A stretch of DNA of 64,000 nucleotides from Terriglobia bacterium (GTDB taxonomy: Bacteria > Acidobacteriota > Terriglobia > Acidiferrales > 2-02-FULL-67-57): NCBI GenBank assembly GCA_046757645.1, contig JBHHYS010000001.1:33793-97792 (forward strand). The letters run 5' to 3'. This document shows, piece after piece, positions 1 to 64,000 of this stretch (position 1 is its first letter; every line of letters starts with the position of its first letter). Made by a program: the position numbers and the translations under genes. A model generated the notes under the pieces. That model was given only the letters and a program-made list of their open reading frames with translations. It had not been told where the DNA came from and ran no database searches.

Positions 1-225
1 TTGGTAAGACTCAATCTTGCCGTACTGCGGGCGGCGTGCATCATAAAGAGCCACTTCGGCCTGGCCGTCGTCCCAGAGCGGGGCGAGCGCCCAGGCGGGG
101 TTGTAGAGGCGGGCGACATCCGCCGCCGGAGTGGATCCGGCTTGGGGGGACGGAGCAGAGCTCCAGGCGACCAGCAGCGCACCCGCAATCACGAAAATTC
201 CTACAGGCAGTAAAACAGTTCTCAT
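1..225 (-). CDS. hypothetical secreted protein, N-terminal part only (gene runs off the left edge)
   Basis: Not in the ORF track because there is no stop in the window. A reverse-strand ATG at 223-225 gives MRTVLLPVGIFVIAGALLVAWSSAPSPQAG..., which is signal-peptide-like, and the frame stays open to position 1. Confidence 0.4.
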   Translation of the reverse strand, partial: MRTVLLPVGIFVIAGALLVAWSSAPSPQAGSTPAADVARLYNPAWALAPLWDDGQAEVALYDARRPQYGKIESYQ

Positions 226-309
226 CGGCATCCCTCCCTCTTTGGACCTCTCTTTACGATACACACTTGCCGGGTGGTTTTCCACGCCGGGGAGCGGCAA
301 ACGCAGGCT

Positions 310-1557
310 TCAAGGCGAGCCAGGCGAGGTTGGCTCAGCAGGAAGAGAAACCGGCTCGAGCTGGCGGGTGCGAATGCTGCCGAAGACCACCACGAGATTG
401 GTGATCAGGATGATCGCGAACACGAGCGCCCGCAGGAAGGCAAACTCACTGCCGCGAGCTTCGAGCACCTGGATGGCCAGCACGGCGGTAATCAGGCCGC
501 GGGGCAGCATCCAGAAAACCAACTCGCGTTCCGGCGGCTGGATCTCCCGCCACGCCCAGGAGCTGCTTTTCACCGCCAGCCACCGCGCCACGAACAACGC
601 TCCCAGGATGGCGAGCACGGGAAGCCAATAGGCGGTGAGGCCGGCGAAATCCACCACCGCCCCGATCAGCACGAAGAAGAAGGTGCGCACCAGGAAGGCG
701 AGCTCGGAGTGGAAGGCGAGGATTTGCAAGTGGTGTTCCTCGGTGGGGGCTTCCAGGCCGAAGGTGGCTTCCACCATGGGAGGCCCGAGGGTCGAGAAGT
801 TGGCCAGGGTGAGGCCGAAGCCGAAAACGGCGATCAGGCCGCTGGCCTGGGTGGCCTCCGTGCCGGCGTACAGCAGGAGGACCACGGAGAAGGTCAACAC
901 CTGCCAGAAGGGCTGTTTTGAGAGTCTGGACAACAACCGCGACCAGAGCATGCCGGCGCCGCCCCCCAAGAGCAGCGCCACCGCGATTTCCGAGAAAAAT
1001 TCATTGAGGATCGCGCCTACGCCCATCCCGCCGCGTGCAGCTTGCTCCAGCAGGATGCCCACCGCGAGCACAGCGAACACTTCGCCGATGGAAGCCTCCA
1101 GCAGCAGCGTCACCTTGACCGGCTCGCGCACCCCCATTTGTTGCATCACCGGCAGAATGATGGTGATGCTGGTGCAGCCCAGCACCGCGCCCACCAGCAG
1201 GGCTGTCTCCACCGTGGTGTCCATTCCCCACCAGACCACCAGCGCGATCAGGCCCACGCTCAGAGCATAGGCCAGGACGGCGAAGAGCAATCCCCCCGGC
1301 GAGTGCCGCAGGGTATCGCGGAGATTGAGTTCGAGTCCGCCCTCAAAGAGGATGAGGATGATGGCGAGCGTGCCAAAGGCGTGGGTAATCTGCTTGAACT
1401 GGGCCGCGTCCACCCAACCGAGAAGAGGCCCCAGCACCACGCCGGCGGCCATAAGCACCACCACGTCGGGGACCCGGGTGCGGTCGAACAGCCGGTTGGC
1501 GACAAAGGCCAACACCAGCAGCCCCCCCAGCAGAGCAAAAAAGGCGGTGAGGTTCAT
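310..1557 (-). CDS. cation:proton antiporter (Na+/H+ exchanger, CPA1 family)
   Basis: 415-aa polytopic membrane ORF. The N-terminus MNLTAFFALLGGLLVLAFVANRLFDRTRVPDVVVLMAAGVVLGP is typical of Na_H_Exchanger proteins. Confidence 0.8.
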   Translation of the reverse strand: MNLTAFFALLGGLLVLAFVANRLFDRTRVPDVVVLMAAGVVLGPLLGWVDAAQFKQITHAFGTLAIILILFEGGLELNLRDTLRHSPGGLLFAVLAYALSVGLIALVVWWGMDTTVETALLVGAVLGCTSITIILPVMQQMGVREPVKVTLLLEASIGEVFAVLAVGILLEQAARGGMGVGAILNEFFSEIAVALLLGGGAGMLWSRLLSRLSKQPFWQVLTFSVVLLLYAGTEATQASGLIAVFGFGLTLANFSTLGPPMVEATFGLEAPTEEHHLQILAFHSELAFLVRTFFFVLIGAVVDFAGLTAYWLPVLAILGALFVARWLAVKSSSWAWREIQPPERELVFWMLPRGLITAVLAIQVLEARGSEFAFLRALVFAIILITNLVVVFGSIRTRQLEPVSLPAEPTSPGSP

Positions 1558-1772
1558 TGGCGTCGCGGCTGGCCCGTTTCCCGGCGCGGCCGGGTTGGCG
1601 CGAACCCTACTCCAGCCATGCGATTTCTGTCAATCCGGCTGCGGGGGTTTCCGCTCACAGACTCGCTGGCGGGTTGAGAATCCCTGCCGGTGCCTCACTC
1701 TCAGTGTTTGCGGCGCCGTCGCGTTTTGCGTAGATTAGGCGGTTCGCACTTCGCTCACGCAGGAGGATAGGG

Positions 1773-3305
1773 ATGCCAAAGCTAAGGGCAGGACTCGCAA
1801 CCGCGCTGTGGCTCCTAATGGCGCTCGAGGCCGCTGCGGCGCCCCCGGAGGCGGCAGAGGCGCGGGCGCGGATTCGCGCCTATCGGCAAGCGCATGCCGC
1901 CGAAATCATCAACGAACTCGTGGAGCTGGTGCGCCTTCCCAATGGGGCCACCCAGGTGGAGGACATCCGGCGGAACGCAGAAAAATTGAAGGCCATGATG
2001 GAGCGCCGCGGGATTCGCACCCAGATTCTGCCCACGGCCGGCGGGGGGCCGGTGGTGTATGGCGAATTACCGGCGGCGAAGGCGCGCACCACGCTGCTCT
2101 TCTACGGCCACTACGACGGCCAGGCGGTGGACCCCAGCCACTGGCATTCGCCCCCCTTCGCGCCGGTCCTGCGGCCCGGCTACGGGGACGCTTGGAGAAC
2201 GATTCCCTTCCCCGGGCCGGGCGAGAACTACGAAGACAACTGGCGGCTGTTTGGCCGCTCCGTCGCGGATGACAAGTCTCCGATTGTGGCCTTGCTGGCC
2301 GCCCTGGATGCCTTGCGGGCACAGGGCTGGGAGCCTGGGGTGAACCTGAAGTTCCTCTTCGAAGGGGAGGAGGAGCAAGGCTCACCGCACCTGGCCGAGC
2401 TCATCCGGCGGGAAAAAGAGCGGTTGGCGGCGGCCCTGGTCATTGTCGCCGACGGGCCCGTGCATCAGAGCGGGCGCCCCACGATTTTCTTCGGCACGCG
2501 CGGCATCATGACCCTCGACCTGACCGCCTACGGCCCCACCGAAAACCTCCACAGCGGCCACTACGGCAACTGGGCCCCGAACCCCGCAATGCGGCTGGCG
2601 CAGTTGCTGGCGACGATGAAGGATTCGACCGGACGAGTACGCATCGCCGGCTTCTACCACGCTGTGGCGCCCCTCTCAGCGCAGGAAAAGCAGGCGCTGG
2701 CCGCCATCCCCCGGGTGGAGGAGGAACTCCAGGAGAAGTTCGGCATCGGCGAGCCTGAGGGGGGCGGAAAGAGTTTGGCCGAGCTCATCGCTCTGCCTTC
2801 GCTGAATGTGCGGGGGCTGCGCAGCGGCTAGGTGGGCGAGCAAGCGCGCACCATCGTGCCCCGCACGGCCACGGCAGCGCTGGACGTGCGGCTGGTGAAA
2901 GGCACCGACCAGGGGCGGATGTACGAGAAGATTCTGGCGCACATCCGAAAGCAGGGCTGGTACGTGGTGGACCGCGAGCCTACCCCGGCCGAGCGGCAGG
3001 CACACGGGCGCATCATCCGGGTGGAGAAGCGGGATGGCTACAACGCGGTGCGCACACCGATGGAGTTGCCGCTGGCCGCGCAGGTGGCGGGGGCGGTGGA
3101 ACGGGCCACGGCGGAGACGGTGGTAAAGCTGCCCACGCTGGGAGGCAGCGGGCCGCTTTATCTTTTCGCCGAGCTGGGGATTCCCAGCATCGGGTTGCCC
3201 ATCGTCAACTTCGACAACAACCAGCACGGGCCGGACGAGAACCTGCGCCTGGGGCATTTCTTTGCGGGAATCGACATCTTTGCCTCGGTTCTGCTGTGGG
3301 ACTAA
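1773..3305 (+). pseudogene. M20 family dipeptidase interrupted by an in-frame TAG
   Basis: ORFs 1773-2831 and 2832-3305 share one frame and are separated only by TAG at 2829-2831 (..LNVRGLRSG*VGEQARTIVP..). M20 motifs are present: FYGHYDGQ, SVADDKSP, FEGEEEQGSPH. A signal peptide is present. Confidence 0.7.
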
Positions 3306-3312
3306 GCGCTCG

Positions 3313-3335
3313 CCGGGGGCGTCGGCGCCCCCCGG
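3313..3335. terminator. GC-rich hairpin between convergent genes
   Basis: CCGGGGGCG-tcg-(G)CGCCCCCCGG lies between the M20 stop (3305) and the LytTR stop (3354). There is no clear T-run. Confidence 0.35.
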
Positions 3336-3353
3336 AGACGGACGGAGTGGGCT

Positions 3354-4148
3354 CTACAGCTTGAGGAGTTCGCGCAGACGACGGGTTTGGGCGCGGCTGA
3401 CCGGAACGGTGCTGGCGCGGCGGTCGTTCATGCGCAGCTGGTAGCTCGACTTGAACCAGGGCACCACTTCCTTGATGTGGTTGATGTTGACCAGATAGCT
3501 GCGATGCACCCGCCAGAAAGAGTTGGCGTCCAGGTTGGCTTGCAGCTCTTCCAGGGTGCGGTAATTGGAGGTGCCTTCCAATTCGCGGGTCACAATCGTG
3601 ATCAGGCCGTCTTCGATGGTGGCGTAGGCCACCTCATCGGCGTCGATCAGCAAAAGGCGCTGGCTGGTCTTCAGCAGCAGCTTGCTGGGTGCGGGCCGCC
3701 CGCCCACGTGCTCGAGCAAGGACTCAAAGCGCTCGTGGGAGCCTGGCTGGGATTCCATCAAGTGGCGGGCGCGGGTAATCGCTTTGCTCACCCGGGCTTT
3801 GTCAAATGGTTTGAGCAGGTAGTCGACCGCATTCACCTCGAAGGCCTGCACGGCGTAGTGGTCATACGCCGTGGCGAAAATGATGTGGGGGAGTCTGACC
3901 TTTTTGTCCACCAGCCTCTTGATGACCCCGAAGCCGTCCAGTCCCGGCATCTGCACATCGAGGAGCACTAGGTCGGGCGCCCTCTCCTTGATGAGGTTGA
4001 TTGCCTCCAGGCCGTTGCGGGCCTGGCCGACGATGTTCACATCGGGGACGCTCTTGAGCAGGTAGGCGAGTTCGTCCCGCGCCGGTTTTTCGTCGTCCAC
4101 GATCAGAGTTGAGATACCTGCTTCCACCTTCGTACGTGCCCCCATCAT
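3354..4148 (-). CDS. two-component response regulator, LytTR DNA-binding family
   Basis: Receiver domain (LIVDDEKPARDEL...DLVLLDVQMPGLDGF) plus a C-terminal LytTR domain (FWRVHRSYLVNINHI). The AGGAGG SD sits so close to the first ATG that the second ATG (4145) may be the true start. Confidence 0.9.
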   Translation of the reverse strand: MMGARTKVEAGISTLIVDDEKPARDELAYLLKSVPDVNIVGQARNGLEAINLIKERAPDLVLLDVQMPGLDGFGVIKRLVDKKVRLPHIIFATAYDHYAVQAFEVNAVDYLLKPFDKARVSKAITRARHLMESQPGSHERFESLLEHVGGRPAPSKLLLKTSQRLLLIDADEVAYATIEDGLITIVTRELEGTSNYRTLEELQANLDANSFWRVHRSYLVNINHIKEVVPWFKSSYQLRMNDRRASTVPVSRAQTRRLRELLKL

Positions 4149-4524
4149 TCCTCCTGGCAGCAGCCCTCTGCCCCCTCATCCCCTGGAACACGGGAGTCGG
4201 GGTTCACACCAGGCTGCCAGGCAAAAACTGCGTCGGTTCGGAATCCCGCCGGCAGCAACCCGCTCCCAGTATAATGAGCAGGCTCGAAAGCGTCAACGGA
4301 TCAGAGGCGGGCGGGGCGGAGTGAGCGTTGAGCCGCGTGGTATAGTGAGCGCTGAGGAGGCTGCTTGCGGCTTCCGATTCCGGCGCCGGACGCCCCGGTG
4401 GCCGGCGGCGCCTCCGCCGCACCCAGGGGGCCCCCGCCCCGCATCGAGAACCCCATCCGATCACTTGACTTGGCGGCCGATTGGCGATTAACTCCCCGCC
4501 AGCGGCCCCTGGAGCGAGGCTGGT

Positions 4525-4995
4525 ATGGGCAACCGAGCCGTATTTGCGCTGGCGACGATCCAGATTCTGCTGTTCTTCCTGGTGGCCAATTTCGACCGTT
4601 ACTTTTTCATGCTCCACTTTCTGGCTTCGCTGATTTATCTGATGATCCTGCTCTTGCTGTTCTATGGTTTTGAGGACTGGGCCTACGTGATCGGATTCGT
4701 TACACCCCTGCTCTGGATTGTGTCGGCGCTGCTCTCAGGCACGCTGGGGTTGGGCCTGCGCGCGCTGGGTCGGGTGTTGACCTTGCAGCCAGTGGCGAAT
4801 CCCATCGATGCGCTCAGCGCCCTGCTGTTAGTCGTGGGCCTGTTGTTGATGGTCGCCAGCGCGTGGGCTTTCCGGCAGGAGGTGTGGGGACGACCCGGCG
4901 CGGTGCGTACGGCGGCGTGGGCCACCGTGCTGGTTTGGATCTACTACGCCGCATTGATCGCAGTTATGTTCCGCCTGTCCCGACCCCAGGGATAG
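4525..4995 (+). CDS. hypothetical integral membrane protein
   Basis: 156-aa ORF with 4-5 hydrophobic helices, divergent from the LytTR regulator. I recognised no family. Confidence 0.55.
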   Translation: MGNRAVFALATIQILLFFLVANFDRYFFMLHFLASLIYLMILLLLFYGFEDWAYVIGFVTPLLWIVSALLSGTLGLGLRALGRVLTLQPVANPIDALSALLLVVGLLLMVASAWAFRQEVWGRPGAVRTAAWATVLVWIYYAALIAVMFRLSRPQG

Positions 4996-5003
4996 AAATG
5001 CTC

Positions 5004-5031
5004 TTGACAGCCGGACTCAGCCGCGTATAAT
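5004..5031 (+). promoter_or_regulatory. near-consensus sigma70-type promoter upstream of cspA
   Basis: TTGACA (5004-5009), a 16-nt spacer, then TATAAT (5026-5031). Confidence 0.6.
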
Positions 5032-5086
5032 GGGCGCCTGCTTGTTGGGTCCCGCTTTTGTGCCCCAGCAGCAGGGTGACAGAGTT

Positions 5087-5118
5087 GGCCAGCAACAGGC
5101 AAGACGCTGGCCTTTTTT
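5087..5118 (+). terminator. intrinsic-terminator-like hairpin inside the cspA leader (possible attenuator)
   Basis: GGCCAGC (5087-5093), a 12-nt loop, GCTGGCC (5106-5112), then TTTTTT (5113-5118). It lies downstream of the promoter and upstream of the cspA RBS. Confidence 0.5.
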
Positions 5119-5181
5119 GTTGCCCAGCAGCGCGGCGAGCCAGCAAGGAGAGCCAGGGACAAGGAGGAAGGAGTCTTGAAA

Positions 5182-5382
5182 GTGCAAGGCCGAGTCAAGT
5201 GGTTCAACAACTCCAAGGGCTACGGTTTCATCGGTCGGGATGACGGTGCCGACGTCTTCGTCCACTACAGCGCCATCCTGGAAGATGGCTTCCGCAGCCT
5301 GAACGCAGGCGATTTGGTGGAATTCGAAATCGTCCAGGGACAAAAGGGCCCCCAGGCCGCCAATGTAGCTAAAGTCTCCTAA
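5182..5382 (+). CDS. cspA: cold-shock protein, CspA family
   Basis: (M)[31 protein letters not shown] carries the RNP1/RNP2 motifs. GTG at 5182 is 8 nt after AAGGAG. The ORF track starts at TTG 5176. Confidence 0.95.
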
Positions 5383-5498
5383 CCCAGCCCGCCTCTCGGG
5401 CCGAGGCAGGCCCACAACAAAGTTTTTCCGCCGCGCTCCCACCCAGTGGCTTCTTCTTTTCCCCCGCCCCCGCCTCAGCCGCAGTAAAATACTGACTT

Positions 5499-6346
5499 AT
5501 GCGGCAGTTCTCCTCCTCGGCCCTGATTGCTTCCCTCGCTCTGGCGCTGGCACTGCCGGCGCGATGCGATGATCGCAAAGAGATCCAACGCCGGCTCAGA
5601 GCTGACTACGAAGGCAAACTGGTGAAGCTGGAGCCGCATCTCCGCTCCAGCGACATACACCTCGATATACCCAAACGCGACGCACAAGCAATCGAAGATC
5701 AGATTGCAGTCTATTTACTAATTCAAAAAGTCAAATTGAAAAAGAAAGAATTGGAGGTGCGCGCACGACGTGTTTATTTTTACCGAGACACCAAGGCGGA
5801 GTGCAAGAAATCAAGGGGCCCAAAAGCAGATACCGCTTCCGTTGGAAAGGCCAAGAGCCGAACGAAAATCAGATTCGGGAGGCATTCAATCAAGTTTTGC
5901 CCCTGCTCAAGGGAAACCTGGAAGGATGGAGAAGCTACTGGCCGCCAAAGAGGCCGCCAAGCCGCCCCGGGCAACCCCTCAACCAACAACCAAGCCAGGA
6001 GATTGCCCCGGGAATATTTACTCTCGGCACCGATGCGACCCCGCCGGTTTGCGAGTTCTGCCCCGATCCCCCCTACCCCCATAAGGCCCAAATGGACCCC
6101 GTGAGAGGAGTGCTGGAGTTATGGATCGTAGTGACCGAGACTGGTCGGGTGGCCGGCATCCAGATTGCGAAATCACTCGGACACGGTCTCGATAACTCAG
6201 CCGTGATGACCGTAGCGAACTGGCGCTTCAGACCTGGTCTGCTCAACGGGAGGACGGTGCGAGTTTTGATGCGGGTCGAAATCTATTTCCGTCTTTTTTA
6301 TCCGGAGGAGCCCGGGAGTCTTCCGCGATGGAGAATCGAGACGTAG
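5499..6346 (+). CDS. secreted TonB C-terminal-domain protein, apparently frameshifted near 5795-5805
   Basis: Frame 0 (from 5499) gives a signal peptide, MRQFSSSALIASLALALALPARC, and sensible sequence up to ..YFYRDTKAE, then R-rich nonsense. Frame 2 (from 5801) gives a Pro-rich linker plus a TonB_C-like domain (GVLELWIVVTETGRVAGIQIAKSLGHGLDNSAVMTVANWRFRPG). Confidence 0.55.
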
Positions 6347-8052
6347 CCCGGATTCTGCGGGAGACGGCGCAGTTGCTGGAACTGGACGGCGCCCAGATCG
6401 GCCGCTACCGCAGCTACGAAAGGGCGGCGCAGCAAGTCGAAGCGCTCCCGGAGCCGGTGGCGCAGTTGGTGGCCGAGGGGCGCCTGCAGGAAGTGCCCGG
6501 CATCGGGGAGCGGATGGAGGAGCACATCCGCGAAATCCTGAAGACCGGCCGCTACCACCAGCACCAAAAGCTGCTGAAAAAATATCCCCCCACCATTCTG
6601 GAGCTGCTGAACCTGCAAGGGCTGGGCCCCAAGAAGGTGGCCGTGCTGTGGAAGACGTTCAAGGTGAAGACGGTGACCGACGTAGAAAAGCTGGCCCGGC
6701 AGGGGCAGCTCCGCGACCTGGCCGGCTTCGGGGAGAAGACGGAGCAGAACATACTCAAGGCAGCGGCCGCTTACCAGCAAATGGCGGGACGATTCCTCCA
6801 ACACCAGGCCGAGGAGACCGCGACCCGGCTGATCGCCTACATCGAGCGCCTGGGCAAGAAGGTCGAGCAGGTAACCGCGGCGGGGTCACTGCGGCGGGGC
6901 AAGGAAACCATCGGCGACTTGGACCTGCTGCTGATCTCCACGGACGCGGAGGCGGTGGGCCAACATGTTCTTGCCTACCCGGAGGTGGCTGAGAAGATCG
7001 CCAAGGGCGAGAACAAGGTCAGCATGAAGCTGGCGAACGGCATTCAGGTGGACGTCCGCATCCTGGAAAAGAAGTCCTACGGGGCGGCGCTGATGTATTT
7101 CACCGGGTCCAAGCCCCACAATATCACCCTGCGCAGCCGCGCCAAGGACAAGGGTTGGAAACTAAGCGAGTATGCCCTGGAAACCATCAAAGGCGGTAAA
7201 TGGCTCGCGGGGCGTACGGAAGCGGAGGTCTACCAGAAGCTGGGGCTGGACTACATCGAGCCGGAGCTGCGCGAGGACACGGGGGAAGTCGATGCCGCCG
7301 CCCAAGGCCGCCTGCCCAACCTGGTGCGCCTCCAGAACATTCGCGGCGACCTGCAGATGCACACCACGGCCACCGACGGCAAAAACACCCTCGAGGAGAT
7401 GGCCCAGGCAGCCCGGAAGCTCGGCTACGAATACATCGCCATCACCGACCACTCCAAGGCGGTGACGGTGGCCAACGGGATGGACGAAAAGCGCACCCTG
7501 GCTCACGCCAAGCGCATTCGGGAGCTGAACAAAAAACTGGCCGGCATTCGCCTGCTGGCGGGAATCGAAGTGGACATCCTGAAGGAGGGGCGGCTGGACC
7601 TGGACGACGAGGTGCTGGCCCAGTTGGACGTGGTGGTGGGCTCGGTGCACTCCTATATGAACCTGGAGCCCGCCGCGATGACCGCGCGCCTGCTGCGCGC
7701 CATCGAGAACCCGTACTTGAAAATTCTCGGCCACCCCACCGGACGGCTGCTACTCCGGCGGGAGGCGTTTCGGTATGACCTGGAGGCGGTGCTCGACGCC
7801 TGCAAGAAACACCGGGTGGCGGTGGAGTGCAATGCCTTTCCCGACCGGCTCGACCTCCGCGAGGTGGACCTGCGCGCCGCCAAGGAGCGCGGCGTCAAAG
7901 TCGTCATCTCCACCGACGCACATTCCACCACTCACCTGCCCTATATGAAGTACGGTGTCAAGATGGCCCGCCGGGGCTGGCTCGAAAAGCGCGACGTGCT
8001 CAACACCCTGCCCTGCGACCAACTCTTGAAAGCCCTGCGACCGAAGCCCTAA
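6328..8052 (+). CDS. polX: DNA polymerase X family protein with C-terminal PHP domain
   Basis: HhH/pol-beta-like N-terminus (VARILRETAQLLELDG..., GIGERMEEHIREIL, GDLDLLL) and a PHP domain (DLQMHTTATDG...ITDHS). Confidence 0.9.
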   Translation: MENRDVARILRETAQLLELDGAQIGRYRSYERAAQQVEALPEPVAQLVAEGRLQEVPGIGERMEEHIREILKTGRYHQHQKLLKKYPPTILELLNLQGLGPKKVAVLWKTFKVKTVTDVEKLARQGQLRDLAGFGEKTEQNILKAAAAYQQMAGRFLQHQAEETATRLIAYIERLGKKVEQVTAAGSLRRGKETIGDLDLLLISTDAEAVGQHVLAYPEVAEKIAKGENKVSMKLANGIQVDVRILEKKSYGAALMYFTGSKPHNITLRSRAKDKGWKLSEYALETIKGGKWLAGRTEAEVYQKLGLDYIEPELREDTGEVDAAAQGRLPNLVRLQNIRGDLQMHTTATDGKNTLEEMAQAARKLGYEYIAITDHSKAVTVANGMDEKRTLAHAKRIRELNKKLAGIRLLAGIEVDILKEGRLDLDDEVLAQLDVVVGSVHSYMNLEPAAMTARLLRAIENPYLKILGHPTGRLLLRREAFRYDLEAVLDACKKHRVAVECNAFPDRLDLREVDLRAAKERGVKVVISTDAHSTTHLPYMKYGVKMARRGWLEKRDVLNTLPCDQLLKALRPKP

Positions 8053-8086
8053 CCCGAGCGGTTTCGATGGTGCGGAGGCGATGGAA

Positions 8087-8115
8087 TTGACAGGGTGGGC
8101 GAGCTGTGTTAGGGT
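8087..8115 (+). promoter_or_regulatory. candidate sigma70-type promoter for metK
   Basis: TTGACA (8087-8092), a 17-nt spacer, then TAGGGT (8110-8115). Confidence 0.3.
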
Positions 8116-8184
8116 TCGCGTTTTGCTGAGTCTGCTTTATAGTCGCAGGGCGAGCGTCAAGCACTACATTCATTCGGAGGCCTG

Positions 8185-9360
8185 ATGAGTCCTTCCGCGC
8201 GGCGTTATCTGTTCAGTTCGGAATCCGTCACCGAGGGTCACCCCGACAAAATTGCCGACCAGATTTCAGACGCGGTGCTCGATGCGGTGCTCGAGCAGGA
8301 CCCCTATGGTCGGGTGGCTTGCGAGGCCTTGCTGAGCACCGGCCTGGTGCTGGTGGCCGGCGAGATCACTACCACGGCCAGCCTGGATTTTCCCAAGATC
8401 ACCCGGGAAACCATCCGGGATATCGGTTACACCGATGCTCGCCACGGATTGGACGCCGAAAGTTGCGCCGTGCTGGTTGCGGTGAAGGAACAGTCGCCGG
8501 ACATCGCCCGCGGCGTCGATCCCGGCGGAGCGGGTGACCAGGGCTTGATGTTTGGCCTGGCCTGCGATGAAACCGACGAACTCATGCCCCTGCCCATCAT
8601 GCTCGCCCACCACTTGACCCAACAACTGGCGCGCGCCCGCCGCGATGGCTCGCTCGATTTTCTCCGCCCGGATGGCAAATCCCAGGTGACGGTCGAATAC
8701 GAAAACGGCCGGCCGCGGCGGGTGGACACCGTGGTCATCGCTGCCCAGCACAGCGAAACCGCGAGCATCGAGACCCTGCGCGAAGGAATCCTGGAAAAAG
8801 TTGTGCGCCGCGTGGTTCCGGCCGGGATGCTCGACAACAACACCAAGTATCACATCAACCCCACCGGCCGCTTCGTCATCGGCGGCCCCCACGGCGATTG
8901 CGGGCTCACCGGGCGCAAAATCATCATGGACACCTACGGGGGCGCCGGCCACCACGGCGGCGGCTCGTTTTCCGGCAAGGACCCCACCAAGGTGGACCGC
9001 TCCGCCTCCTACATGGCGCGCTATGTGGCCAAGAACCTGGTCGCCGCCGGCCTGGCCCGGCGCCTGGAAGTTCAATTGGCTTACGCCATCGGGGTGGCCG
9101 ACCCAGTGTCAATTATGGTGGAGACATTCGGCACCGCGGAGGTCGAAGAGGAGCGCTTGGTGGAACTCATCCGCACCCACTTTCCCCTGACCCCGCGCGG
9201 CATCATTGACGCCCTTGACCTCCGGCGGCCCATCTATCGCAAGACCGCCGCCTACGGCCACTTCGGGCGCAGCGAGCCGGAGTTCACCTGGGAGCGGGTG
9301 GACAAGGCGGAGGAACTGCGGCGGGCGGCGGGGTTGGCGCGGGTCGCGGTCAAGCGCTAG
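8185..9360 (+). CDS. metK: S-adenosylmethionine synthetase
   Basis: [35 protein letters not shown] and [21 protein letters not shown] lies 5 nt upstream of the ATG. Confidence 0.97.
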
Positions 9361-9544
9361 TGCTCGTCCCACTTGACGCGACGAAGATAAAGTCCCGACC
9401 CCGTGCTTTCGAGAACGAATACCGAGCGTCACCTACCCCAGGCAGGGTTTGGAGCCATAGGTAAGTTGGAGGGGAAGCCGGCGGCTCTTCCCGTCAAGCG
9501 CGGAAACGCGTAGAATCTTTTTAGATCGCAATTTCACCGGAGAG

Positions 9545-10831
9545 ATGAGAAGAGGAATGGCGACGACACCTCGGGTTTCCTGTGACATCAAAGATGCGGC
9601 GCTCGCGGAGCGTGGCCGGGTGCGCATCGAATGGGCCGACCAGCAGATGCCCGTGCTCAATCGCATTCGCCAGCGCTTCCGCCAGGAGCTCCCCCTGAAA
9701 GGTCTCCGCATCGCAGCCTGTCTGCACGTCACCAGCGAAACCGCCAACCTGGCCATTACCCTGCGGGCGGGCGGTGCCGAGGTTGCGCTCTGCGCCTCCA
9801 ACCCTCTCAGCACCCAGGACGATGTCGCCTCCGCCCTGGTGGGCGACTTTTCCATCCCGGTGTTCGCCATCCGGGGAGAAGACAACCCCACCTACTACTC
9901 GCACATCAACGCCACCCTCGACATCCAACCCCACCTCACCCTGGATGATGGAGCCGATCTGGTGAGCACTGCCCTCACTCGGCGCACCGATGCCCTGGCC
10001 CAAATCCGCGGCGGCACCGAAGAGACCACCACCGGCGTGGTGCGCTTGCGCAGCATGGGGCAGCAGGGCGTGCTCCGCTACCCCATCATCGCCATCAACG
10101 ACGCCCCCACCAAGTACCTGTTCGATAACCGTTACGGCACTGGCCAGTCCACCATTGACGGGATCATCCGCGCCACCAACCTGCTCTTGGCCGGCCTCAC
10201 CATCGTGGTGGGCGGCTACGGTTGGTGCGGACGTGGCATCGCCCTGCGCGCACGGGGGTTGGGCGCGCACGTCATCGTCACCGAAGTGGATCCCACCCGG
10301 GCGCTCGAGGCGGCCATGGACGGCAATCGGGTCATGCCCATGGCGCAGGCGGCGAGCCTCGGCGACCTCTTTGTGACTGCCACGGGCGACAAGGGCGTGC
10401 TGCGGGCCGAACACTTTGCGCAGATGAAGCACGGCGCCGTGCTCGCCAACTCCGGCCACTTTAACGTGGAGATCGATATCCCCGCCCTGGAGAAGATGGC
10501 TGCCAGCAAGCGCCGCAGCCGGGAATCGGTTGAGGAATACACCTTGCCGGACGGGCGAAAGATTTACCTGCTGGCGGAGGGTCGCTTGGTCAACCTGGGG
10601 AGCGCGGAGGGGCATCCCTCGTCGGTGATGGACATGAGTTTTTCCAACCAAGCGCTCTCGGTGGAATATCTGGCGCAGAACGCCGGGAAGCTCGAAAACA
10701 AGGTCTATCCCGTGCCGGCGGAAATTGACCGGCAGGTGGCGCGCTTGAAGCTGGAGGCGATGGGCATCGGCATCGACCAACTCACCCCCGAGCAGCAGCG
10801 CTACCTGAGCTCGTGGTCGGAAGGCACCTAA
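9545..10831 (+). CDS. ahcY: adenosylhomocysteinase
   Basis: [25 protein letters not shown]..., GGYGWCGRG (NAD site) and [13 protein letters not shown] 9557 is an alternative start. Confidence 0.97.
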
Positions 10832-10936
10832 GCAGCCGGCGGCACCACGGGCTGCTCTCCCTGATTTCACTCGCATGCGCTACAAACACAACTCCGGCCC
10901 TACAACCATGCGGGGTTGCGCCTGGCTGGATGAGCG

Positions 10937-12397
10937 ATGATGCGGGATTGGGCCCAGTGGGCACTCGATACCGCCGCCGCCCGCGGCGCCACCTACGCCG
11001 ACGTACGGGTGCTCGACACCCGCCAGCGCACCCTCTCGACCAAGAACGGCAAGGTGGGAACGCTGGCGGAGAGCGAGTCGCTCGGCTTGGGCGTGAGGGT
11101 GATTGCCGAGGGGGCCTGGGGTTTCGCCGCCACCGACCGCTTGACCCGGGAGCCGATTGATGCCACCGCAGCCCGGGCGGTCGCGCTGGCCCGCGCCAGC
11201 GCCCGGGTCAAGAAGAAGGATGTGGCCTTGGCGCCGGAAGAGAAGATCACCGCTTTCTGGCAAACGCCCATCGAGAAAGACCCCTTCGCCGTGCCGCTCG
11301 AGGAAATGATGAAGCTGCTGTTTCGGGCGGACGAAGAGATGCGCCGCGTGCCGGGGCTCACCCTGGCGGAGACCTCCATGGCCTTCAGCCGCCAGGAGCA
11401 ACTCTTTGCCAGCACCCTGGGGAGTGAGATTCGGCAGGTGAAGGTGATCTCCGGCGCGGGCTTGGTTGCCACTTCCTTTGCCCACAACGAAATCCAAAGA
11501 CGTAGCTACCCGAACTCCTTCGGCGGCCAGTACGCCAGCGCCGGCTACGAGCTGATTGAGCGCCTCCAACTGGTGGAGAATGCCCGGCGGGCGGCGGAGG
11601 AAGCCGTGGCGCTGCACAAAGCCGACCAGTGCCCGAAAGGTCGGCGGACGCTGATTCTGGACAGCTCCCAGCTCGCCCTGCAGATCCACGAGTCCATCGG
11701 GCACCCCATCGAACTCGACCGTGTCCTGGGCACCGAGGCCAACTTCGCCGGCACTAGTTTTCTCTCCCTGGACCAGCTCGGCCGCCTACAGTACGGCTCT
11801 GAAATCGTCAACGTGGTGGCGGACGCGCGCCTGGAGCACGGTCCCGGTCTGGGCACCTTCGGCTACGACGACGAAGGCGTACCGGCGCAGTGCATCGACA
11901 TCATCAAGGACGGCCGCTTTCTCGGCTACCTCAGCTCGCGGGAAACCGCGCCGGTCATCGGCCTCGCCCGCTCCGGCGGCACCGTGCGCGCCCAAAGCTG
12001 GAACCGCATTCCTCTGATTCGCATGACCAACGTCAGCCTGCTACCCGGACGCTGGAAGCTCGCCGACCTGATCGCCGATACCGACGACGGGCTTTATCTG
12101 GAAACCAACCGCAGCTGGAGCATTGACGACCGGCGCTACCATTTCCAGTTCGGCACGGAAATCGCCTGGGAGATCAAAGCGGGGAAGAAGACCCGTATGC
12201 TGAAGAACCCCTCCTACAGTGGCATCACCACCGAGTTCTGGAACAGTTGCGACGCCATCGCCCACCGCGACTACTGGACCCTGTGGGGCACCCCCAACTG
12301 CGGCAAAGGTCAGCCCATGCAAACCATGGGCACCGGCCACGGCGCCGCCCCCGCGCGCTTCCGCAATGTGCACGTTGGAGTGGCCTATGCTCAGTGA
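10937..12397 (+). CDS. tldD: TldD family metalloprotease
   Basis: 486 aa, with HESIGHPIELD (HExxxH) and the conserved C-terminal GGxxxGxG-type region of TldD/PmbA proteins. Confidence 0.9.
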   Translation: MMRDWAQWALDTAAARGATYADVRVLDTRQRTLSTKNGKVGTLAESESLGLGVRVIAEGAWGFAATDRLTREPIDATAARAVALARASARVKKKDVALAPEEKITAFWQTPIEKDPFAVPLEEMMKLLFRADEEMRRVPGLTLAETSMAFSRQEQLFASTLGSEIRQVKVISGAGLVATSFAHNEIQRRSYPNSFGGQYASAGYELIERLQLVENARRAAEEAVALHKADQCPKGRRTLILDSSQLALQIHESIGHPIELDRVLGTEANFAGTSFLSLDQLGRLQYGSEIVNVVADARLEHGPGLGTFGYDDEGVPAQCIDIIKDGRFLGYLSSRETAPVIGLARSGGTVRAQSWNRIPLIRMTNVSLLPGRWKLADLIADTDDGLYLETNRSWSIDDRRYHFQFGTEIAWEIKAGKKTRMLKNPSYSGITTEFWNSCDAIAHRDYWTLWGTPNCGKGQPMQTMGTGHGAAPARFRNVHVGVAYAQ

Positions 12398-13718
12398 GAC
12401 GCGCTGCCAGGAAATCTTCGAGACCATCCAGCGCGCCAGTTCAGCCGATGAAACCGAAGTGTTTCTGGCGGCGAGTGAGTCCACGCTGACGCGCTTCGCC
12501 AATAACATCATCCACCAAAACGTGGCTGAAGAGGGAATTGACGTCTCCGTCCGCGCGCTGGTGGAGGGTCGCACCGCCCGCGCCTCCACCAACAAGACGG
12601 ACGCGGCGGCGCTGGGTCGCGTAGCCGAACAGGCGGTGACCAGTGCCCGCTGGCAGCCGCGCGACCCTGACCTGCTGCCCCTGCCCGAACCGCAGTCCTA
12701 CCGCAGCCTAGACCGTTACTGCGAGCTGACAGCTCAGCTCACACCCCAGGCCCGCGCCCAGGCGGTCAAGAAGGTAGTGGAGCGCGCGGACCGAAACCAC
12801 CTCACCGCCGCCGGGGTCTTTTCCAACGGCAGCCTCACCCAGGCGCTGCTCAACTCCCGCGGCTTGTTCGCCTACCACCGGGAAACCAAGGCAGAGTTCT
12901 CCGTCACCTACCTGGATGGCGGCTCCGGCTGGGCGAAAGGCAACTTCACCCGCGCCAGCCAATTGGACGTTGAAAAGTTGGCGGCGCGTGCCTGCCAGAA
13001 GGCCCTCAAAAGCCGGGAGCCGAAAGAGATCCCCCCTGGACGCTACACCGTCATCTTGGAGCCCGCCGCGGTGCTCGATCTGGTGGGATTTCTCTTCTAC
13101 GACTTCGCCGGCACCGCGGTGCTCGATCAGCGCAGTTGCTTCACCCAGCAAATCGGAAAGAAGGTTTTCGGGGACAACATTTCCATTTGGGATGATGTCT
13201 ACCACCCTTTGCAAGCCGGAGCGCCCTGGGACGGCGAGGGAATGGCTCGCGGCGCCGTGCAATTGGTGGACCGCGGCGTGCTGAATAATCTGGTCTACGC
13301 CCGCCACACCGCCAAGAGGATGAACACCGATGCCACCGGGCACGGCCTGCTTCTGCCGAACGAGTGGGGCGAAGCACCGCTGAATCTGGTGTTTGCCGGC
13401 GGAACCACTTCGCTCGAGGCGATGATCCGCGCCACCGACCGCGGGGTGCTGGTCACGCGTCTGTGGTACATCCGCGAAGTCGACCCCTATGAGAAAATCC
13501 TGACCGGGATGACGCGGGACGGCACCTTCTACGTCGAAGCGGGCAAGATCCAACACCCCATTCGCAACCTGCGCTTCAACCAAAGCCTCAAAGAGATGTT
13601 GAATCAGGTGGAGGTGCTGGGCCCGGCGGTGCGGGCCGCCGGCGAGGAGTCCTTTGAGATGGTGGTCCCGGCGATGCGGGTGGCCAACTTCCACTTCACC
13701 GAAGTCACGAAATATTAG
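12387..13718 (+). CDS. pmbA: TldD/PmbA family protein (PmbA/TldE-like partner)
   Basis: ATG 12387 overlaps the tldD stop by 11 nt. MLSETRCQEIFETIQRA... resembles PmbA throughout. The upstream extension in the ORF track (from 12219) lies inside tldD. Confidence 0.85.
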   Translation: MLSETRCQEIFETIQRASSADETEVFLAASESTLTRFANNIIHQNVAEEGIDVSVRALVEGRTARASTNKTDAAALGRVAEQAVTSARWQPRDPDLLPLPEPQSYRSLDRYCELTAQLTPQARAQAVKKVVERADRNHLTAAGVFSNGSLTQALLNSRGLFAYHRETKAEFSVTYLDGGSGWAKGNFTRASQLDVEKLAARACQKALKSREPKEIPPGRYTVILEPAAVLDLVGFLFYDFAGTAVLDQRSCFTQQIGKKVFGDNISIWDDVYHPLQAGAPWDGEGMARGAVQLVDRGVLNNLVYARHTAKRMNTDATGHGLLLPNEWGEAPLNLVFAGGTTSLEAMIRATDRGVLVTRLWYIREVDPYEKILTGMTRDGTFYVEAGKIQHPIRNLRFNQSLKEMLNQVEVLGPAVRAAGEESFEMVVPAMRVANFHFTEVTKY

Positions 13719-13772
13719 AAACAGCGAGCCTATCCCGTCGCCTCTCGCCGACCGCGAGCGAATCAGGCTGAG

Positions 13773-14393
13773 ATGAATCGCTTCTTCACCTACCTGCACC
13801 GCCGGTCGCGCGAAAAAAAGTACTGGCTGTTCTGGGAGCTGCTCCAGCCCACGCCGGCAACGCGCATCCTCAACGTGGGCGCCAGCGGCCGCACAATCGG
13901 CCTGCAGGAGCAGTTCGAAACCTTCTATCCCCATTCTGCTCGGGTTGTGGGCGGCGGCCTCTCATTCGCCGACGTAGAGGACTATGCACGCAGCTTTGCC
14001 GAGGTGCGAGCCGTGGTGTTTGACGGCTGCGCGCTGCCCTTCGCCAACCAGTCCTTTGACATCGTGTATTCGAACGCGGTGCTCGAGCACCTCCCTACCT
14101 GGGAAGCCCAGCGGCAGTTTGCCGCCGAGGTGCGCCGCGTGGGCCGCAACTGGTTCGTCACCACACCCAATTTCTGGTATCCCATCGAAGCCCACTACCA
14201 TCTCCCCCTGGTGCAGTTTCTTCCCCACCACTGGCAGCGCGGGTTGGCGCGGGCCCTGGGCAAGACACCCTATCCGAGACTGCGGCTGCTCAGCGCGCGT
14301 CAATTGCGGCGGCTGTTTCCCGAGAGCCAGATTCTCGGCTGCCGGGTAACCTTTTATCCGGAGACGCTGGTGGCGGTGCGCCGGCTGACGTAG
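13773..14393 (+). CDS. class I SAM-dependent methyltransferase
   Basis: ILNVGASG (motif I) and FDIVYSNAVLEHL (Methyltransf_11-like). Confidence 0.8.
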   Translation: MNRFFTYLHRRSREKKYWLFWELLQPTPATRILNVGASGRTIGLQEQFETFYPHSARVVGGGLSFADVEDYARSFAEVRAVVFDGCALPFANQSFDIVYSNAVLEHLPTWEAQRQFAAEVRRVGRNWFVTTPNFWYPIEAHYHLPLVQFLPHHWQRGLARALGKTPYPRLRLLSARQLRRLFPESQILGCRVTFYPETLVAVRRLT

Positions 14394-14508
14394 CGCGAGC
14401 AAGTTCCCGTCCCACCAACCTGCCTGCCTGCTGCCCGCCTCCCGGCGGCGCAGGCTTCGCTCCCGACGGCGGAGGGACGGGGTTTGGTGCGATTGGGTTC
14501 GAACGGCA

Positions 14509-15540
14509 CTAAGGCGGGGGTTGACCCGGCAGGAATTCGAGGGTGCGGAAAACCTTGCGAAGAATAGCCTGCTGGAAACTACGGGTCTCGCCGGCCGCGG
14601 TCAGCCCCAGCAGAGTGTATTGCTGCCCGCCGCGGGCGAAGTAAACCGCCAGCCCGCTCCAGAATCGTCCTTCCGCCGAGCCGGTAAAACTGCGTTCCAC
14701 GGCCGGCAGGCCGGCCACCCTGGTCGGCCGGTCCTGGTCGCGGCGGTAATTTTCGTAGAGTCGCTGCAGGTTTCGTTCCGATTGGCGGATGTAGTCGGCC
14801 AGCTTCCCCTTGTAGGTTTCCCGTCCAATCAGCAGCAGCGTGGTTTCGTCGGGTGTCCCCAGCACGGCCACCAGAGGACTTTCGGGTTTGATGAGCTGAG
14901 GATAAGAGCGCCAGGTGGGCGGCTTGAACATCTGGAAACGATAGCTTTCGTTGACGTACTGGGTGCCGGTGAGGTGCTCGATAATCTTTTCCGGCCGTGC
15001 CAGTGCGGCTGGCAGGGCCGGGCGGCGGGCTTCTTTCCGCCGGGCTAGCGTTTCTCTTCTGGCGGGTTTCGGCTTGGGTCTCTCGGTAACCAGCTTGGCA
15101 GATTTCTTGCCCGAAGCCGGCGGCGCTTTCTCAGGCGTTGCTTTCGCCGCCGTTTCTTTCTTGGCAGGTTCGGGTTGAGCCTTCTCGGTAGCGAGTTTCC
15201 CCGGCTTCTTGGCAGCGCGCTTCGCGGGTTTTTGAGCCGAAGCCGGCGGGACTTTTTCGGGTACTCCTCTTGAGGGCCCGCGGGTCGCCGGCTTCTCCGC
15301 GGGCGACGTGACAAAGAGGATGCGGGCGATGCGGTCCTGGTAAATAATCGCAAAGCCGAAGCTGGTTTCCACCCGGAAGGCGCCGTTCTCGTAGCCCACG
15401 ATTTTGCCCACCAGCTTAGTGCTGTCTTTCAGGTAAAACTCTTCCGCGGCGGCGGGCGCCACGCTCAGAAAAAGTGTCGCGAGCGTCACGGTCAGAATTC
15501 TTGCAGCCGGTCGGGAAATCATTGTCCGAAAGTATGACAC
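14509..15540 (-). CDS. hypothetical secreted protein with internal Lys/Pro/Ala-rich tandem repeat
   Basis: Signal peptide, then two similar units: EKVPPASAQKPAKRAAKKPGKLATEKAQPEPAKKE and EKAPPASGKKSAKLVTERPKPKPARRE. Confidence 0.6.
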   Translation of the reverse strand: MSYFRTMISRPAARILTVTLATLFLSVAPAAAEEFYLKDSTKLVGKIVGYENGAFRVETSFGFAIIYQDRIARILFVTSPAEKPATRGPSRGVPEKVPPASAQKPAKRAAKKPGKLATEKAQPEPAKKETAAKATPEKAPPASGKKSAKLVTERPKPKPARRETLARRKEARRPALPAALARPEKIIEHLTGTQYVNESYRFQMFKPPTWRSYPQLIKPESPLVAVLGTPDETTLLLIGRETYKGKLADYIRQSERNLQRLYENYRRDQDRPTRVAGLPAVERSFTGSAEGRFWSGLAVYFARGGQQYTLLGLTAAGETRSFQQAILRKVFRTLEFLPGQPPP

Positions 15541-15577
15541 CGGGCGGCGGCGCTTGTAAAGCCGAACTCCGTCGGCA

Positions 15578-16474
15578 CTACTTCGATTGACAGAAGACGT
15601 AGCCGAGCACGCGGTAGATCAATTTGGCGGCCAGGAAGTCGGCGGCGTGCAATCCGGGCGTGGGCAGCAGTTCCACCACGTCCATGCCCACCAGGGTGCG
15701 CCGGCGCGCCACGATGCGCAGCAGGTGGGTAACCTGCTCCCAGCTCAGGCCGCCGGGTTCCGGAGTGCCGGTGGCGGGCATGATGGAGGGGTCCAGCCCG
15801 TCGAGGTCGAGGGTTAAATAGACGTGCGGCGAAAGAGCCGCCGCCACCTCCTCGGCCCATTGCGTTGCCGGGCGCTTAACAATGTCTTTCGCCCAGAAGA
15901 TTCGGGTGTTGAGCTTGGGAATCTCGGCGGCTTCCTCCTTCGACAGACTGCGGATGCCCACTTGCACGGCCGGGCAGGTCTCGAGCACACGCCGCAGGGC
16001 GCAGGCGTGGCTGGAGGGGTTGCCCTGGTAGCTCTCCCGCAGGTCGGCATGGGCATCGATCTGCAGCACGGTGAGGTCGGAGAACTTGCGCGCTGCTGCC
16101 GACACCGCCGCCGGCGTCAAACTGTGCTCGCCGCCCAGCAGGACGGGGAATTTGCCTTCCTCCAGGAGAGCCATAACCGTGGTGCGGATATGGGCCAGCA
16201 CGCTATCCAGCGAGCCCTCTTCAGTCTCCATCTCTTCCAGCGTGGCGATGCCGATGCGCGGGTAGGTTTCCCCGCCGAGCTCGTCGTCAAACGTTTCCAT
16301 GTTCCGGGACGCCTCGATGATGGCACCCGGACCCTTGCGGGTACCGCGAGCGTAGGTGGTGGTGCGTTCGAGCGGCACCGGCACCACCACCGCCCGTGCG
16401 CGTTCGTAGCGGGCGTACTCGTCTTCGATCCCCGCAAACCGAAAAGGCGGCGACGGCGGATAGCTTTTCAGCAT
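15578..16474 (-). CDS. speB: agmatinase (arginase/ureohydrolase family)
   Basis: GGEHSLT, QIDAHADLR and LTLDLDGLDP metal-binding motifs. ATG 16474 (MLKSYPP..) is preferred, but the ORF is open from 16513. Confidence 0.9.
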   Translation of the reverse strand: MLKSYPPSPPFRFAGIEDEYARYERARAVVVPVPLERTTTYARGTRKGPGAIIEASRNMETFDDELGGETYPRIGIATLEEMETEEGSLDSVLAHIRTTVMALLEEGKFPVLLGGEHSLTPAAVSAAARKFSDLTVLQIDAHADLRESYQGNPSSHACALRRVLETCPAVQVGIRSLSKEEAAEIPKLNTRIFWAKDIVKRPATQWAEEVAAALSPHVYLTLDLDGLDPSIMPATGTPEPGGLSWEQVTHLLRIVARRRTLVGMDVVELLPTPGLHAADFLAAKLIYRVLGYVFCQSK

Positions 16475-16619
16475 CGGTGCCCTTCTTTTAGCATCCCACG
16501 GCACGGCACACAAGTGCTGAGATTCGAGGACCTCGAAGAAATTTTTCGCTGAAAGGATTTTGCGCGCAGGTTATACTCTACCGGGCGAGATCAGAATCCA
16601 GCCAGCGAGGAACAGCAAA

Positions 16620-17744
16620 ATGAACAAACCGTCAGAAGACCGCGTGCGGCGACTGCACGACCCCGTGGAGGACAAGCTGACCCCCATCTACCCCATCGAC
16701 CTGAGCCAAATCCACTCCATTGATGACTTGGTGCGGGCCATGGGACGGACAGCCTTCACCGCCCGGCAGATCGGCGACGCCGCCGACGTGCTGGAGGTGA
16801 TGGCGCGCGACAACGACTGCCTGGTTGTCCTCACCCTTTCGGGGGCGCTGACGGTGGGCAAGATGGGCCTGATTATTTGCGACTTGATTGACAGCGGGCT
16901 GGTGAAGGCGGTGGTTTCGACGGGCGCGCTGATGGCGCACGGTCTGGTGGAAGCCACCGGCCGGGCGCACTTCCGGTACACCCCGGGCATGGACGACAAC
17001 GAACTCTTCTGGGCGGGCTACAATCGGGTGTATGACTCGCTGGAGCCGGAGGTGAACCTGGACAAGGTCGAAGCCGTGATCCAGACGGTGTTCGAGGAGT
17101 GGGAGGCGAGCGAGGCGGTAACCAGCTGGAAATTCAGCCAGCGCGTCGGCGACTTCCTGCGCCGCACCACTCCGGAGCGCGGCATTCTGAAATCCGCCTA
17201 CGAAAAAAAAGTGCCCGTCTACATCCCCGCCTTCACCGACTCCGAGATGGGCATCGACCTCGCTCTTCACAACCTCGCCCGCAGACAGAAGCGCCGACCC
17301 CCACTGAAGTTCGACGCCTTGGAGGACCTGGAGCATTTCACCACCACCCTGGTGACAGCGAAGCGGCTGGGGATTTTCACCGTCGGCGGGGGCGTCCCCC
17401 GCAACTGGGCTCAGCAGTTTGGGGTGTACGTGGAGTTGCGCCTGCGGCGCGGATACGACAACTTCGAGTTGAAGCGCTACCACTACGGAGTGCGCCTCTG
17501 TCCCGAGCCAGTGCACTGGGGCGGGCTCTCGGGCAGCACCTACTCGGAGGCTGTTTCCTGGGGCAAGTTCGTCCCGCCGCAGGAAGGCGGCCGCTTTGCC
17601 GAAGTCATGGAGGATGCCACCGTGGCTCTGCCCCTGGTGGCCGGAGCGGTGCTGCAACGCATCGGCTACCTGCCCCGGCGCACAACGGCGGAGGTGGAAA
17701 AGAAGACCGCGGGCGGCGCCGGGGTGCCAGCCCGGTCGCGCTAG
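16620..17744 (+). CDS. deoxyhypusine synthase family protein (bacterial DHS-like, possible homospermidine synthase)
   Basis: TLSGALTVGKMGLIICDLIDSGLVKAVVSTGALMAHGLVEATG is typical of the DHS family. ATG 16620 is preferred over 16560. Confidence 0.85.
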   Translation: MNKPSEDRVRRLHDPVEDKLTPIYPIDLSQIHSIDDLVRAMGRTAFTARQIGDAADVLEVMARDNDCLVVLTLSGALTVGKMGLIICDLIDSGLVKAVVSTGALMAHGLVEATGRAHFRYTPGMDDNELFWAGYNRVYDSLEPEVNLDKVEAVIQTVFEEWEASEAVTSWKFSQRVGDFLRRTTPERGILKSAYEKKVPVYIPAFTDSEMGIDLALHNLARRQKRRPPLKFDALEDLEHFTTTLVTAKRLGIFTVGGGVPRNWAQQFGVYVELRLRRGYDNFELKRYHYGVRLCPEPVHWGGLSGSTYSEAVSWGKFVPPQEGGRFAEVMEDATVALPLVAGAVLQRIGYLPRRTTAEVEKKTAGGAGVPARSR

Positions 17745-17758
17745 GGGGAACAGCAAAG

Positions 17759-17790
17759 GCGGGCGAAGGGTCAGTGCCCTTCCCGCTTAT
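17759..17790 (+). terminator. imperfect hairpin after the DHS-like gene
   Basis: GCGGGCGAAGGG-tcagtg-CCCTTCCCGC followed by TTATT, in a convergent intergenic region. Confidence 0.3.
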
Positions 17791-17868
17791 TCGGCGGAAT
17801 CTGAACTACAAGAAACCCCGAGAGTATCAGCTGTAGGAAATAATCAGACGGAACAAGTTGGAACGACC

Positions 17869-18420
17869 CTAGTCTTCCCCGAGCAGGATGGCCGCCGCCA
17901 GCACGGTGGTCCACAGGCCGCGCTTGTCGCCCACGGCTGATTGGGTGGTATTCATGGTGCGCACGATTTTGTTGGAGATGCGGTAGATCTCCTTCTTCTC
18001 GTCCCAGTTCAAGTCCGGATCGAATTCCACGTCCAGGGTGGTCGCCAACATTTCCGCCGCCAGCTCCTCGGCGTACTCGCCGGCGCGGTCTTCCGTTTCG
18101 CCGAAGGAGTGGTGTTCGGAAAGATAACCATACATTGATTTATCGGCCGGCAGCGCCAGCCCGATCGAAGCGGCGATCAACCGATGGGGTTCGCGGGTGG
18201 AGTTTTCGGTGAGCACCACAAAGGTGACCTGGCCGGGCCGGAGCCGCTTCAACCCCTCGGTGCGGGAAATCAGCTTGCAGTGAGGGGGGAAGATGCTGGA
18301 CACCCGGACAAGGTTGAAGGAGGCAATTCCGGCGGAGCGCAGGGCCAGCTCGAAACTGGAGAGCCGTTCGCGATGCTTTCCGACCCCCTTGGTCAGAAAG
18401 ATCTTCTTCGCAACGAACAT
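17869..18420 (-). CDS. pdaD: pyruvoyl-dependent arginine decarboxylase
   Basis: [12 protein letters not shown]...[11 protein letters not shown] contains the Ser-Ser self-cleavage site characteristic of PvlArgDC. Confidence 0.9.
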
Positions 18421-18587
18421 TCTCTCCCGTCCACCCCGGCTCTGACCCCTAAGCGATGCGCGAGCGCGCTTTCCGCCACTCGATTCTTATCCGACAGACT
18501 CGCGCAGAAAAAAAACCGCGCCCACTATGCGGAAGAAGTCCACCGCTGTCAATCCCTTTTTCCCGCTCGGGAGCAAAAATCTCCGCC

Positions 18588-18616
18588 TTGACGCGCCGCG
18601 GGGTTTGTCCTAGAGT
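18588..18616 (+). promoter_or_regulatory. candidate sigma70-type promoter for glnA
   Basis: TTGACG (18588-18593), a 17-nt spacer, then TAGAGT (18611-18616), about 75 nt upstream of the glnA ATG. Confidence 0.4.
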
Positions 18617-18692
18617 GACACTACCACATGGGGGCGACAGCGAGCCGACACAACCGCTCGCGCATCCTTCTCCTCTCTGCCTGGGAGGCTCC

Positions 18693-20102
18693 ATGAAGCC
18701 CAAAGAAGTGTTGGAGTTTGCCGAGCGCCACAAGGCGCAAGTGGTGGACATTCGCTTCACCGATCTTCCCGGTCTCTGGCATCACCTCTCTTTTCCCACT
18801 CACGCGCTGGAGGAGAAATCCTTCGAAGACGGTTTTGGGATTGACGGCTCCAGCATTCGTGGTTGGGCAGCCATTCATGAAAGCGATATGTTGTTGGTGC
18901 CGGACCCGGACACCGCCTTCATGGATCCTTTCCGCGATGTGCCCACCTTGTGCATGATCGGCAACGTCATGGACCCCATCACCAAGCTGCAGTACCCGCG
19001 CGACCCCCGCTATGTGGCGAAGAAAGCGGAGGCCTATCTGGTTCACACCAGCGTGGCCGATGTCGCCTATTTCGGGGCGGAGGCGGAATTTTTTATTTTT
19101 GACAACATCCGCTTCGACCAGCGGGAGCAATGCGGCTTCTACTTCATCGATGCAGAAGAAGGGCGCTGGAATTCCGGCCGGGCGGAGCGCAACCTGGGCT
19201 ACCGACCCCGCTACAAGGAAGGCTACTTTCCCGTCCCCCCCACCGACCACTACCAGGACCTCCGCACCGAAATGGCCCTGGCGATGGAGCGCTGCGGGTT
19301 GCAGGTCGAATGCCACCACCATGAAGTGGCCACGGGGGGCCAAACCGAAATTGACTTTCGCTTTGCGCCCCTGGTGCGTGCCGGCGACAACCTGATGCTG
19401 TTCAAGTATGTGGTGCGGAACGTGGCGCATCAGTATGGCAAAACGGTGACCTTCATGCCCAAGCCGCTCTTCCAGGACAACGGTTCCGGGATGCACACCC
19501 ATCAGAGCCTGTGGCTGAAGAACAAACCCTTGTTTTCCGGGGAACTCTACGCCGGGCTGAGCCAAACGGCATTGTGGTACGTCGGGGGGTTGCTGAAGCA
19601 CGCCCCGGCGCTGGCCGCTTTTGTGGCTCCCACCACCAACTCCTACAAGCGCCTGGTGCCGGGCTTTGAGGCTCCGGTGAACCTGGCCTACTCCCGTCGC
19701 AACCGGAGCGCGGCGGTGCGCATCCCGATGTACTCGCCCAACCCGAAGACCAAGCGCATCGAGTTTCGCCCCCCCGACCCCACCTGCAACCCCTACCTGG
19801 CGTTTCCCGCCATGCTGATGGCCGGCTTGGACGGCATCGAGAACAAGATCGACCCGGGCGAGCCCCTCGACCGGGATATCTATGACATGAGCCCGGAGGA
19901 GTTGACGAACGTGCCGGCGCTGCCCGGTTCGCTCGAAGAGGCGCTGGGGGCACTGGAGCAGGACCACGAGTTTCTGCTGGAGGGCGACGTGTTCACCAAG
20001 GAAGTCATTGACCTCTGGGTCAGCTACAAGATGAAGAACGAGGTGCAGGCGATGAGGATGCGGCCGCACCCTTACGAGTTCGCTCTCTACTACGACGCCT
20101 AG
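18693..20102 (+). CDS. glnA: glutamine synthetase type I
   Basis: [27 protein letters not shown]..., [11 protein letters not shown] and [22 protein letters not shown] lies upstream of ATG 18693. The ORF-track start (18456) is an upstream extension. Confidence 0.95.
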
Positions 20103-20157
20103 CCCAGGCGCGCCTCGCCCCGGGGCGCGCTTCTGCAGTAGACTCCCCGGTAGGCCC

Positions 20158-23151
20158 ATGAATCTTCCCGGCGCTTTCGCCCGCATTTCCTTTACCGAGC
20201 CCGTGCGGGCCCGCGCGAATCTCGCCTTGCTGAAGGGGCGCCTCCCTGACCGCGTCCTTTCTTTGCTGCCCTCGATGCTCGCGCAGGTGCCCGACCCGGA
20301 CGCGGCCTTGAACCACCTGGAGCGGTTCACCCGCGAGGCCGGCCGCCGGGTTCTGGATGCCCTCGTCCGCCAGCCGGCCCTTCTCCACTATTTGCTGGCT
20401 CTTTTCAGCCACAGCCGCTTTCTCAGCGAAACCTTGATTCAACAGCCGGACTTGATCGTCTGGCTGGCCCGCGATAAACACCTGGAGCGCTTGGGGTCGA
20501 AAGAAGAGTTGCTCGAGGAATATGCCCGCTTTGAAACCATCGCGCTCGACCTCGAACCCGCCCGGGTGCTGGCCCGCTTCAAGCGCCGCCAGTACCTGCG
20601 CATTGCCCTGAAAGATATTCTCGGGCTTTGCACGCTCGTAGAGACCACGCGCGAACTCTCCACCCTGGCCGACGTGCTTCTGGAGAAGGCGCTGGCGGCG
20701 GCCGGGGCTGAGTTGCGGTCCCGCTACGGTCCCCCGCAGACGAGCGATGCGCGGGGCCGGCGAGTGCCGGCGCGCTTCGCCGTTGTTTCCCTCGGCAAGC
20801 TGGGCGGCAATGAGTTGAACTACAGTTCCGACATCGACCTGCTGTTTCTCTACGCGGGGGAGGGGGAAACCAGTGCCGCCGAACCCGACCGGCACATCGC
20901 CAACAGCGAGTTCTTCGTTCGCCTGGCGCAGCGCCTGCTGCAGCTCATCGCCGGCGTGACTCGCGAGGGCGCGGTCTTTCGCGTGGACCTGCGCTTGCGG
21001 CCGGGAGGGCGCGAGGGGGATCTGGCCATCAGCCTGCCTGCCGCGATCGACTACTACCAACGGCGGGCGCGCGAGTGGGAGTTGCAGGCGCTGCTCAAGG
21101 CCCGGCACTCGGCTGGCGACCCCGCCTTGGTGCGCAGCTTCCTCTCGACGGTGGAGCCGTTTCTCTTTCGAGGCCCGCTGCATTTCGCGGCGGTAGAGAG
21201 CGTGGTGCAGGCGCGGGAGGGGTTCGCGCGGAAGCTCGACGCCGAGCAGGGCGGCCGACTGAACGTGAAGCTGGCCCCCGGCGGCATCCGGGACATCGAG
21301 TTCCTTGTGCAGTGTGTGCAGCGCCTCCACGGCCAGGATGATCCCTGGGTCCGGGCCCCGGGCACCCTGGTGGGCCTGCAAAAGCTCTACGACAAGAGGT
21401 ATCTGCCGGCGCACGACCATTTTCGCCTGGCGGCCGCCTATCAGTTTCTACGCCTGGTTGAGCACCGGCTGCAGTTGGAGCAGGGACAGCAAATCCATTC
21501 GCTGCCGGAGAATCCTGCGGCGCTGGCTCTGCTGGCGCGTCGTTGCGGGCTGAGTGACACTCAGAGGCGCTCTGCGGCGGATGAGTTTCGGCTTCTGCTC
21601 GAAGAGCACTTGCGCCAAGTGCGCGCCATCTATGAACGCATCCTGCCGCACGCTCGTCGGGTGAGCGAGGAGGAAGAGTTCTCGCTGCAGGCGCCGGAGG
21701 CAATCAGCCTACCCGGCGAGCTCTCCTATGCGGAGATTCTGAATCGGCTCCGGGCGCAGGGCTCGCCGCTCTATGCCGCGCTCCGGAGCTTGGCGGTCCC
21801 CGAGCGGACGCGCAAAGCATTCCAGCGTTTTCTCGCCTCGGCCCTGGCTTCATCAGCCGCCTTCGAACAGGTCAGCCAGACCGCGGCAGCCCTGCCCCGC
21901 GTAGTCGAAATCCTGCGGCTGAGCGAACCCATGGGGGCGTTGCTAGTCCGCCAGCCGGAACGACTGGCGGAGTTAAGCGACATCGGCGGAGAGCCGGCTG
22001 AGGCGGGTGGCGCCCCACTGGGGTTCCTCCTGACCACCAGGCGGCCCTCGCGAAGGTCGGCGATGCTTCGGGCGCTCGTGGAGCACCAGGGCCCGCTCAC
22101 CGAGCAGATGGCCGGCTTACGCCGCTATTTCTCCGACGCGGTATTCCGCTGGGGCGCGCGGGAGTTGTGCGTACACGCCCCGGTGGAAGACGGATTGCGG
22201 GCCTACACCGCGTTGGCGGAAGATGTCCTACAGGCCGGACTGGCCATCGCCGAGCAGCACGGCGGTGGCGCCAATGGCACGGCGGAGGCCTGTGAGTACG
22301 CGGTCATCGCCCTGGGACGCCTGGGAACGGCGGAGATGGATTTGGGTTCGGACGCTGACTTGATTTTTGTCGCCGCCCATCCGAGCGCGCAGTCACGCGC
22401 ACGCCCGGTGGCGGAAAAATTTCTTCACGTCATCTCCGGCTATACCCGCGAGGGCACGCTCTTTCCCGTGGATGTGCGGCTGCGGCCCCGGGGCAGCGAG
22501 GGAGAGCTGGTACAAACTACGGAGAGCGTTCTCGACTATTTCCACAGCTCGGCTGGCGTTTGGGAGGCGGCCACCTATTTGAAGGCCCGTCCGGTGGCCG
22601 GCCACATGGAGTGGGGCGAGCAGTGGTGCGAGCGTTTGCGTGCGGTCTTGCGTCAGCGGTTCTCCACCTGGGAGACGATCCGGGCCGGGCTGCGGGAGAT
22701 GCGCCAGCGATTGGAGGAGGAAGGCGCGTCCCCCGCTGGCGACGCCGACAACTTCAAGACCGGCCGCGGCGGTTCCTACGATCTCGATTTCATTCTCTCT
22801 GCCTGCGCACTGCGCGCCGGAGCTGCTTCCCAGGCGGGCTGGCCCTGGCGGGAACAAGTGGAAGCCCTGCTCGGCGGCGCCGGTGCCTCGACATGGCTGC
22901 GGACAAAAGTCAGCGCAACCGAAGGAGAGCAACTCCGGGCGGCTGCCCGGCTGCTGCGCGCTGTGGACCACGCCATCCGCTTGGCCAGCGGCCAAAGCGC
23001 ACCGCGACTGCCGGCGGGACCTCGGTCGGAGGTTGTCGCCGAGCTGACGGGGACTTGGCTGGGGGAGCGCATGAGCCCGGCGAGCCTGGCCCAGCAGCTG
23101 GCCGAAACCCGCCGCGCTCTTCACGCCATTTTCCTGCGGGTGTTTGACTGA
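20158..23151 (+). CDS. glnE: bifunctional glutamine synthetase adenylyltransferase/adenylyl-removing enzyme
   Basis: 997 aa with two nucleotidyltransferase modules (GKLGGNELNYSSDIDLLF and GRLGTAEMDLGSDADLIF). It lies immediately downstream of glnA. Confidence 0.9.
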   Translation: MNLPGAFARISFTEPVRARANLALLKGRLPDRVLSLLPSMLAQVPDPDAALNHLERFTREAGRRVLDALVRQPALLHYLLALFSHSRFLSETLIQQPDLIVWLARDKHLERLGSKEELLEEYARFETIALDLEPARVLARFKRRQYLRIALKDILGLCTLVETTRELSTLADVLLEKALAAAGAELRSRYGPPQTSDARGRRVPARFAVVSLGKLGGNELNYSSDIDLLFLYAGEGETSAAEPDRHIANSEFFVRLAQRLLQLIAGVTREGAVFRVDLRLRPGGREGDLAISLPAAIDYYQRRAREWELQALLKARHSAGDPALVRSFLSTVEPFLFRGPLHFAAVESVVQAREGFARKLDAEQGGRLNVKLAPGGIRDIEFLVQCVQRLHGQDDPWVRAPGTLVGLQKLYDKRYLPAHDHFRLAAAYQFLRLVEHRLQLEQGQQIHSLPENPAALALLARRCGLSDTQRRSAADEFRLLLEEHLRQVRAIYERILPHARRVSEEEEFSLQAPEAISLPGELSYAEILNRLRAQGSPLYAALRSLAVPERTRKAFQRFLASALASSAAFEQVSQTAAALPRVVEILRLSEPMGALLVRQPERLAELSDIGGEPAEAGGAPLGFLLTTRRPSRRSAMLRALVEHQGPLTEQMAGLRRYFSDAVFRWGARELCVHAPVEDGLRAYTALAEDVLQAGLAIAEQHGGGANGTAEACEYAVIALGRLGTAEMDLGSDADLIFVAAHPSAQSRARPVAEKFLHVISGYTREGTLFPVDVRLRPRGSEGELVQTTESVLDYFHSSAGVWEAATYLKARPVAGHMEWGEQWCERLRAVLRQRFSTWETIRAGLREMRQRLEEEGASPAGDADNFKTGRGGSYDLDFILSACALRAGAASQAGWPWREQVEALLGGAGASTWLRTKVSATEGEQLRAAARLLRAVDHAIRLASGQSAPRLPAGPRSEVVAELTGTWLGERMSPASLAQQLAETRRALHAIFLRVFD

Positions 23152-23255
23152 GACCGGGTCAGGTTGTCTTGCCTGCCAGCGGGTGTTATTGTGAAGAAGA
23201 AAGCGCTTTGAGAGAAACGGGCCCGCAGGGATAGTTTTTCCCAGAAGGAAACACG

Positions 23256-25982
<2,727 letters not shown>

Positions 25983-26102
25983 CGGCGGCTTTAGGCCGCC
26001 ATTGAACTGACGAAGCCAGGATCCCGCAGCGTGGATTCGCTTGCCTGGTATACCTTACCGGCATAAGATGAGATCCGCGGCCCCCAGAAGTGGAGAGTCA
26101 AG

Positions 26103-27494
26103 ATGCGCCAGAGCTACAACGGAGTGGCCGTCCCCACCGACGGCAAGCCCATCGAGTATCGCGACGGGCGCTTCCTAGTTCCCGATCATCCCATCATCCC
26201 TTTCATTGAAGGCGACGGCACCGGACGCGACATTTGGCGGGCGGCGAAGCGCGTCTTTGATGCCGGGGTCGAAAAGTCCTGTGCGGGGACCGGCAAGCGG
26301 CGGATCGTCTGGCTGGAGGTTTTGGCCGGGGAGAAGGCTTTCAACCGCTTCGGCACCTGGCTGCCGGACGATACGGTGGAAGCCATCCGCGACTTCCGTA
26401 TCGCCATCAAGGGCCCGCTGACCACGCCGGTGGGCGGGGGCATCCGCAGCCTGAATGTTACCTTGCGGCAGCTGCTCGATCTCTACGCCTGCGTGCGCCC
26501 GGTGAAATGGATTCCGGGCGTGCCCTCCCCGGTCAAGCATCCCGAACGGATGAACCTGATCGTTTTCCGGGAGAACACCGAGGACGTCTACGCCGGGATC
26601 GAGTGGGTGGCGGGCACCGAGGAAGCCAAGAAGGTCATCGCGCTGGTGGGGCAGTTCGGGAAGACAATTCGGCCCGACAGCGGCATCGGCATCAAGCCCA
26701 TCAGCCGCACGGGCACCCAGAAGCTGGTGCGGAAGGCGCTCCAGTATGCCTTGGAGCACGGGCAGAAGACCGTGACCCTGGTGCACAAGGGAAACATCAT
26801 GAAGTTCACCGAAGGGGCCTTCCGCGACTGGGGCTACGAGCTGGCGAAATCGGAATTCCGCGACCAGATTGTGACCGAGCGCGAGAGCTGGATTCTGGGC
26901 AACAAGGACAAGAACCCGGCTCTCTCCATCGAAGCCAACGCAGCCATGATCGAGCCGGGGGTGGAGAGCGCTCCGGAGGCGTTCAAGCAGAAGATCTACG
27001 CAGAGGTCAAAGAGTGCTTGGACTCAATCGGGGGCTCGCATGGGAACGGCCAGTGGAAGAAGAAGATTCTGGTGAACGACCGCATCGCCGACTCCATGTT
27101 CCAGCAGGTGCTGACCCGGGCGAACGAATACGAAATGGTCTGCACGCCCAACCTGAACGGCGACTACCTCTCGGATGCCTGCGCGGCCCAGATCGGCGGC
27201 CTGGGAGTGGCGCCGGGGGCGAACATCGGCGACGGCTACGGGCTGTTTGAGGCCACGCACGGGACCGCCCCAAAGTATGCCGACCGGGACGTGATCAATC
27301 CCAGCGCGGTGATGCTGGCCGGGGTAATGATGTTCGAGTTCCTGGGTTGGACGGACGTGGCTCGGCTCATTGAGCAGGCCATCGCCAAGACCATCGCCCA
27401 GAAGACGGTGACGTACGACCTGGAGCGCCTGATGGAGGGCGCCACCAAGCTCAAGACCAGCGAGTACGCCACCGCCATCATCAACAACATGTAA
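26103..27494 (+). CDS. icd: NADP-dependent isocitrate dehydrogenase
   Basis: [34 protein letters not shown] and [10 protein letters not shown]. Confidence 0.95.
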
Positions 27495-27509
27495 GGTTCA
27501 CTCAGAGCA

Positions 27510-27971
27510 ATGCTTAAGTTCGTAGTGTGGGCAGTCGCCGCATACGTCGCCTTGCTACTGATTAACATGCTTCTTCCGATCCCGTTGGGTCTTTTGACAG
27601 AAAGCAGATGGCGTGATCGCTGGCAAGAGGCCGAACAACGTGGGGAGCCAATCGGGAGCGCACTGCCAGGCCAGACCTTGGGAGCTGTAGTCCTCGGATT
27701 TGTCGCAGGAGTTGGCGTTGGTGTGGGTGTGGCTTCCGTGACCGTTGCTTTCGTCAGCTCACATTGGTTCTACCAAGTATGTCTGTTGATTGGATTCTTC
27801 GCAGCCTCTTCACACGCTCAGCAATTGTATCTCGTCAAGTCACCGAGGACCGCGGTGGGCATTGTCTTTGGAAGGGTGGGGGATCGACTGGCTGGAGCCA
27901 TGTTTGGTGGCTACTTCTGGGGCAGCTTCGCTGGCGTGGGTGGATACAACATAATCCGCTGGGTTAGTTAG
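27510..27971 (+). CDS. hypothetical small membrane protein (cassette ORF 1)
   Basis: 153 aa with 3-4 predicted TM helices and Gly-rich segments (GVGVGVGV, GGYFWGSFAGVGG). Starts 15 nt after the icd stop. Confidence 0.55.
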   Translation: MLKFVVWAVAAYVALLLINMLLPIPLGLLTESRWRDRWQEAEQRGEPIGSALPGQTLGAVVLGFVAGVGVGVGVASVTVAFVSSHWFYQVCLLIGFFAASSHAQQLYLVKSPRTAVGIVFGRVGDRLAGAMFGGYFWGSFAGVGGYNIIRWVS

Positions 27972-27993
27972 CACGTCAGCGTCTTTGAAGGAA

Positions 27994-28049
27994 GTCTAAC
28001 CTAGCAGCTCCTGCCGCTCGGCCCCGTGGCAGGAGCCACGGGGTTGAAC
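27994..28049 (+). repeat. attC-like imperfect palindrome 1 (56 nt)
   Basis: GTCTAAC-ctagca-GCTCCTGCC-gctcggccccgt-GGCAGGAGC-cacggg-GTTGAAC. The ends fit RYYYAAC and GTTRRRY, and the internal 9-bp stem is perfect. Confidence 0.45.
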
Positions 28050-28072
28050 GTCACAGAGAGAGGCGTATATCA

Positions 28073-28771
28073 GTGAGTTTGGTGATGGCGTTCAAAGCCG
28101 ATGGTTGTGTTGTGTTGGCAGCCGATACTAGGGGTATTCGCGTACAAGACGGGATGAACTACGACCGCGGCAGGGTGTCAAAACTGCGCTCGTTGGGAGA
28201 TGGGTGTGCAGAAGGTATCACGGGTGATCTTTGCCTTATGGGGCAACTCTTAGACGACGCCAAGAGTCGAGGACTTGGGTTTGGCAAGGCAAAAAGGTTT
28301 AGCGACACTGTCTATGAATTCGAAAGAACCCTGAGACAGATGTACGAACAAAAATTTGGAAATGCAGGTGTCGACCCAAAAGAGAGGTTCCCTTCTTCTC
28401 TTCTTTTTGCCGGGCACGGTGTCTACGGCGGAGAACGGGATTGTTTCATCTACACTATGCATGTCCAACAAAACTTTGCCGCTGTCAGGCAAAATGAGTG
28501 GGATGCAATCGGCCAATGGTTACACGGCGGTTGTTACTACGCCTGCCGCTACTACAGGCCGACGATGACGGAGAAGGAAGCCGCGTTTCTCGCGTATTTC
28601 TGCATAGGCGAAGTTGGCAAATTGGATGGAACTGTAGGTTTGCCCGTAGACATAATGATACTTAGAGACAACTCCGTGCAATCAATTCCAGGGCAATGGT
28701 CGGAGGAATTCAAGTCTAAATACGAAGCCGCTCATGACAAGATGGAGAGTTGGTTTCGGTGGGATAAATAG
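28073..28771 (+). CDS. orphan HslV/proteasome-beta-like Ntn hydrolase with Ser at the nucleophile position (cassette ORF 2)
   Basis: GTG start is 9 nt after GAGAGAGG. (M)SLVMAFKADGCVVLAAD aligns position-for-position with E. coli HslV TTIVSVRRNGHVVIAGD (S1 for T1; G10, V12, V13, A15 and D17 conserved). A Lys follows in RVSKLRSL, like HslV K33 in VKKVRRL. Confidence 0.65.
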   Translation: MSLVMAFKADGCVVLAADTRGIRVQDGMNYDRGRVSKLRSLGDGCAEGITGDLCLMGQLLDDAKSRGLGFGKAKRFSDTVYEFERTLRQMYEQKFGNAGVDPKERFPSSLLFAGHGVYGGERDCFIYTMHVQQNFAAVRQNEWDAIGQWLHGGCYYACRYYRPTMTEKEAAFLAYFCIGEVGKLDGTVGLPVDIMILRDNSVQSIPGQWSEEFKSKYEAAHDKMESWFRWDK

Positions 28772-28778
28772 ATACACA

Positions 28779-28858
28779 GTTCAACCCAGCGGCTCCCGCC
28801 GCTGGGCCCCGTGGCATCCCTCGGCTTCGCTCGGGGCAAGGGAGACAGGGGGTTGAAC
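28779..28858 (+). repeat. attC-like imperfect palindrome 2 (80 nt)
   Basis: GTTCAACCC...GGGTTGAAC has perfectly complementary 9-nt ends fitting RYYYAAC/GTTRRRY. The left half (CCAGCGGCTCCCGCCGCTGGGCCCCGTGGCA) is homologous to repeat 1 (CTAGCAGCTCCTGCCGCTCGGCCCCGTGGCA), with a 24-nt internal insertion. Confidence 0.45.
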
Positions 28859-28877
28859 ACACGCACTCACTTTTTGG

Positions 28878-28964
28878 TGTCATTCTGAGCGAAGCGAAGA
28901 ATCTCAGCGAAGCAAGGTACGAGGGCCGAGATTCTTCGTCGCCCTTCGGCTCCTCAGAATGACA
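28878..28964. repeat. 87-nt palindromic element TGTCATTCTGAG...CTCAGAATGACA
   Basis: Inverted arms TGTCATTCTGAGCGAAGCGAAGAATCTC / GAGATTCTTCGTCGCCCTTCGGCTCCTCAGAATGACA. No ORF. Sits just upstream of the mdh RBS. Confidence 0.7.
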
Positions 28965-28982
28965 AGCTCAGCAATGAGGTGA

Positions 28983-29912
<930 letters not shown>

Positions 29913-29944
29913 GGCAGAGCGCGCCCCGGGGCTGTTTTCTTCTC

Positions 29945-30250
29945 CTACTCCAGTTTGATTTTCACTTCGGAGCCTTCGACGCTCACCTCGAAGGCCTGCA
30001 CCTGGGCGTCGAAGGTGATGCAGTTGCCGGTGGCGAGCTCGTACTTGCAGGCTTCCACCGGACACTGCACCAGGTCGCCAAACAAATCCCCCTGGCTCAA
30101 GGAGCCCTCATCGCGCGGGCAGGTGTCTTCCAGGGCGTAGAACTGCCCGTCCAGATTGAAGAGAGCGATGGTGAGGCCGCGAACTTCCACGCGCTTGGCG
30201 GCGCTGGGAGGAATCTGGGCCACGTCGGCGACTTTGACCCATTCGGCCAC
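29945..30250 (-). CDS. Rieske-fold ferredoxin-like protein lacking the canonical His ligands
   Basis: 101 aa, NirD/Rieske-like layout. It has CPR..(16 aa)..CPVEAC where the Rieske motif is CxH..CxxH. Confidence 0.55.
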   Translation of the reverse strand: MAEWVKVADVAQIPPSAAKRVEVRGLTIALFNLDGQFYALEDTCPRDEGSLSQGDLFGDLVQCPVEACKYELATGNCITFDAQVQAFEVSVEGSEVKIKLE

Positions 30251-30260
30251 GGCCAGAGTC

Positions 30261-30890
30261 TTATTGCGCCCCGCCTTCTGCCGGCGCGGGGCCCACGCGC
30301 TTGATGATGACCTTGTTGATGGTCACGGGTGTGCGGGGTTTGTCGCCGGCATCGCGAGGCACGTTGCCGATGGCGACGACGATGTCCTGACCCTCGACTA
30401 CCTGGCCGAAAATGGTGTGCTTGCCGGTGAGCCACGGGGTGGGTTTGTGGGTGATGAAGAACTGCGCTCCGCCCGTGTTGGGCCCGGCGTTGGCCATGCC
30501 CAAGCGGCCGGGTCGGTCGAACTTCAGCGCCGGGTCAAACTCGTCCGGGATGGTATAGCCCGGCCCGCCGGTGCCCTGGCCGAGCGGGTCGCCGGTTTGA
30601 ATCATAAAGTTGGGAATGACCCGGTGGAAAATGACTCCGTTATAGTAGGGGGTTCCGGTCATGCGCTGGCCGGTGCGCGGATGTCGCCAGGGCTTTTTGC
30701 CCGTGGCCAGGCCGACGAAGTTCTCCACCGTCTTCGGGGCTTCCTTTTCGAAAAGCTGGATGACAATCTTGCCCATGGAGGTCTCCAGGGTGGCGTAGAG
30801 ACCCGGTGGGCGTTCCTTTTTCGCTTGTGGCTCAGCCCCGACGGCGAGGGCCCCAACCAGAATCACACAGAGAGCAGCGAGTTGATTCAT
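30261..30890 (-). CDS. peptidyl-prolyl cis-trans isomerase, cyclophilin type (secreted)
   Basis: [15 protein letters not shown] and [16 protein letters not shown] signal peptide starts at [13 protein letters not shown] (ATG 30890). The ORF-track start (30947) would overlap the upstream gene. Confidence 0.9.
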
Positions 30891-30921
30891 GGATTTTTCC
30901 CTCCTAGCAGCGCGGGTTAGA

Positions 30922-32172
30922 TTAGCGGAGAGCGGACGAAGAGGCAAGAGCGGCGACGTGCTCGACCTCTTCCATCACCCGCAGAGTGTTGTCGCCGAGA
31001 ATCTTCTTGATGTCGGTTTCGCGGTAGCCGCGGTCGAGCAAGGCCTGGGTGAGGCGCGGCAGGAAGCTCGCGTCCTCCAGTCCTTCCGGCAGGCAGGCGA
31101 CGCCGTCGAAGTCCGAGCCCAGTCCCACGTGGTCAATGCCGGCCACCTGAACGGCGTGGTCAATGTGGTCGAGGATGTTCTCGAGGGTGCCGCGCTTGGA
31201 CTGCTTGAGGTATTCGGCGGCTAGCTTGTATTTTTCGATGGCTGCCTGCCGAGGGTCGTGGGAGTAAGTTCGGTCGATTTCTTTAGCCCGTGCGTCCCAT
31301 TCCTCACGGATGGGTGCGTACCAGGGGTAGAAGCTGGGCTCGACGAAAAAGCAGCCAAAGGGGATCTGAACGACGCCGCCGTTTTTGGCCAGCGCCCGTA
31401 GCATGTCGTCGCTCATGTTGCGAGGGATATGCACCAGCGCCCGGCAGGAGGAGTGCGAGGCGATGACGGGTGCCTGGGTGACCTCCAGCGTGTCAAAAAA
31501 GGTTTTGTCGGAGACGTGGGAGATGTCGACCAGGATACCCAGGCGGTTCATCTCCCGCACCACCTGGCGACCGAACTTGGTCAGACCGTTGTGCACGGTT
31601 TGATGGCCGGAGCTACTGGCCCAAGCCTTCGTGTCACCGGAGCTATCGGCCCAGTTGTTGTTGAAGATGTGAGTCAAGGTCATGTAGCGCACGCCAAGCT
31701 CAGCATAAGTGTGCAGGACACGCAAATCCTCATTGATGGCGTGGCCCCCTTCGAGCCCCATCAGCAGCGCGACCTTGCCCTCCCGGTGGGCGCGGCGGAT
31801 GTCTTCGGCGCTGCGGGCCAGGACAAGCTGCGCGGGGTGGCGCTCGACCTGCTCATAGACGGTCGAGATCAACTCCAGCGCCCGCTGGATGGCGCTGCTG
31901 CCCTCGTACTTGCGCGGGTCGACCCAAATGGAGAAGAAGGCGGCGTCGAGCCCGCCTTCCTTCATCCGGGGGAGGTCAATGTGGCCATAGGGGTCGCGGG
32001 GGGCGAGGTCGAATCCCTCATCGAGGAGGCGCTGGGGCGTGTCAATGTGGGTGTCGACCACGATGGCTTCCTGGTGGAGCTTCGCAGTCCGGGGCGCCAC
32101 GTGGCTCCGGGCGAAGAGCCAGAGGGGAAGAAGCAAAAGTAAACCTAAGCAGGCACGATTCTTCTTGGTCAT
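30922..32172 (-). CDS. membrane dipeptidase (peptidase M19, renal dipeptidase family)
   Basis: [37 protein letters not shown] and GLGSDFDG. Confidence 0.9.
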
Positions 32173-32424
32173 GCAGCGACCTCCCGAAAAGGAAAACCAG
32201 ACGGTTGGAACCTACGCATGGAGTCTCAGGTTGCCGGCCGCGGGGAGCGGAGGAATCGGGCTCGCAGCGCTGGCCGCGGGATGAGAGAAACAGCCCGCTT
32301 CTGCCGTTCCAACCAACTCAGTCTGAACGGCGTCCTGCCTGCAGCAGGCAGGCTTGAAACTATTGCGCGCAAGTGGGAATGAAAGTCCACCAATGGGAAA
32401 CACAAAGCCGAGCGCGAAACGGTG

Positions 32425-32892
32425 CTAATACTTGACGACCACGATATTGTCTTTGAGCTGGATCCAGCCCGTTCCTTTCCACAAGCTGGTGTGGCCCTTC
32501 ACCTGGACCCAATTGTCCTTCTCGCTCAGGATGACCACGCGGACGGCGCAAGGAACTTTCTCGGCGGGCTTGCTGTCCGAGTCGCCGGGCCGCTTATGAA
32601 CATCAATCTGCGCAGTGAAATCCGGCACATCGCAGTTTTTCATGTGGAAGATTTGTCCCGGCGTCCCCTGGGCGCGCAAGCGCTCCCGCTCCACCTTAGG
32701 GGGCATAATCACATAGATGTCGGGTTTGTTGAAGAGAATCCGGTTCTTCTCCTCATCCACTTTGTAGGCGTGGCAGTTCTCCGGCTGGGTGGCTTGTGCG
32801 TGGGCCACCGCGGGCAGGGCCACGGTACCGGCCAGCAGCGCCAGCCCGCCGAGGAGCCTGGGGGTTTGCCGGAAGAAGCTTGCCATTGTCAT
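32425..32892 (-). CDS. hypothetical secreted protein (SH3-like C-terminus)
   Basis: ATG 32892 gives MTMASFFRQTPRLLGGLALLAGTVALPAVAHA, a signal peptide. The longer ORF-track N-terminus looks non-coding. Confidence 0.5.
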   Translation of the reverse strand: MTMASFFRQTPRLLGGLALLAGTVALPAVAHAQATQPENCHAYKVDEEKNRILFNKPDIYVIMPPKVERERLRAQGTPGQIFHMKNCDVPDFTAQIDVHKRPGDSDSKPAEKVPCAVRVVILSEKDNWVQVKGHTSLWKGTGWIQLKDNIVVVKY

Positions 32893-33260
32893 CGCCGACT
32901 TCTCCTTTGCCGCATCTCTGCGGGCTGCGAAGCCTTTGGGGTCGTCTCCAGCCGGCAGGATTATCTCCCCAGCAGGGAGGGTTCGTGAAACACTTGCTGG
33001 CCTCCCCATGGTTCTGTTTCCGAGTGGTGCCATCCCCGAGAGATGTAAGGGATACAACCCGATTCCGGAGAAGAAATCAAGCCCAAATGCAAGCGGGCTC
33101 GGGGTGACACGAGCCCGGCCCCGGCGGCCCAAGCGTTGCCAAGAGCGGGGTGGCCTGCTAGGATGGAAACTCGGACGCGGCGCGCCCCAAGCACTCCGGC
33201 GCGCAGCCTGCAGGGCCTGAGCGAGCGGCTCGTGAGCAGCCGCGGAGGGTTCCCTCCATT

Positions 33261-33614
33261 ATGTATCGCGGCGGAGCTGGTCAGTGGGCGTGGCTGCTGC
33301 ACCGCTGGAGCGGCGTCGCCGTCCTGCTCTTCCTGCTCATCCACATTCTTGACACCGCGCTGCTGCTCTTCGGGGCCGAGGTGTACGACGGCGTGGTGAA
33401 GATTTACACCCACCCGGTGTTTCGGGTGGGCGAGGTAGGCTTGGCGGGCGCCGTCCTCTACCATGCGCTCAACGGCATCCGCATCACGGTGATGGATTTT
33501 TATCCCCAGCTCCACACCTCCCGGCGCCATCAGCAGTTGGTCTACGGGGTGATGGTGCTGTTTGTCCTGTTGTTCGTCCCCAGCGCTATCTGGATGCTCA
33601 AACCCCTGTTTTGA
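33261..33614 (+). CDS. sdhC: succinate dehydrogenase cytochrome b subunit
   Basis: 117 aa, 3 TM helices, WLLHRWSGVAVLLFLLIHI heme-ligand region. First gene of the sdh cluster. Confidence 0.8.
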   Translation: MYRGGAGQWAWLLHRWSGVAVLLFLLIHILDTALLLFGAEVYDGVVKIYTHPVFRVGEVGLAGAVLYHALNGIRITVMDFYPQLHTSRRHQQLVYGVMVLFVLLFVPSAIWMLKPLF

Positions 33615-33618
33615 GGGG

Positions 33619-34017
33619 ATGAAGGTGACGGAACTCAGCCCAGCCGGTGGACGCGCTCGGCCCGCGGGCGGACTCGAACTCTACGCCTGGCTGTTCATGC
33701 GGGTATCGGGAATCCTCTTGCTCCTGCTGGCTCTGGGGCACCTGGTAATCATGCACCTCATCCACAATGTGGATGAGATCAACTTTTCCTTCGTGGCACA
33801 GCGCTGGGCCAACCCGCTCTGGCGGCTCTTTGATTGGTTGTTGCTGATGCTGGCCCTGGTGCACGGCTTCAACGGGATGCGGGTGATGGTGGACGATTAC
33901 GTGCGCCGCCCGGGGCTGCGGGTGCTGAGCCTGGTGGGCCTCTACGTGTTGGTCTTCTTGTTTCTGGTCGTCGGGTCTCTGGTGATTCTAACTTTCCAGC
34001 CCACGGCGGGGAGCTGA
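33619..34017 (+). CDS. sdhD: succinate dehydrogenase hydrophobic membrane anchor subunit
   Basis: ATG 33619 follows GAGGGG. 3 TM helices with LGHLVIMHL and ALVHGFNGMRVMVDDY. Confidence 0.7.
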   Translation: MKVTELSPAGGRARPAGGLELYAWLFMRVSGILLLLLALGHLVIMHLIHNVDEINFSFVAQRWANPLWRLFDWLLLMLALVHGFNGMRVMVDDYVRRPGLRVLSLVGLYVLVFLFLVVGSLVILTFQPTAGS

Positions 34018-34020
34018 GCG

Positions 34021-35763
<1,743 letters not shown>

Positions 35764-36962
35764 GGCGCGCCGTACCGCCACGAGGGTATTCTCAGCTGCG
35801 TAGAAAGTCATCCGCCTCACGGCGTACGATTACGTCAGTGAATCCACCGTGGGCCGGAAGAAAGTCCGCCTTGATTCCCGCTTGTTGCAGATTCCTGATC
35901 GGTTCCCCTGTTTTGTCTCGCGCACTGCCCACAACCATTACGGCCAGCTGTCGTGGCAAGTTCTCCGCAAGGAGGTTCAGAAAGCGATGTTCCGTCGCAC
36001 GCCAACCAATGACCAGTAGCTTCGTTACTTGCGTGATGCAGGCGTGCAAGGTCTCTAACTGTTCAGGTGGGCACTCGAAATCAGGTTTCCTTTCGAGTGG
36101 GATAGCTAGTGCGGGGAAGAGAACTGACTGGTTCAATATGCTGATTGGACGATCATTCACAATGCGGTACCTGTGACTGACGTTGAGGTCAGCGGCTCTA
36201 TCTATCAGTTCGTGGGCGACTTGCATCCTATCCTTGTGTTTCAGATTCTCGAGGGGTGTATCGACTTCGCGAGCCCAATTGACGGACCCATGTAGCTTTA
36301 TCACCTTATAGGTTTCGCTTGAGACGTAGTCGGGAAGTTTCCGAATGTGGAAGCCAACCGCGGGGAGCGCATCTTCTAGCATCGTGTCGTAGTTGAAGGT
36401 GACCAGGCAAATCCGCTCTTGTGGCTTGCGCCAGCGCTCAAGCTGGTCCAACAGGGTCTTGTAGTTCGTGACGCCCCTCGCCGCGCCGTTCCAGAGGGTG
36501 ACCACATCCCAAAGCATGCAGTGAAGGTAATAACGTATGGCGGCTAGTTGCCTGTGTCGCTCGGGATACTGCTCGGCCTCGGCCTGTAGCTTTTCTAGTA
36601 CCCGCTCCACCAAAACGTCCTGCCGGCCTTGTAGATACGGGATGATAGGCTGGCACTTTGGAAACTAGGACATAAACTCCGCAAAACGCGGTCTGTCATC
36701 AAACAATTCATTCGCGAGTGGCGGACGATCGGGCAGCTTGGTCGGTGGGAAGTCCTTTGGCGGACGAGACGGGACTGAATCGTAAGATGCACCCGCTCCG
36801 AAGACCACCATAAGCATTGAGATCTCCTACTCTAATCAGGAGCTTAGGCTCTAAAATTCTACCAGACCAGAGCTAACGAATGAGCTCTGATTCCGAGAGT
36901 GCTATTAGCATATTTAGCGGATTTGTGGTAGGAAGAGAACGCCCCGATTTGGCGTTGAACGA
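35764..36962. mobile_element. low-GC insertion splitting sdhA from sdhB
   Basis: About 1.2 kb at roughly 50% G+C with one antisense gene, lying between two genes that are normally adjacent. The AT-rich right end (36818-36962) terminates in GTTGAAC (36954-36960). Confidence 0.5.
35792..36817 (-). pseudogene. SIR2-like (SIR2_2 / defence-type NADase fold) protein interrupted by an in-frame TAG
   Basis: ATG 36817 lies 8 nt after AGGAG and gives MLMVVFGAGASYDSVPS... (the GAGxS NAD loop). TAG at 36665-36667 is in frame with ORF 35792-36613, which carries LVTFNYDTMLEDAL and VIKLHGSVNW (SIR2 Asn and His motifs). Confidence 0.75.
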
Positions 36963-37660
36963 ATGAAGATCAACCTCAGGGTGCGGCGGTTCGATCGGGA
37001 ACGGGACCGGGAACCGTACTGGTCGGAGTATGAGGTCGAGAGCGAGCCCACCGACCGGCTGCTGACGCCTTACACGCGGTGAAATGGTACCAGGACGGCA
37101 CCCTGGCCTTCCGTCGCTCCTGCGCCCACGGCATTTGCGGCTCCGACGCCATGCTGATCAACGGCAAGAACCGTCTGGCCTGCAAAGTTCTGATGAAAGA
37201 GCTGGGGCAGCGGATCACGGTCGAGCCCATGCGCGGCTTTCCGGTGATCAAGGACTTGGTGGTGGACATGGAGGGGTTTTTCGGGAAGTACCGCTCCGTC
37301 CAACCCTATTTGGTCGCCAACAGCGCACCCCCGGCGAAAGAGCGCAGGCAAACCCCGGAGGAACGGGAGCGATTCGACGACACCACAAAGTGTATCCTCT
37401 GCGGCGCGTGTACCACCTCCTGCCCGGCCTTTTGGCCCAACCCCGACTACCTGGGCCCGGCAGCCATCGTGAACGCCCACCGCTTTCTCTTCGACAGCCG
37501 CGATGACGGGATGGCGGACCGCCTGGCTCTGCTGGGCGAGCGTGACGGGGTGTGGCGCTGCCGTACCATATTCAACTGCACAGACGCCTGTCCGCGCGGC
37601 ATTGAGGTCACCCGGGCCATTGGGGAGGTCAAGAAGGCGCTGTTGCTGCAGCGCCGCTAG
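36963..37660 (+). CDS. sdhB: succinate dehydrogenase iron-sulfur subunit, with an apparent 1-nt deletion at about 37064
   Basis: ATG 36963 gives MKINLRVRRFDRERDREPYWSEYEVESEPTDRLL and then hits TGA at 37080. The -1 frame continues DALHAVKWYQDGTLAFRRSCAHGICGSDAM...CILCGACTTSCP...CTDACP. CTGCTGACGCC would read through as CTGCTGGACGCC. Confidence 0.85.
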
Positions 37661-37743
37661 TGCCGTTCGCACTGACTCGCCTGCCCGCCGCCCGCCTGCG
37701 GGCAGCACCACGAGGAAGAGAAACGGGACGGGAGTGAACCGAT

Positions 37744-38268
37744 ATGAGCGGGCAAGGCCCGCCCGGGGTTGCCCGGGTGGTGGCGGAGATGGTCAAGGAC
37801 AAGAGCGAACTGGACACCCCTCTGGCCGCGCAAGTAGCGGGCGCCATCGCCAAGAGGTTTGGCGTCAGGCCGGACGAAGTGGCTGTTTTCCGGGTGGGGG
37901 GCGGGGGCAAGCAACTCGAGTTCATCGTCCCGGAGAAACTAGCTCAGGTGGGCACAATCCCTCTGACAAGTGTGACCTCCCTGGCGGTGCGCACCCTGCG
38001 TGAGCGTCGGCCGGAGATCGTCAACAACTTTAGCACTGCCATGCATCTGAGGGTGTTCGAAGGGGTGCCGCTCAGCGTGGAGGGGAGCGAGCCCATCCAG
38101 AAAATCCTCAGCGTCCCTATCGTGGTCGCGGGGAAGGCCGCCGGAGTGATTCAGGTTTCGCGCAAAGGCAAGTCTCCCGGCGCCGCCGGCCCCGACTTCA
38201 CCCCCAAGGATGTGGATGAACTGAACCAAGTGGCCGCGGCGCTCGCCTCATGTTTTCCCCCCGACTAG
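37744..38268 (+). CDS. GAF domain-containing protein
   Basis: 174 aa, GAF-like pattern (..ILSVPIVVAGKAAGVIQVSRK..). Confidence 0.55.
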   Translation: MSGQGPPGVARVVAEMVKDKSELDTPLAAQVAGAIAKRFGVRPDEVAVFRVGGGGKQLEFIVPEKLAQVGTIPLTSVTSLAVRTLRERRPEIVNNFSTAMHLRVFEGVPLSVEGSEPIQKILSVPIVVAGKAAGVIQVSRKGKSPGAAGPDFTPKDVDELNQVAAALASCFPPD

Positions 38269-40061
38269 CCGAGAAGAGCGTCACGGCGGCCTCCGGTGGC
38301 CGCCGGGCGGTTTTGCGTCTTCTCACCGCCCTGTTGGCAGTGCTGCTGGCCGCGCCGCTCGCTCCCGCGCAGGCAGAGCCGCACGCCGCTGAGACCCCGC
38401 GAATCCCGCCAAGCGGGACAGGGCAGACGCTCCGGATTACGGTGCTGGCCACCACCGACGTGCACGGCAATCTCTGGCCGTACGACTACCTGCGGGGGCA
38501 AGCGGCTGAGCGCGGCCTGGCCAAGGTAGCCAGCTACGTGAAGCGTGTGCGGGTGCGCCAGCCCCACACTTTGCTGGTGGATTGCGGCGACACCTTCCAG
38601 GGCACGCCGCTCGCCTATCTCTACGCGGAGAAAAATACTGTGGAGCTCAACCCGGTGGTGGCGGCGATGAACGCCGTGGGCTACGACGCCATGGCGGTCG
38701 GCAACCACGAGTTCAACTTCGGGCTCACCACGCTGTGGCGGCTGAAGGAGGAGGCGGCGTTTCCCATCCTGGGGGCGAACATCGTCTCCACCTACCACGA
38801 CACCCGGCGAGACTTCACGCCGTACGTTATCCGCCGCGTGGGCGGCGTGCGGGTGGCGATTCTGGGAATGGTGACCCCGGCGGTGCCGCGCTGGGAGCCG
38901 CCCGACCACCGCATCGGTTACAAGTTCCGCGACTTGGTGGAAACGGCAAAACGATTCGTGCCCAAACTGCGCCGCAAAGCCGACCTGGTCATCCTGCTGG
39001 TGCACTCCGGTCTGGGGCGCGACCCCGAGACCGGCGAACCGCGCCGGCAACTCTACCCGGAAGAGAACCGCGTCTGGGACATCGCCGAGCAGGTTCCCGG
39101 GATTGACGCCATCTTCTTCGGTCACTCCCACCAGGAGCTGGCGGGGAAGGAAGTGAATGGCGTGTTGCTGGTGCAAGCGAAGAACTGGGCGCAGTCGGTC
39201 GCCCAGGCGGAGTTCGTGCTGGCGCGGGAAAAGGCCGGGGCGCCCTGGCGGCTGATTGAGCGCCAGAGCCGCTTGGTGCCGATGGATGAAACCATCCCCG
39301 CCGACCCGGAAATCCTTGCGCTGACCCGCGAGGCCCACGAGCGCACCGAGCGCTACTTGAACACGGTGGTGGGGCAGCTCGATCGAGAGCTCGACGCCCG
39401 CACCGGGCGCATCGAAGACCATCCGCTGGTGGAGTTGATCCAGCGCGCGCAACTTCACTACGGGCGCGCGGAGGCGTCGCTGGCCTCGCTGTTCTCCACC
39501 CGGACGCGCTGGGTGGCGGGCCCGGTGACGATCCGCGACGTCTATGGACTTTACTTCTATGAGAACCAGCTCTTCACCGTGGAAATCACCGGCGCCCAAC
39601 TCAAAGAGGCGCTGGAGTACTCAGCCCGCAGCTTCAAGAGTTATCCCTGGCCCCGACAAGGTCGGGGCTCGCCGTTTGCTGACCTGCCGGGCTACAACCA
39701 CGACATGGCCGAAGGGGTCAGCTACCAGATCGACCTCAGCCGACCGCCGGGGGAACGCATCGTGGAGTTGCGCTTTGACGCCGCCCCACTCGACCCCGCC
39801 CGCCGGTTGCGCCTGGCGCTGAACAGTTATCGCTGGTCGGGCGGCGGCGGCTACCCCGAAGCTTCGGGGCTACGGCACGCCAAAGTGGTGCACCGTGCCA
39901 GGAAGCAAGTCCGGGAGCTGATCATTGACTACCTGCTCGAGCATCAACCGCTTGACACTACCGTGGATCACAACTGGGAGATCGTTCCCGCCGCGGCCCG
40001 CCAGGCATTGCGCGACTGGGTCGCGTCGCCCGAAGCCGTCATGGTTTCTCCCGTCAACTAG
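38250..40061 (+). CDS. bifunctional metallophosphatase/5'-nucleotidase (UshA/CpdB family), secreted
   Basis: TTDVHGNLWPYDY, DCGDTFQG and GNHEFNFG, plus a 5'-nucleotidase C-terminal domain. Signal peptide present. The start is uncertain because it overlaps the GAF gene's end. Confidence 0.85.
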   Translation: MFSPRLAEKSVTAASGGRRAVLRLLTALLAVLLAAPLAPAQAEPHAAETPRIPPSGTGQTLRITVLATTDVHGNLWPYDYLRGQAAERGLAKVASYVKRVRVRQPHTLLVDCGDTFQGTPLAYLYAEKNTVELNPVVAAMNAVGYDAMAVGNHEFNFGLTTLWRLKEEAAFPILGANIVSTYHDTRRDFTPYVIRRVGGVRVAILGMVTPAVPRWEPPDHRIGYKFRDLVETAKRFVPKLRRKADLVILLVHSGLGRDPETGEPRRQLYPEENRVWDIAEQVPGIDAIFFGHSHQELAGKEVNGVLLVQAKNWAQSVAQAEFVLAREKAGAPWRLIERQSRLVPMDETIPADPEILALTREAHERTERYLNTVVGQLDRELDARTGRIEDHPLVELIQRAQLHYGRAEASLASLFSTRTRWVAGPVTIRDVYGLYFYENQLFTVEITGAQLKEALEYSARSFKSYPWPRQGRGSPFADLPGYNHDMAEGVSYQIDLSRPPGERIVELRFDAAPLDPARRLRLALNSYRWSGGGGYPEASGLRHAKVVHRARKQVRELIIDYLLEHQPLDTTVDHNWEIVPAAARQALRDWVASPEAVMVSPVN

Positions 40062-40063
40062 AA

Positions 40064-40100
40064 GCAAAGGAGGCAAAGGAAGCAGAGGAGGCAAAAGAAG
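40064..40100 (+). repeat. purine-rich 9-mer tandem repeat (x4)
   Basis: GCAAAGGAG GCAAAGGAA GCAGAGGAG GCAAAAGAAG, starting 3 nt after the nucleotidase stop. Confidence 0.7.
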
Positions 40101-40150
40101 AGTGGGGGCGAACCGCGCGCGGATAAGCAGGTGAGGAAACGTGAGGTAAG

Positions 40151-40879
40151 CTATACAAACAATTCCAGAGCACGAGTGTAGTTCAACCGACTCTGATAGT
40201 ATTCTTCAACTGCTTCGTAATCCACAAACTTACACCTCCCTGCGACTTGCCTGAAAGCACCACGGCTTGCCTCCCGATCAAATTGAGGTCGGCGTTCTGC
40301 TGGGGCCACGACGAAGAACTTTGTTTGGAAATCGACGAGTTCTGAGAACTTAGTAAGCGCGCTCCTGAAGTTCGTGGAGTCTTCAATTTCGAAAGCAGTC
40401 ACAGGGAATTGTCGGGTATTAAACCAAGTTACATCAATATACCTGCTGGCTTGGACAATGTGGGCAAACGTAAAGAGCGGGATTTTCTGAAGCGTTACAA
40501 GTCGGCCAAGAGTCTTCCCGTCGAAGACCTTAGATCTATCTGGCGCGTACGTCAGGAATCCCTCGTGGTTGCCAATTTCAACAAGCATCCCCTGTACGCG
40601 CGTGTGTTTATAATTCCGTTGTTGCTCCAGTTTCCGCGGCCTTGGTGCTTTCGGCAAGCGGTCCAGATATTTGGTGAGTGCATAGACACCCAAGCCGATA
40701 CGCCTAAATCGAGAGTCTCTCTGCACTCGTTCCTGGATGGTTTTGAATGGAGTCTTGCCAGTCAGAGGCCGGTATTTTCCTATTTCCCTGTAGACCAACG
40801 AGAGTGGTGCGATATATCCATTATCGAGCAGTACGCGTTCTATTGCTTCTGAGAACGTTAGCTGATTCTTACGCTGCAC
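40151..40879 (-). CDS. HARE-HTH domain protein with restriction-endonuclease-like C-terminal domain
   Basis: N-terminus LTFSEAIERVLLDNGYIAPLSLVYREI...GKTPFKTIQERVQRDSRFRRIGLGVYAL matches the HARE-HTH pattern. C-terminus HTRVQGMLVEIG...YIDVTWF...AFEIEDST resembles a PD-(D/E)xK-type core. Confidence 0.6.
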   Translation of the reverse strand: MQRKNQLTFSEAIERVLLDNGYIAPLSLVYREIGKYRPLTGKTPFKTIQERVQRDSRFRRIGLGVYALTKYLDRLPKAPRPRKLEQQRNYKHTRVQGMLVEIGNHEGFLTYAPDRSKVFDGKTLGRLVTLQKIPLFTFAHIVQASRYIDVTWFNTRQFPVTAFEIEDSTNFRSALTKFSELVDFQTKFFVVAPAERRPQFDREASRGAFRQVAGRCKFVDYEAVEEYYQSRLNYTRALELFV

Positions 40880-40916
40880 CGTATGCGATTCTCTGCTTTG
40901 CGATTCAGCTACATAA

Positions 40917-41096
40917 CTACAAGTAGAAGCGAACGATTCGTGCTAGTTCTTCACGTGTTGATGCTCTGCCAAGATAGAAAACACGACCATCGACCAGCAC
41001 CCAAACGTCTCCGTTTTCCAGCCAGGAGATGAGCTTTCGTGCTAGTTTTGCACGGAAGAATTCTGTGTAGACTCCAAGTGAATTCTTCAATTCCAT
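40917..41096 (-). CDS. hypothetical 59-aa protein upstream of the HARE-HTH gene
   Basis: Below the ORF-track cutoff. ATG 41096 is preceded by GGAGGAGG. Sequence: MELKNSLGVYTEFFRAKLARKLISWLENGDVWVLVDGRVFYLGRASTREELARIVRFYL. Its stop lies 37 nt before the next gene. Confidence 0.45.
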   Translation of the reverse strand: MELKNSLGVYTEFFRAKLARKLISWLENGDVWVLVDGRVFYLGRASTREELARIVRFYL

Positions 41097-41206
41097 GGGG
41101 TCCTCCTCCTTTGGAACTTGCTCCTCGATTAATTGCCGCCGAGGAGCCTAGAAGGAACATCTGAGCCACAGAGTTGCAGGATAGTCTCCGATTGTAACAT
41201 CTTTGG

Positions 41207-42523
41207 CTAGTCGTAGTACTCGGTGCCCAGGTGGGTGATGAGGGGCTCGCCGCGGAGCCAGCGCAGGGTGTTCTTGAGTTTCATCATTTGGATGAAGAGG
41301 TCGTGTTCGGGGTAAAGCTCGGGGGCGCACATGGGCGACTTGAAGTAGAAGCTGAGCCACTCCTGGATGCCGCGCAGCCCAGCGCGCTGGGCGAGGTCGA
41401 GGAAGAGGGCGAGGTCGAGCACCAGGGGCGCGGCCAGGATGGAGTCGCGGCAAAGGAAATCAATCTTGAGCTGCATGGGATAGCCGAGCCAGCCGAAAAT
41501 ATCAATGTTGTCCCAGCCTTCCTTGTTGTCGCCGCGAGGGGGATAGTAGTTGATGCGCACCTTGTGGTAGAAGCCGCCGTAGAGCTGGGGATAGAGCTGG
41601 GGCTGGAGGATGTATTCCAGCACGCCCAGCTTCGATTCCTCTTTGGTCTTGAAGGAGTAAGGGTCGTCGAGCACCTCACCGTCGCGGTTGCCCAGGATAT
41701 TGGTGGAGAACCAGCCGCCCAGCCCGATCAAGCGCGACTTCAGCCCGGGGGCGATGATGGTCTTCATCAAGGTCTGCCCGGTCTTGAAATCCTTGCCGGC
41801 GATGGGAACTTTCTTTTTCTGGGCCAGCTCCTGCAAAGCGGGGATGTCCAGGGTGAGGTTGGGGGCGCCGTTGGCGAAGGGCACGCCCTCCTGGAGCGCC
41901 GCGTAGGCATAGAGCATCGAAGGCGCAATCGTCTCGTGGTTCTGCTTTAGGGCTTTTTCGAAACTGTCCAGGTCGCGGTGGACCGTGTCGGGTTTCTGAT
42001 AGACCTCCGTGGAGCCGCACCAGATCATGATCAAGCGCTGCGCACGGTTGCGGGCCTTGAACTGCTGGATGTCCTCCCGGAGCTGCTGCGCCAAGTCCCA
42101 CTTGCTCCCGCCTTTCTTGACGTAGGGGCCGTCGAGCTTGCGCACGTAGCGGGTGTCGAATACCCCCTTCATGGGCTTGATGGAGCTGAGGAAGGGCTTC
42201 AACTGGCTCAAGTGCTCGTGGTTCAGCACACCGGCCTTGCACGCCGCCTGGTAGGCGTTGTCCGGGAAGATGTCCCACCCCCCGAAGGTCAAGTCGCTTA
42301 ACTCGGCCAGGGGAACGAAGTCTTTGATCCGGGGAACCCGGTTTTCGGGCCGCTTGCCCAGGCGAATCGTGCCCATCTGGGTGAGCGAGCCGATGGCGGG
42401 GGCGTGGCAGCGCCGGACCAACTCCACCCCGGCGAAAAACGTAGTGGCCACCGCGCCCAGCCCGGGCGTCAGCACCCCGAGCCTGCCCTTGGCAGGCGCA
42501 ATCCTGCTCGGCCGACGCATCAT
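41207..42523 (-). CDS. ino1: inositol-3-phosphate synthase
   Basis: 438 aa, myo-inositol-1-phosphate synthase family throughout (e.g. NILGNRDG, SILAAPLVLDL). Confidence 0.93.
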   Translation of the reverse strand: MMRRPSRIAPAKGRLGVLTPGLGAVATTFFAGVELVRRCHAPAIGSLTQMGTIRLGKRPENRVPRIKDFVPLAELSDLTFGGWDIFPDNAYQAACKAGVLNHEHLSQLKPFLSSIKPMKGVFDTRYVRKLDGPYVKKGGSKWDLAQQLREDIQQFKARNRAQRLIMIWCGSTEVYQKPDTVHRDLDSFEKALKQNHETIAPSMLYAYAALQEGVPFANGAPNLTLDIPALQELAQKKKVPIAGKDFKTGQTLMKTIIAPGLKSRLIGLGGWFSTNILGNRDGEVLDDPYSFKTKEESKLGVLEYILQPQLYPQLYGGFYHKVRINYYPPRGDNKEGWDNIDIFGWLGYPMQLKIDFLCRDSILAAPLVLDLALFLDLAQRAGLRGIQEWLSFYFKSPMCAPELYPEHDLFIQMMKLKNTLRWLRGEPLITHLGTEYYD

Positions 42524-42765
42524 GCGCGGGAACCCTCCCCTAGTGCGGTCCTAACTTGTTATGCGTGATCGCCAAAAGTCTCATTTCTTCGCAACGCTAA
42601 TACTCTCGAGGCCTCGTGTGGCTTTCATTCAGGCTAGTTGGAACGGCACCAGGTAGCCAATCCCCCGGGCTGGTAATCTGTTATCATGTGCGAAGCTGGC
42701 CGGTTTTGCAAGCCTGTCCCGCCGTTGAAATATTCTACTCACATGGTGTCCCCGCGGTGAGGCAC

Positions 42766-43485
42766 CTAGCGTGCGTCGCGATGCGGCTGGCTCCGAGTTT
42801 TCCGTACCGGGGGATACCAGCGCACCAGCCACTCTGGAGGGAACCCCAAAAAGAAGAACGCCTGGATGAAAAACCACGCCGCCAGCGTGCGCCACAAGCG
42901 GCTATGTCGCCCCTCCCCGGCTTGCCACCGCCGGGAGGATACCCCCAAGCGCTCGGGTAAGCAGACCGTTCTCCCCGCCTTGACCAGCCGCCGGGCAAAC
43001 TCGTAATCCTCGAGCAGCGGCCACTCCCGGAAGCCGCCCAAGTGTTCAAACACGGCCCGGCGCACAAAAATTCCCGCGTCGCCGTAGAAGATTCCGAACC
43101 AGCGCCGCCAGCGGTTCACCCGCGTAAAGACCCGGCCGGGGAGCCCGTCACTGCTAAACTCCAAACTGAAACTGCCGCCCACCACCTGCGGGTCGGTCAG
43201 GGCGTGCTCTACCGCCGCCAGGGCCCCCGCGGGCAGCTGCACGTCTGCGTGGAGAAAGAGCAAGACCTCGCCGCGCGCCTGGTGCACGGCTCGGTTCAAT
43301 TGCACGCCGCGGTTGCGCTCGCTCACCACCACCCGGGCGTAGCGCTCGGCCAGCTTCACCGTCCCGTCGGTGCTCGACCCATCGGCCACCACCACTTCCC
43401 CGGCGCCCGGCTCTCTGCACAGCTGTTGCAGAAGCACTTCGAGGGTGGATTCTTCGTTGTAGGTAGGAATGATGACTGAAATCAT
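42766..43485 (-). CDS. glycosyltransferase family 2
   Basis: ATG 43485 gives MISVIIPTYNEESTL...VADGSSTDGT...LFLHAD. The ORF-track N-terminal extension looks non-coding. Confidence 0.85.
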   Translation of the reverse strand: MISVIIPTYNEESTLEVLLQQLCREPGAGEVVVADGSSTDGTVKLAERYARVVVSERNRGVQLNRAVHQARGEVLLFLHADVQLPAGALAAVEHALTDPQVVGGSFSLEFSSDGLPGRVFTRVNRWRRWFGIFYGDAGIFVRRAVFEHLGGFREWPLLEDYEFARRLVKAGRTVCLPERLGVSSRRWQAGEGRHSRLWRTLAAWFFIQAFFFLGFPPEWLVRWYPPVRKTRSQPHRDAR

Positions 43486-43514
43486 CGCGCTCCGAGGAAA
43501 ATTAGATTCCGCCG

Positions 43515-44018
43515 CTAGCGGCGGGGGGCGGCCATTTTTCGGTAATGCCGTTCGCCCTCGGCCGAGATCAGCACCCACAGCCCGTAGATCCCCACCAGCG
43601 TGCCCAGCGGAAAGCTCAGCAGAGCCAGCACACAAACCACGATTGCCAGGGGCCGCGCCCACCCCCGGTAGTCGAGCAGCCCGGCCCCGGCGGCCACCGC
43701 GGCCACCGATAGGCCAAAAGCCACCCACGCCAAGGAAGTCAACATACCGGGTAGCAGCCCGCCGGGCAGCACGTGCCCCACCCTGTGGCCCAGGAAGCGC
43801 GCCAGGGGGCCGGCAACCCAGATCATCGCCAGCGCTTTCAGCAGTCCCAATCCACCCCATAGCAGGAGCAGCGCCGCCAGCAACTTCACGTGTCGGCGGT
43901 AATCGCGCACTGGCGCCGCCGGAGCTGTCGTCACCGCGGCGGAAAGTTTCTGCCCGCAGCGGGCGCAGAAGCTGTGGGTTTCGGCCACCTCGGCCCCGCA
44001 GTTGGGGCAGTACTTCAT
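43515..44018 (-). CDS. zinc-ribbon domain membrane protein
   Basis: MKYCPNCGAEVAETHSFCARCGQKL followed by 4 TM helices. Confidence 0.65.
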   Translation of the reverse strand: MKYCPNCGAEVAETHSFCARCGQKLSAAVTTAPAAPVRDYRRHVKLLAALLLLWGGLGLLKALAMIWVAGPLARFLGHRVGHVLPGGLLPGMLTSLAWVAFGLSVAAVAAGAGLLDYRGWARPLAIVVCVLALLSFPLGTLVGIYGLWVLISAEGERHYRKMAAPRR

Positions 44019-44042
44019 CGCCTTCTCACTCTTTCCCTGCGG

Positions 44043-45002
44043 TCAGGCCATCCGGAAGAACTGGCCCATGCGGCGGAATTTCTCGTAGCGGCGGGCCAAC
44101 AATTCTTTGCTCGAGTAGGCGCGGAGCTCGGCCAAGGAGCGTTCGAGGGCGGTGTCGAGGATCTTCGCCATCTCTTTGTGATTCCGATGGGCGCCGCCCG
44201 CGGGTTCCGGGATGATGTCATCAATCAACCCCAAGGCGAGCAAATCCTCGGCGGTGATCCTGAGCGCCTCGGCGGCCCGCTCTTTCTGCCCGGCATCGCG
44301 CCACATAATCGAGGCGCAGCCTTCCGGCGAGATCACCGAATAGAAAGCGTTTTCCAGCATGTTGATCTTATCGCCAATGGCAATCGCCAGCGCCCCGCCG
44401 CTGCCGCCTTCGCCGGTGACGGTTACTACAATGGGCACCGGCAGGCGGGCGATCTCCCGCAGGTTGTGGGCGATGGCTGCCGCCTGGCCGCGCGCCTCCG
44501 CATCCACGCCAGGATAGGCCCCCTGGGTGTCGACCAGGGTGAAGATGGGCCGCCGAAACTTGGCGGCCAAGCGCATGGCTCGCAGCGCCTTGCGGTATCC
44601 CTCCGGCTTCGGCTGGCCGAAGTTTCGCGCCAAGCGCTCCTTGGTGTCGCGGCCTTTCTGGTGGCCGACCACCAGTACCGGCTCCCCGTGAAACCGGGCC
44701 ATTCCGCAGATGATGGCCGGGTCGTCGCCGAAAGTCCGGTCGCCGTGGAGCTGGCTGAAATTTTCAAACAGTAGAGAGATGTAGTCCAGCGTATAGGGCC
44801 GCCGAGGATGCCGAGCCAGTTCCACCCGCTGCCAGGCGCGCGGCTGTCCGGCAGCCAACTCCTGCCGGAGCGCCCCCACCTGTCCCTTCAAGTCGTTGAT
44901 TTGCTGCTGGACGCGGTCATCCCCCGGGCTTTCGCGCTCCAGCTCGGCGAGCTGCCGCTCCAGGCTGGCCAATTGTTGCTCGCTGGTTGCTTGCTCCGCC
45001 AT
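44043..45002 (-). CDS. accA: acetyl-CoA carboxylase carboxyltransferase subunit alpha
   Basis: [25 protein letters not shown] and [11 protein letters not shown]. Confidence 0.95.
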
Positions 45003-45005
45003 CGC

Positions 45006-48000
45006 TTATGGCACCAGGGAGACCGCCGCCTCCCCGCAGAGCCCACGGAGCTCTGCCAGTAATTCGTCGTCCACCTGCACGCGCACGTCCTTGCCCCCTC
45101 TGTGCAGGCCGAATTCGGGCGGCAACCGAAACTCCACCCGGCAGCGGCCCGGCTTCCGCCGGAAGAGCGCCTCCAGTTGGTCAATGGTATCCACCGTGAT
45201 CCGGCTGACGTCCAGGTGGATCACCACCCGGCTCGCGGGAGCCTGTCCCGAGTCAGGTTGAGGGGCTGGCAGCGCTTTCTCCAGCGGCGTCGCTTGCTGC
45301 ACGGCCAAGCGCACGCCGCTCTCCTCCACGCGGATCCGGCCCTTGACCACCAAAGTGGCATCGGGATAGAGACAACTCTCCAGCCGCCGGAAGGCTTCCG
45401 GGAAGACGAGCAAGTCAATCACCCCGCTGAGATCCTCCAGGACGGCAATCGCCCAGCGCTCGCCCTTCTTGCTTCGCATCGGGCGCACCCGCACCAGGAT
45501 ACCCGCCAGACGGGCGCTGTCGTGGTTCTTCTTGGTCTCCAAGTCGGCGATGGACATCACCGCCAATTCGCGCAGCCGACCCTCGAAGCGCGCCAGGGGG
45601 TGGCCAGTGGTGAAGAAACCCAGGGTCTCCTTCTCATAGGCCAGTCGCTCGTGCTCCGGCCATTCATCCACGTCCGGGAGCGGGGGTGGAGGTGCCGGCT
45701 CCGCGGCGGCCCCGCCAAACAAGGCGTGCTGCCCGGTCTCCTTCTGTCGTTGCAGTCGAGCCCCGCGCTCCAGGGCGCGGTCCACGACCTCCAGCAGCGC
45801 CGCCCGGTGGGCCCCCAGGGAATCGAGCGCGCCCGCCTTCACCAAACTCTCCAGCACGCGCCGGTTCAGCACCCGCGCATCGATCTCCTCGCAGAACTGG
45901 AAGAGTGAGGTGAAACAGCCCACACGGCTGCGGGCCGCCCGGATGGCCTGGACGGTATTGAAGCCCACGTTGCGCACCGCACCCAAGCCGAAGCGGATGG
46001 CGTCGCCCGCCGGAGTGAAACTCCACTCGCTCGAATTCACGTCCGGGGGCAGAATCGTGATTCCCATCTCCCGGCACTCCCCAATGTATTTGACCACCTT
46101 TTCCGTGTTCCCGGTCTCCGCGGTGAGCAGAGCGGACATGAACTCCACCGGGTAGTGGGTCTTCAGGTAGGCGGTATGGTAGGCGAGCAAGGCGTAGGCG
46201 GCGGAATGGGACTTGTTGAAGCCGTAACCGGCAAACTGGGCCATCAAATCGAACAGCTTGCCCGCGCTTTTCTCCCCGATCATGCGCTGCCGGCAGCCGG
46301 CAATGAATTTCTCTCGCTGCCCCGCCATCTCCTTGGGCTTTTTCTTCCCCATGGCCCGGCGCAGCAAGTCGGCTTCGCCCAGGCTGAAGCCCGCCAGGCG
46401 GTTGGCAATCTGCATCACCTGTTCCTGGTAAACGATCACCCCGTAGGTCTCTTCCAGAATCTCCCGCAGCGCCGCCAGCTCGTAGGTGACCTTCTTCTGG
46501 CCCTGCTTGCGGGCAATGAAGTCGTCAATCATACCCCCCTGGATGGGCCCCGGGCGGTAGAGAGCGTTGAGTGCGATCAGGTCCTCCAGCCGCGCGGGCT
46601 GGTAGCGGCGGAGAATCTCCCGCATGCCGTGCGACTCGAATTGGAACACGCCGCTGGTGGCGCCGCGGGAAAAGAGCTGGTAGGTTTCCGCGTCGTCGAG
46701 CGGGATGTCCCCCAGGGTGAGCTGGAGGCCGCGATGCCGCTCCACCAGCTTCAGGGTGTCATCCAACACCGTCAGGGTGGCCAGCGCCAAGAAGTCCATC
46801 TTGAGCAGGCCGATTCGCTCCAAGTCGTCCATAGCAAACTGGGTGACAATTTCCTCCCGGTTCGTCCGGTAGAGGGGGACGAGTTGGCGCAGCGGCTGGG
46901 GGGAAATGACCACGCCGGCGGCGTGGGTGGAGGCGTGGCGGGCCAAACCCTCTAGCTTCCGCGCGGTGTCGATCACCCGCTTCACCTTCGGGTCGCGGTC
47001 GTAGTCCTGCTTGAGTCGCGGCGATTGCCGCAGCGCCTCCTCCAAAGTGATGTTGAGCGCCGGCGGCACCTGCTTGGCCAGCCGGTCGGCTTCGGCGTAG
47101 GGCAGCTCCAGGGCCCGGGCGGCGTCTTTGAGGGCGGCTTTGGCGGCCATGGTCCCGAAGGTGATGATCTGGGCGACGTTCTCCCGGCCGTACTTTTGGG
47201 TGACGTAGTCAATCACTTCGCCGCGCCGCCGCATGCAAAAGTCGATGTCAATGTCAGGGAGCGAGATGCGCTCTGGGTTCAGGAAGCGCTCAAAAAGCAA
47301 TCCGTACTGCAAGGGGTCGATGTCGGTGATGCCCAAAGCGTAGCCCACCAAACTGCCGGCCGCCGAACCGCGCCCCGGGCCCACGGGAATGCCCTGCTCG
47401 CGCGCGTAGCGGATGAAGTCCCAAACGATCAGGAAGTAGCCGGCGAAGCGCATCTGCCGGATCATGCGCAGTTCCTGCTCCAACCGCTGCTCATAGGCGG
47501 CCAGCGGATTCCGCAGTCGTCCTTGGGCGGCCTGGAGAGCCAGGTGGGCGCGGCGGCGCTCGAAACCTTCGCGCGTCACCCTCTCGAAAAAGCTCTCCAG
47601 GGTCTCGCCCGCCGGCACCGCAAAAGGCGGAAAGGGGTTCTCAACTTTGTCGAGTTTCACCTGGCAGCGCTCGGCGATCGCCATCGTGCGCTTCACCGCC
47701 TCCGGCACGGCTGCGAAGACACGCAGCATCTCGTCGGCGCTCTTGAAGTAGAACTGGTCGGAGCCGAATTTCATTCGGTTCGTATCACTGACCATCTTGC
47801 CCGTCTGGATGCACAGGAGCACGTCGTGGGCGTGCGCGTCTTCCGGAAACAAGTAGTGGCAATCGTTGGTGGCCACCAAGGGGATGCCGGTCTCGGCCGA
47901 CAGGCGCAGCAAGTCGGGTTGAATCCGGTGCTCCAGCTCCAACCCCTGGTCCTGAATTTCCAGGTAAAAATTGTCGCGGCCAAAGATCTCCCGGTAGTCG

Positions 48001-48482
48001 CCGGCGGCCCGCCGGGCGGCCTCGTAGTCATTGGCCAGCAGGCGCGCCGCCACTTCGCCTTGCAGACACGCCGAGAGGGCAATCAATCCCTGGCTGTGTT
48101 GCGCCAGCAGCTCCTTATCAATGCGGGGCTTGTAGTAGAAGCCCTCCAGGTGGCCGGCGGTCACCAACCGCACCAGGTTGCGATACCCTTCCTGGGTTTC
48201 GCAGAGCAAGACCAAGTGGTGGGTGCGTTCGCCGTTGCCGGAGCGCTCATGGCGGCTGCCCCGGGTGATGTACACCTCGCAGCCCAAGATGGGCCTTACG
48301 CCGTGCGCCTCTGCGGCTTGGTGGAACTTGACCGCCCCGAACAGATTGCCGTGATCGGTGACCGCCACCGCAGGCATCTGCTTGCGGGCGGCCAGCTCCG
48401 CCAGCCGCTCGATCCCGCAGGCACCGTCGAGCAGACTGTAGTCGCTGTGCAGATGGAGGTGGACGAACTCGTTCTTGGGCAT
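45006..48482 (-). CDS. dnaE: DNA polymerase III subunit alpha
   Basis: 1158 aa with an N-terminal PHP domain (FVHLHLHSDYSLLDG), GPGRGSAAGSLV, and palm/fingers/OB regions. Confidence 0.97.
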   Translation of the reverse strand: MPKNEFVHLHLHSDYSLLDGACGIERLAELAARKQMPAVAVTDHGNLFGAVKFHQAAEAHGVRPILGCEVYITRGSRHERSGNGERTHHLVLLCETQEGYRNLVRLVTAGHLEGFYYKPRIDKELLAQHSQGLIALSACLQGEVAARLLANDYEAARRAAGDYREIFGRDNFYLEIQDQGLELEHRIQPDLLRLSAETGIPLVATNDCHYLFPEDAHAHDVLLCIQTGKMVSDTNRMKFGSDQFYFKSADEMLRVFAAVPEAVKRTMAIAERCQVKLDKVENPFPPFAVPAGETLESFFERVTREGFERRRAHLALQAAQGRLRNPLAAYEQRLEQELRMIRQMRFAGYFLIVWDFIRYAREQGIPVGPGRGSAAGSLVGYALGITDIDPLQYGLLFERFLNPERISLPDIDIDFCMRRRGEVIDYVTQKYGRENVAQIITFGTMAAKAALKDAARALELPYAEADRLAKQVPPALNITLEEALRQSPRLKQDYDRDPKVKRVIDTARKLEGLARHASTHAAGVVISPQPLRQLVPLYRTNREEIVTQFAMDDLERIGLLKMDFLALATLTVLDDTLKLVERHRGLQLTLGDIPLDDAETYQLFSRGATSGVFQFESHGMREILRRYQPARLEDLIALNALYRPGPIQGGMIDDFIARKQGQKKVTYELAALREILEETYGVIVYQEQVMQIANRLAGFSLGEADLLRRAMGKKKPKEMAGQREKFIAGCRQRMIGEKSAGKLFDLMAQFAGYGFNKSHSAAYALLAYHTAYLKTHYPVEFMSALLTAETGNTEKVVKYIGECREMGITILPPDVNSSEWSFTPAGDAIRFGLGAVRNVGFNTVQAIRAARSRVGCFTSLFQFCEEIDARVLNRRVLESLVKAGALDSLGAHRAALLEVVDRALERGARLQRQKETGQHALFGGAAAEPAPPPPLPDVDEWPEHERLAYEKETLGFFTTGHPLARFEGRLRELAVMSIADLETKKNHDSARLAGILVRVRPMRSKKGERWAIAVLEDLSGVIDLLVFPEAFRRLESCLYPDATLVVKGRIRVEESGVRLAVQQATPLEKALPAPQPDSGQAPASRVVIHLDVSRITVDTIDQLEALFRRKPGRCRVEFRLPPEFGLHRGGKDVRVQVDDELLAELRGLCGEAAVSLVP

Positions 48483-48588
48483 CTGACCCCTATTCTACCA
48501 AGCTGGATGTTTTCTTGGGGGCGTCAATTCAACTCCCAAAACCTGCCCCCGCAGCGCTCACCGTGCGGGCCGCGCCGCCCACGGGTGG

Positions 48589-50148
48589 CTAGCGCCGGTG
48601 GCGCTTCTTCTTCGGCCTTGGTTTAGACTTCGGCTTTGGCCAGCCCTTGGCCCCCATCTTCTTCCCGGCTTTCGCCCGGGGTCTTTCCCGCGGCGTTGAC
48701 TTCGCCGCGGGTTTCTCCACCACTTTTTCCGCAGCCACGCGTGGTGGTGCCTGGGGAGCCGCCGACGGTTTAGCCTTCGGGGACAGGGCGGGCTTGGCCG
48801 TCCCCGCGGCCCCCACAGCCTTTTCCTCCCGTCCGGGCTTCTTCCGTTTACGTTCCGGCTTGGGCTTGGGGAGGCCGGCCAGCTTGCGTAAAAACCGCAA
48901 CTGCTCGGGGCGGTTGCGGAGCTTGCCGTCCAGTTGAGCGTCGAAATACTTTTCCAAAATCTCGTCAAACTTGGGGCCGGGCGGGACGCCCATCAATTGC
49001 AGTTCCCGCCCGGGGAGCTTGCTGCGCAAGGGACGGTACTTGAAGAGATAGTTGTAGATTTGCGGCTGGACCTTCCTTTTGTGGCTGTATTCCGCCAGGG
49101 TGAAGATCAGCCGCTCGACCGGAACCGACGTGAGCAAGGAGTAGATCTGCCGGGGCCTGAGCTTGCGGCGTCGCCCCAGTAATTTCACCACTTGGCGCGC
49201 CTCTCGCTCCAGACCCAAGGCCTGCTTCTGCTGGGCGCGGTTCAAGCTCAGGTTTCGCAGCAGGCGCTTCTGCGCACGCCTCTTCAGGCGCCGCAGCAAA
49301 TAGTGCAGCACCAGATAGAAGGGGTCTAGCCGGTAGCCGGCTTCCTCCGCCTGCAGGCGGTATTTTTGCAGCTTGGCCAGACCTGCGTAGTCCGGCTGGC
49401 GCTTTTCCAGCATGGGGTGGAGCACAGCCAACAGCTTGTGCCCGGCCAGCGCCTTCAAGACAGCCACCGCATTGTCTTCCCGGGCGATTTCTTCCATCTC
49501 CCGGCCCAGCGACGCCGCCGGGATGATGTTCTGGTAGCCTCGCTCTAACGCCGTGCGGAATAGCTCCTGGGTGCGGGGCTCCGGCCGGAAGCCCAGGCGA
49601 GTGGCAAAGCGCACCAGCCGCAGGAGACGCAGGGGGTCGTGGAGAAAGCTGTAGTTGTGCATGACACGCAACTGGCGGCTCTCCACGTCCGCCAGACCGT
49701 TGGTGGGATCCAGCAGCAACCCCCGCGAGCCGGGGGTCAGCGATATCCCCATGGCATTCACGGAAAAATCGCGTCGGCGCAGGTCCTCCAGGATGGGTGC
49801 CGGCTTCACCTCCGGGGGTTTTCCCGGCTGCTGATAGAACTCATTGCGTGCCATCTCCAGGCTGAGAGAGACGCCCTCGGCGAGCCGGAGTTCCACGCTG
49901 CGCTGCAGCTCGTTCACCTCCCGGCGGCGGACCCCGTCGTCTTGCAGGCGCCGGGCCAGGCGCAGGGGATTGCCTTCCGCGGTGAAGTCGAGATCGCGGA
50001 TGGGCGATCCGGTCATCAGGTCGCGCACCGCACCGCCAACCAAATAGAGGTTCAGGGAGATGTCCTGCGCTTCCTGTTGCACCCGATTCAGAACCCGGAG
50101 TTGTTCCGGCGACAGCCGGCTTTCCAGCATGAAGATGTAATCGGGCAT
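48589..50148 (-). CDS. CCA-adding enzyme / poly(A) polymerase family nucleotidyltransferase with a long basic C-terminal tail
   Basis: LYLVGGAVRDLMTGSPIRDLDF head-domain motif. The last ~110 aa are a Lys/Pro/Ala/Arg-rich extension. Confidence 0.8.
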   Translation of the reverse strand: MPDYIFMLESRLSPEQLRVLNRVQQEAQDISLNLYLVGGAVRDLMTGSPIRDLDFTAEGNPLRLARRLQDDGVRRREVNELQRSVELRLAEGVSLSLEMARNEFYQQPGKPPEVKPAPILEDLRRRDFSVNAMGISLTPGSRGLLLDPTNGLADVESRQLRVMHNYSFLHDPLRLLRLVRFATRLGFRPEPRTQELFRTALERGYQNIIPAASLGREMEEIAREDNAVAVLKALAGHKLLAVLHPMLEKRQPDYAGLAKLQKYRLQAEEAGYRLDPFYLVLHYLLRRLKRRAQKRLLRNLSLNRAQQKQALGLEREARQVVKLLGRRRKLRPRQIYSLLTSVPVERLIFTLAEYSHKRKVQPQIYNYLFKYRPLRSKLPGRELQLMGVPPGPKFDEILEKYFDAQLDGKLRNRPEQLRFLRKLAGLPKPKPERKRKKPGREEKAVGAAGTAKPALSPKAKPSAAPQAPPRVAAEKVVEKPAAKSTPRERPRAKAGKKMGAKGWPKPKSKPRPKKKRHRR

Positions 50149-50160
50149 AGCTCGCCCTCG

Positions 50161-51045
50161 CTAGGCTCGTGGGTGATGCATGGCGTAGATTTGCTTCAAG
50201 CGTTCCTGGGCTATGTGAGTATAAATCTGCGTGGTGGAAATGTCCGCATGACCCAACAGCAACTGCACGGCGCGCAGGTCGGCGCCGCGCTCCAGCAGAT
50301 GGGTGGCAAAGCTGTGGCGCAGGACGTGCGGGCTGAGTCGCGCCCGGATACCCGCGGCCCGGGCGTAGGCCCGCAGCAAGCGCCAGAAATTCTGCCGCGT
50401 CATCCCCTGTCCGCGCTGACTCAAGAAGAGGTGAGGCGCCGGGCGGCGCTTGGCTAGGCGCGGACGCCCTGCCCGCAGATAGACCTCCAGCGCCGCTATG
50501 GCCTTCTTCCCCACGGGGATCACCCGCTCCTTGCTACCTTTTCCCTGGCAGCGCAGGTAGCCGGCCTCGAGCTGCACGTCGGACACCTTGAGATTGACCA
50601 ACTCGGAGACCCGCACCCCGGTGGCGTAGAGCAGCTCGAGCATCGCCCTGTCGCGCAACCCCCCTCGGGTCGTGCTCGCCGGAGCGGCCAGCAGCCGCTC
50701 CACCTCCCCCAGAGTCAGGAACTTGGGCAGCCGCCTCCACACCCGAGGGGATTCAATGTGCTCGGTGGGGTCGTGGCGAATCATATCCTCCTGCTGGAGA
50801 AAGCGGAAAAAATTCCGCAGGGTCACCAACTGGCGGGCCACCGAGCGGCTGTCGAGCCCCCGCTGATAGAGCCAGCCGAGAAAGTCCACCACTTGGTTAC
50901 GCTCCACCCGCGTCAGCGCCAGCCCGTGCCGCCCGCAGAACCTCGCGAACTGCTCCAAGTCGTGCCGGTAGGCCGCCACGGTGTTCCGGGCCAAGCCCCG
51001 TTCCACCTGAACGTAGTTAAGAAAGACCGCGATGTGGCTGCGCAC
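50161..51045 (-). CDS. xerD: site-specific tyrosine recombinase XerD/XerC
   Basis: 294 aa with ATGVRVSEL, HVLRHSFATHLL and LLGHADISTTQIYTH. The GTG start shares its G with the murJ stop (TAGTG). Confidence 0.9.
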   Translation of the reverse strand: MRSHIAVFLNYVQVERGLARNTVAAYRHDLEQFARFCGRHGLALTRVERNQVVDFLGWLYQRGLDSRSVARQLVTLRNFFRFLQQEDMIRHDPTEHIESPRVWRRLPKFLTLGEVERLLAAPASTTRGGLRDRAMLELLYATGVRVSELVNLKVSDVQLEAGYLRCQGKGSKERVIPVGKKAIAALEVYLRAGRPRLAKRRPAPHLFLSQRGQGMTRQNFWRLLRAYARAAGIRARLSPHVLRHSFATHLLERGADLRAVQLLLGHADISTTQIYTHIAQERLKQIYAMHHPRA

Positions 51046-52793
51046 TATTCCTTGTTGGGCGTGTAGGGCAGCGCCGCCGGCACGCCGGCGAGTTTTTCTT
51101 GCATCCGCCGGCCGGTGATGAGGGTGTGGAGCTCGCTCAGCTCTTCGGCACGCAACAACCAGGCCATTCCCAGATAAACACCCACTCCTGCCAGTATCGT
51201 AGCCAGGCAGCCTACCACCAACAAGGCGAAGCTCGATACTTCCACCAGGTTGAACTCTCCCCGCAGAAACCAGCAGACCACGCCCATGCCGGCCGTCGCG
51301 GCGAAGGTGCGCACGAGGGAGAGCCCCAGGCGGGCTTCATCCACCGCCCCCAGCCGTCGACGAAAGATGAGGTAGAGCACTCCGAGGTTCAAGTACGACG
51401 CCAGCGAAGTGGCCAGGGCGAGCCCGCCCTGCCGCAAAGGACCCACCAGCAGAAAGCACAGGATCACGTTGGCGACCAGCGCCAGCGTCGCCACCTGCAC
51501 CGGGGTGGCGGTATCTTGGGTGGCGTAAAATCCTTGCACGACCAGGCGGACGGCGGCAATGGCCGGCAGCCCCAGCGCGTAAAACAGCAGCGCCCAGGCG
51601 GTCAACTCCGTGGAGGTCGCCTCGAAGGCCTTGTGCTGGAAGAGCATCCGCACGATGGGTTCGCGCAACACGATCATGCCCACCGCCGCCGGCACCACCA
51701 CGAAGGCCACGTTGCGCAGGGCAAAGGTCAGCGTGCCCCGCAGCTCCGTCAACTTGTTTTGCACCGCTTGCTGGGACATTATGGGCAGAACCACCGTGGC
51801 CACGCTGATGGCGTACACGCCCAGCGCCACCTCCATCAGCCGCCCGGCGTAGTAGAGCGCGGAAATCCACCCTTCCTCCTGGCTGGCAAAAGCGGTGCTC
51901 ACCAGAATGTTCACCTGGTAGATGCCCACGCCCAAGAACGCCGGCAGCATCAGCCGCGCCACCCGGCGGATGCCAGGGTGGCGGAAGTCGAGCTTGAACC
52001 CAAAACCCATCCCGCGCCGGATGAGCGCCGGCAGTTGGACACCGAGCTGCAAGATCCCGCCCAGCACCACCCCAAACGCCATCGCTACTGCTGGCTCCGT
52101 GTATCCAAAGATCCAAGCAGCGACCGCGGCGGCGATGATGGCCAGATTCAAAACGATGGGCACGGAGGCGGGCAAGCCGAAAACCCGCAGAGTGTTCAGC
52201 ACCGCGCCCCCCAGCGCTGTGAGCGCGATCAACAGGCAGTACGGGAAGGTGATCCGCGTCAGGAGAACCGCCAGCGACCACTGCTCGGGTTGGGGGCTGA
52301 AGAGGGTGAACAGTCGCACCAGCGCCGGGGCAAAGATGATCCCCAGCAGCGTCACCCCGGTGAGCACCGTGGCCAGCGCCCAGAACATCCGCCGGGCGAA
52401 GTCCCACGACTCGGCCTCGGGTCGCTCGAGGCGGTAGGAGGTGAAGACGGGGATGAAGGCGCCGGTCATAGCCCCTTCGGCCATCAGGCGGCGCAAGAGG
52501 TTGGGGAGGCGAAAGGCGATGACGAAGGCGTCTGCGGCCAGCGAAGTGCCCAGCAGGATGGCAATGCTCAAGTCGCGGAGGTAGCCGAAGAAGCGGCTGA
52601 GGAGGGTGATAAATGTGACAGCTCGGGTGGAGCGCAGAATCTGCTGCGTTTGTGTCAACGCTTTCGTCGGTCCCGCTCCGGCGATTGACACCTCGCCCGC
52701 GCGCATACTAGCATAAGCGCCACTAGGGGTAAATGCCGCTTGCCGGCAGGCTCCCTCGAGCGCCCGATGAAGGTTACGTTCTCTTCCACGCAC
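51045..52793 (-). CDS. murJ: lipid II flippase MurJ
   Basis: ITLLSRFFGYLRDLSIAILLGTSLAADAFVIAFRLPNLLRRL is a typical MurJ N-terminus, with about 14 TM helices. The true start is probably downstream of 52793 (e.g. ATG 52706). Confidence 0.9.
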   Translation of the reverse strand: MRGRERNLHRALEGACRQAAFTPSGAYASMRAGEVSIAGAGPTKALTQTQQILRSTRAVTFITLLSRFFGYLRDLSIAILLGTSLAADAFVIAFRLPNLLRRLMAEGAMTGAFIPVFTSYRLERPEAESWDFARRMFWALATVLTGVTLLGIIFAPALVRLFTLFSPQPEQWSLAVLLTRITFPYCLLIALTALGGAVLNTLRVFGLPASVPIVLNLAIIAAAVAAWIFGYTEPAVAMAFGVVLGGILQLGVQLPALIRRGMGFGFKLDFRHPGIRRVARLMLPAFLGVGIYQVNILVSTAFASQEEGWISALYYAGRLMEVALGVYAISVATVVLPIMSQQAVQNKLTELRGTLTFALRNVAFVVVPAAVGMIVLREPIVRMLFQHKAFEATSTELTAWALLFYALGLPAIAAVRLVVQGFYATQDTATPVQVATLALVANVILCFLLVGPLRQGGLALATSLASYLNLGVLYLIFRRRLGAVDEARLGLSLVRTFAATAGMGVVCWFLRGEFNLVEVSSFALLVVGCLATILAGVGVYLGMAWLLRAEELSELHTLITGRRMQEKLAGVPAALPYTPNKE

Positions 52794-53270
52794 AAGAAAG
52801 TGGTGGTGGAAATCTTTGGCGGCCCCTGCCGGCGGGGTTACGTCAACCCGCGCCGCTTTGATCGCCCCGAGGGCTTGGAATTGCTCGACGAGGGCGGACA
52901 GCTACAGCAGCTCTCCTGGAAGAAGGTCAAAGCCGCCTGGTTCGTGCGCGATTGGAGCGACTCGCCGCCCCGACCCGATCCCACGGTTTTCCTGCGTCGG
53001 CCGCGCCTGGAGGGACTCTGGGTGCGTCTGCATTTCCGCGACAACGAAATCCTGGAGGGGATGCTGGCCAACAACCTGCTCCAGTTGAGTCCTCATGGTT
53101 ACCTGGTCACTCCGCCTGACCTGAACGGCAATCACTCAAAGGCTTTCGTGCCTCGCACGGCGCTCACGGCACTGGAGGTGCTCGCCGTGATTCCCCGCCG
53201 CGCTGAGCGCCCGCATCGGCGGCGCCCGGCGCCCGCGGCCGCCCGCCAAGCCCGCCTGTTCACCGACTAG
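52767..53270 (+). CDS. hypothetical protein
   Basis: MKVTFSSTHKKVVVEIFGG... contains two loosely similar beta-rich halves. No family recognised. Confidence 0.5.
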   Translation: MKVTFSSTHKKVVVEIFGGPCRRGYVNPRRFDRPEGLELLDEGGQLQQLSWKKVKAAWFVRDWSDSPPRPDPTVFLRRPRLEGLWVRLHFRDNEILEGMLANNLLQLSPHGYLVTPPDLNGNHSKAFVPRTALTALEVLAVIPRRAERPHRRRPAPAAARQARLFTD

Positions 53271-53334
53271 CCCGCGGCGCGCTTCTTTCTCTCCTGACCC
53301 AGTTCCGTTAGAATGCCCCCGGGAGTGAAAAGCA

Positions 53335-54357
53335 ATGAAATTACGCGAAATTGCTGAGCGTTTGCAGTGTGAATACAGGGGAGCGGGCGAGGTGGAGATT
53401 CGCGGCGTGGCCGCCATCGAGTCGGCGGGACCCGGCGACCTCACCTTTCTGAGCAATCCCCGCTACCGCCGGCGGCTGCGGCAGACGCGGGCGGCGGCTG
53501 CCATTGTGGCCCCCGCCACCGAGGAGCTGCCGCTCCCCACCTTGCGCACCTCGAACCCCTACTACACCTTCGCCCGGGCCATCGAGCTCTTCCATCGCCC
53601 CCTGCCCTTCCCGTCGGGGATACACCCCACCGCGGTCGTCTCGCCGCGCGCCCGCATCGGGAAGGACGCGGCCATCGGCCCCTACTGTTTCGTGGACGAC
53701 GATGTGGAAATCGGCGACCGCTGCCGCCTGCATAGTTTCGTGGTCATCTACCGGGGGGTGCGCGTCGGCGACGACTTCGTCGCCCACTCCCACGCGGTGG
53801 TGCGCGAGTCCTCCCGCCTGGGCGATCGGGTCAGCTTGCAAAATGGCGCCGTGGTCGGCTGCGACGGCTATGGCTTTGCCCGCCAGGACGACGGGAGGTA
53901 TTACAAGATTCTGCCCACGGGCCGGACGATCATCGAAGACGAGGTGGAAATCCAGGCCCATGCCTGCATTGACCGCGCCACGGTGGGCGAGACCCGCATC
54001 GGGCGCGGCACCAAGGTCGACAACTTGGTTCAAGTGGGCCACTCCTCCACGGTGGGTGAGAACAGCCTGCTCTGCGGTCAGGTGGGGCTCGCGGGCAGCA
54101 CCCACGTCGGCAACGACGTCATCCTCGCGGGTCAGGTGGGGGTCGCCGGGCACTGCGTGCTGGGCGATGGGGTGCGCGCCACCGGCCAGAGCGGGATCCC
54201 CAACGACGTCCCCGCCGGGCAAACTGTTTCCGGCTACCCCGCCATCGAGAACCGGCTGTGGCGCAAGACGGCGGCCCTCTGTGCGCGTCTGCCGGAACTC
54301 TACGAGCAGTTGCGGGCGCTGCGCGCCGAAGTAGCTGCCTTGAAGAAGCAAACCTAG
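53335..54357 (+). CDS. lpxD: UDP-3-O-(3-hydroxyacyl)glucosamine N-acyltransferase
   Basis: MKLREIAERL..., hexapeptide repeats throughout, and the VGHSSTVGENSL region. Confidence 0.95.
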   Translation: MKLREIAERLQCEYRGAGEVEIRGVAAIESAGPGDLTFLSNPRYRRRLRQTRAAAAIVAPATEELPLPTLRTSNPYYTFARAIELFHRPLPFPSGIHPTAVVSPRARIGKDAAIGPYCFVDDDVEIGDRCRLHSFVVIYRGVRVGDDFVAHSHAVVRESSRLGDRVSLQNGAVVGCDGYGFARQDDGRYYKILPTGRTIIEDEVEIQAHACIDRATVGETRIGRGTKVDNLVQVGHSSTVGENSLLCGQVGLAGSTHVGNDVILAGQVGVAGHCVLGDGVRATGQSGIPNDVPAGQTVSGYPAIENRLWRKTAALCARLPELYEQLRALRAEVAALKKQT

Positions 54358-54395
54358 CCGCGGCCTGAAGCAGTCGGGAGGGCTACCTCACCGGG

Positions 54396-55193
54396 CTAGC
54401 GCGGCTCGTCCGGCTCGCCGGCCACGAGTGCCGAGCTGCTCGCTGTCGCCCGCGATTCCTCGGGCAAGGCGGAGGCCACGACGGCCCGCACTTCTTCAGC
54501 CAGTCGCTGGCGCTCCTCGAGGCTTCGGTGGCGGATCTCCACGGGCGGGTGAATGGTCACGCGCACCACGCCCGGATAGATCTCCCACTTCCCTTTGGCC
54601 ATAAGTGTGGCGGCGCCGTCCAGGGTGATGGGCACGATGGGCACCCCGGCACGGAGAGCCAGGACGAAAACCCCGTGCTTGAACCGTTGCAGCCGCCCGT
54701 CCGGAGTGCGCGTTCCTTCAGGAAAAACCAGGAAGGAGGTTCCGCGCTGCAGATGCCTCAGCGCCTCATCCACCGAGGCGCGCGCCGCTTCGGGATTTTC
54801 GCGGTCCACCCGCACAAAGTCAGCCAAGCGCAGGGCCGCCCCCAAGACCGGGATGGAGAACACCTGCCTCTTGCCCATCAGAGCGATGCGCGGCGGCAGC
54901 AGAACAAATAGGAGCGGGGCATCGACGTTGCTCTGGTGATTCGCCATATAGACGCAGGGGCGCCCGCGAGGCAGGTTTTCTTCCCCGTGGAGCTCCAGGC
55001 GTATCCCCGCCAGCCAGAGCCCCATGGCAGCCCCCCAGCGGGCAATGCGGTAGAGCGGGTCGATGCGCCGCGTCCAGCGGGCGTGCAGCACGAACGGGGT
55101 TCCCACCACGAACACATAGAGGAAGACGAGGGCGGCGGTGAGGGCAGCGCGGAGGTGGGCGAAAAGATGCGGCAAGGCTCTTGTCTCCCCCAT
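54396..55193 (-). CDS. plsC: 1-acyl-sn-glycerol-3-phosphate acyltransferase
   Basis: NHQSNVD (HX4D) and FPEGTR motifs. Confidence 0.85.
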   Translation of the reverse strand: MGETRALPHLFAHLRAALTAALVFLYVFVVGTPFVLHARWTRRIDPLYRIARWGAAMGLWLAGIRLELHGEENLPRGRPCVYMANHQSNVDAPLLFVLLPPRIALMGKRQVFSIPVLGAALRLADFVRVDRENPEAARASVDEALRHLQRGTSFLVFPEGTRTPDGRLQRFKHGVFVLALRAGVPIVPITLDGAATLMAKGKWEIYPGVVRVTIHPPVEIRHRSLEERQRLAEEVRAVVASALPEESRATASSSALVAGEPDEPR

Positions 55194-55232
55194 CGAGCAG
55201 AGCTAGTATAGCACCCCTTCTCGGGGCGTCCC

Positions 55233-56177
55233 ATGAGCGAGACTCTCTTCAAGGCCGACCTCCACGTCCACAGCTACCACTCCGGGCAGGCCAAACACCT
55301 GCGGATTATTCGCCCCCGCGACTGCTACTCACCCCCGCTGGACGTCTATCACACCGCCAAGAAACGCGGCATGGACTTGGTCACCATCACCGACCACGAC
55401 TCCATCAACGGCTGCTTGGAGGTGCTCTCCCGCTATCCCGACTTGGACGACTTCATCATCAGCGAAGAAGTGACCGCCTTGGTTCCCGAATTCGGCCACC
55501 CCCTCCACATCGGCGTCTTCCACATCACCGAGGCACAGCACCGCGACATCCAAAAGCTGCGCGGCCACGCCGCCGAACTGGTGGGCTACCTAAAGCAGCA
55601 GAACATTCTGTTTGCCCTCAACCATTTCTTTCACAAATTCGACCGCATCCACCACTTACAGGACTACGTGCGCCACATCATCTCACTGTTCAACATCTTC
55701 GAGACGCGCAACGGCGCCATGCAGCGCGAGCACAACCAGCTCATCACCCAACTGCTGGACTTCGTCGCCCGCGAACAGAAACCCTACGGGATCATTGCCG
55801 GCAGCGACGCCCACACCTTGCGCCGCATCGGCACCACCTACACCGCCTCCCGGGCGCGCACCCGGGACGAGTTCCTGGAGGACATCCGCCAGGGGCGCGC
55901 CTTTGCCTGCGGCCGCCACGCCAATCATTGGGCCATCGCCGCCGACATCTACGGTGTGGTGTTGCGCTACTACCCCAGCGTGGTGCGCAACCGCCACCGC
56001 GACTACCGCCTGCCCACCCGCCTGAAGAACATTCTGGTCAGTCTTTCCCTGTCGCCGTTCCTGTTTTTGCCCTACCTGATTGCCGTGCGCCACACCCGCC
56101 AGGAACGCCAGCGCATCCGGCAGATCACGCGCCTGCTCTTCGCCGGCGAGCTGGCAGGCTCGCGTGCCGCTCTCTAG
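55233..56177 (+). CDS. PHP domain-containing phosphoesterase
   Basis: KADLHVHSYHSGQ, ITDHDSING and GSDAHTL. Confidence 0.8.
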   Translation: MSETLFKADLHVHSYHSGQAKHLRIIRPRDCYSPPLDVYHTAKKRGMDLVTITDHDSINGCLEVLSRYPDLDDFIISEEVTALVPEFGHPLHIGVFHITEAQHRDIQKLRGHAAELVGYLKQQNILFALNHFFHKFDRIHHLQDYVRHIISLFNIFETRNGAMQREHNQLITQLLDFVAREQKPYGIIAGSDAHTLRRIGTTYTASRARTRDEFLEDIRQGRAFACGRHANHWAIAADIYGVVLRYYPSVVRNRHRDYRLPTRLKNILVSLSLSPFLFLPYLIAVRHTRQERQRIRQITRLLFAGELAGSRAAL

Positions 56178-56283
56178 CGGAAGCCCACTTACTCGTTTTC
56201 TTCTTGGCCCGCCAGGGTTACTGACAGAGCGAACCGGGGTTAAGCGGGGGATGAAGGCCGCTTTCAGCTAGCAGCTTGTAGCC

Positions 56284-56736
56284 TTAGGCTTTCCTTACGG
56301 ACAGTCTGACGCGGAGCTTGTTCCACAAATCGTCCTGCAACTTCCGTTCATCGTGCGTTCTCTCTCTAGCGGCGCGTCCTTGGTCGACTACCAAGGCCAA
56401 TGCGTGCCCTGCTTTTCTGGAATAATAGATTGCTTGTCCCATAGCGTGCAGCGTGCCGTACTCGGTGCCCTCTTTCGTTAGCTTTACTTCTATTGGGATA
56501 ACGCTCGACCTTTTTTGATTTCGAAGCTCCAGATCGGTGTCACATTCCCACCCAAACAGAGTGATAAATTTCTTAGATCCGCTCCGAACTTTCCAATCGG
56601 GATACTTTTGTTCAATCCATTTCCCCAACTCAAATTCGAGGTGTTTAAGTTCTGCGTTCTCGTTTTCATAGTGACGGCAAGGAAATTCGCGCTCGAACCA
56701 TTGAGTCACTGCTTCAATTACTTCTTCATCGGTCAC
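56284..56736 (-). CDS. small PD-(D/E)xK nuclease-fold protein (RecB/Cas4-like motifs), low GC
   Basis: GTG 56736 lies 5 nt after GGAGGGGA. ..GWECDTDLEL..(10 aa)..IPIEVKL..GQAIYY gives D, ExK and QxxxY motifs in order. The ORF-track extension (to 56874) overlaps mtnP. Confidence 0.55.
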   Translation of the reverse strand: MTDEEVIEAVTQWFEREFPCRHYENENAELKHLEFELGKWIEQKYPDWKVRSGSKKFITLFGWECDTDLELRNQKRSSVIPIEVKLTKEGTEYGTLHAMGQAIYYSRKAGHALALVVDQGRAARERTHDERKLQDDLWNKLRVRLSVRKA

Positions 56737-56756
56737 TGTTCCCCTCCGTTCAATTA

Positions 56757-57638
56757 TTATCGTTTCGAGGAAAGGTAAATGTACTTGCTGATCAAGAGGG
56801 CGAGTCTCTTCCGGGTGGCGAGAGGAATTTTTTTCGCCTCGGTGATGATGGCGTGGGCGAGCGCCGCGCCGCACGTGCAGGTGCGCGCTTCAGGCACGTG
56901 GGGCACCGCCTCCCGGATGACTTTCTGCACGTTCTCGATATTGCGGGCCAGGTTCTCCATCACTTCGTGGCCGGTGACGGCGTCGTGCTGCGGGTGCCAG
57001 CAGTCGTAGTCAGTAACCATGGCGACGGTGGCGTAGCAGATTTCGGCTTCGCGAGCCAGCTTGGCTTCCTGCAGGTTGGTCATGCCGATCACGGCGAAGC
57101 CCAAGTTGCGATAGGTATGCGACTCGGCTTGGGTGGAAAACATCGGCCCTTCCATGCAGACGTAGGTACCGCCGCTGTGCGCCGTCACCCCGACGCGCCG
57201 GCAGGCATCCGCCAACACCTTCACCACCACCGGGCAGACCGGATGGGCAAAGCTGACGTGGGCGACGATGCCGTTGCCGAAGAAGGTGGAAATCCGCCCC
57301 CGGGTGCGGTCGAAGAACTGATCCGGGATGACGAACTCCATCGGCTTCAACTCTTCTTTGAGCGAGCCCACCGCGCTCACCGACAGGATGCGCTCCACCC
57401 CCAGCTTTTTGAAGCCGTAGATGTTGGCGCGGAAGTTGAGTTCCGAAGGCAGGATGCGGTGGCCGCGACCGTGCCGGGCGAGAAAGGCGACCCGCCTCCC
57501 CTCCAGCGTCCCCACCCGATAGGCGTCGGAGGGAGATCCAAAGGGGGTCGTGACCCGGACTTCCTTTGTGCGCCTCAACCCGGCCATTCCGTAGAGGCCG
57601 CTGCCGCCGATGATTCCCAGTTTGATTTGTCCCGCCAC
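56757..57638 (-). CDS. mtnP: S-methyl-5'-thioadenosine phosphorylase
   Basis: KLGIIGGSGLY, ARHGRGHRILPSELNFRANI and GMTNLQEAKLAREAE. Confidence 0.93.
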   Translation of the reverse strand: MAGQIKLGIIGGSGLYGMAGLRRTKEVRVTTPFGSPSDAYRVGTLEGRRVAFLARHGRGHRILPSELNFRANIYGFKKLGVERILSVSAVGSLKEELKPMEFVIPDQFFDRTRGRISTFFGNGIVAHVSFAHPVCPVVVKVLADACRRVGVTAHSGGTYVCMEGPMFSTQAESHTYRNLGFAVIGMTNLQEAKLAREAEICYATVAMVTDYDCWHPQHDAVTGHEVMENLARNIENVQKVIREAVPHVPEARTCTCGAALAHAIITEAKKIPLATRKRLALLISKYIYLSSKR

Positions 57639-57648
57639 TGCTCGCCTC

Positions 57649-58509
57649 CTATTGGGGGGTGATCAGTTCCTGCTCCTCGACCGGTTCGGCCACCACTGTG
57701 CCGTCGCGCTCGCGCAGGTAGGCCGCCGGCACCTCAGGGTCGTGGGGAAAGAAACAGAGCCAGTCGTTGTGCACCGCCTCGGGAATCCAGCGCTTCTTGT
57801 TCTCTAGAGTCGTCAGCGGGTAAAGGTCATAGCCCATAATCCACGGATACGACAGGTGGGCGGTAGTGGGCACCAGGTCGGCAAAGAAAAATGCCGTGCG
57901 TTCGCCGGCCCGGAGGCGCACGCACTGCATATCGCGGGTATGTCCCGGCACCCGAATGAGCTCGACGCCCGGGGCGATCTCCGCTTCGCCCTCGAGCCAC
58001 ACCCACTGGTTGGTGGCGGCCAGCGGCTCGAAGTTTTCCGGGAGGTAGCTGGCGCGGTCGCGCTCGGTGGGGCGTTGCGCGTGCTCGTATTCGCCGCGCT
58101 GGACATAGTAGCGGGCACGCGGAAAAGTGGGCACCGGCTTTCCGTTTTTGCCCCAGCGGGTGTTCCAACCGCAGTGGTCAAAGTGGAGGTGGGTGTTGAC
58201 CACGATGTCTACCTCCTCCGGCGCCACCCCGCAGCGCTGAAGCGAAGCCAGCAGCGTGACATTGTGCTCAATCCCGTAAATGTCCTGCCCCTTGGAATCG
58301 AACTTCTCCCCGGTGCCCGTCTCCACCAGGATGGTCCGGCCCGCGCTGCGAATCAGCAGGCAATTCAGGGCGAGGGTGATCCGGTTGCGGTCGTCCGCGG
58401 CCAGGCGGCGCTGCCAGAGGGGCTTGGGCACCACCCCGAACATGGCGCCGCCGTCCAGACGAAAGCGCCCGTCCGAGACCACAAAAATTTCGAGTTCGCC
58501 GAACTTCAT
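57649..58509 (-). CDS. MBL-fold metallo-hydrolase
   Basis: VVNTHLHFDHCGW (HxHxDH). Confidence 0.85.
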   Translation of the reverse strand: MKFGELEIFVVSDGRFRLDGGAMFGVVPKPLWQRRLAADDRNRITLALNCLLIRSAGRTILVETGTGEKFDSKGQDIYGIEHNVTLLASLQRCGVAPEEVDIVVNTHLHFDHCGWNTRWGKNGKPVPTFPRARYYVQRGEYEHAQRPTERDRASYLPENFEPLAATNQWVWLEGEAEIAPGVELIRVPGHTRDMQCVRLRAGERTAFFFADLVPTTAHLSYPWIMGYDLYPLTTLENKKRWIPEAVHNDWLCFFPHDPEVPAAYLRERDGTVVAEPVEEQELITPQ

Positions 58510-58614
58510 TTTGCGTTTCCGGGAATAGCAGAAACCTCAGGGGCTAAAGCCCATCTTCTCTTGCGACGTTTTCGGCGGGGTTAAAACCCCGCCCCGCCAA
58601 AAACAAAACAAACT

Positions 58615-59085
58615 TCACTGTTCAGGCCACGGGCTTCTGCCTGTGGCCTGCAGCTTCGTTTCCCTTTCCTGCGGGGCTTCCACGAGTTCCACCAGCACGC
58701 CGCCGCAGCTCGCCGGGTGCAGGAAGGCATAGCGGTGGCCGCTGGCCCCGACTTTGTCGGGGCTGGCGCCGGATTCAGCCTTGCCGGGGAGCACGCGGAC
58801 GCCAAGGGCCTCGAGCTGCCGCAGGCGGGCATCGAGCTGGGCCACCTCGATGGCGATGTGATGGATGCCTGGGCCGCGCTTCTCCAGGAAGCCGGCGATG
58901 GGTGAATCCGCCGCGGTCGCCTCCAGCAATTCCAAGCGCATGTTTCCCAGGGGCAGCATGGCCACCCGCACTTTCTCGGCCGGGAGGGTGTCGATGCCGG
59001 CAAGGCGCAAGCCCAGCGTGTCGCGATAGAACTTCAGCGCCTCGTCCAGGGAGCGCACGGCGATGCCAATGTGGTCGAGCTTCAT
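58615..59085 (-). CDS. mce: methylmalonyl-CoA epimerase (VOC family)
   Basis: [10 protein letters not shown]...GIHHIAIEV. Its ATG overlaps the meaB stop (ATGA). Confidence 0.8.
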   Translation of the reverse strand: MKLDHIGIAVRSLDEALKFYRDTLGLRLAGIDTLPAEKVRVAMLPLGNMRLELLEATAADSPIAGFLEKRGPGIHHIAIEVAQLDARLRQLEALGVRVLPGKAESGASPDKVGASGHRYAFLHPASCGGVLVELVEAPQERETKLQATGRSPWPEQ

Positions 59086-60053
59086 TCCTCGATTCCCGCC
59101 GCGCGCAGCAGCTCTTCCACGACACTGTAAGGATCGCGCTGCCGCCGGGCAATCTGCCGGGCGTAGTCCCCCAGTTGGTCCTTGCCCACGCCGGCTTTCA
59201 GAACCCGTTCCAGTGCCTGCTGTCGAATCAGCTCCAGCAAGCGCTCCTGCCAGCGCTCGATCCGCTTCTGCTCGCGCAGCCCGGCTTGCTCAATGTGGGC
59301 GCCATAGTGGTCCAGCGCCGTGGCCAGCTCGGGCACCCCGATGCCGTCCGGGGCCACGGTTTTGACGATAGGAGGTTGCCAGCCATCGGCGCGCTGGCTC
59401 AGCCCCAGTACGACTTTAAGTTCCTGCTCCAGGCGATCGGTGTCGCTCCGGTCAGCTTTGTTGATGACGAAGACGTCGGCGATTTCCATCACCCCCGCCT
59501 TGAAGTTTTGCACGTCATCGCCCATCCCCGCCACCAGGAGCAGCACGGTGACGTCCGCCAGGCGCACGATGTCCACCTCATCCTGGCCCACACCCACGGT
59601 TTCGATGAGAATCAGGTCTTTGCCCGCCGCATCCAGAACCAGGGCGGCGTCTCCGCTGGCGCGCGCCAGGCCGCCCAGAAAGCCGCGGGTGGCCATGCTG
59701 CGGATGTAGATACCTTCATCGGTGGCGTGCTGCTGCATGCGGATGCGGTCGCCCAGCAAAGCGCCGCCGGTGAAGGGACTGGTGGGATCGACGGCGATGA
59801 TGCCGACGCTCTTCCCCTGGGCGCGGTAGTGAGCGGCCAGGCGATTGGCCAGCGAACTCTTTCCGGTGCCGGGCGCTCCGGTCAAACCGACCAAGAGGGC
59901 GTTGCCGGTGGAGGGGAACAACTCCTGCACGATTTGGGCGGCGCCGGGCTCGGCGTTCTCGATGGCGCTGATGGCTCGAGCGATGGCGCGGGGAGTCCCG
60001 CGACGCACGCCCTCAACCACGGACGCGGCTTCCAGGGCAGCGGAGTTCCTCAA
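59082..60053 (-). CDS. meaB: methylmalonyl-CoA mutase-associated GTPase MeaB/ArgK
   Basis: [14 protein letters not shown]-loop, VETVGVGQ and INKAD. TTG 60053 overlaps the acd stop (TTGA), whereas the ORF-track ATG 60134 would lie 85 nt inside acd. The start is uncertain. Confidence 0.88.
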
Positions 60054-61207
60054 CTCTTCTCCCGAACTTTGCCTAGCAATTGCCGGGCGATTACCAGCCG
60101 CTGAACCTCGCTGGTCCCTTCGCCGATGGTACACAACTTGACATCGCGATAAAACTTCTCCGCCGGGTAATCCTTGACGAAGCCGTAGCCGCCGTGGATT
60201 TGCACGGCTTCATTGGTGGCGCGCACCGCCACTTCACTGCTAAAGAGTTTAGCCATCGAGGAGAGTTTGGTGTCGGGCTCACCCTGGTCGGCGTGGTAGG
60301 CGGCCTCATAGGTCAGCCAGCGCGCCGCTTCCGCCTCCGTCTTCATTGAGGCGAGTTTCCACTGAATCGCCTGGAAGCTGGCGATGGCCTGTCCAAACTG
60401 TTTGCGTGCGCGGGCGTACGCCAGGGAGACATCAAAAGCGCCCTGCGCGATTCCCACCGCCAGGGCGGCAATGGAAATCCGGCCGCCGTCCAAGACGCGC
60501 AGGCTGTCGACGAAGCCTTGGCCTTCCCGGCCGAGCAGGTTTTCCTGTGGCAGCCGACAATCTTCGAAGATGACTTCCGAGGTTTCGCTGGCCCGCATCC
60601 CCAGCTTGTTTTCCTTCTTGCCCGGGCGGAAGCCGGGCGTGCCCTTCTCGATGACGAAGGCGGAGATGCCGTGGTGGCCTTTGGCCGGGTCGGTGACCGC
60701 CATGGCCACGCATACGTCAGCGTGGTGGCCGTTGGTGGTGAAGGTCTTGCCGCCGTTCAGCACCCAAGCACCGCCCTGGCACACGGCTGTGGTGCGGGTG
60801 CCGCCAGCATCGGAACCCGCCTCGGGCTCGGTCAGGCTCCAGCAGCCCAAGCGGGCGCCCTGCGCCAGCGGTATCACATATTTCTTGCGCTGCTCTTCGC
60901 TGCCGAACTTGAAGATGTGATTCGTGCACAGAGAGGTGTGGGCCGCCACCATCAGGGCCACCGAAGGGTCTACGCGGGCCAGCTCCTCAAGAACGATGCA
61001 GTACTCGATGTAGCCCAGCCCGGCGCCGCCGTACTCCTCCGGGAAGATCACCCCCCACAAGCCCAACGTCGCCAGTTGCGGAACAAGCTCTTCGGGGAAC
61101 TGTGACGCTTCGTCCCACTCCATCACGTGCGGGCGAATCTCCGCTTCGGCGAATTCCCGCAGGGTACGCCGGAGTTGCTCTTGCTCGTCGGTGAATTTGA
61201 ACTCCAC
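60050..61207 (-). CDS. acyl-CoA dehydrogenase
   Basis: 385 aa with [13 protein letters not shown] and [34 protein letters not shown]. Confidence 0.95.
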
Positions 61208-61300
61208 GCGGTCTCCTGTTCTCCTGAGTGCAGGAAAAACAACTTTATATCATACCCAGTCCGGGGCAGCCAGTGAGCGCGGCGACAGGGCGGCGATCGA

Positions 61301-61322
61301 GGGCAGGCAGGAATGCCTGCCC
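61301..61322. repeat. perfect 9-bp hairpin GGGCAGGCA-ggaa-TGCCTGCCC
   Basis: Read directly from the sequence, in the acd upstream intergenic region. Confidence 0.7.
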
Positions 61323-61347
61323 TGCCAGGACAAGATCGGACATCTTT

Positions 61348-61464
61348 GCGGATGCGGATTTTGCGGATTTTGCGGATTTTGCGGTTTTGCCGTTCACTTT
61401 TTAGGGGCAAAAAAATGCCTCGCGGAAAAAATGTCCGCAAAATCCGCGAAAACCGCAGAAACCG
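61348..61464. repeat. 9-mer tandem repeat (GCGGATTTT x3-4) with an inverted degenerate copy
   Basis: Left arm: GCGGATGCGGATTTTGCGGATTTTGCGGATTTTGCGGTTTTGCCG (61348-61392). Right arm: CGCGGAAAAAATGTCCGCAAAATCCGCGAAAACCGCAGAAACCG (61421-61464). Confidence 0.75.
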
Positions 61465-61516
61465 TAGACTTGACCCCTGCCACCGGGGTAAGGCTTCCCC
61501 CCGGTGAAGGAGAGTT

Positions 61517-61858
61517 ATGCGTCCGGGATGCATCCGAACGCATGCCACGGCTATGCCCCGAGTGGTGGACAACCAAGTTTGGTGGTGTGCCGACCCGGAC
61601 TGCCAGCTCGGATTCCGGCCGCGAAAGTCCTGGCAGAAGTATCACAGCGACACTTGCCGCCGACGGCACTGGCGCCGCCGGAAAGAGGCCGAACTTCACC
61701 GGCCGGTGGCCTGCCCACATTGTGGCAAGCTCATCTCGCCCCCTGCAGCTTCACGCTTACTCAGAAGAGGCGAAGCAGGAAAAGCGAGGAGCAAAAAACG
61801 AAAGAACCGCCGGCGCCCGGCGGTTTACTGGATTCTCAATTACTGGTTTCTAAAATAA
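61517..61858 (+). CDS. hypothetical small Cys-rich, highly basic protein (zinc-ribbon-like)
   Basis: AAGGAG lies 6 nt upstream of the ATG. WWCADPDC...YHSDTCRRRHW...CPHCG. The 3' end reads through a terminator hairpin, so the true C-terminus is doubtful. Confidence 0.4.
   Translation: MRPGCIRTHATAMPRVVDNQVWWCADPDCQLGFRPRKSWQKYHSDTCRRRHWRRRKEAELHRPVACPHCGKLISPPAASRLLRRGEAGKARSKKRKNRRRPAVYWILNYWFLK
61807..61823. terminator. bidirectional intrinsic terminator (best fit for the minus-strand M20 gene)
   Basis: CCGCCGG-cgc-CCGGCGG. On the minus strand it is followed by TTCTTTCGTTTTTTG, and on the plus strand by TTTACTGG. Confidence 0.6.
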
Positions 61859-61883
61859 GGTACAGCTCAGCCCCGGAGACCGA

Positions 61884-63443
61884 CTACTCGGGCCAGTGGG
61901 CATAGGCGTAGAGGATGTCCACCATTGACTTCTCGCAATCAGCCAGGCCCGCCACCTTGTCGTTGCCGTCGATGACGAAGTATTCGTCCACGGCGTGGGC
62001 GCGACTCCCGTGGCCGAGGCCGCCGGAGACGGCCGGGAGCTTGAGCGGGGGTCGGGTGTACTGCGCCTGGGGACTGGAGCCCGCCGAGCGGGGCCAGATG
62101 GCGGGCTCGATGCCGTACTTCTGGTAAACGCTGAGCACCGCCTGCACCACCGGTTCTTTGACGCTGGTGCGCGACCACTCATCACCACCCGCCAAGCTGC
62201 GCATCTCGATGTCGGAAAAGCCGTGGCGGTCGAGGTGCTGGCGAATCAGTCCTTCCTGCTCCTTTACCCCCTGGTTGGGCACCAGGCGGCTATCAAGCTT
62301 GCAAGCCGCTTTCTCCGGCAGGATGGTGGCCACGCCGGGGCCGGTGTAGCCGCCCCAGATGCCGTCAATGTTGAGCGTGGTGTCGAAGAGCAGATGGCGA
62401 ATGGCTTCTTCGTCCGACCAGTCGCGCATCCAGGCGCGAACGTTCTCACGCTCGGAGGCGAAGGCACGGTCTTTGAATCGCTCGATCAGAGTGGCCACCA
62501 ACATTTCCTCTTCTTCGGTGGGCGGGACAATCTTGTCGTAGTAGCCATCGATCAGGATGCGATTGCTGCGCTGGTCGTACATGGAGTTGAGCGCCTCCAC
62601 CAGCCGCCACACCGGGCTTTCCAGGATGGCCTTGCGGCTGGAGTGGATGGGCATCTTCTGCGGGCCGCGGCCCCAGCGCTTTCCGCTCGACTCCAACTCC
62701 ACGTAGGCAATGCCCTTGTTGCCCAGCACCATGCTCACCTGCCCTTCGCGGTTCTGCGCGGGCCCCGGGTTCAGGTGGGCGTTGGCGGTCTTCAGCTTGT
62801 CGCGGTACGGCTCCAAGACCTGGTGGAAATGAGGGCTGCCCTGTTCTTCCTCCCCGTCGCAGGTGAACATGATGTTCACCGGCAGCCTACCTGTGACCGC
62901 AATGATGGCTTCCAGGGCGTTGAGGAAGGCGCGTAGCGGGCCCTTGGAGTTGATGGCGCCGCGGGCGATGATCACGCTCGGGAAAGGCTCCATCGGCACC
63001 CGATTGGCGGCCAGGGGCGGCGATGACCACTCCTCTTTGTTGAACGGCTGGGTGTCGTACATAAAGTAGCGGGAGGTGGTCTTCTTCGCCCCCGCGTCAT
63101 ACCAGGCCCAGACGCCCGGGTTGCCATCGGTGGGCACCAGATTGGCTTCCTGGCAGCCGAGAGCTTTGAAATAACCCAAAAGCATTTCGGCGCAGTCCTG
63201 GATGCCCAGGTTCCAACTGGAAACGCTGGGCTGGCGGAGAAACTCCTGGATTTTGCCCACGTGCGCGTCAATGTGGGCGTCAATGTAGGCGTGAATCTTT
63301 TTCAGCGTGGGGGAGTCGAGCACGTCGGCGGCAAAACCCGCGGGCTCATCAAGAAAGGCAAAGACGCCCAAGCGCGTCCCGCAGAGCGGGACCAGGGCCG
63401 CTTTGCCCGAGAGGGCAAGAAATTCCTTTCGCGTCATCGCCAT
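61884..63443 (-). CDS. M20 family peptidase (intact paralogue-like of 1773-3305), exported
   Basis: 519 aa with CDGEEEQGSPHF and IDGIWGGYTGPGVATILPEKAACKLDSRLV. The N-terminus MAMTRKEFLALSGKAALV is Tat-like. Confidence 0.9.
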   Translation of the reverse strand: MAMTRKEFLALSGKAALVPLCGTRLGVFAFLDEPAGFAADVLDSPTLKKIHAYIDAHIDAHVGKIQEFLRQPSVSSWNLGIQDCAEMLLGYFKALGCQEANLVPTDGNPGVWAWYDAGAKKTTSRYFMYDTQPFNKEEWSSPPLAANRVPMEPFPSVIIARGAINSKGPLRAFLNALEAIIAVTGRLPVNIMFTCDGEEEQGSPHFHQVLEPYRDKLKTANAHLNPGPAQNREGQVSMVLGNKGIAYVELESSGKRWGRGPQKMPIHSSRKAILESPVWRLVEALNSMYDQRSNRILIDGYYDKIVPPTEEEEMLVATLIERFKDRAFASERENVRAWMRDWSDEEAIRHLLFDTTLNIDGIWGGYTGPGVATILPEKAACKLDSRLVPNQGVKEQEGLIRQHLDRHGFSDIEMRSLAGGDEWSRTSVKEPVVQAVLSVYQKYGIEPAIWPRSAGSSPQAQYTRPPLKLPAVSGGLGHGSRAHAVDEYFVIDGNDKVAGLADCEKSMVDILYAYAHWPE

Positions 63444-63495
63444 GGCACCACCTCCGGCTCCGGGTGGATTGCAAGCAGAAAGTGACCGAGCCCGC

Positions 63496-64000
63496 CTAGG
63501 CGGTGACGGCCGGCCGCACCACCTCTTGCAGGGCGCGGAGGGCGCGCTCGACCCCTTCCTCGCTCACGTCGTAGTGCGTCACCATCCGCATGATCGTGGG
63601 GCTGATGGCACCGACCAGCACGCGGCGCTCCTTCAGCTTGTCGGCAATTTGGTAGGCATCGAGACCGGTTCCGGAGACGTCAAAGACTAGGATGTTCGTC
63701 TCCACTTCTTCGGGGTTCAGGCGGATGCCGGGAATTTTCGCCAAGCCCTGGGCGAGGCGCTTCGCCTTGCGGTGATCCTCGATGAGCTGCGCGGGCCCTT
63801 TTTCCAGGGCCACCAGCGCCGCCGCGGCCAGCACGCCCGCCTGGCGCATTCCCCCGCCGAACATCTTGCGATAGACGCGCGCCTTTTCGATGAAGTCCTG
63901 CGAGCCCAGCACCAGCGAACCCACCGGCGCCCCCAGAGCCTTCGAGACACAAAACATAATGGAGTCAACTTTGCGAGTGACCTCGGCGACCGACTTGCCC
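63496..64000 (-). CDS. ltaE: low-specificity L-threonine aldolase, C-terminal part (5' end beyond the window)
   Basis: ..DSIMFCVSKALGAPVGSLVLGSQDFIEKARVYRKMFGGGMRQAGVLAAA.. contains the PLP-Lys motif SK(A/G)LGAP. The frame is open to 64000. Confidence 0.85.
   Translation of the reverse strand, partial: GKSVAEVTRKVDSIMFCVSKALGAPVGSLVLGSQDFIEKARVYRKMFGGGMRQAGVLAAAALVALEKGPAQLIEDHRKAKRLAQGLAKIPGIRLNPEEVETNILVFDVSGTGLDAYQIADKLKERRVLVGAISPTIMRMVTHYDVSEEGVERALRALQEVVRPAVTA

Follow-up and report, generated by a model that had tools for sequence, protein, structure and literature searches.

How can a bacterium keep a restriction nuclease gene that has no methylase beside it? Unless its methylase is present, a Type II restriction nuclease normally kills the cell, so that orphan restriction (R) genes are expected to decay. 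The DNA that we analysed, a stretch of 64,000 nt from the chromosome of a Terriglobia soil bacterium (hereafter the window), carries such an orphan R gene, and against that expectation both this gene and many relatives across phyla are intact and under purifying selection. The gene lies in a low-GC islet of 1.1 kb (40062..41206) between the stop codons of two convergent genes, encoding a 5′-nucleotidase (plus strand) and INO1 (minus strand). The dip in G+C reported here in the first-pass annotation of the window was borne out by a GC profile, with 0.46-0.52 over ~40050-41250 versus 0.64-0.69 in the flanks. The two co-oriented minus-strand genes described for the islet are likewise both real: a 59-aa ORF (40917-41096) and, 37 nt downstream of it as had been stated (spacer 40880-40916), a 242-aa ORF (40151-40879). 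Overall, the islet looks foreign.

Comparison of the nucleotidase-INO1 junction among relatives, which had been proposed as a check, shows it to be empty in L094, L095 and L097 (132, 117 and 86 nt, respectively; L numbers denote loci) and occupied by the same islet in the syntenic L014. Relative to these syntenic sequences, the islet is an insertion whose true ends lie somewhere within 40062..41206. The empty-site junctions could not be aligned, and our search for a target-site duplication, conserved ends or terminal direct or inverted repeats returned a single candidate (CTAGAAGCAA / CTAGAAGGAA), which we discarded as its 9/10 match is at chance level. We also rejected low G+C as a sign of recent arrival. 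Because this trait is family-wide, with the gene below its flanks in 22 of 23 loci, and because the islet is common to the window and a relative with saturated synonymous sites, a recent arrival is not implied.

The features proposed as borders of the islet exist for the most part as structures, but a role as borders is not supported. Directly past the nucleotidase stop codon there is indeed a purine-rich imperfect 9-mer tandem repeat (40064..40100, consensus GCAAAGGAG; extent 40064-40095/40100, 3.6 copies, 82% matches). Since the sequence just past this stop codon (CTAGAAGCA...) resembles that of the empty-site relatives (TTAGAAGTGCA, CTAGAAACCAGCA), the repeat appears to begin in host 3′ sequence, and it is probably such sequence rather than an element end. 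At the other side, the hairpin is present on the minus strand (41120..41147) with an 8-bp stem (41120-41127 / 41140-41147) and a 12-nt loop, within the 110-nt spacer that follows the INO1 stop codon. This spacer folds no better than shuffled sequence (z = -0.18), and the hairpin has no U-tract and is not conserved in L014; neither a border role nor a terminator-like reading is supported for it. The right-hand stretch said to resemble an attC-like repeat (GAGCCACAGAGTTGCAGG) shares only 13/17 positions with the 17-mer in question and does not match it within 3 mismatches, whereas real copies of the 17-mer stand at 28033, 28779 and 28842 of the window. Given this poor match, the unremarkable folding of the spacer and the lack of an inverted-repeat structure downstream of the nuclease gene, an attC site of the kind that ends an integron gene cassette is not supported.

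The larger islet gene (40151..40879, minus strand) begins with a GTG codon, preceded in the 37-nt spacer by a weak Shine-Dalgarno-like sequence, and its comparison with the L014 copy gives a pN of 0.146 and a pS of 0.90. Residues 1 to ~75 of its product (40655..40879) form a winged-helix domain, predicted to bind DNA on the basis of the family alignment, an AF2 model and Foldseek. Within this domain, the family alignment contains a near-invariant TIQERVQRDxRFxRIGLGVYAL. The N-terminus had been assigned to the HARE-HTH module, and this assignment is borne out in part. In the AF2 model (pLDDT 89.6), the domain resembles the winged helices of forkhead, Rok and RNAP-delta (RpoE) proteins, with Foldseek probabilities of 0.96 for RpoE-delta and 1.0 for forkhead, but E>0.03. 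Pfam PF05066 does not match the window protein even at E<=1; it matches 8 of 32 relatives, weakly (best E 0.001), and one relative bears the UniRef name 'HTH HARE'.

The remainder of the protein (residues 84-242, 40154..40630, minus strand) is an NmeDI-like nuclease domain. Its nuclease-like character, earlier read from short core motifs, finds support in a match of residues 90-229 to positions 176-325 of the 351-position PADLOC profile REase_II (PDLC03534, E 2.4e-10), which is a Type II model, and in the Pfam tag PF27126 (NmeDI_C), which is precomputed for the window protein and for every one of at least 120 relatives listed. Relatives further away carry the annotation 'type II restriction endonuclease'. 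Five putative catalytic residues are each invariant in 91 of 91 sequences: E101 (40577-40579), D149 (40433-40435), E164 (40388-40390), E166 (40382-40384) and K177 (40349-40351), all on the minus strand. In AF2 models they lie on an alpha-beta-beta-beta-alpha-beta core (C-domain pLDDT 91.6). A significant fold match, on the other hand, was not obtained: Foldseek of the C-domain model against the PDB gave only weak REase-like matches (E>0.1), and PDB searches by sequence, with the single sequence and with the family profile, found nothing. Profile matches and predicted models together indicate that the 242-aa protein is a winged helix of divergent HARE type joined to a restriction-endonuclease-type domain.

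As had been remarked in the first-pass annotation, no cognate methylase accompanies this nuclease. The islet contains none, and no PF01555-type methyltransferase (MTase) is detectable across the 64-kb window; the methylases of L100 and L108 used as queries against the window return nothing. A candidate methylase remnant in the islet was rejected, the best tblastn match having an E of 0.96 and lying on the wrong strand. The further step from a missing methylase to a type IV-like enzyme is not supported, because relatives of this gene are operonic with intact MTases. At L100/L101, only 4 nt separate the end of an intact 250-aa N6_N4 MTase gene from the nuclease gene downstream (M->R), and at L108, whose nuclease is among the closest relatives of the window's (60% identical), the nuclease gene is followed at a distance of 21 nt by the gene of an intact 402-aa MTase (R->M). 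Both motif I and motif IV are present in these enzymes. Fragments of the same MTase family occur at ~40 other loci, and a composite of them matches PADLOC MTase_II with an E of 4e-131; at many loci, a truncated methylase without its catalytic half is maintained by selection. Overall, the nuclease gene is physically tied to R-M genes at about half of its loci. Thus a linked methylase, as Type II R-M systems have, is lacking in the window but present at L100/L101 and L108. No Type IV model is among the PADLOC matches, and searches of Pfam, PADLOC, NCBIfam and the PDB gave no SRA, Mrr, McrB/C or DpnI-type match. From the L100/L101 and L108 pairs together with the ~40 fragment loci, we infer that the family comprises R subunits of Type II R-M systems and that the window copy is an orphan. 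The window gene then encodes a Type II restriction subunit that has been orphaned, and it is not evidently of Type IV.

The 59-aa gene (40917..41096, minus strand; hereafter 'W' type) starts with ATG, and the sequence reported ahead of it was recovered as the Shine-Dalgarno sequence GGAGGAGG at 41102..41109, 5 nt upstream of this codon. Compared with L014, the ORF shows a pN of 0.28 and a pS of 0.74 in its own frame and pN ~ pS in the other two, a pattern indicating that it is a real protein-coding gene under purifying selection. Its conservation beside homologues of the larger gene extends to a single case, the syntenic L014 (56% aa identity); elsewhere, other small ORFs fill the slot. No other homologue was found among 5.8e9 or 1.8e9 proteins, and a word-indexed search returned only the protein itself. 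Two tandem-repeat proteins from an exhaustive HMMER search were set aside as spurious, their scores being summed from weak short-motif matches.

At most homologue loci, the slot upstream of the nuclease gene is likewise taken by a small ORF in the same orientation, mostly at -4 to +37 nt from that gene and often with a 4-bp overlap; the gap is 37 nt in the window and from -4 to +27 nt in most relatives. Among the occupants, at least four unrelated families can be told apart (W, sA, sB, sC/sD). None of the W, sA, sB, sC and sD proteins matches Pfam, PADLOC, NCBIfam, PHROGs or the PDB; this includes HTH families, known antitoxins, anti-restriction proteins and solved structures. We rejected the possibility that the families are remote homologues of one another, except perhaps sC and sD (58% probability), and that the small ORFs are in-frame relics of a methylase C-terminus (hhalign probability <1% for every family). 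With pN/pS values of 0.13-0.57 for the other small families, and of 0.08-0.57 when the methylase fragments are included, pseudogene decay was rejected for both. The occupant of the slot can differ between near-identical hosts, with sB at L047 and sA at L065 between flanks that are 92-95% identical. Such swapping is more what one would expect of a protein partner driven by conflict than of a simple regulator. The small protein may possibly act as a regulator or an immunity factor, as first suggested, but it cannot be universally essential, since L022, L079 and L092 have no small ORF and their nucleases are intact, with catalytic residues kept and purifying selection acting on them (pN/pS 0.19 for nuclease-only loci). 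At L102, too, there is no small ORF upstream.

The 242-aa family is widespread but patchy across phyla, with ~55% identity between phyla. Its members lie within housekeeping arrays, e.g. between panB and panC, and distant NmeDI_C-domain proteins occur alone in metal-resistance loci. In 48 of 53 loci, the cassette points the same way as the host gene upstream of it. A phage or viral origin was rejected, as GenBank phages and IMG/VR hold no relatives; plasmids hold distant relatives only.

Candidates for how the host tolerates the nuclease are an unlinked methylase and inhibition by the small protein. We tentatively favour the first, in which the islet would be an orphan Type II R operon with a 59-aa accessory protein in a host guarded by an MTase encoded elsewhere. 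The compact two-gene operon would have been acquired by insertion where two convergent housekeeping genes meet at their terminator sides. Read-through transcription from INO1 is probable, given the co-orientation of the genes and the lack of a promoter-like site in the islet. The 59-aa protein would be translated just upstream of the nuclease from the same transcript and may be a lineage-specific accessory with an influence on how strongly the nuclease is expressed or how active it is. Its gene sits in the position held by the controller (C) proteins of classical C-R operons, though because the small proteins have no HTH and no known fold or family, the comparison with such a role is one of position only. 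The 242-aa product would act as restriction subunit in a Type II R-M family. Its HARE-type winged helix is predicted to bind the DNA target and its NmeDI-like domain, through E101, D149, E164, E166 and K177, would hydrolyse DNA, presumably with Mg2+ as expected from the family. Cutting may occur beside rather than within the recognition site, as the separate binding and cleavage domains and the analogy with R.NmeDI suggest. In relatives, the paired N6/N4 DNA methyltransferase would protect host DNA; in the window host, where the methylase is absent yet the nuclease is under purifying selection, an unlinked methyltransferase of the same specificity could do so. For solitary REases, an MTase encoded elsewhere in the genome has been documented as an explanation (57/272 cases; PMC3488263).

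A rather unlikely alternative takes up the second candidate: an R-M-derived toxin/inhibitor module that has lost its methylase and whose nuclease is directly inhibited by the small protein encoded upstream. Loss or shut-off of a labile inhibitor, e.g. by phage infection, would free the nuclease and result in addiction or abortive-infection defence. A small gene placed immediately ahead of the larger one, and often overlapping it by 4 bp, is an architecture typical of type II toxin-antitoxin systems, and this reading is also consistent with the purifying selection on the small genes, with the interchange of unrelated families at the slot and with the loci that have an intact MTase and no intact small ORF (none at L100, a degenerate remnant at L108). 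The apparent mutual exclusion of MTase and small ORF rests on two clades, however. Moreover, the nucleases of L079, L092 and L022 persist although a small ORF and an adjacent MTase are both missing, so that the small protein is not a universally required antidote, and its lack of likeness to antitoxins or anti-restriction proteins also counts against this reading. An extension of this idea, which we regard as unlikely, is that Type II R-M systems have repeatedly been converted into methylase-free modules, in which interchangeable small proteins of at least four families would keep or trigger the nuclease. In many lineages, a methylase fragment that is catalytically dead but maintained by selection would also have a part in the module, and W plus nuclease would represent a new defence or addiction system derived from R-M, in its minimal form.

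We consider it improbable that the nuclease is modification-dependent (Type IV or IIM-like), with a winged helix that reads a modified base and no need of a methylase. This would account for the missing linked methylase here and in many relatives and for the viability of nuclease-only loci. Some fusions of a winged helix to a nuclease are proven Type IV enzymes dependent on 6mA, and a role in reading modified bases has been proposed for HARE-HTH (PMC11037411). In addition, the DNA-binding domain hardly varies across phyla, as would be expected for the reading of one common chemical mark rather than of diverse sequences. In the tight operons of L100 and L108, however, the nuclease would be suicidal if it cut the product of the intact MTase, the best PADLOC match is a Type II rather than a Type IV model, and the family bears no likeness to DpnI, Mrr, McrBC or SRA-type readers in Pfam or PADLOC.

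A domesticated role outside defence, as a site- or structure-specific nuclease or a mere DNA-binding protein in repair, recombination or regulation, would render the protein harmless without a methylase, and strikes us as improbable to much the same degree. The gene equals the flanking housekeeping genes in conservation in several host lineages (78-95% versus 70-86%), and the settings in housekeeping arrays and metal-resistance loci point the same way. Its patchy distribution, low G+C, insertion/absence polymorphism and ties to R-M genes do not, and between L079 and L092 the synonymous divergence of the nuclease exceeds that of the flanks, as fits an exchangeable accessory gene. Finally, a selfish homing-type cassette that cuts empty sites (intergenic or within MTase genes) and is copied in during repair is very improbable: the compact, promoter-less cassette does occur at many different intergenic sites and inside or over MTase genes (L026/L027 and others), with the same junction occupied in the window and L014 and empty in relatives, but it is a long-term resident under purifying selection with rates near those of host genes, shows no target-site duplications or conserved ends in our searches, is absent from phage and viral collections, and belongs to a family with intact canonical R-M pairs.

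What the locus means depends on which reading holds. Should the small proteins hold the nuclease in check or activate it, the family would offer a simple, testable case of R-M evolving into toxin-antitoxin-like or sensor-effector defence, and it could also yield new nuclease inhibitors. Should the host be protected by an unlinked methylase, the case would be an ordinary one and a clean, well-documented addition to the 'solitary REase' class.

Among known systems, type II toxin-antitoxin loci share with the family a small gene directly upstream of the nuclease (gap of 37 nt in the window). They differ in that a toxin would not be kept without its antitoxin, whereas L022, L079, L092 and L102 have a nuclease without the small ORF, and in their known antitoxin or DNA-binding folds, which W, sA, sB, sC and sD do not match. 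In C-protein-controlled R-M operons, the C gene lies just upstream of R or overlaps it, and C proteins are of the Xre-type HTH. The small gene of the window family is likewise immediately upstream of R, sometimes with a 4-bp overlap, but its products comprise at least four unrelated families with neither HTH nor profile match; in the absence of an HTH family match, we rejected the 59-aa protein as an Xre-type C-protein. Type IV winged-helix nucleases (DpnI, HhiV4I; PMC11037411) are similar in joining a winged-helix reader to a nuclease within ~230-250 aa and in having no methylase. In contrast, relatives in the window family are operonic with intact methylases, which contradicts methyl-directed cleavage of the same mark, and the window family is not similar in sequence to the DpnI-type wH domain.

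Fusions of prokaryotic HARE-HTH domains to the REases of N6A R-M systems are described in the literature (Aravind & Iyer 2012, summarised in PMC4738411). The window family shares the combination of HARE-type winged helix and REase and the association with N6/N4 methylases, but its HARE-HTH match is weak and sub-threshold, and we found neither a variable small upstream gene nor methylase-free retention of R described for the class. R.NmeDI is an experimentally characterised, active Type II REase of Neisseria meningitidis (351 aa), whose gene overlaps its C5-methylase gene and which recognises RCCGGY and cuts on both sides (PMC2095814). It is homologous by profile over ~140 C-terminal residues and, like the window protein, is built of two domains, with DNA binding assigned to a separate N-terminal part. 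The window protein differs in its length (242 aa) and its HARE-type winged-helix N-domain, and the methylases of its family are N6_N4 (PF01555) rather than C5 enzymes, with none beside the window copy. Like the solitary Type II REases (Ershova et al. 2012, PMC3488263), the window gene is a full-length R with no adjacent M. It departs from them in that the orphan state of its family recurs across many lineages under purifying selection, and in that a dedicated small gene stands next to R.

The islet (40062-41206) lies between the stop codons of a 603-aa 5'-nucleotidase (38250-40061, plus strand) and a 438-aa myo-inositol-1-phosphate synthase (INO1; 41207-42523, minus strand). A composition profile from one stop codon to the other gives a G+C content of 0.46-0.52, against 0.64-0.69 outside. 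As the first-pass annotation had proposed, two co-oriented minus-strand genes occupy this dip: a 59-aa ORF (40917-41096; GGAGGAGG 5 nt before its ATG) and, separated by a 37-nt spacer, a 242-aa ORF with a GTG start (40151-40879). The purine-rich 9-mer tandem repeat (40064-40095/40100) and the CTCCTCG...CGAGGAG-type hairpin (8-bp stem, 12-nt loop; 41120-41147) described at the borders are also present, and the predicted fold of the hairpin-bearing spacer is no more stable than that of shuffled sequence (z = -0.18). The attC-like resemblance reported at the right border did not hold up, as only 13/17 positions are identical and the stretch was not recovered as a repeat copy at ≤3 mismatches. True copies of that repeat, the 17-mer GAGCCACGGGGTTGAAC, occur with 0-2 mismatches at 28033-28049, 28779-28795 (minus strand) and 28842-28858 (three inside 830 bp; chance expectation 0.33) and are unrelated to the islet.

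The same two genes are found at the same junction in a syntenic relative (L014), with amino-acid identities of 85% for INO1, ~67-79% for the nucleotidase, 76% for the nuclease and 56% for the small protein. Between these two sequences, pN is well below pS for both the nuclease (0.146 and 0.90) and the 59-aa ORF in its own frame (0.28 and 0.74), while pN is close to pS in the two other frames of the 59-aa region; both ORFs are therefore real genes under purifying selection. Because the junction is empty (86-132 nt) in three more relatives that keep the sdhCDAB-GAF-nucleotidase/INO1 synteny, the islet is an insertion polymorphism. No terminal repeats or target duplication were identified at the islet, and the relatives' junction sequences are unalignable. 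A fourth relative carries a 291-aa thioredoxin/AhpC-type gene at the junction (L096 5709-6584) and no nuclease islet; this convergent junction is a repeated gene-insertion site. Low G+C is a trait of the nuclease family, the gene falling below its flanks in 22/23 loci (mean -0.11), and we therefore rejected it as a sign of recent arrival.

The 242-aa protein is identical to a hypothetical protein from a Terriglobia MAG and has at least 268 relatives, nearly all of 240-245 aa and ~50-60% identity, in Patescibacteria, Omnitrophota, Planctomycetota, Chloroflexota, Zixibacteria and Bacteroidota. It had no match in a local Pfam copy; its precomputed Pfam tag is PF27126 'NmeDI_C', and over residues 90-229 it aligns with PDLC03534, a PADLOC model for Type II REases (E 2.4e-10). 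Nine residues are unchanged in 91/91 assembled family sequences: R54, D55, G62 and G64 in the N-domain, and E101, D149, E164, E166 and K177 in the C-domain, where AlphaFold models (pLDDT 89.6 overall, 91.6 for the C-domain) place them on a helix-strand-strand-strand-helix-strand core. HARE-HTH is the sole Pfam family recurring among relatives (8/32, best E 0.001), one of which bears the UniRef name 'HTH HARE'. On this evidence the original HARE and nuclease domain calls were essentially right; the HARE assignment is weak, and the nuclease call draws its support from sequence profiles, not from similarity to a known structure. Proteins of ~420 aa with an NmeDI_C-like domain, annotated 'type II restriction endonuclease', occur on a Cupriavidus plasmid (L098 3305-4570), Enterococcus pEC369 (L106 2772-4055) and an Azospirillum plasmid (L107 2733-4004). 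In these three unrelated phyla they are set in heavy-metal resistance loci (P-type ATPase, DUF2933, CopY or DmeF genes) and stand alone, with no annotated methylase.

Intact methylases accompany the nuclease in some relatives. Loci L100 and L101 encode a 250-aa N6_N4 methyltransferase 4 nt upstream of the nuclease gene (motif I VLELFTGSGTT, motif IV AHPPY), and in an Anaerolineae MAG (L108), whose nuclease is among the closest to the window's (60% identity), a 402-aa N6_N4 methyltransferase (DPFSGRGTT ... SPPF) starts 21 nt past the nuclease gene. At ~40 further loci, pieces of the same methylase family adjoin the cassette; assembled into a composite, they align with PADLOC MTase_II PDLC03351 over its full length (E 4e-131), and a common downstream neighbor matches REase_II PDLC03537 (E 1.5e-33). 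From these pairings, the predicted role of the nuclease family is that of restriction subunit in a Type II R-M system. Consistent with the first-pass annotation, the islet has no recognizable methylase of this type, and neither does the rest of the 64 kb. Following the intact pair in L100, and kept in L101, are 130-aa and 120-aa uncharacterized proteins (1628-2020 and 2032-2394) with no Pfam match.

At L019 (656-1087), L023 (1016-1519), L048 (745-1143), L063 (3007-3492), L080 (2254-2673) and ~35 other loci, the small ORF is preceded by a truncated N6_N4 methylase ORF (80-227 aa). These ORFs retain the N-terminal part and motif I and lack motif IV and the catalytic half. Purifying selection on them equals that on the housekeeping flanks in strength (pN/pS 0.08-0.35 with pS reaching 0.96), and they resemble exapted proteins, not pseudogenes. 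At L026 (912-1529) and L027 (right after 1609), a 3' methylase part, from motif I onward or the last ~84 aa only, lies immediately downstream of the nuclease, in contrast to the 5' part found upstream at most other loci. The cassette appears to sit inside R-M loci, or to have overwritten their middle, at differing break points.

Very large protein-sequence searches returned no homologue of the 59-aa protein except itself (two repeat-protein matches were dismissed as artefacts), and the L014 orthologue was recovered by reading DNA only. Nearly all homologue loci with sufficient upstream sequence have a co-oriented ORF of ~60-80 aa (sD type up to 114 aa), ending -4 to +37 nt from the nuclease start. 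At least four families, mutually unrelated by detection, are represented: the window's own type, shared with L014, and, at other loci, sA, sB and sC (possibly with sD). All are under purifying selection (pN/pS 0.13-0.57), and none is related to the methylase or has relatives in Pfam, PADLOC, NCBIfam, PHROG or PDB sequences. Small-ORF type tracks nuclease clade, except in one clade with both sB and sA. Because sB in L047 and sA in L065 precede nucleases that are 87% identical, within flanking genes 92-95% identical, the slot turns over by replacement, the small gene alone being swapped in place. The same host gene context with unrelated small ORFs (sB or sA) is seen in near-identical genomes for L047/L065, L055/L077 and L063/L080 (nuclease identity 73-87%). 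Among intact-methylase loci, L100 has no small ORF and L108 a degenerate sC-like remnant.

The islet is an insertion of two genes, one for a protein of a Type II restriction-subunit family and one for a small, selected, lineage-restricted protein, and the relatives' cognate methylase gene is missing locally. We propose that the nuclease is active, that an unlinked methylase would shield host DNA in trans, as documented for solitary REases (PMC3488263), and that the 59-aa protein may be an accessory controlling the nuclease. Since no promoter-like site was found in the islet, and cassette and upstream host gene are co-oriented in 48/53 loci, transcription would probably occur by read-through from INO1.

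The main rival holds that the small protein took over the methylase's self-protection role, as a nuclease inhibitor in a toxin-antitoxin-like module. The two-gene architecture and the turnover of the small-gene slot favor it, but it is weakened by nuclease genes that lack both a small ORF and a neighboring methylase and keep all catalytic residues; for two of these, L079 and L092, pN/pS is 0.19, indicating purifying selection. Both have a near-consensus sigma-70 promoter (TTGACA, 17 nt, TATAAT) ~60-90 nt before the nuclease start, and their synonymous divergence is higher in the nuclease (pS 0.66) than in the flanks (0.24-0.36), a pattern suggestive of alleles being exchanged at one fixed site. 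Lineage-specific genes lie immediately past the nuclease at other loci: the product of one (L020 5714-6202, cluster c8) has a ...D...FDLK... motif that recalls PD-(D/E)XK enzymes, and the other (L039 1812-2111, cluster c10) encodes a Cys-rich protein of 99 aa and is maintained by purifying selection. Neither product matches any profile library. Less likely is the Type IV-like, methyl-directed nuclease first suggested, because relatives encode the nuclease beside intact, operon-type N6_N4 methylases, which argues against that reading at least for this methylase's mark. A domesticated function and a homing cassette are also less likely.

We found no published description of recurrent keeping of this R gene without M, of unrelated small proteins occupying the adjacent slot, or of selection-maintained methylase fragments (pN/pS 0.08-0.35) without the catalytic half. 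The window instance by itself is modest; the family-wide pattern is the part that merits experiment. HARE-HTH-REase fusions and solitary REases are already known, and the window nuclease adds a new member to a family already catalogued as Pfam NmeDI_C and PADLOC REase_II. The characterized Type II enzyme R.NmeDI has 351 aa (PMC2095814), compared with 242 aa for the window protein, the two being linked through the NmeDI_C tag and PADLOC REase_II. In prokaryotes, HARE-HTH domains occur as fusions with the restriction endonucleases of N6A-modifying R-M systems (PMC4738411), in agreement with the N6_N4 methylase pairing seen in relatives of this family.
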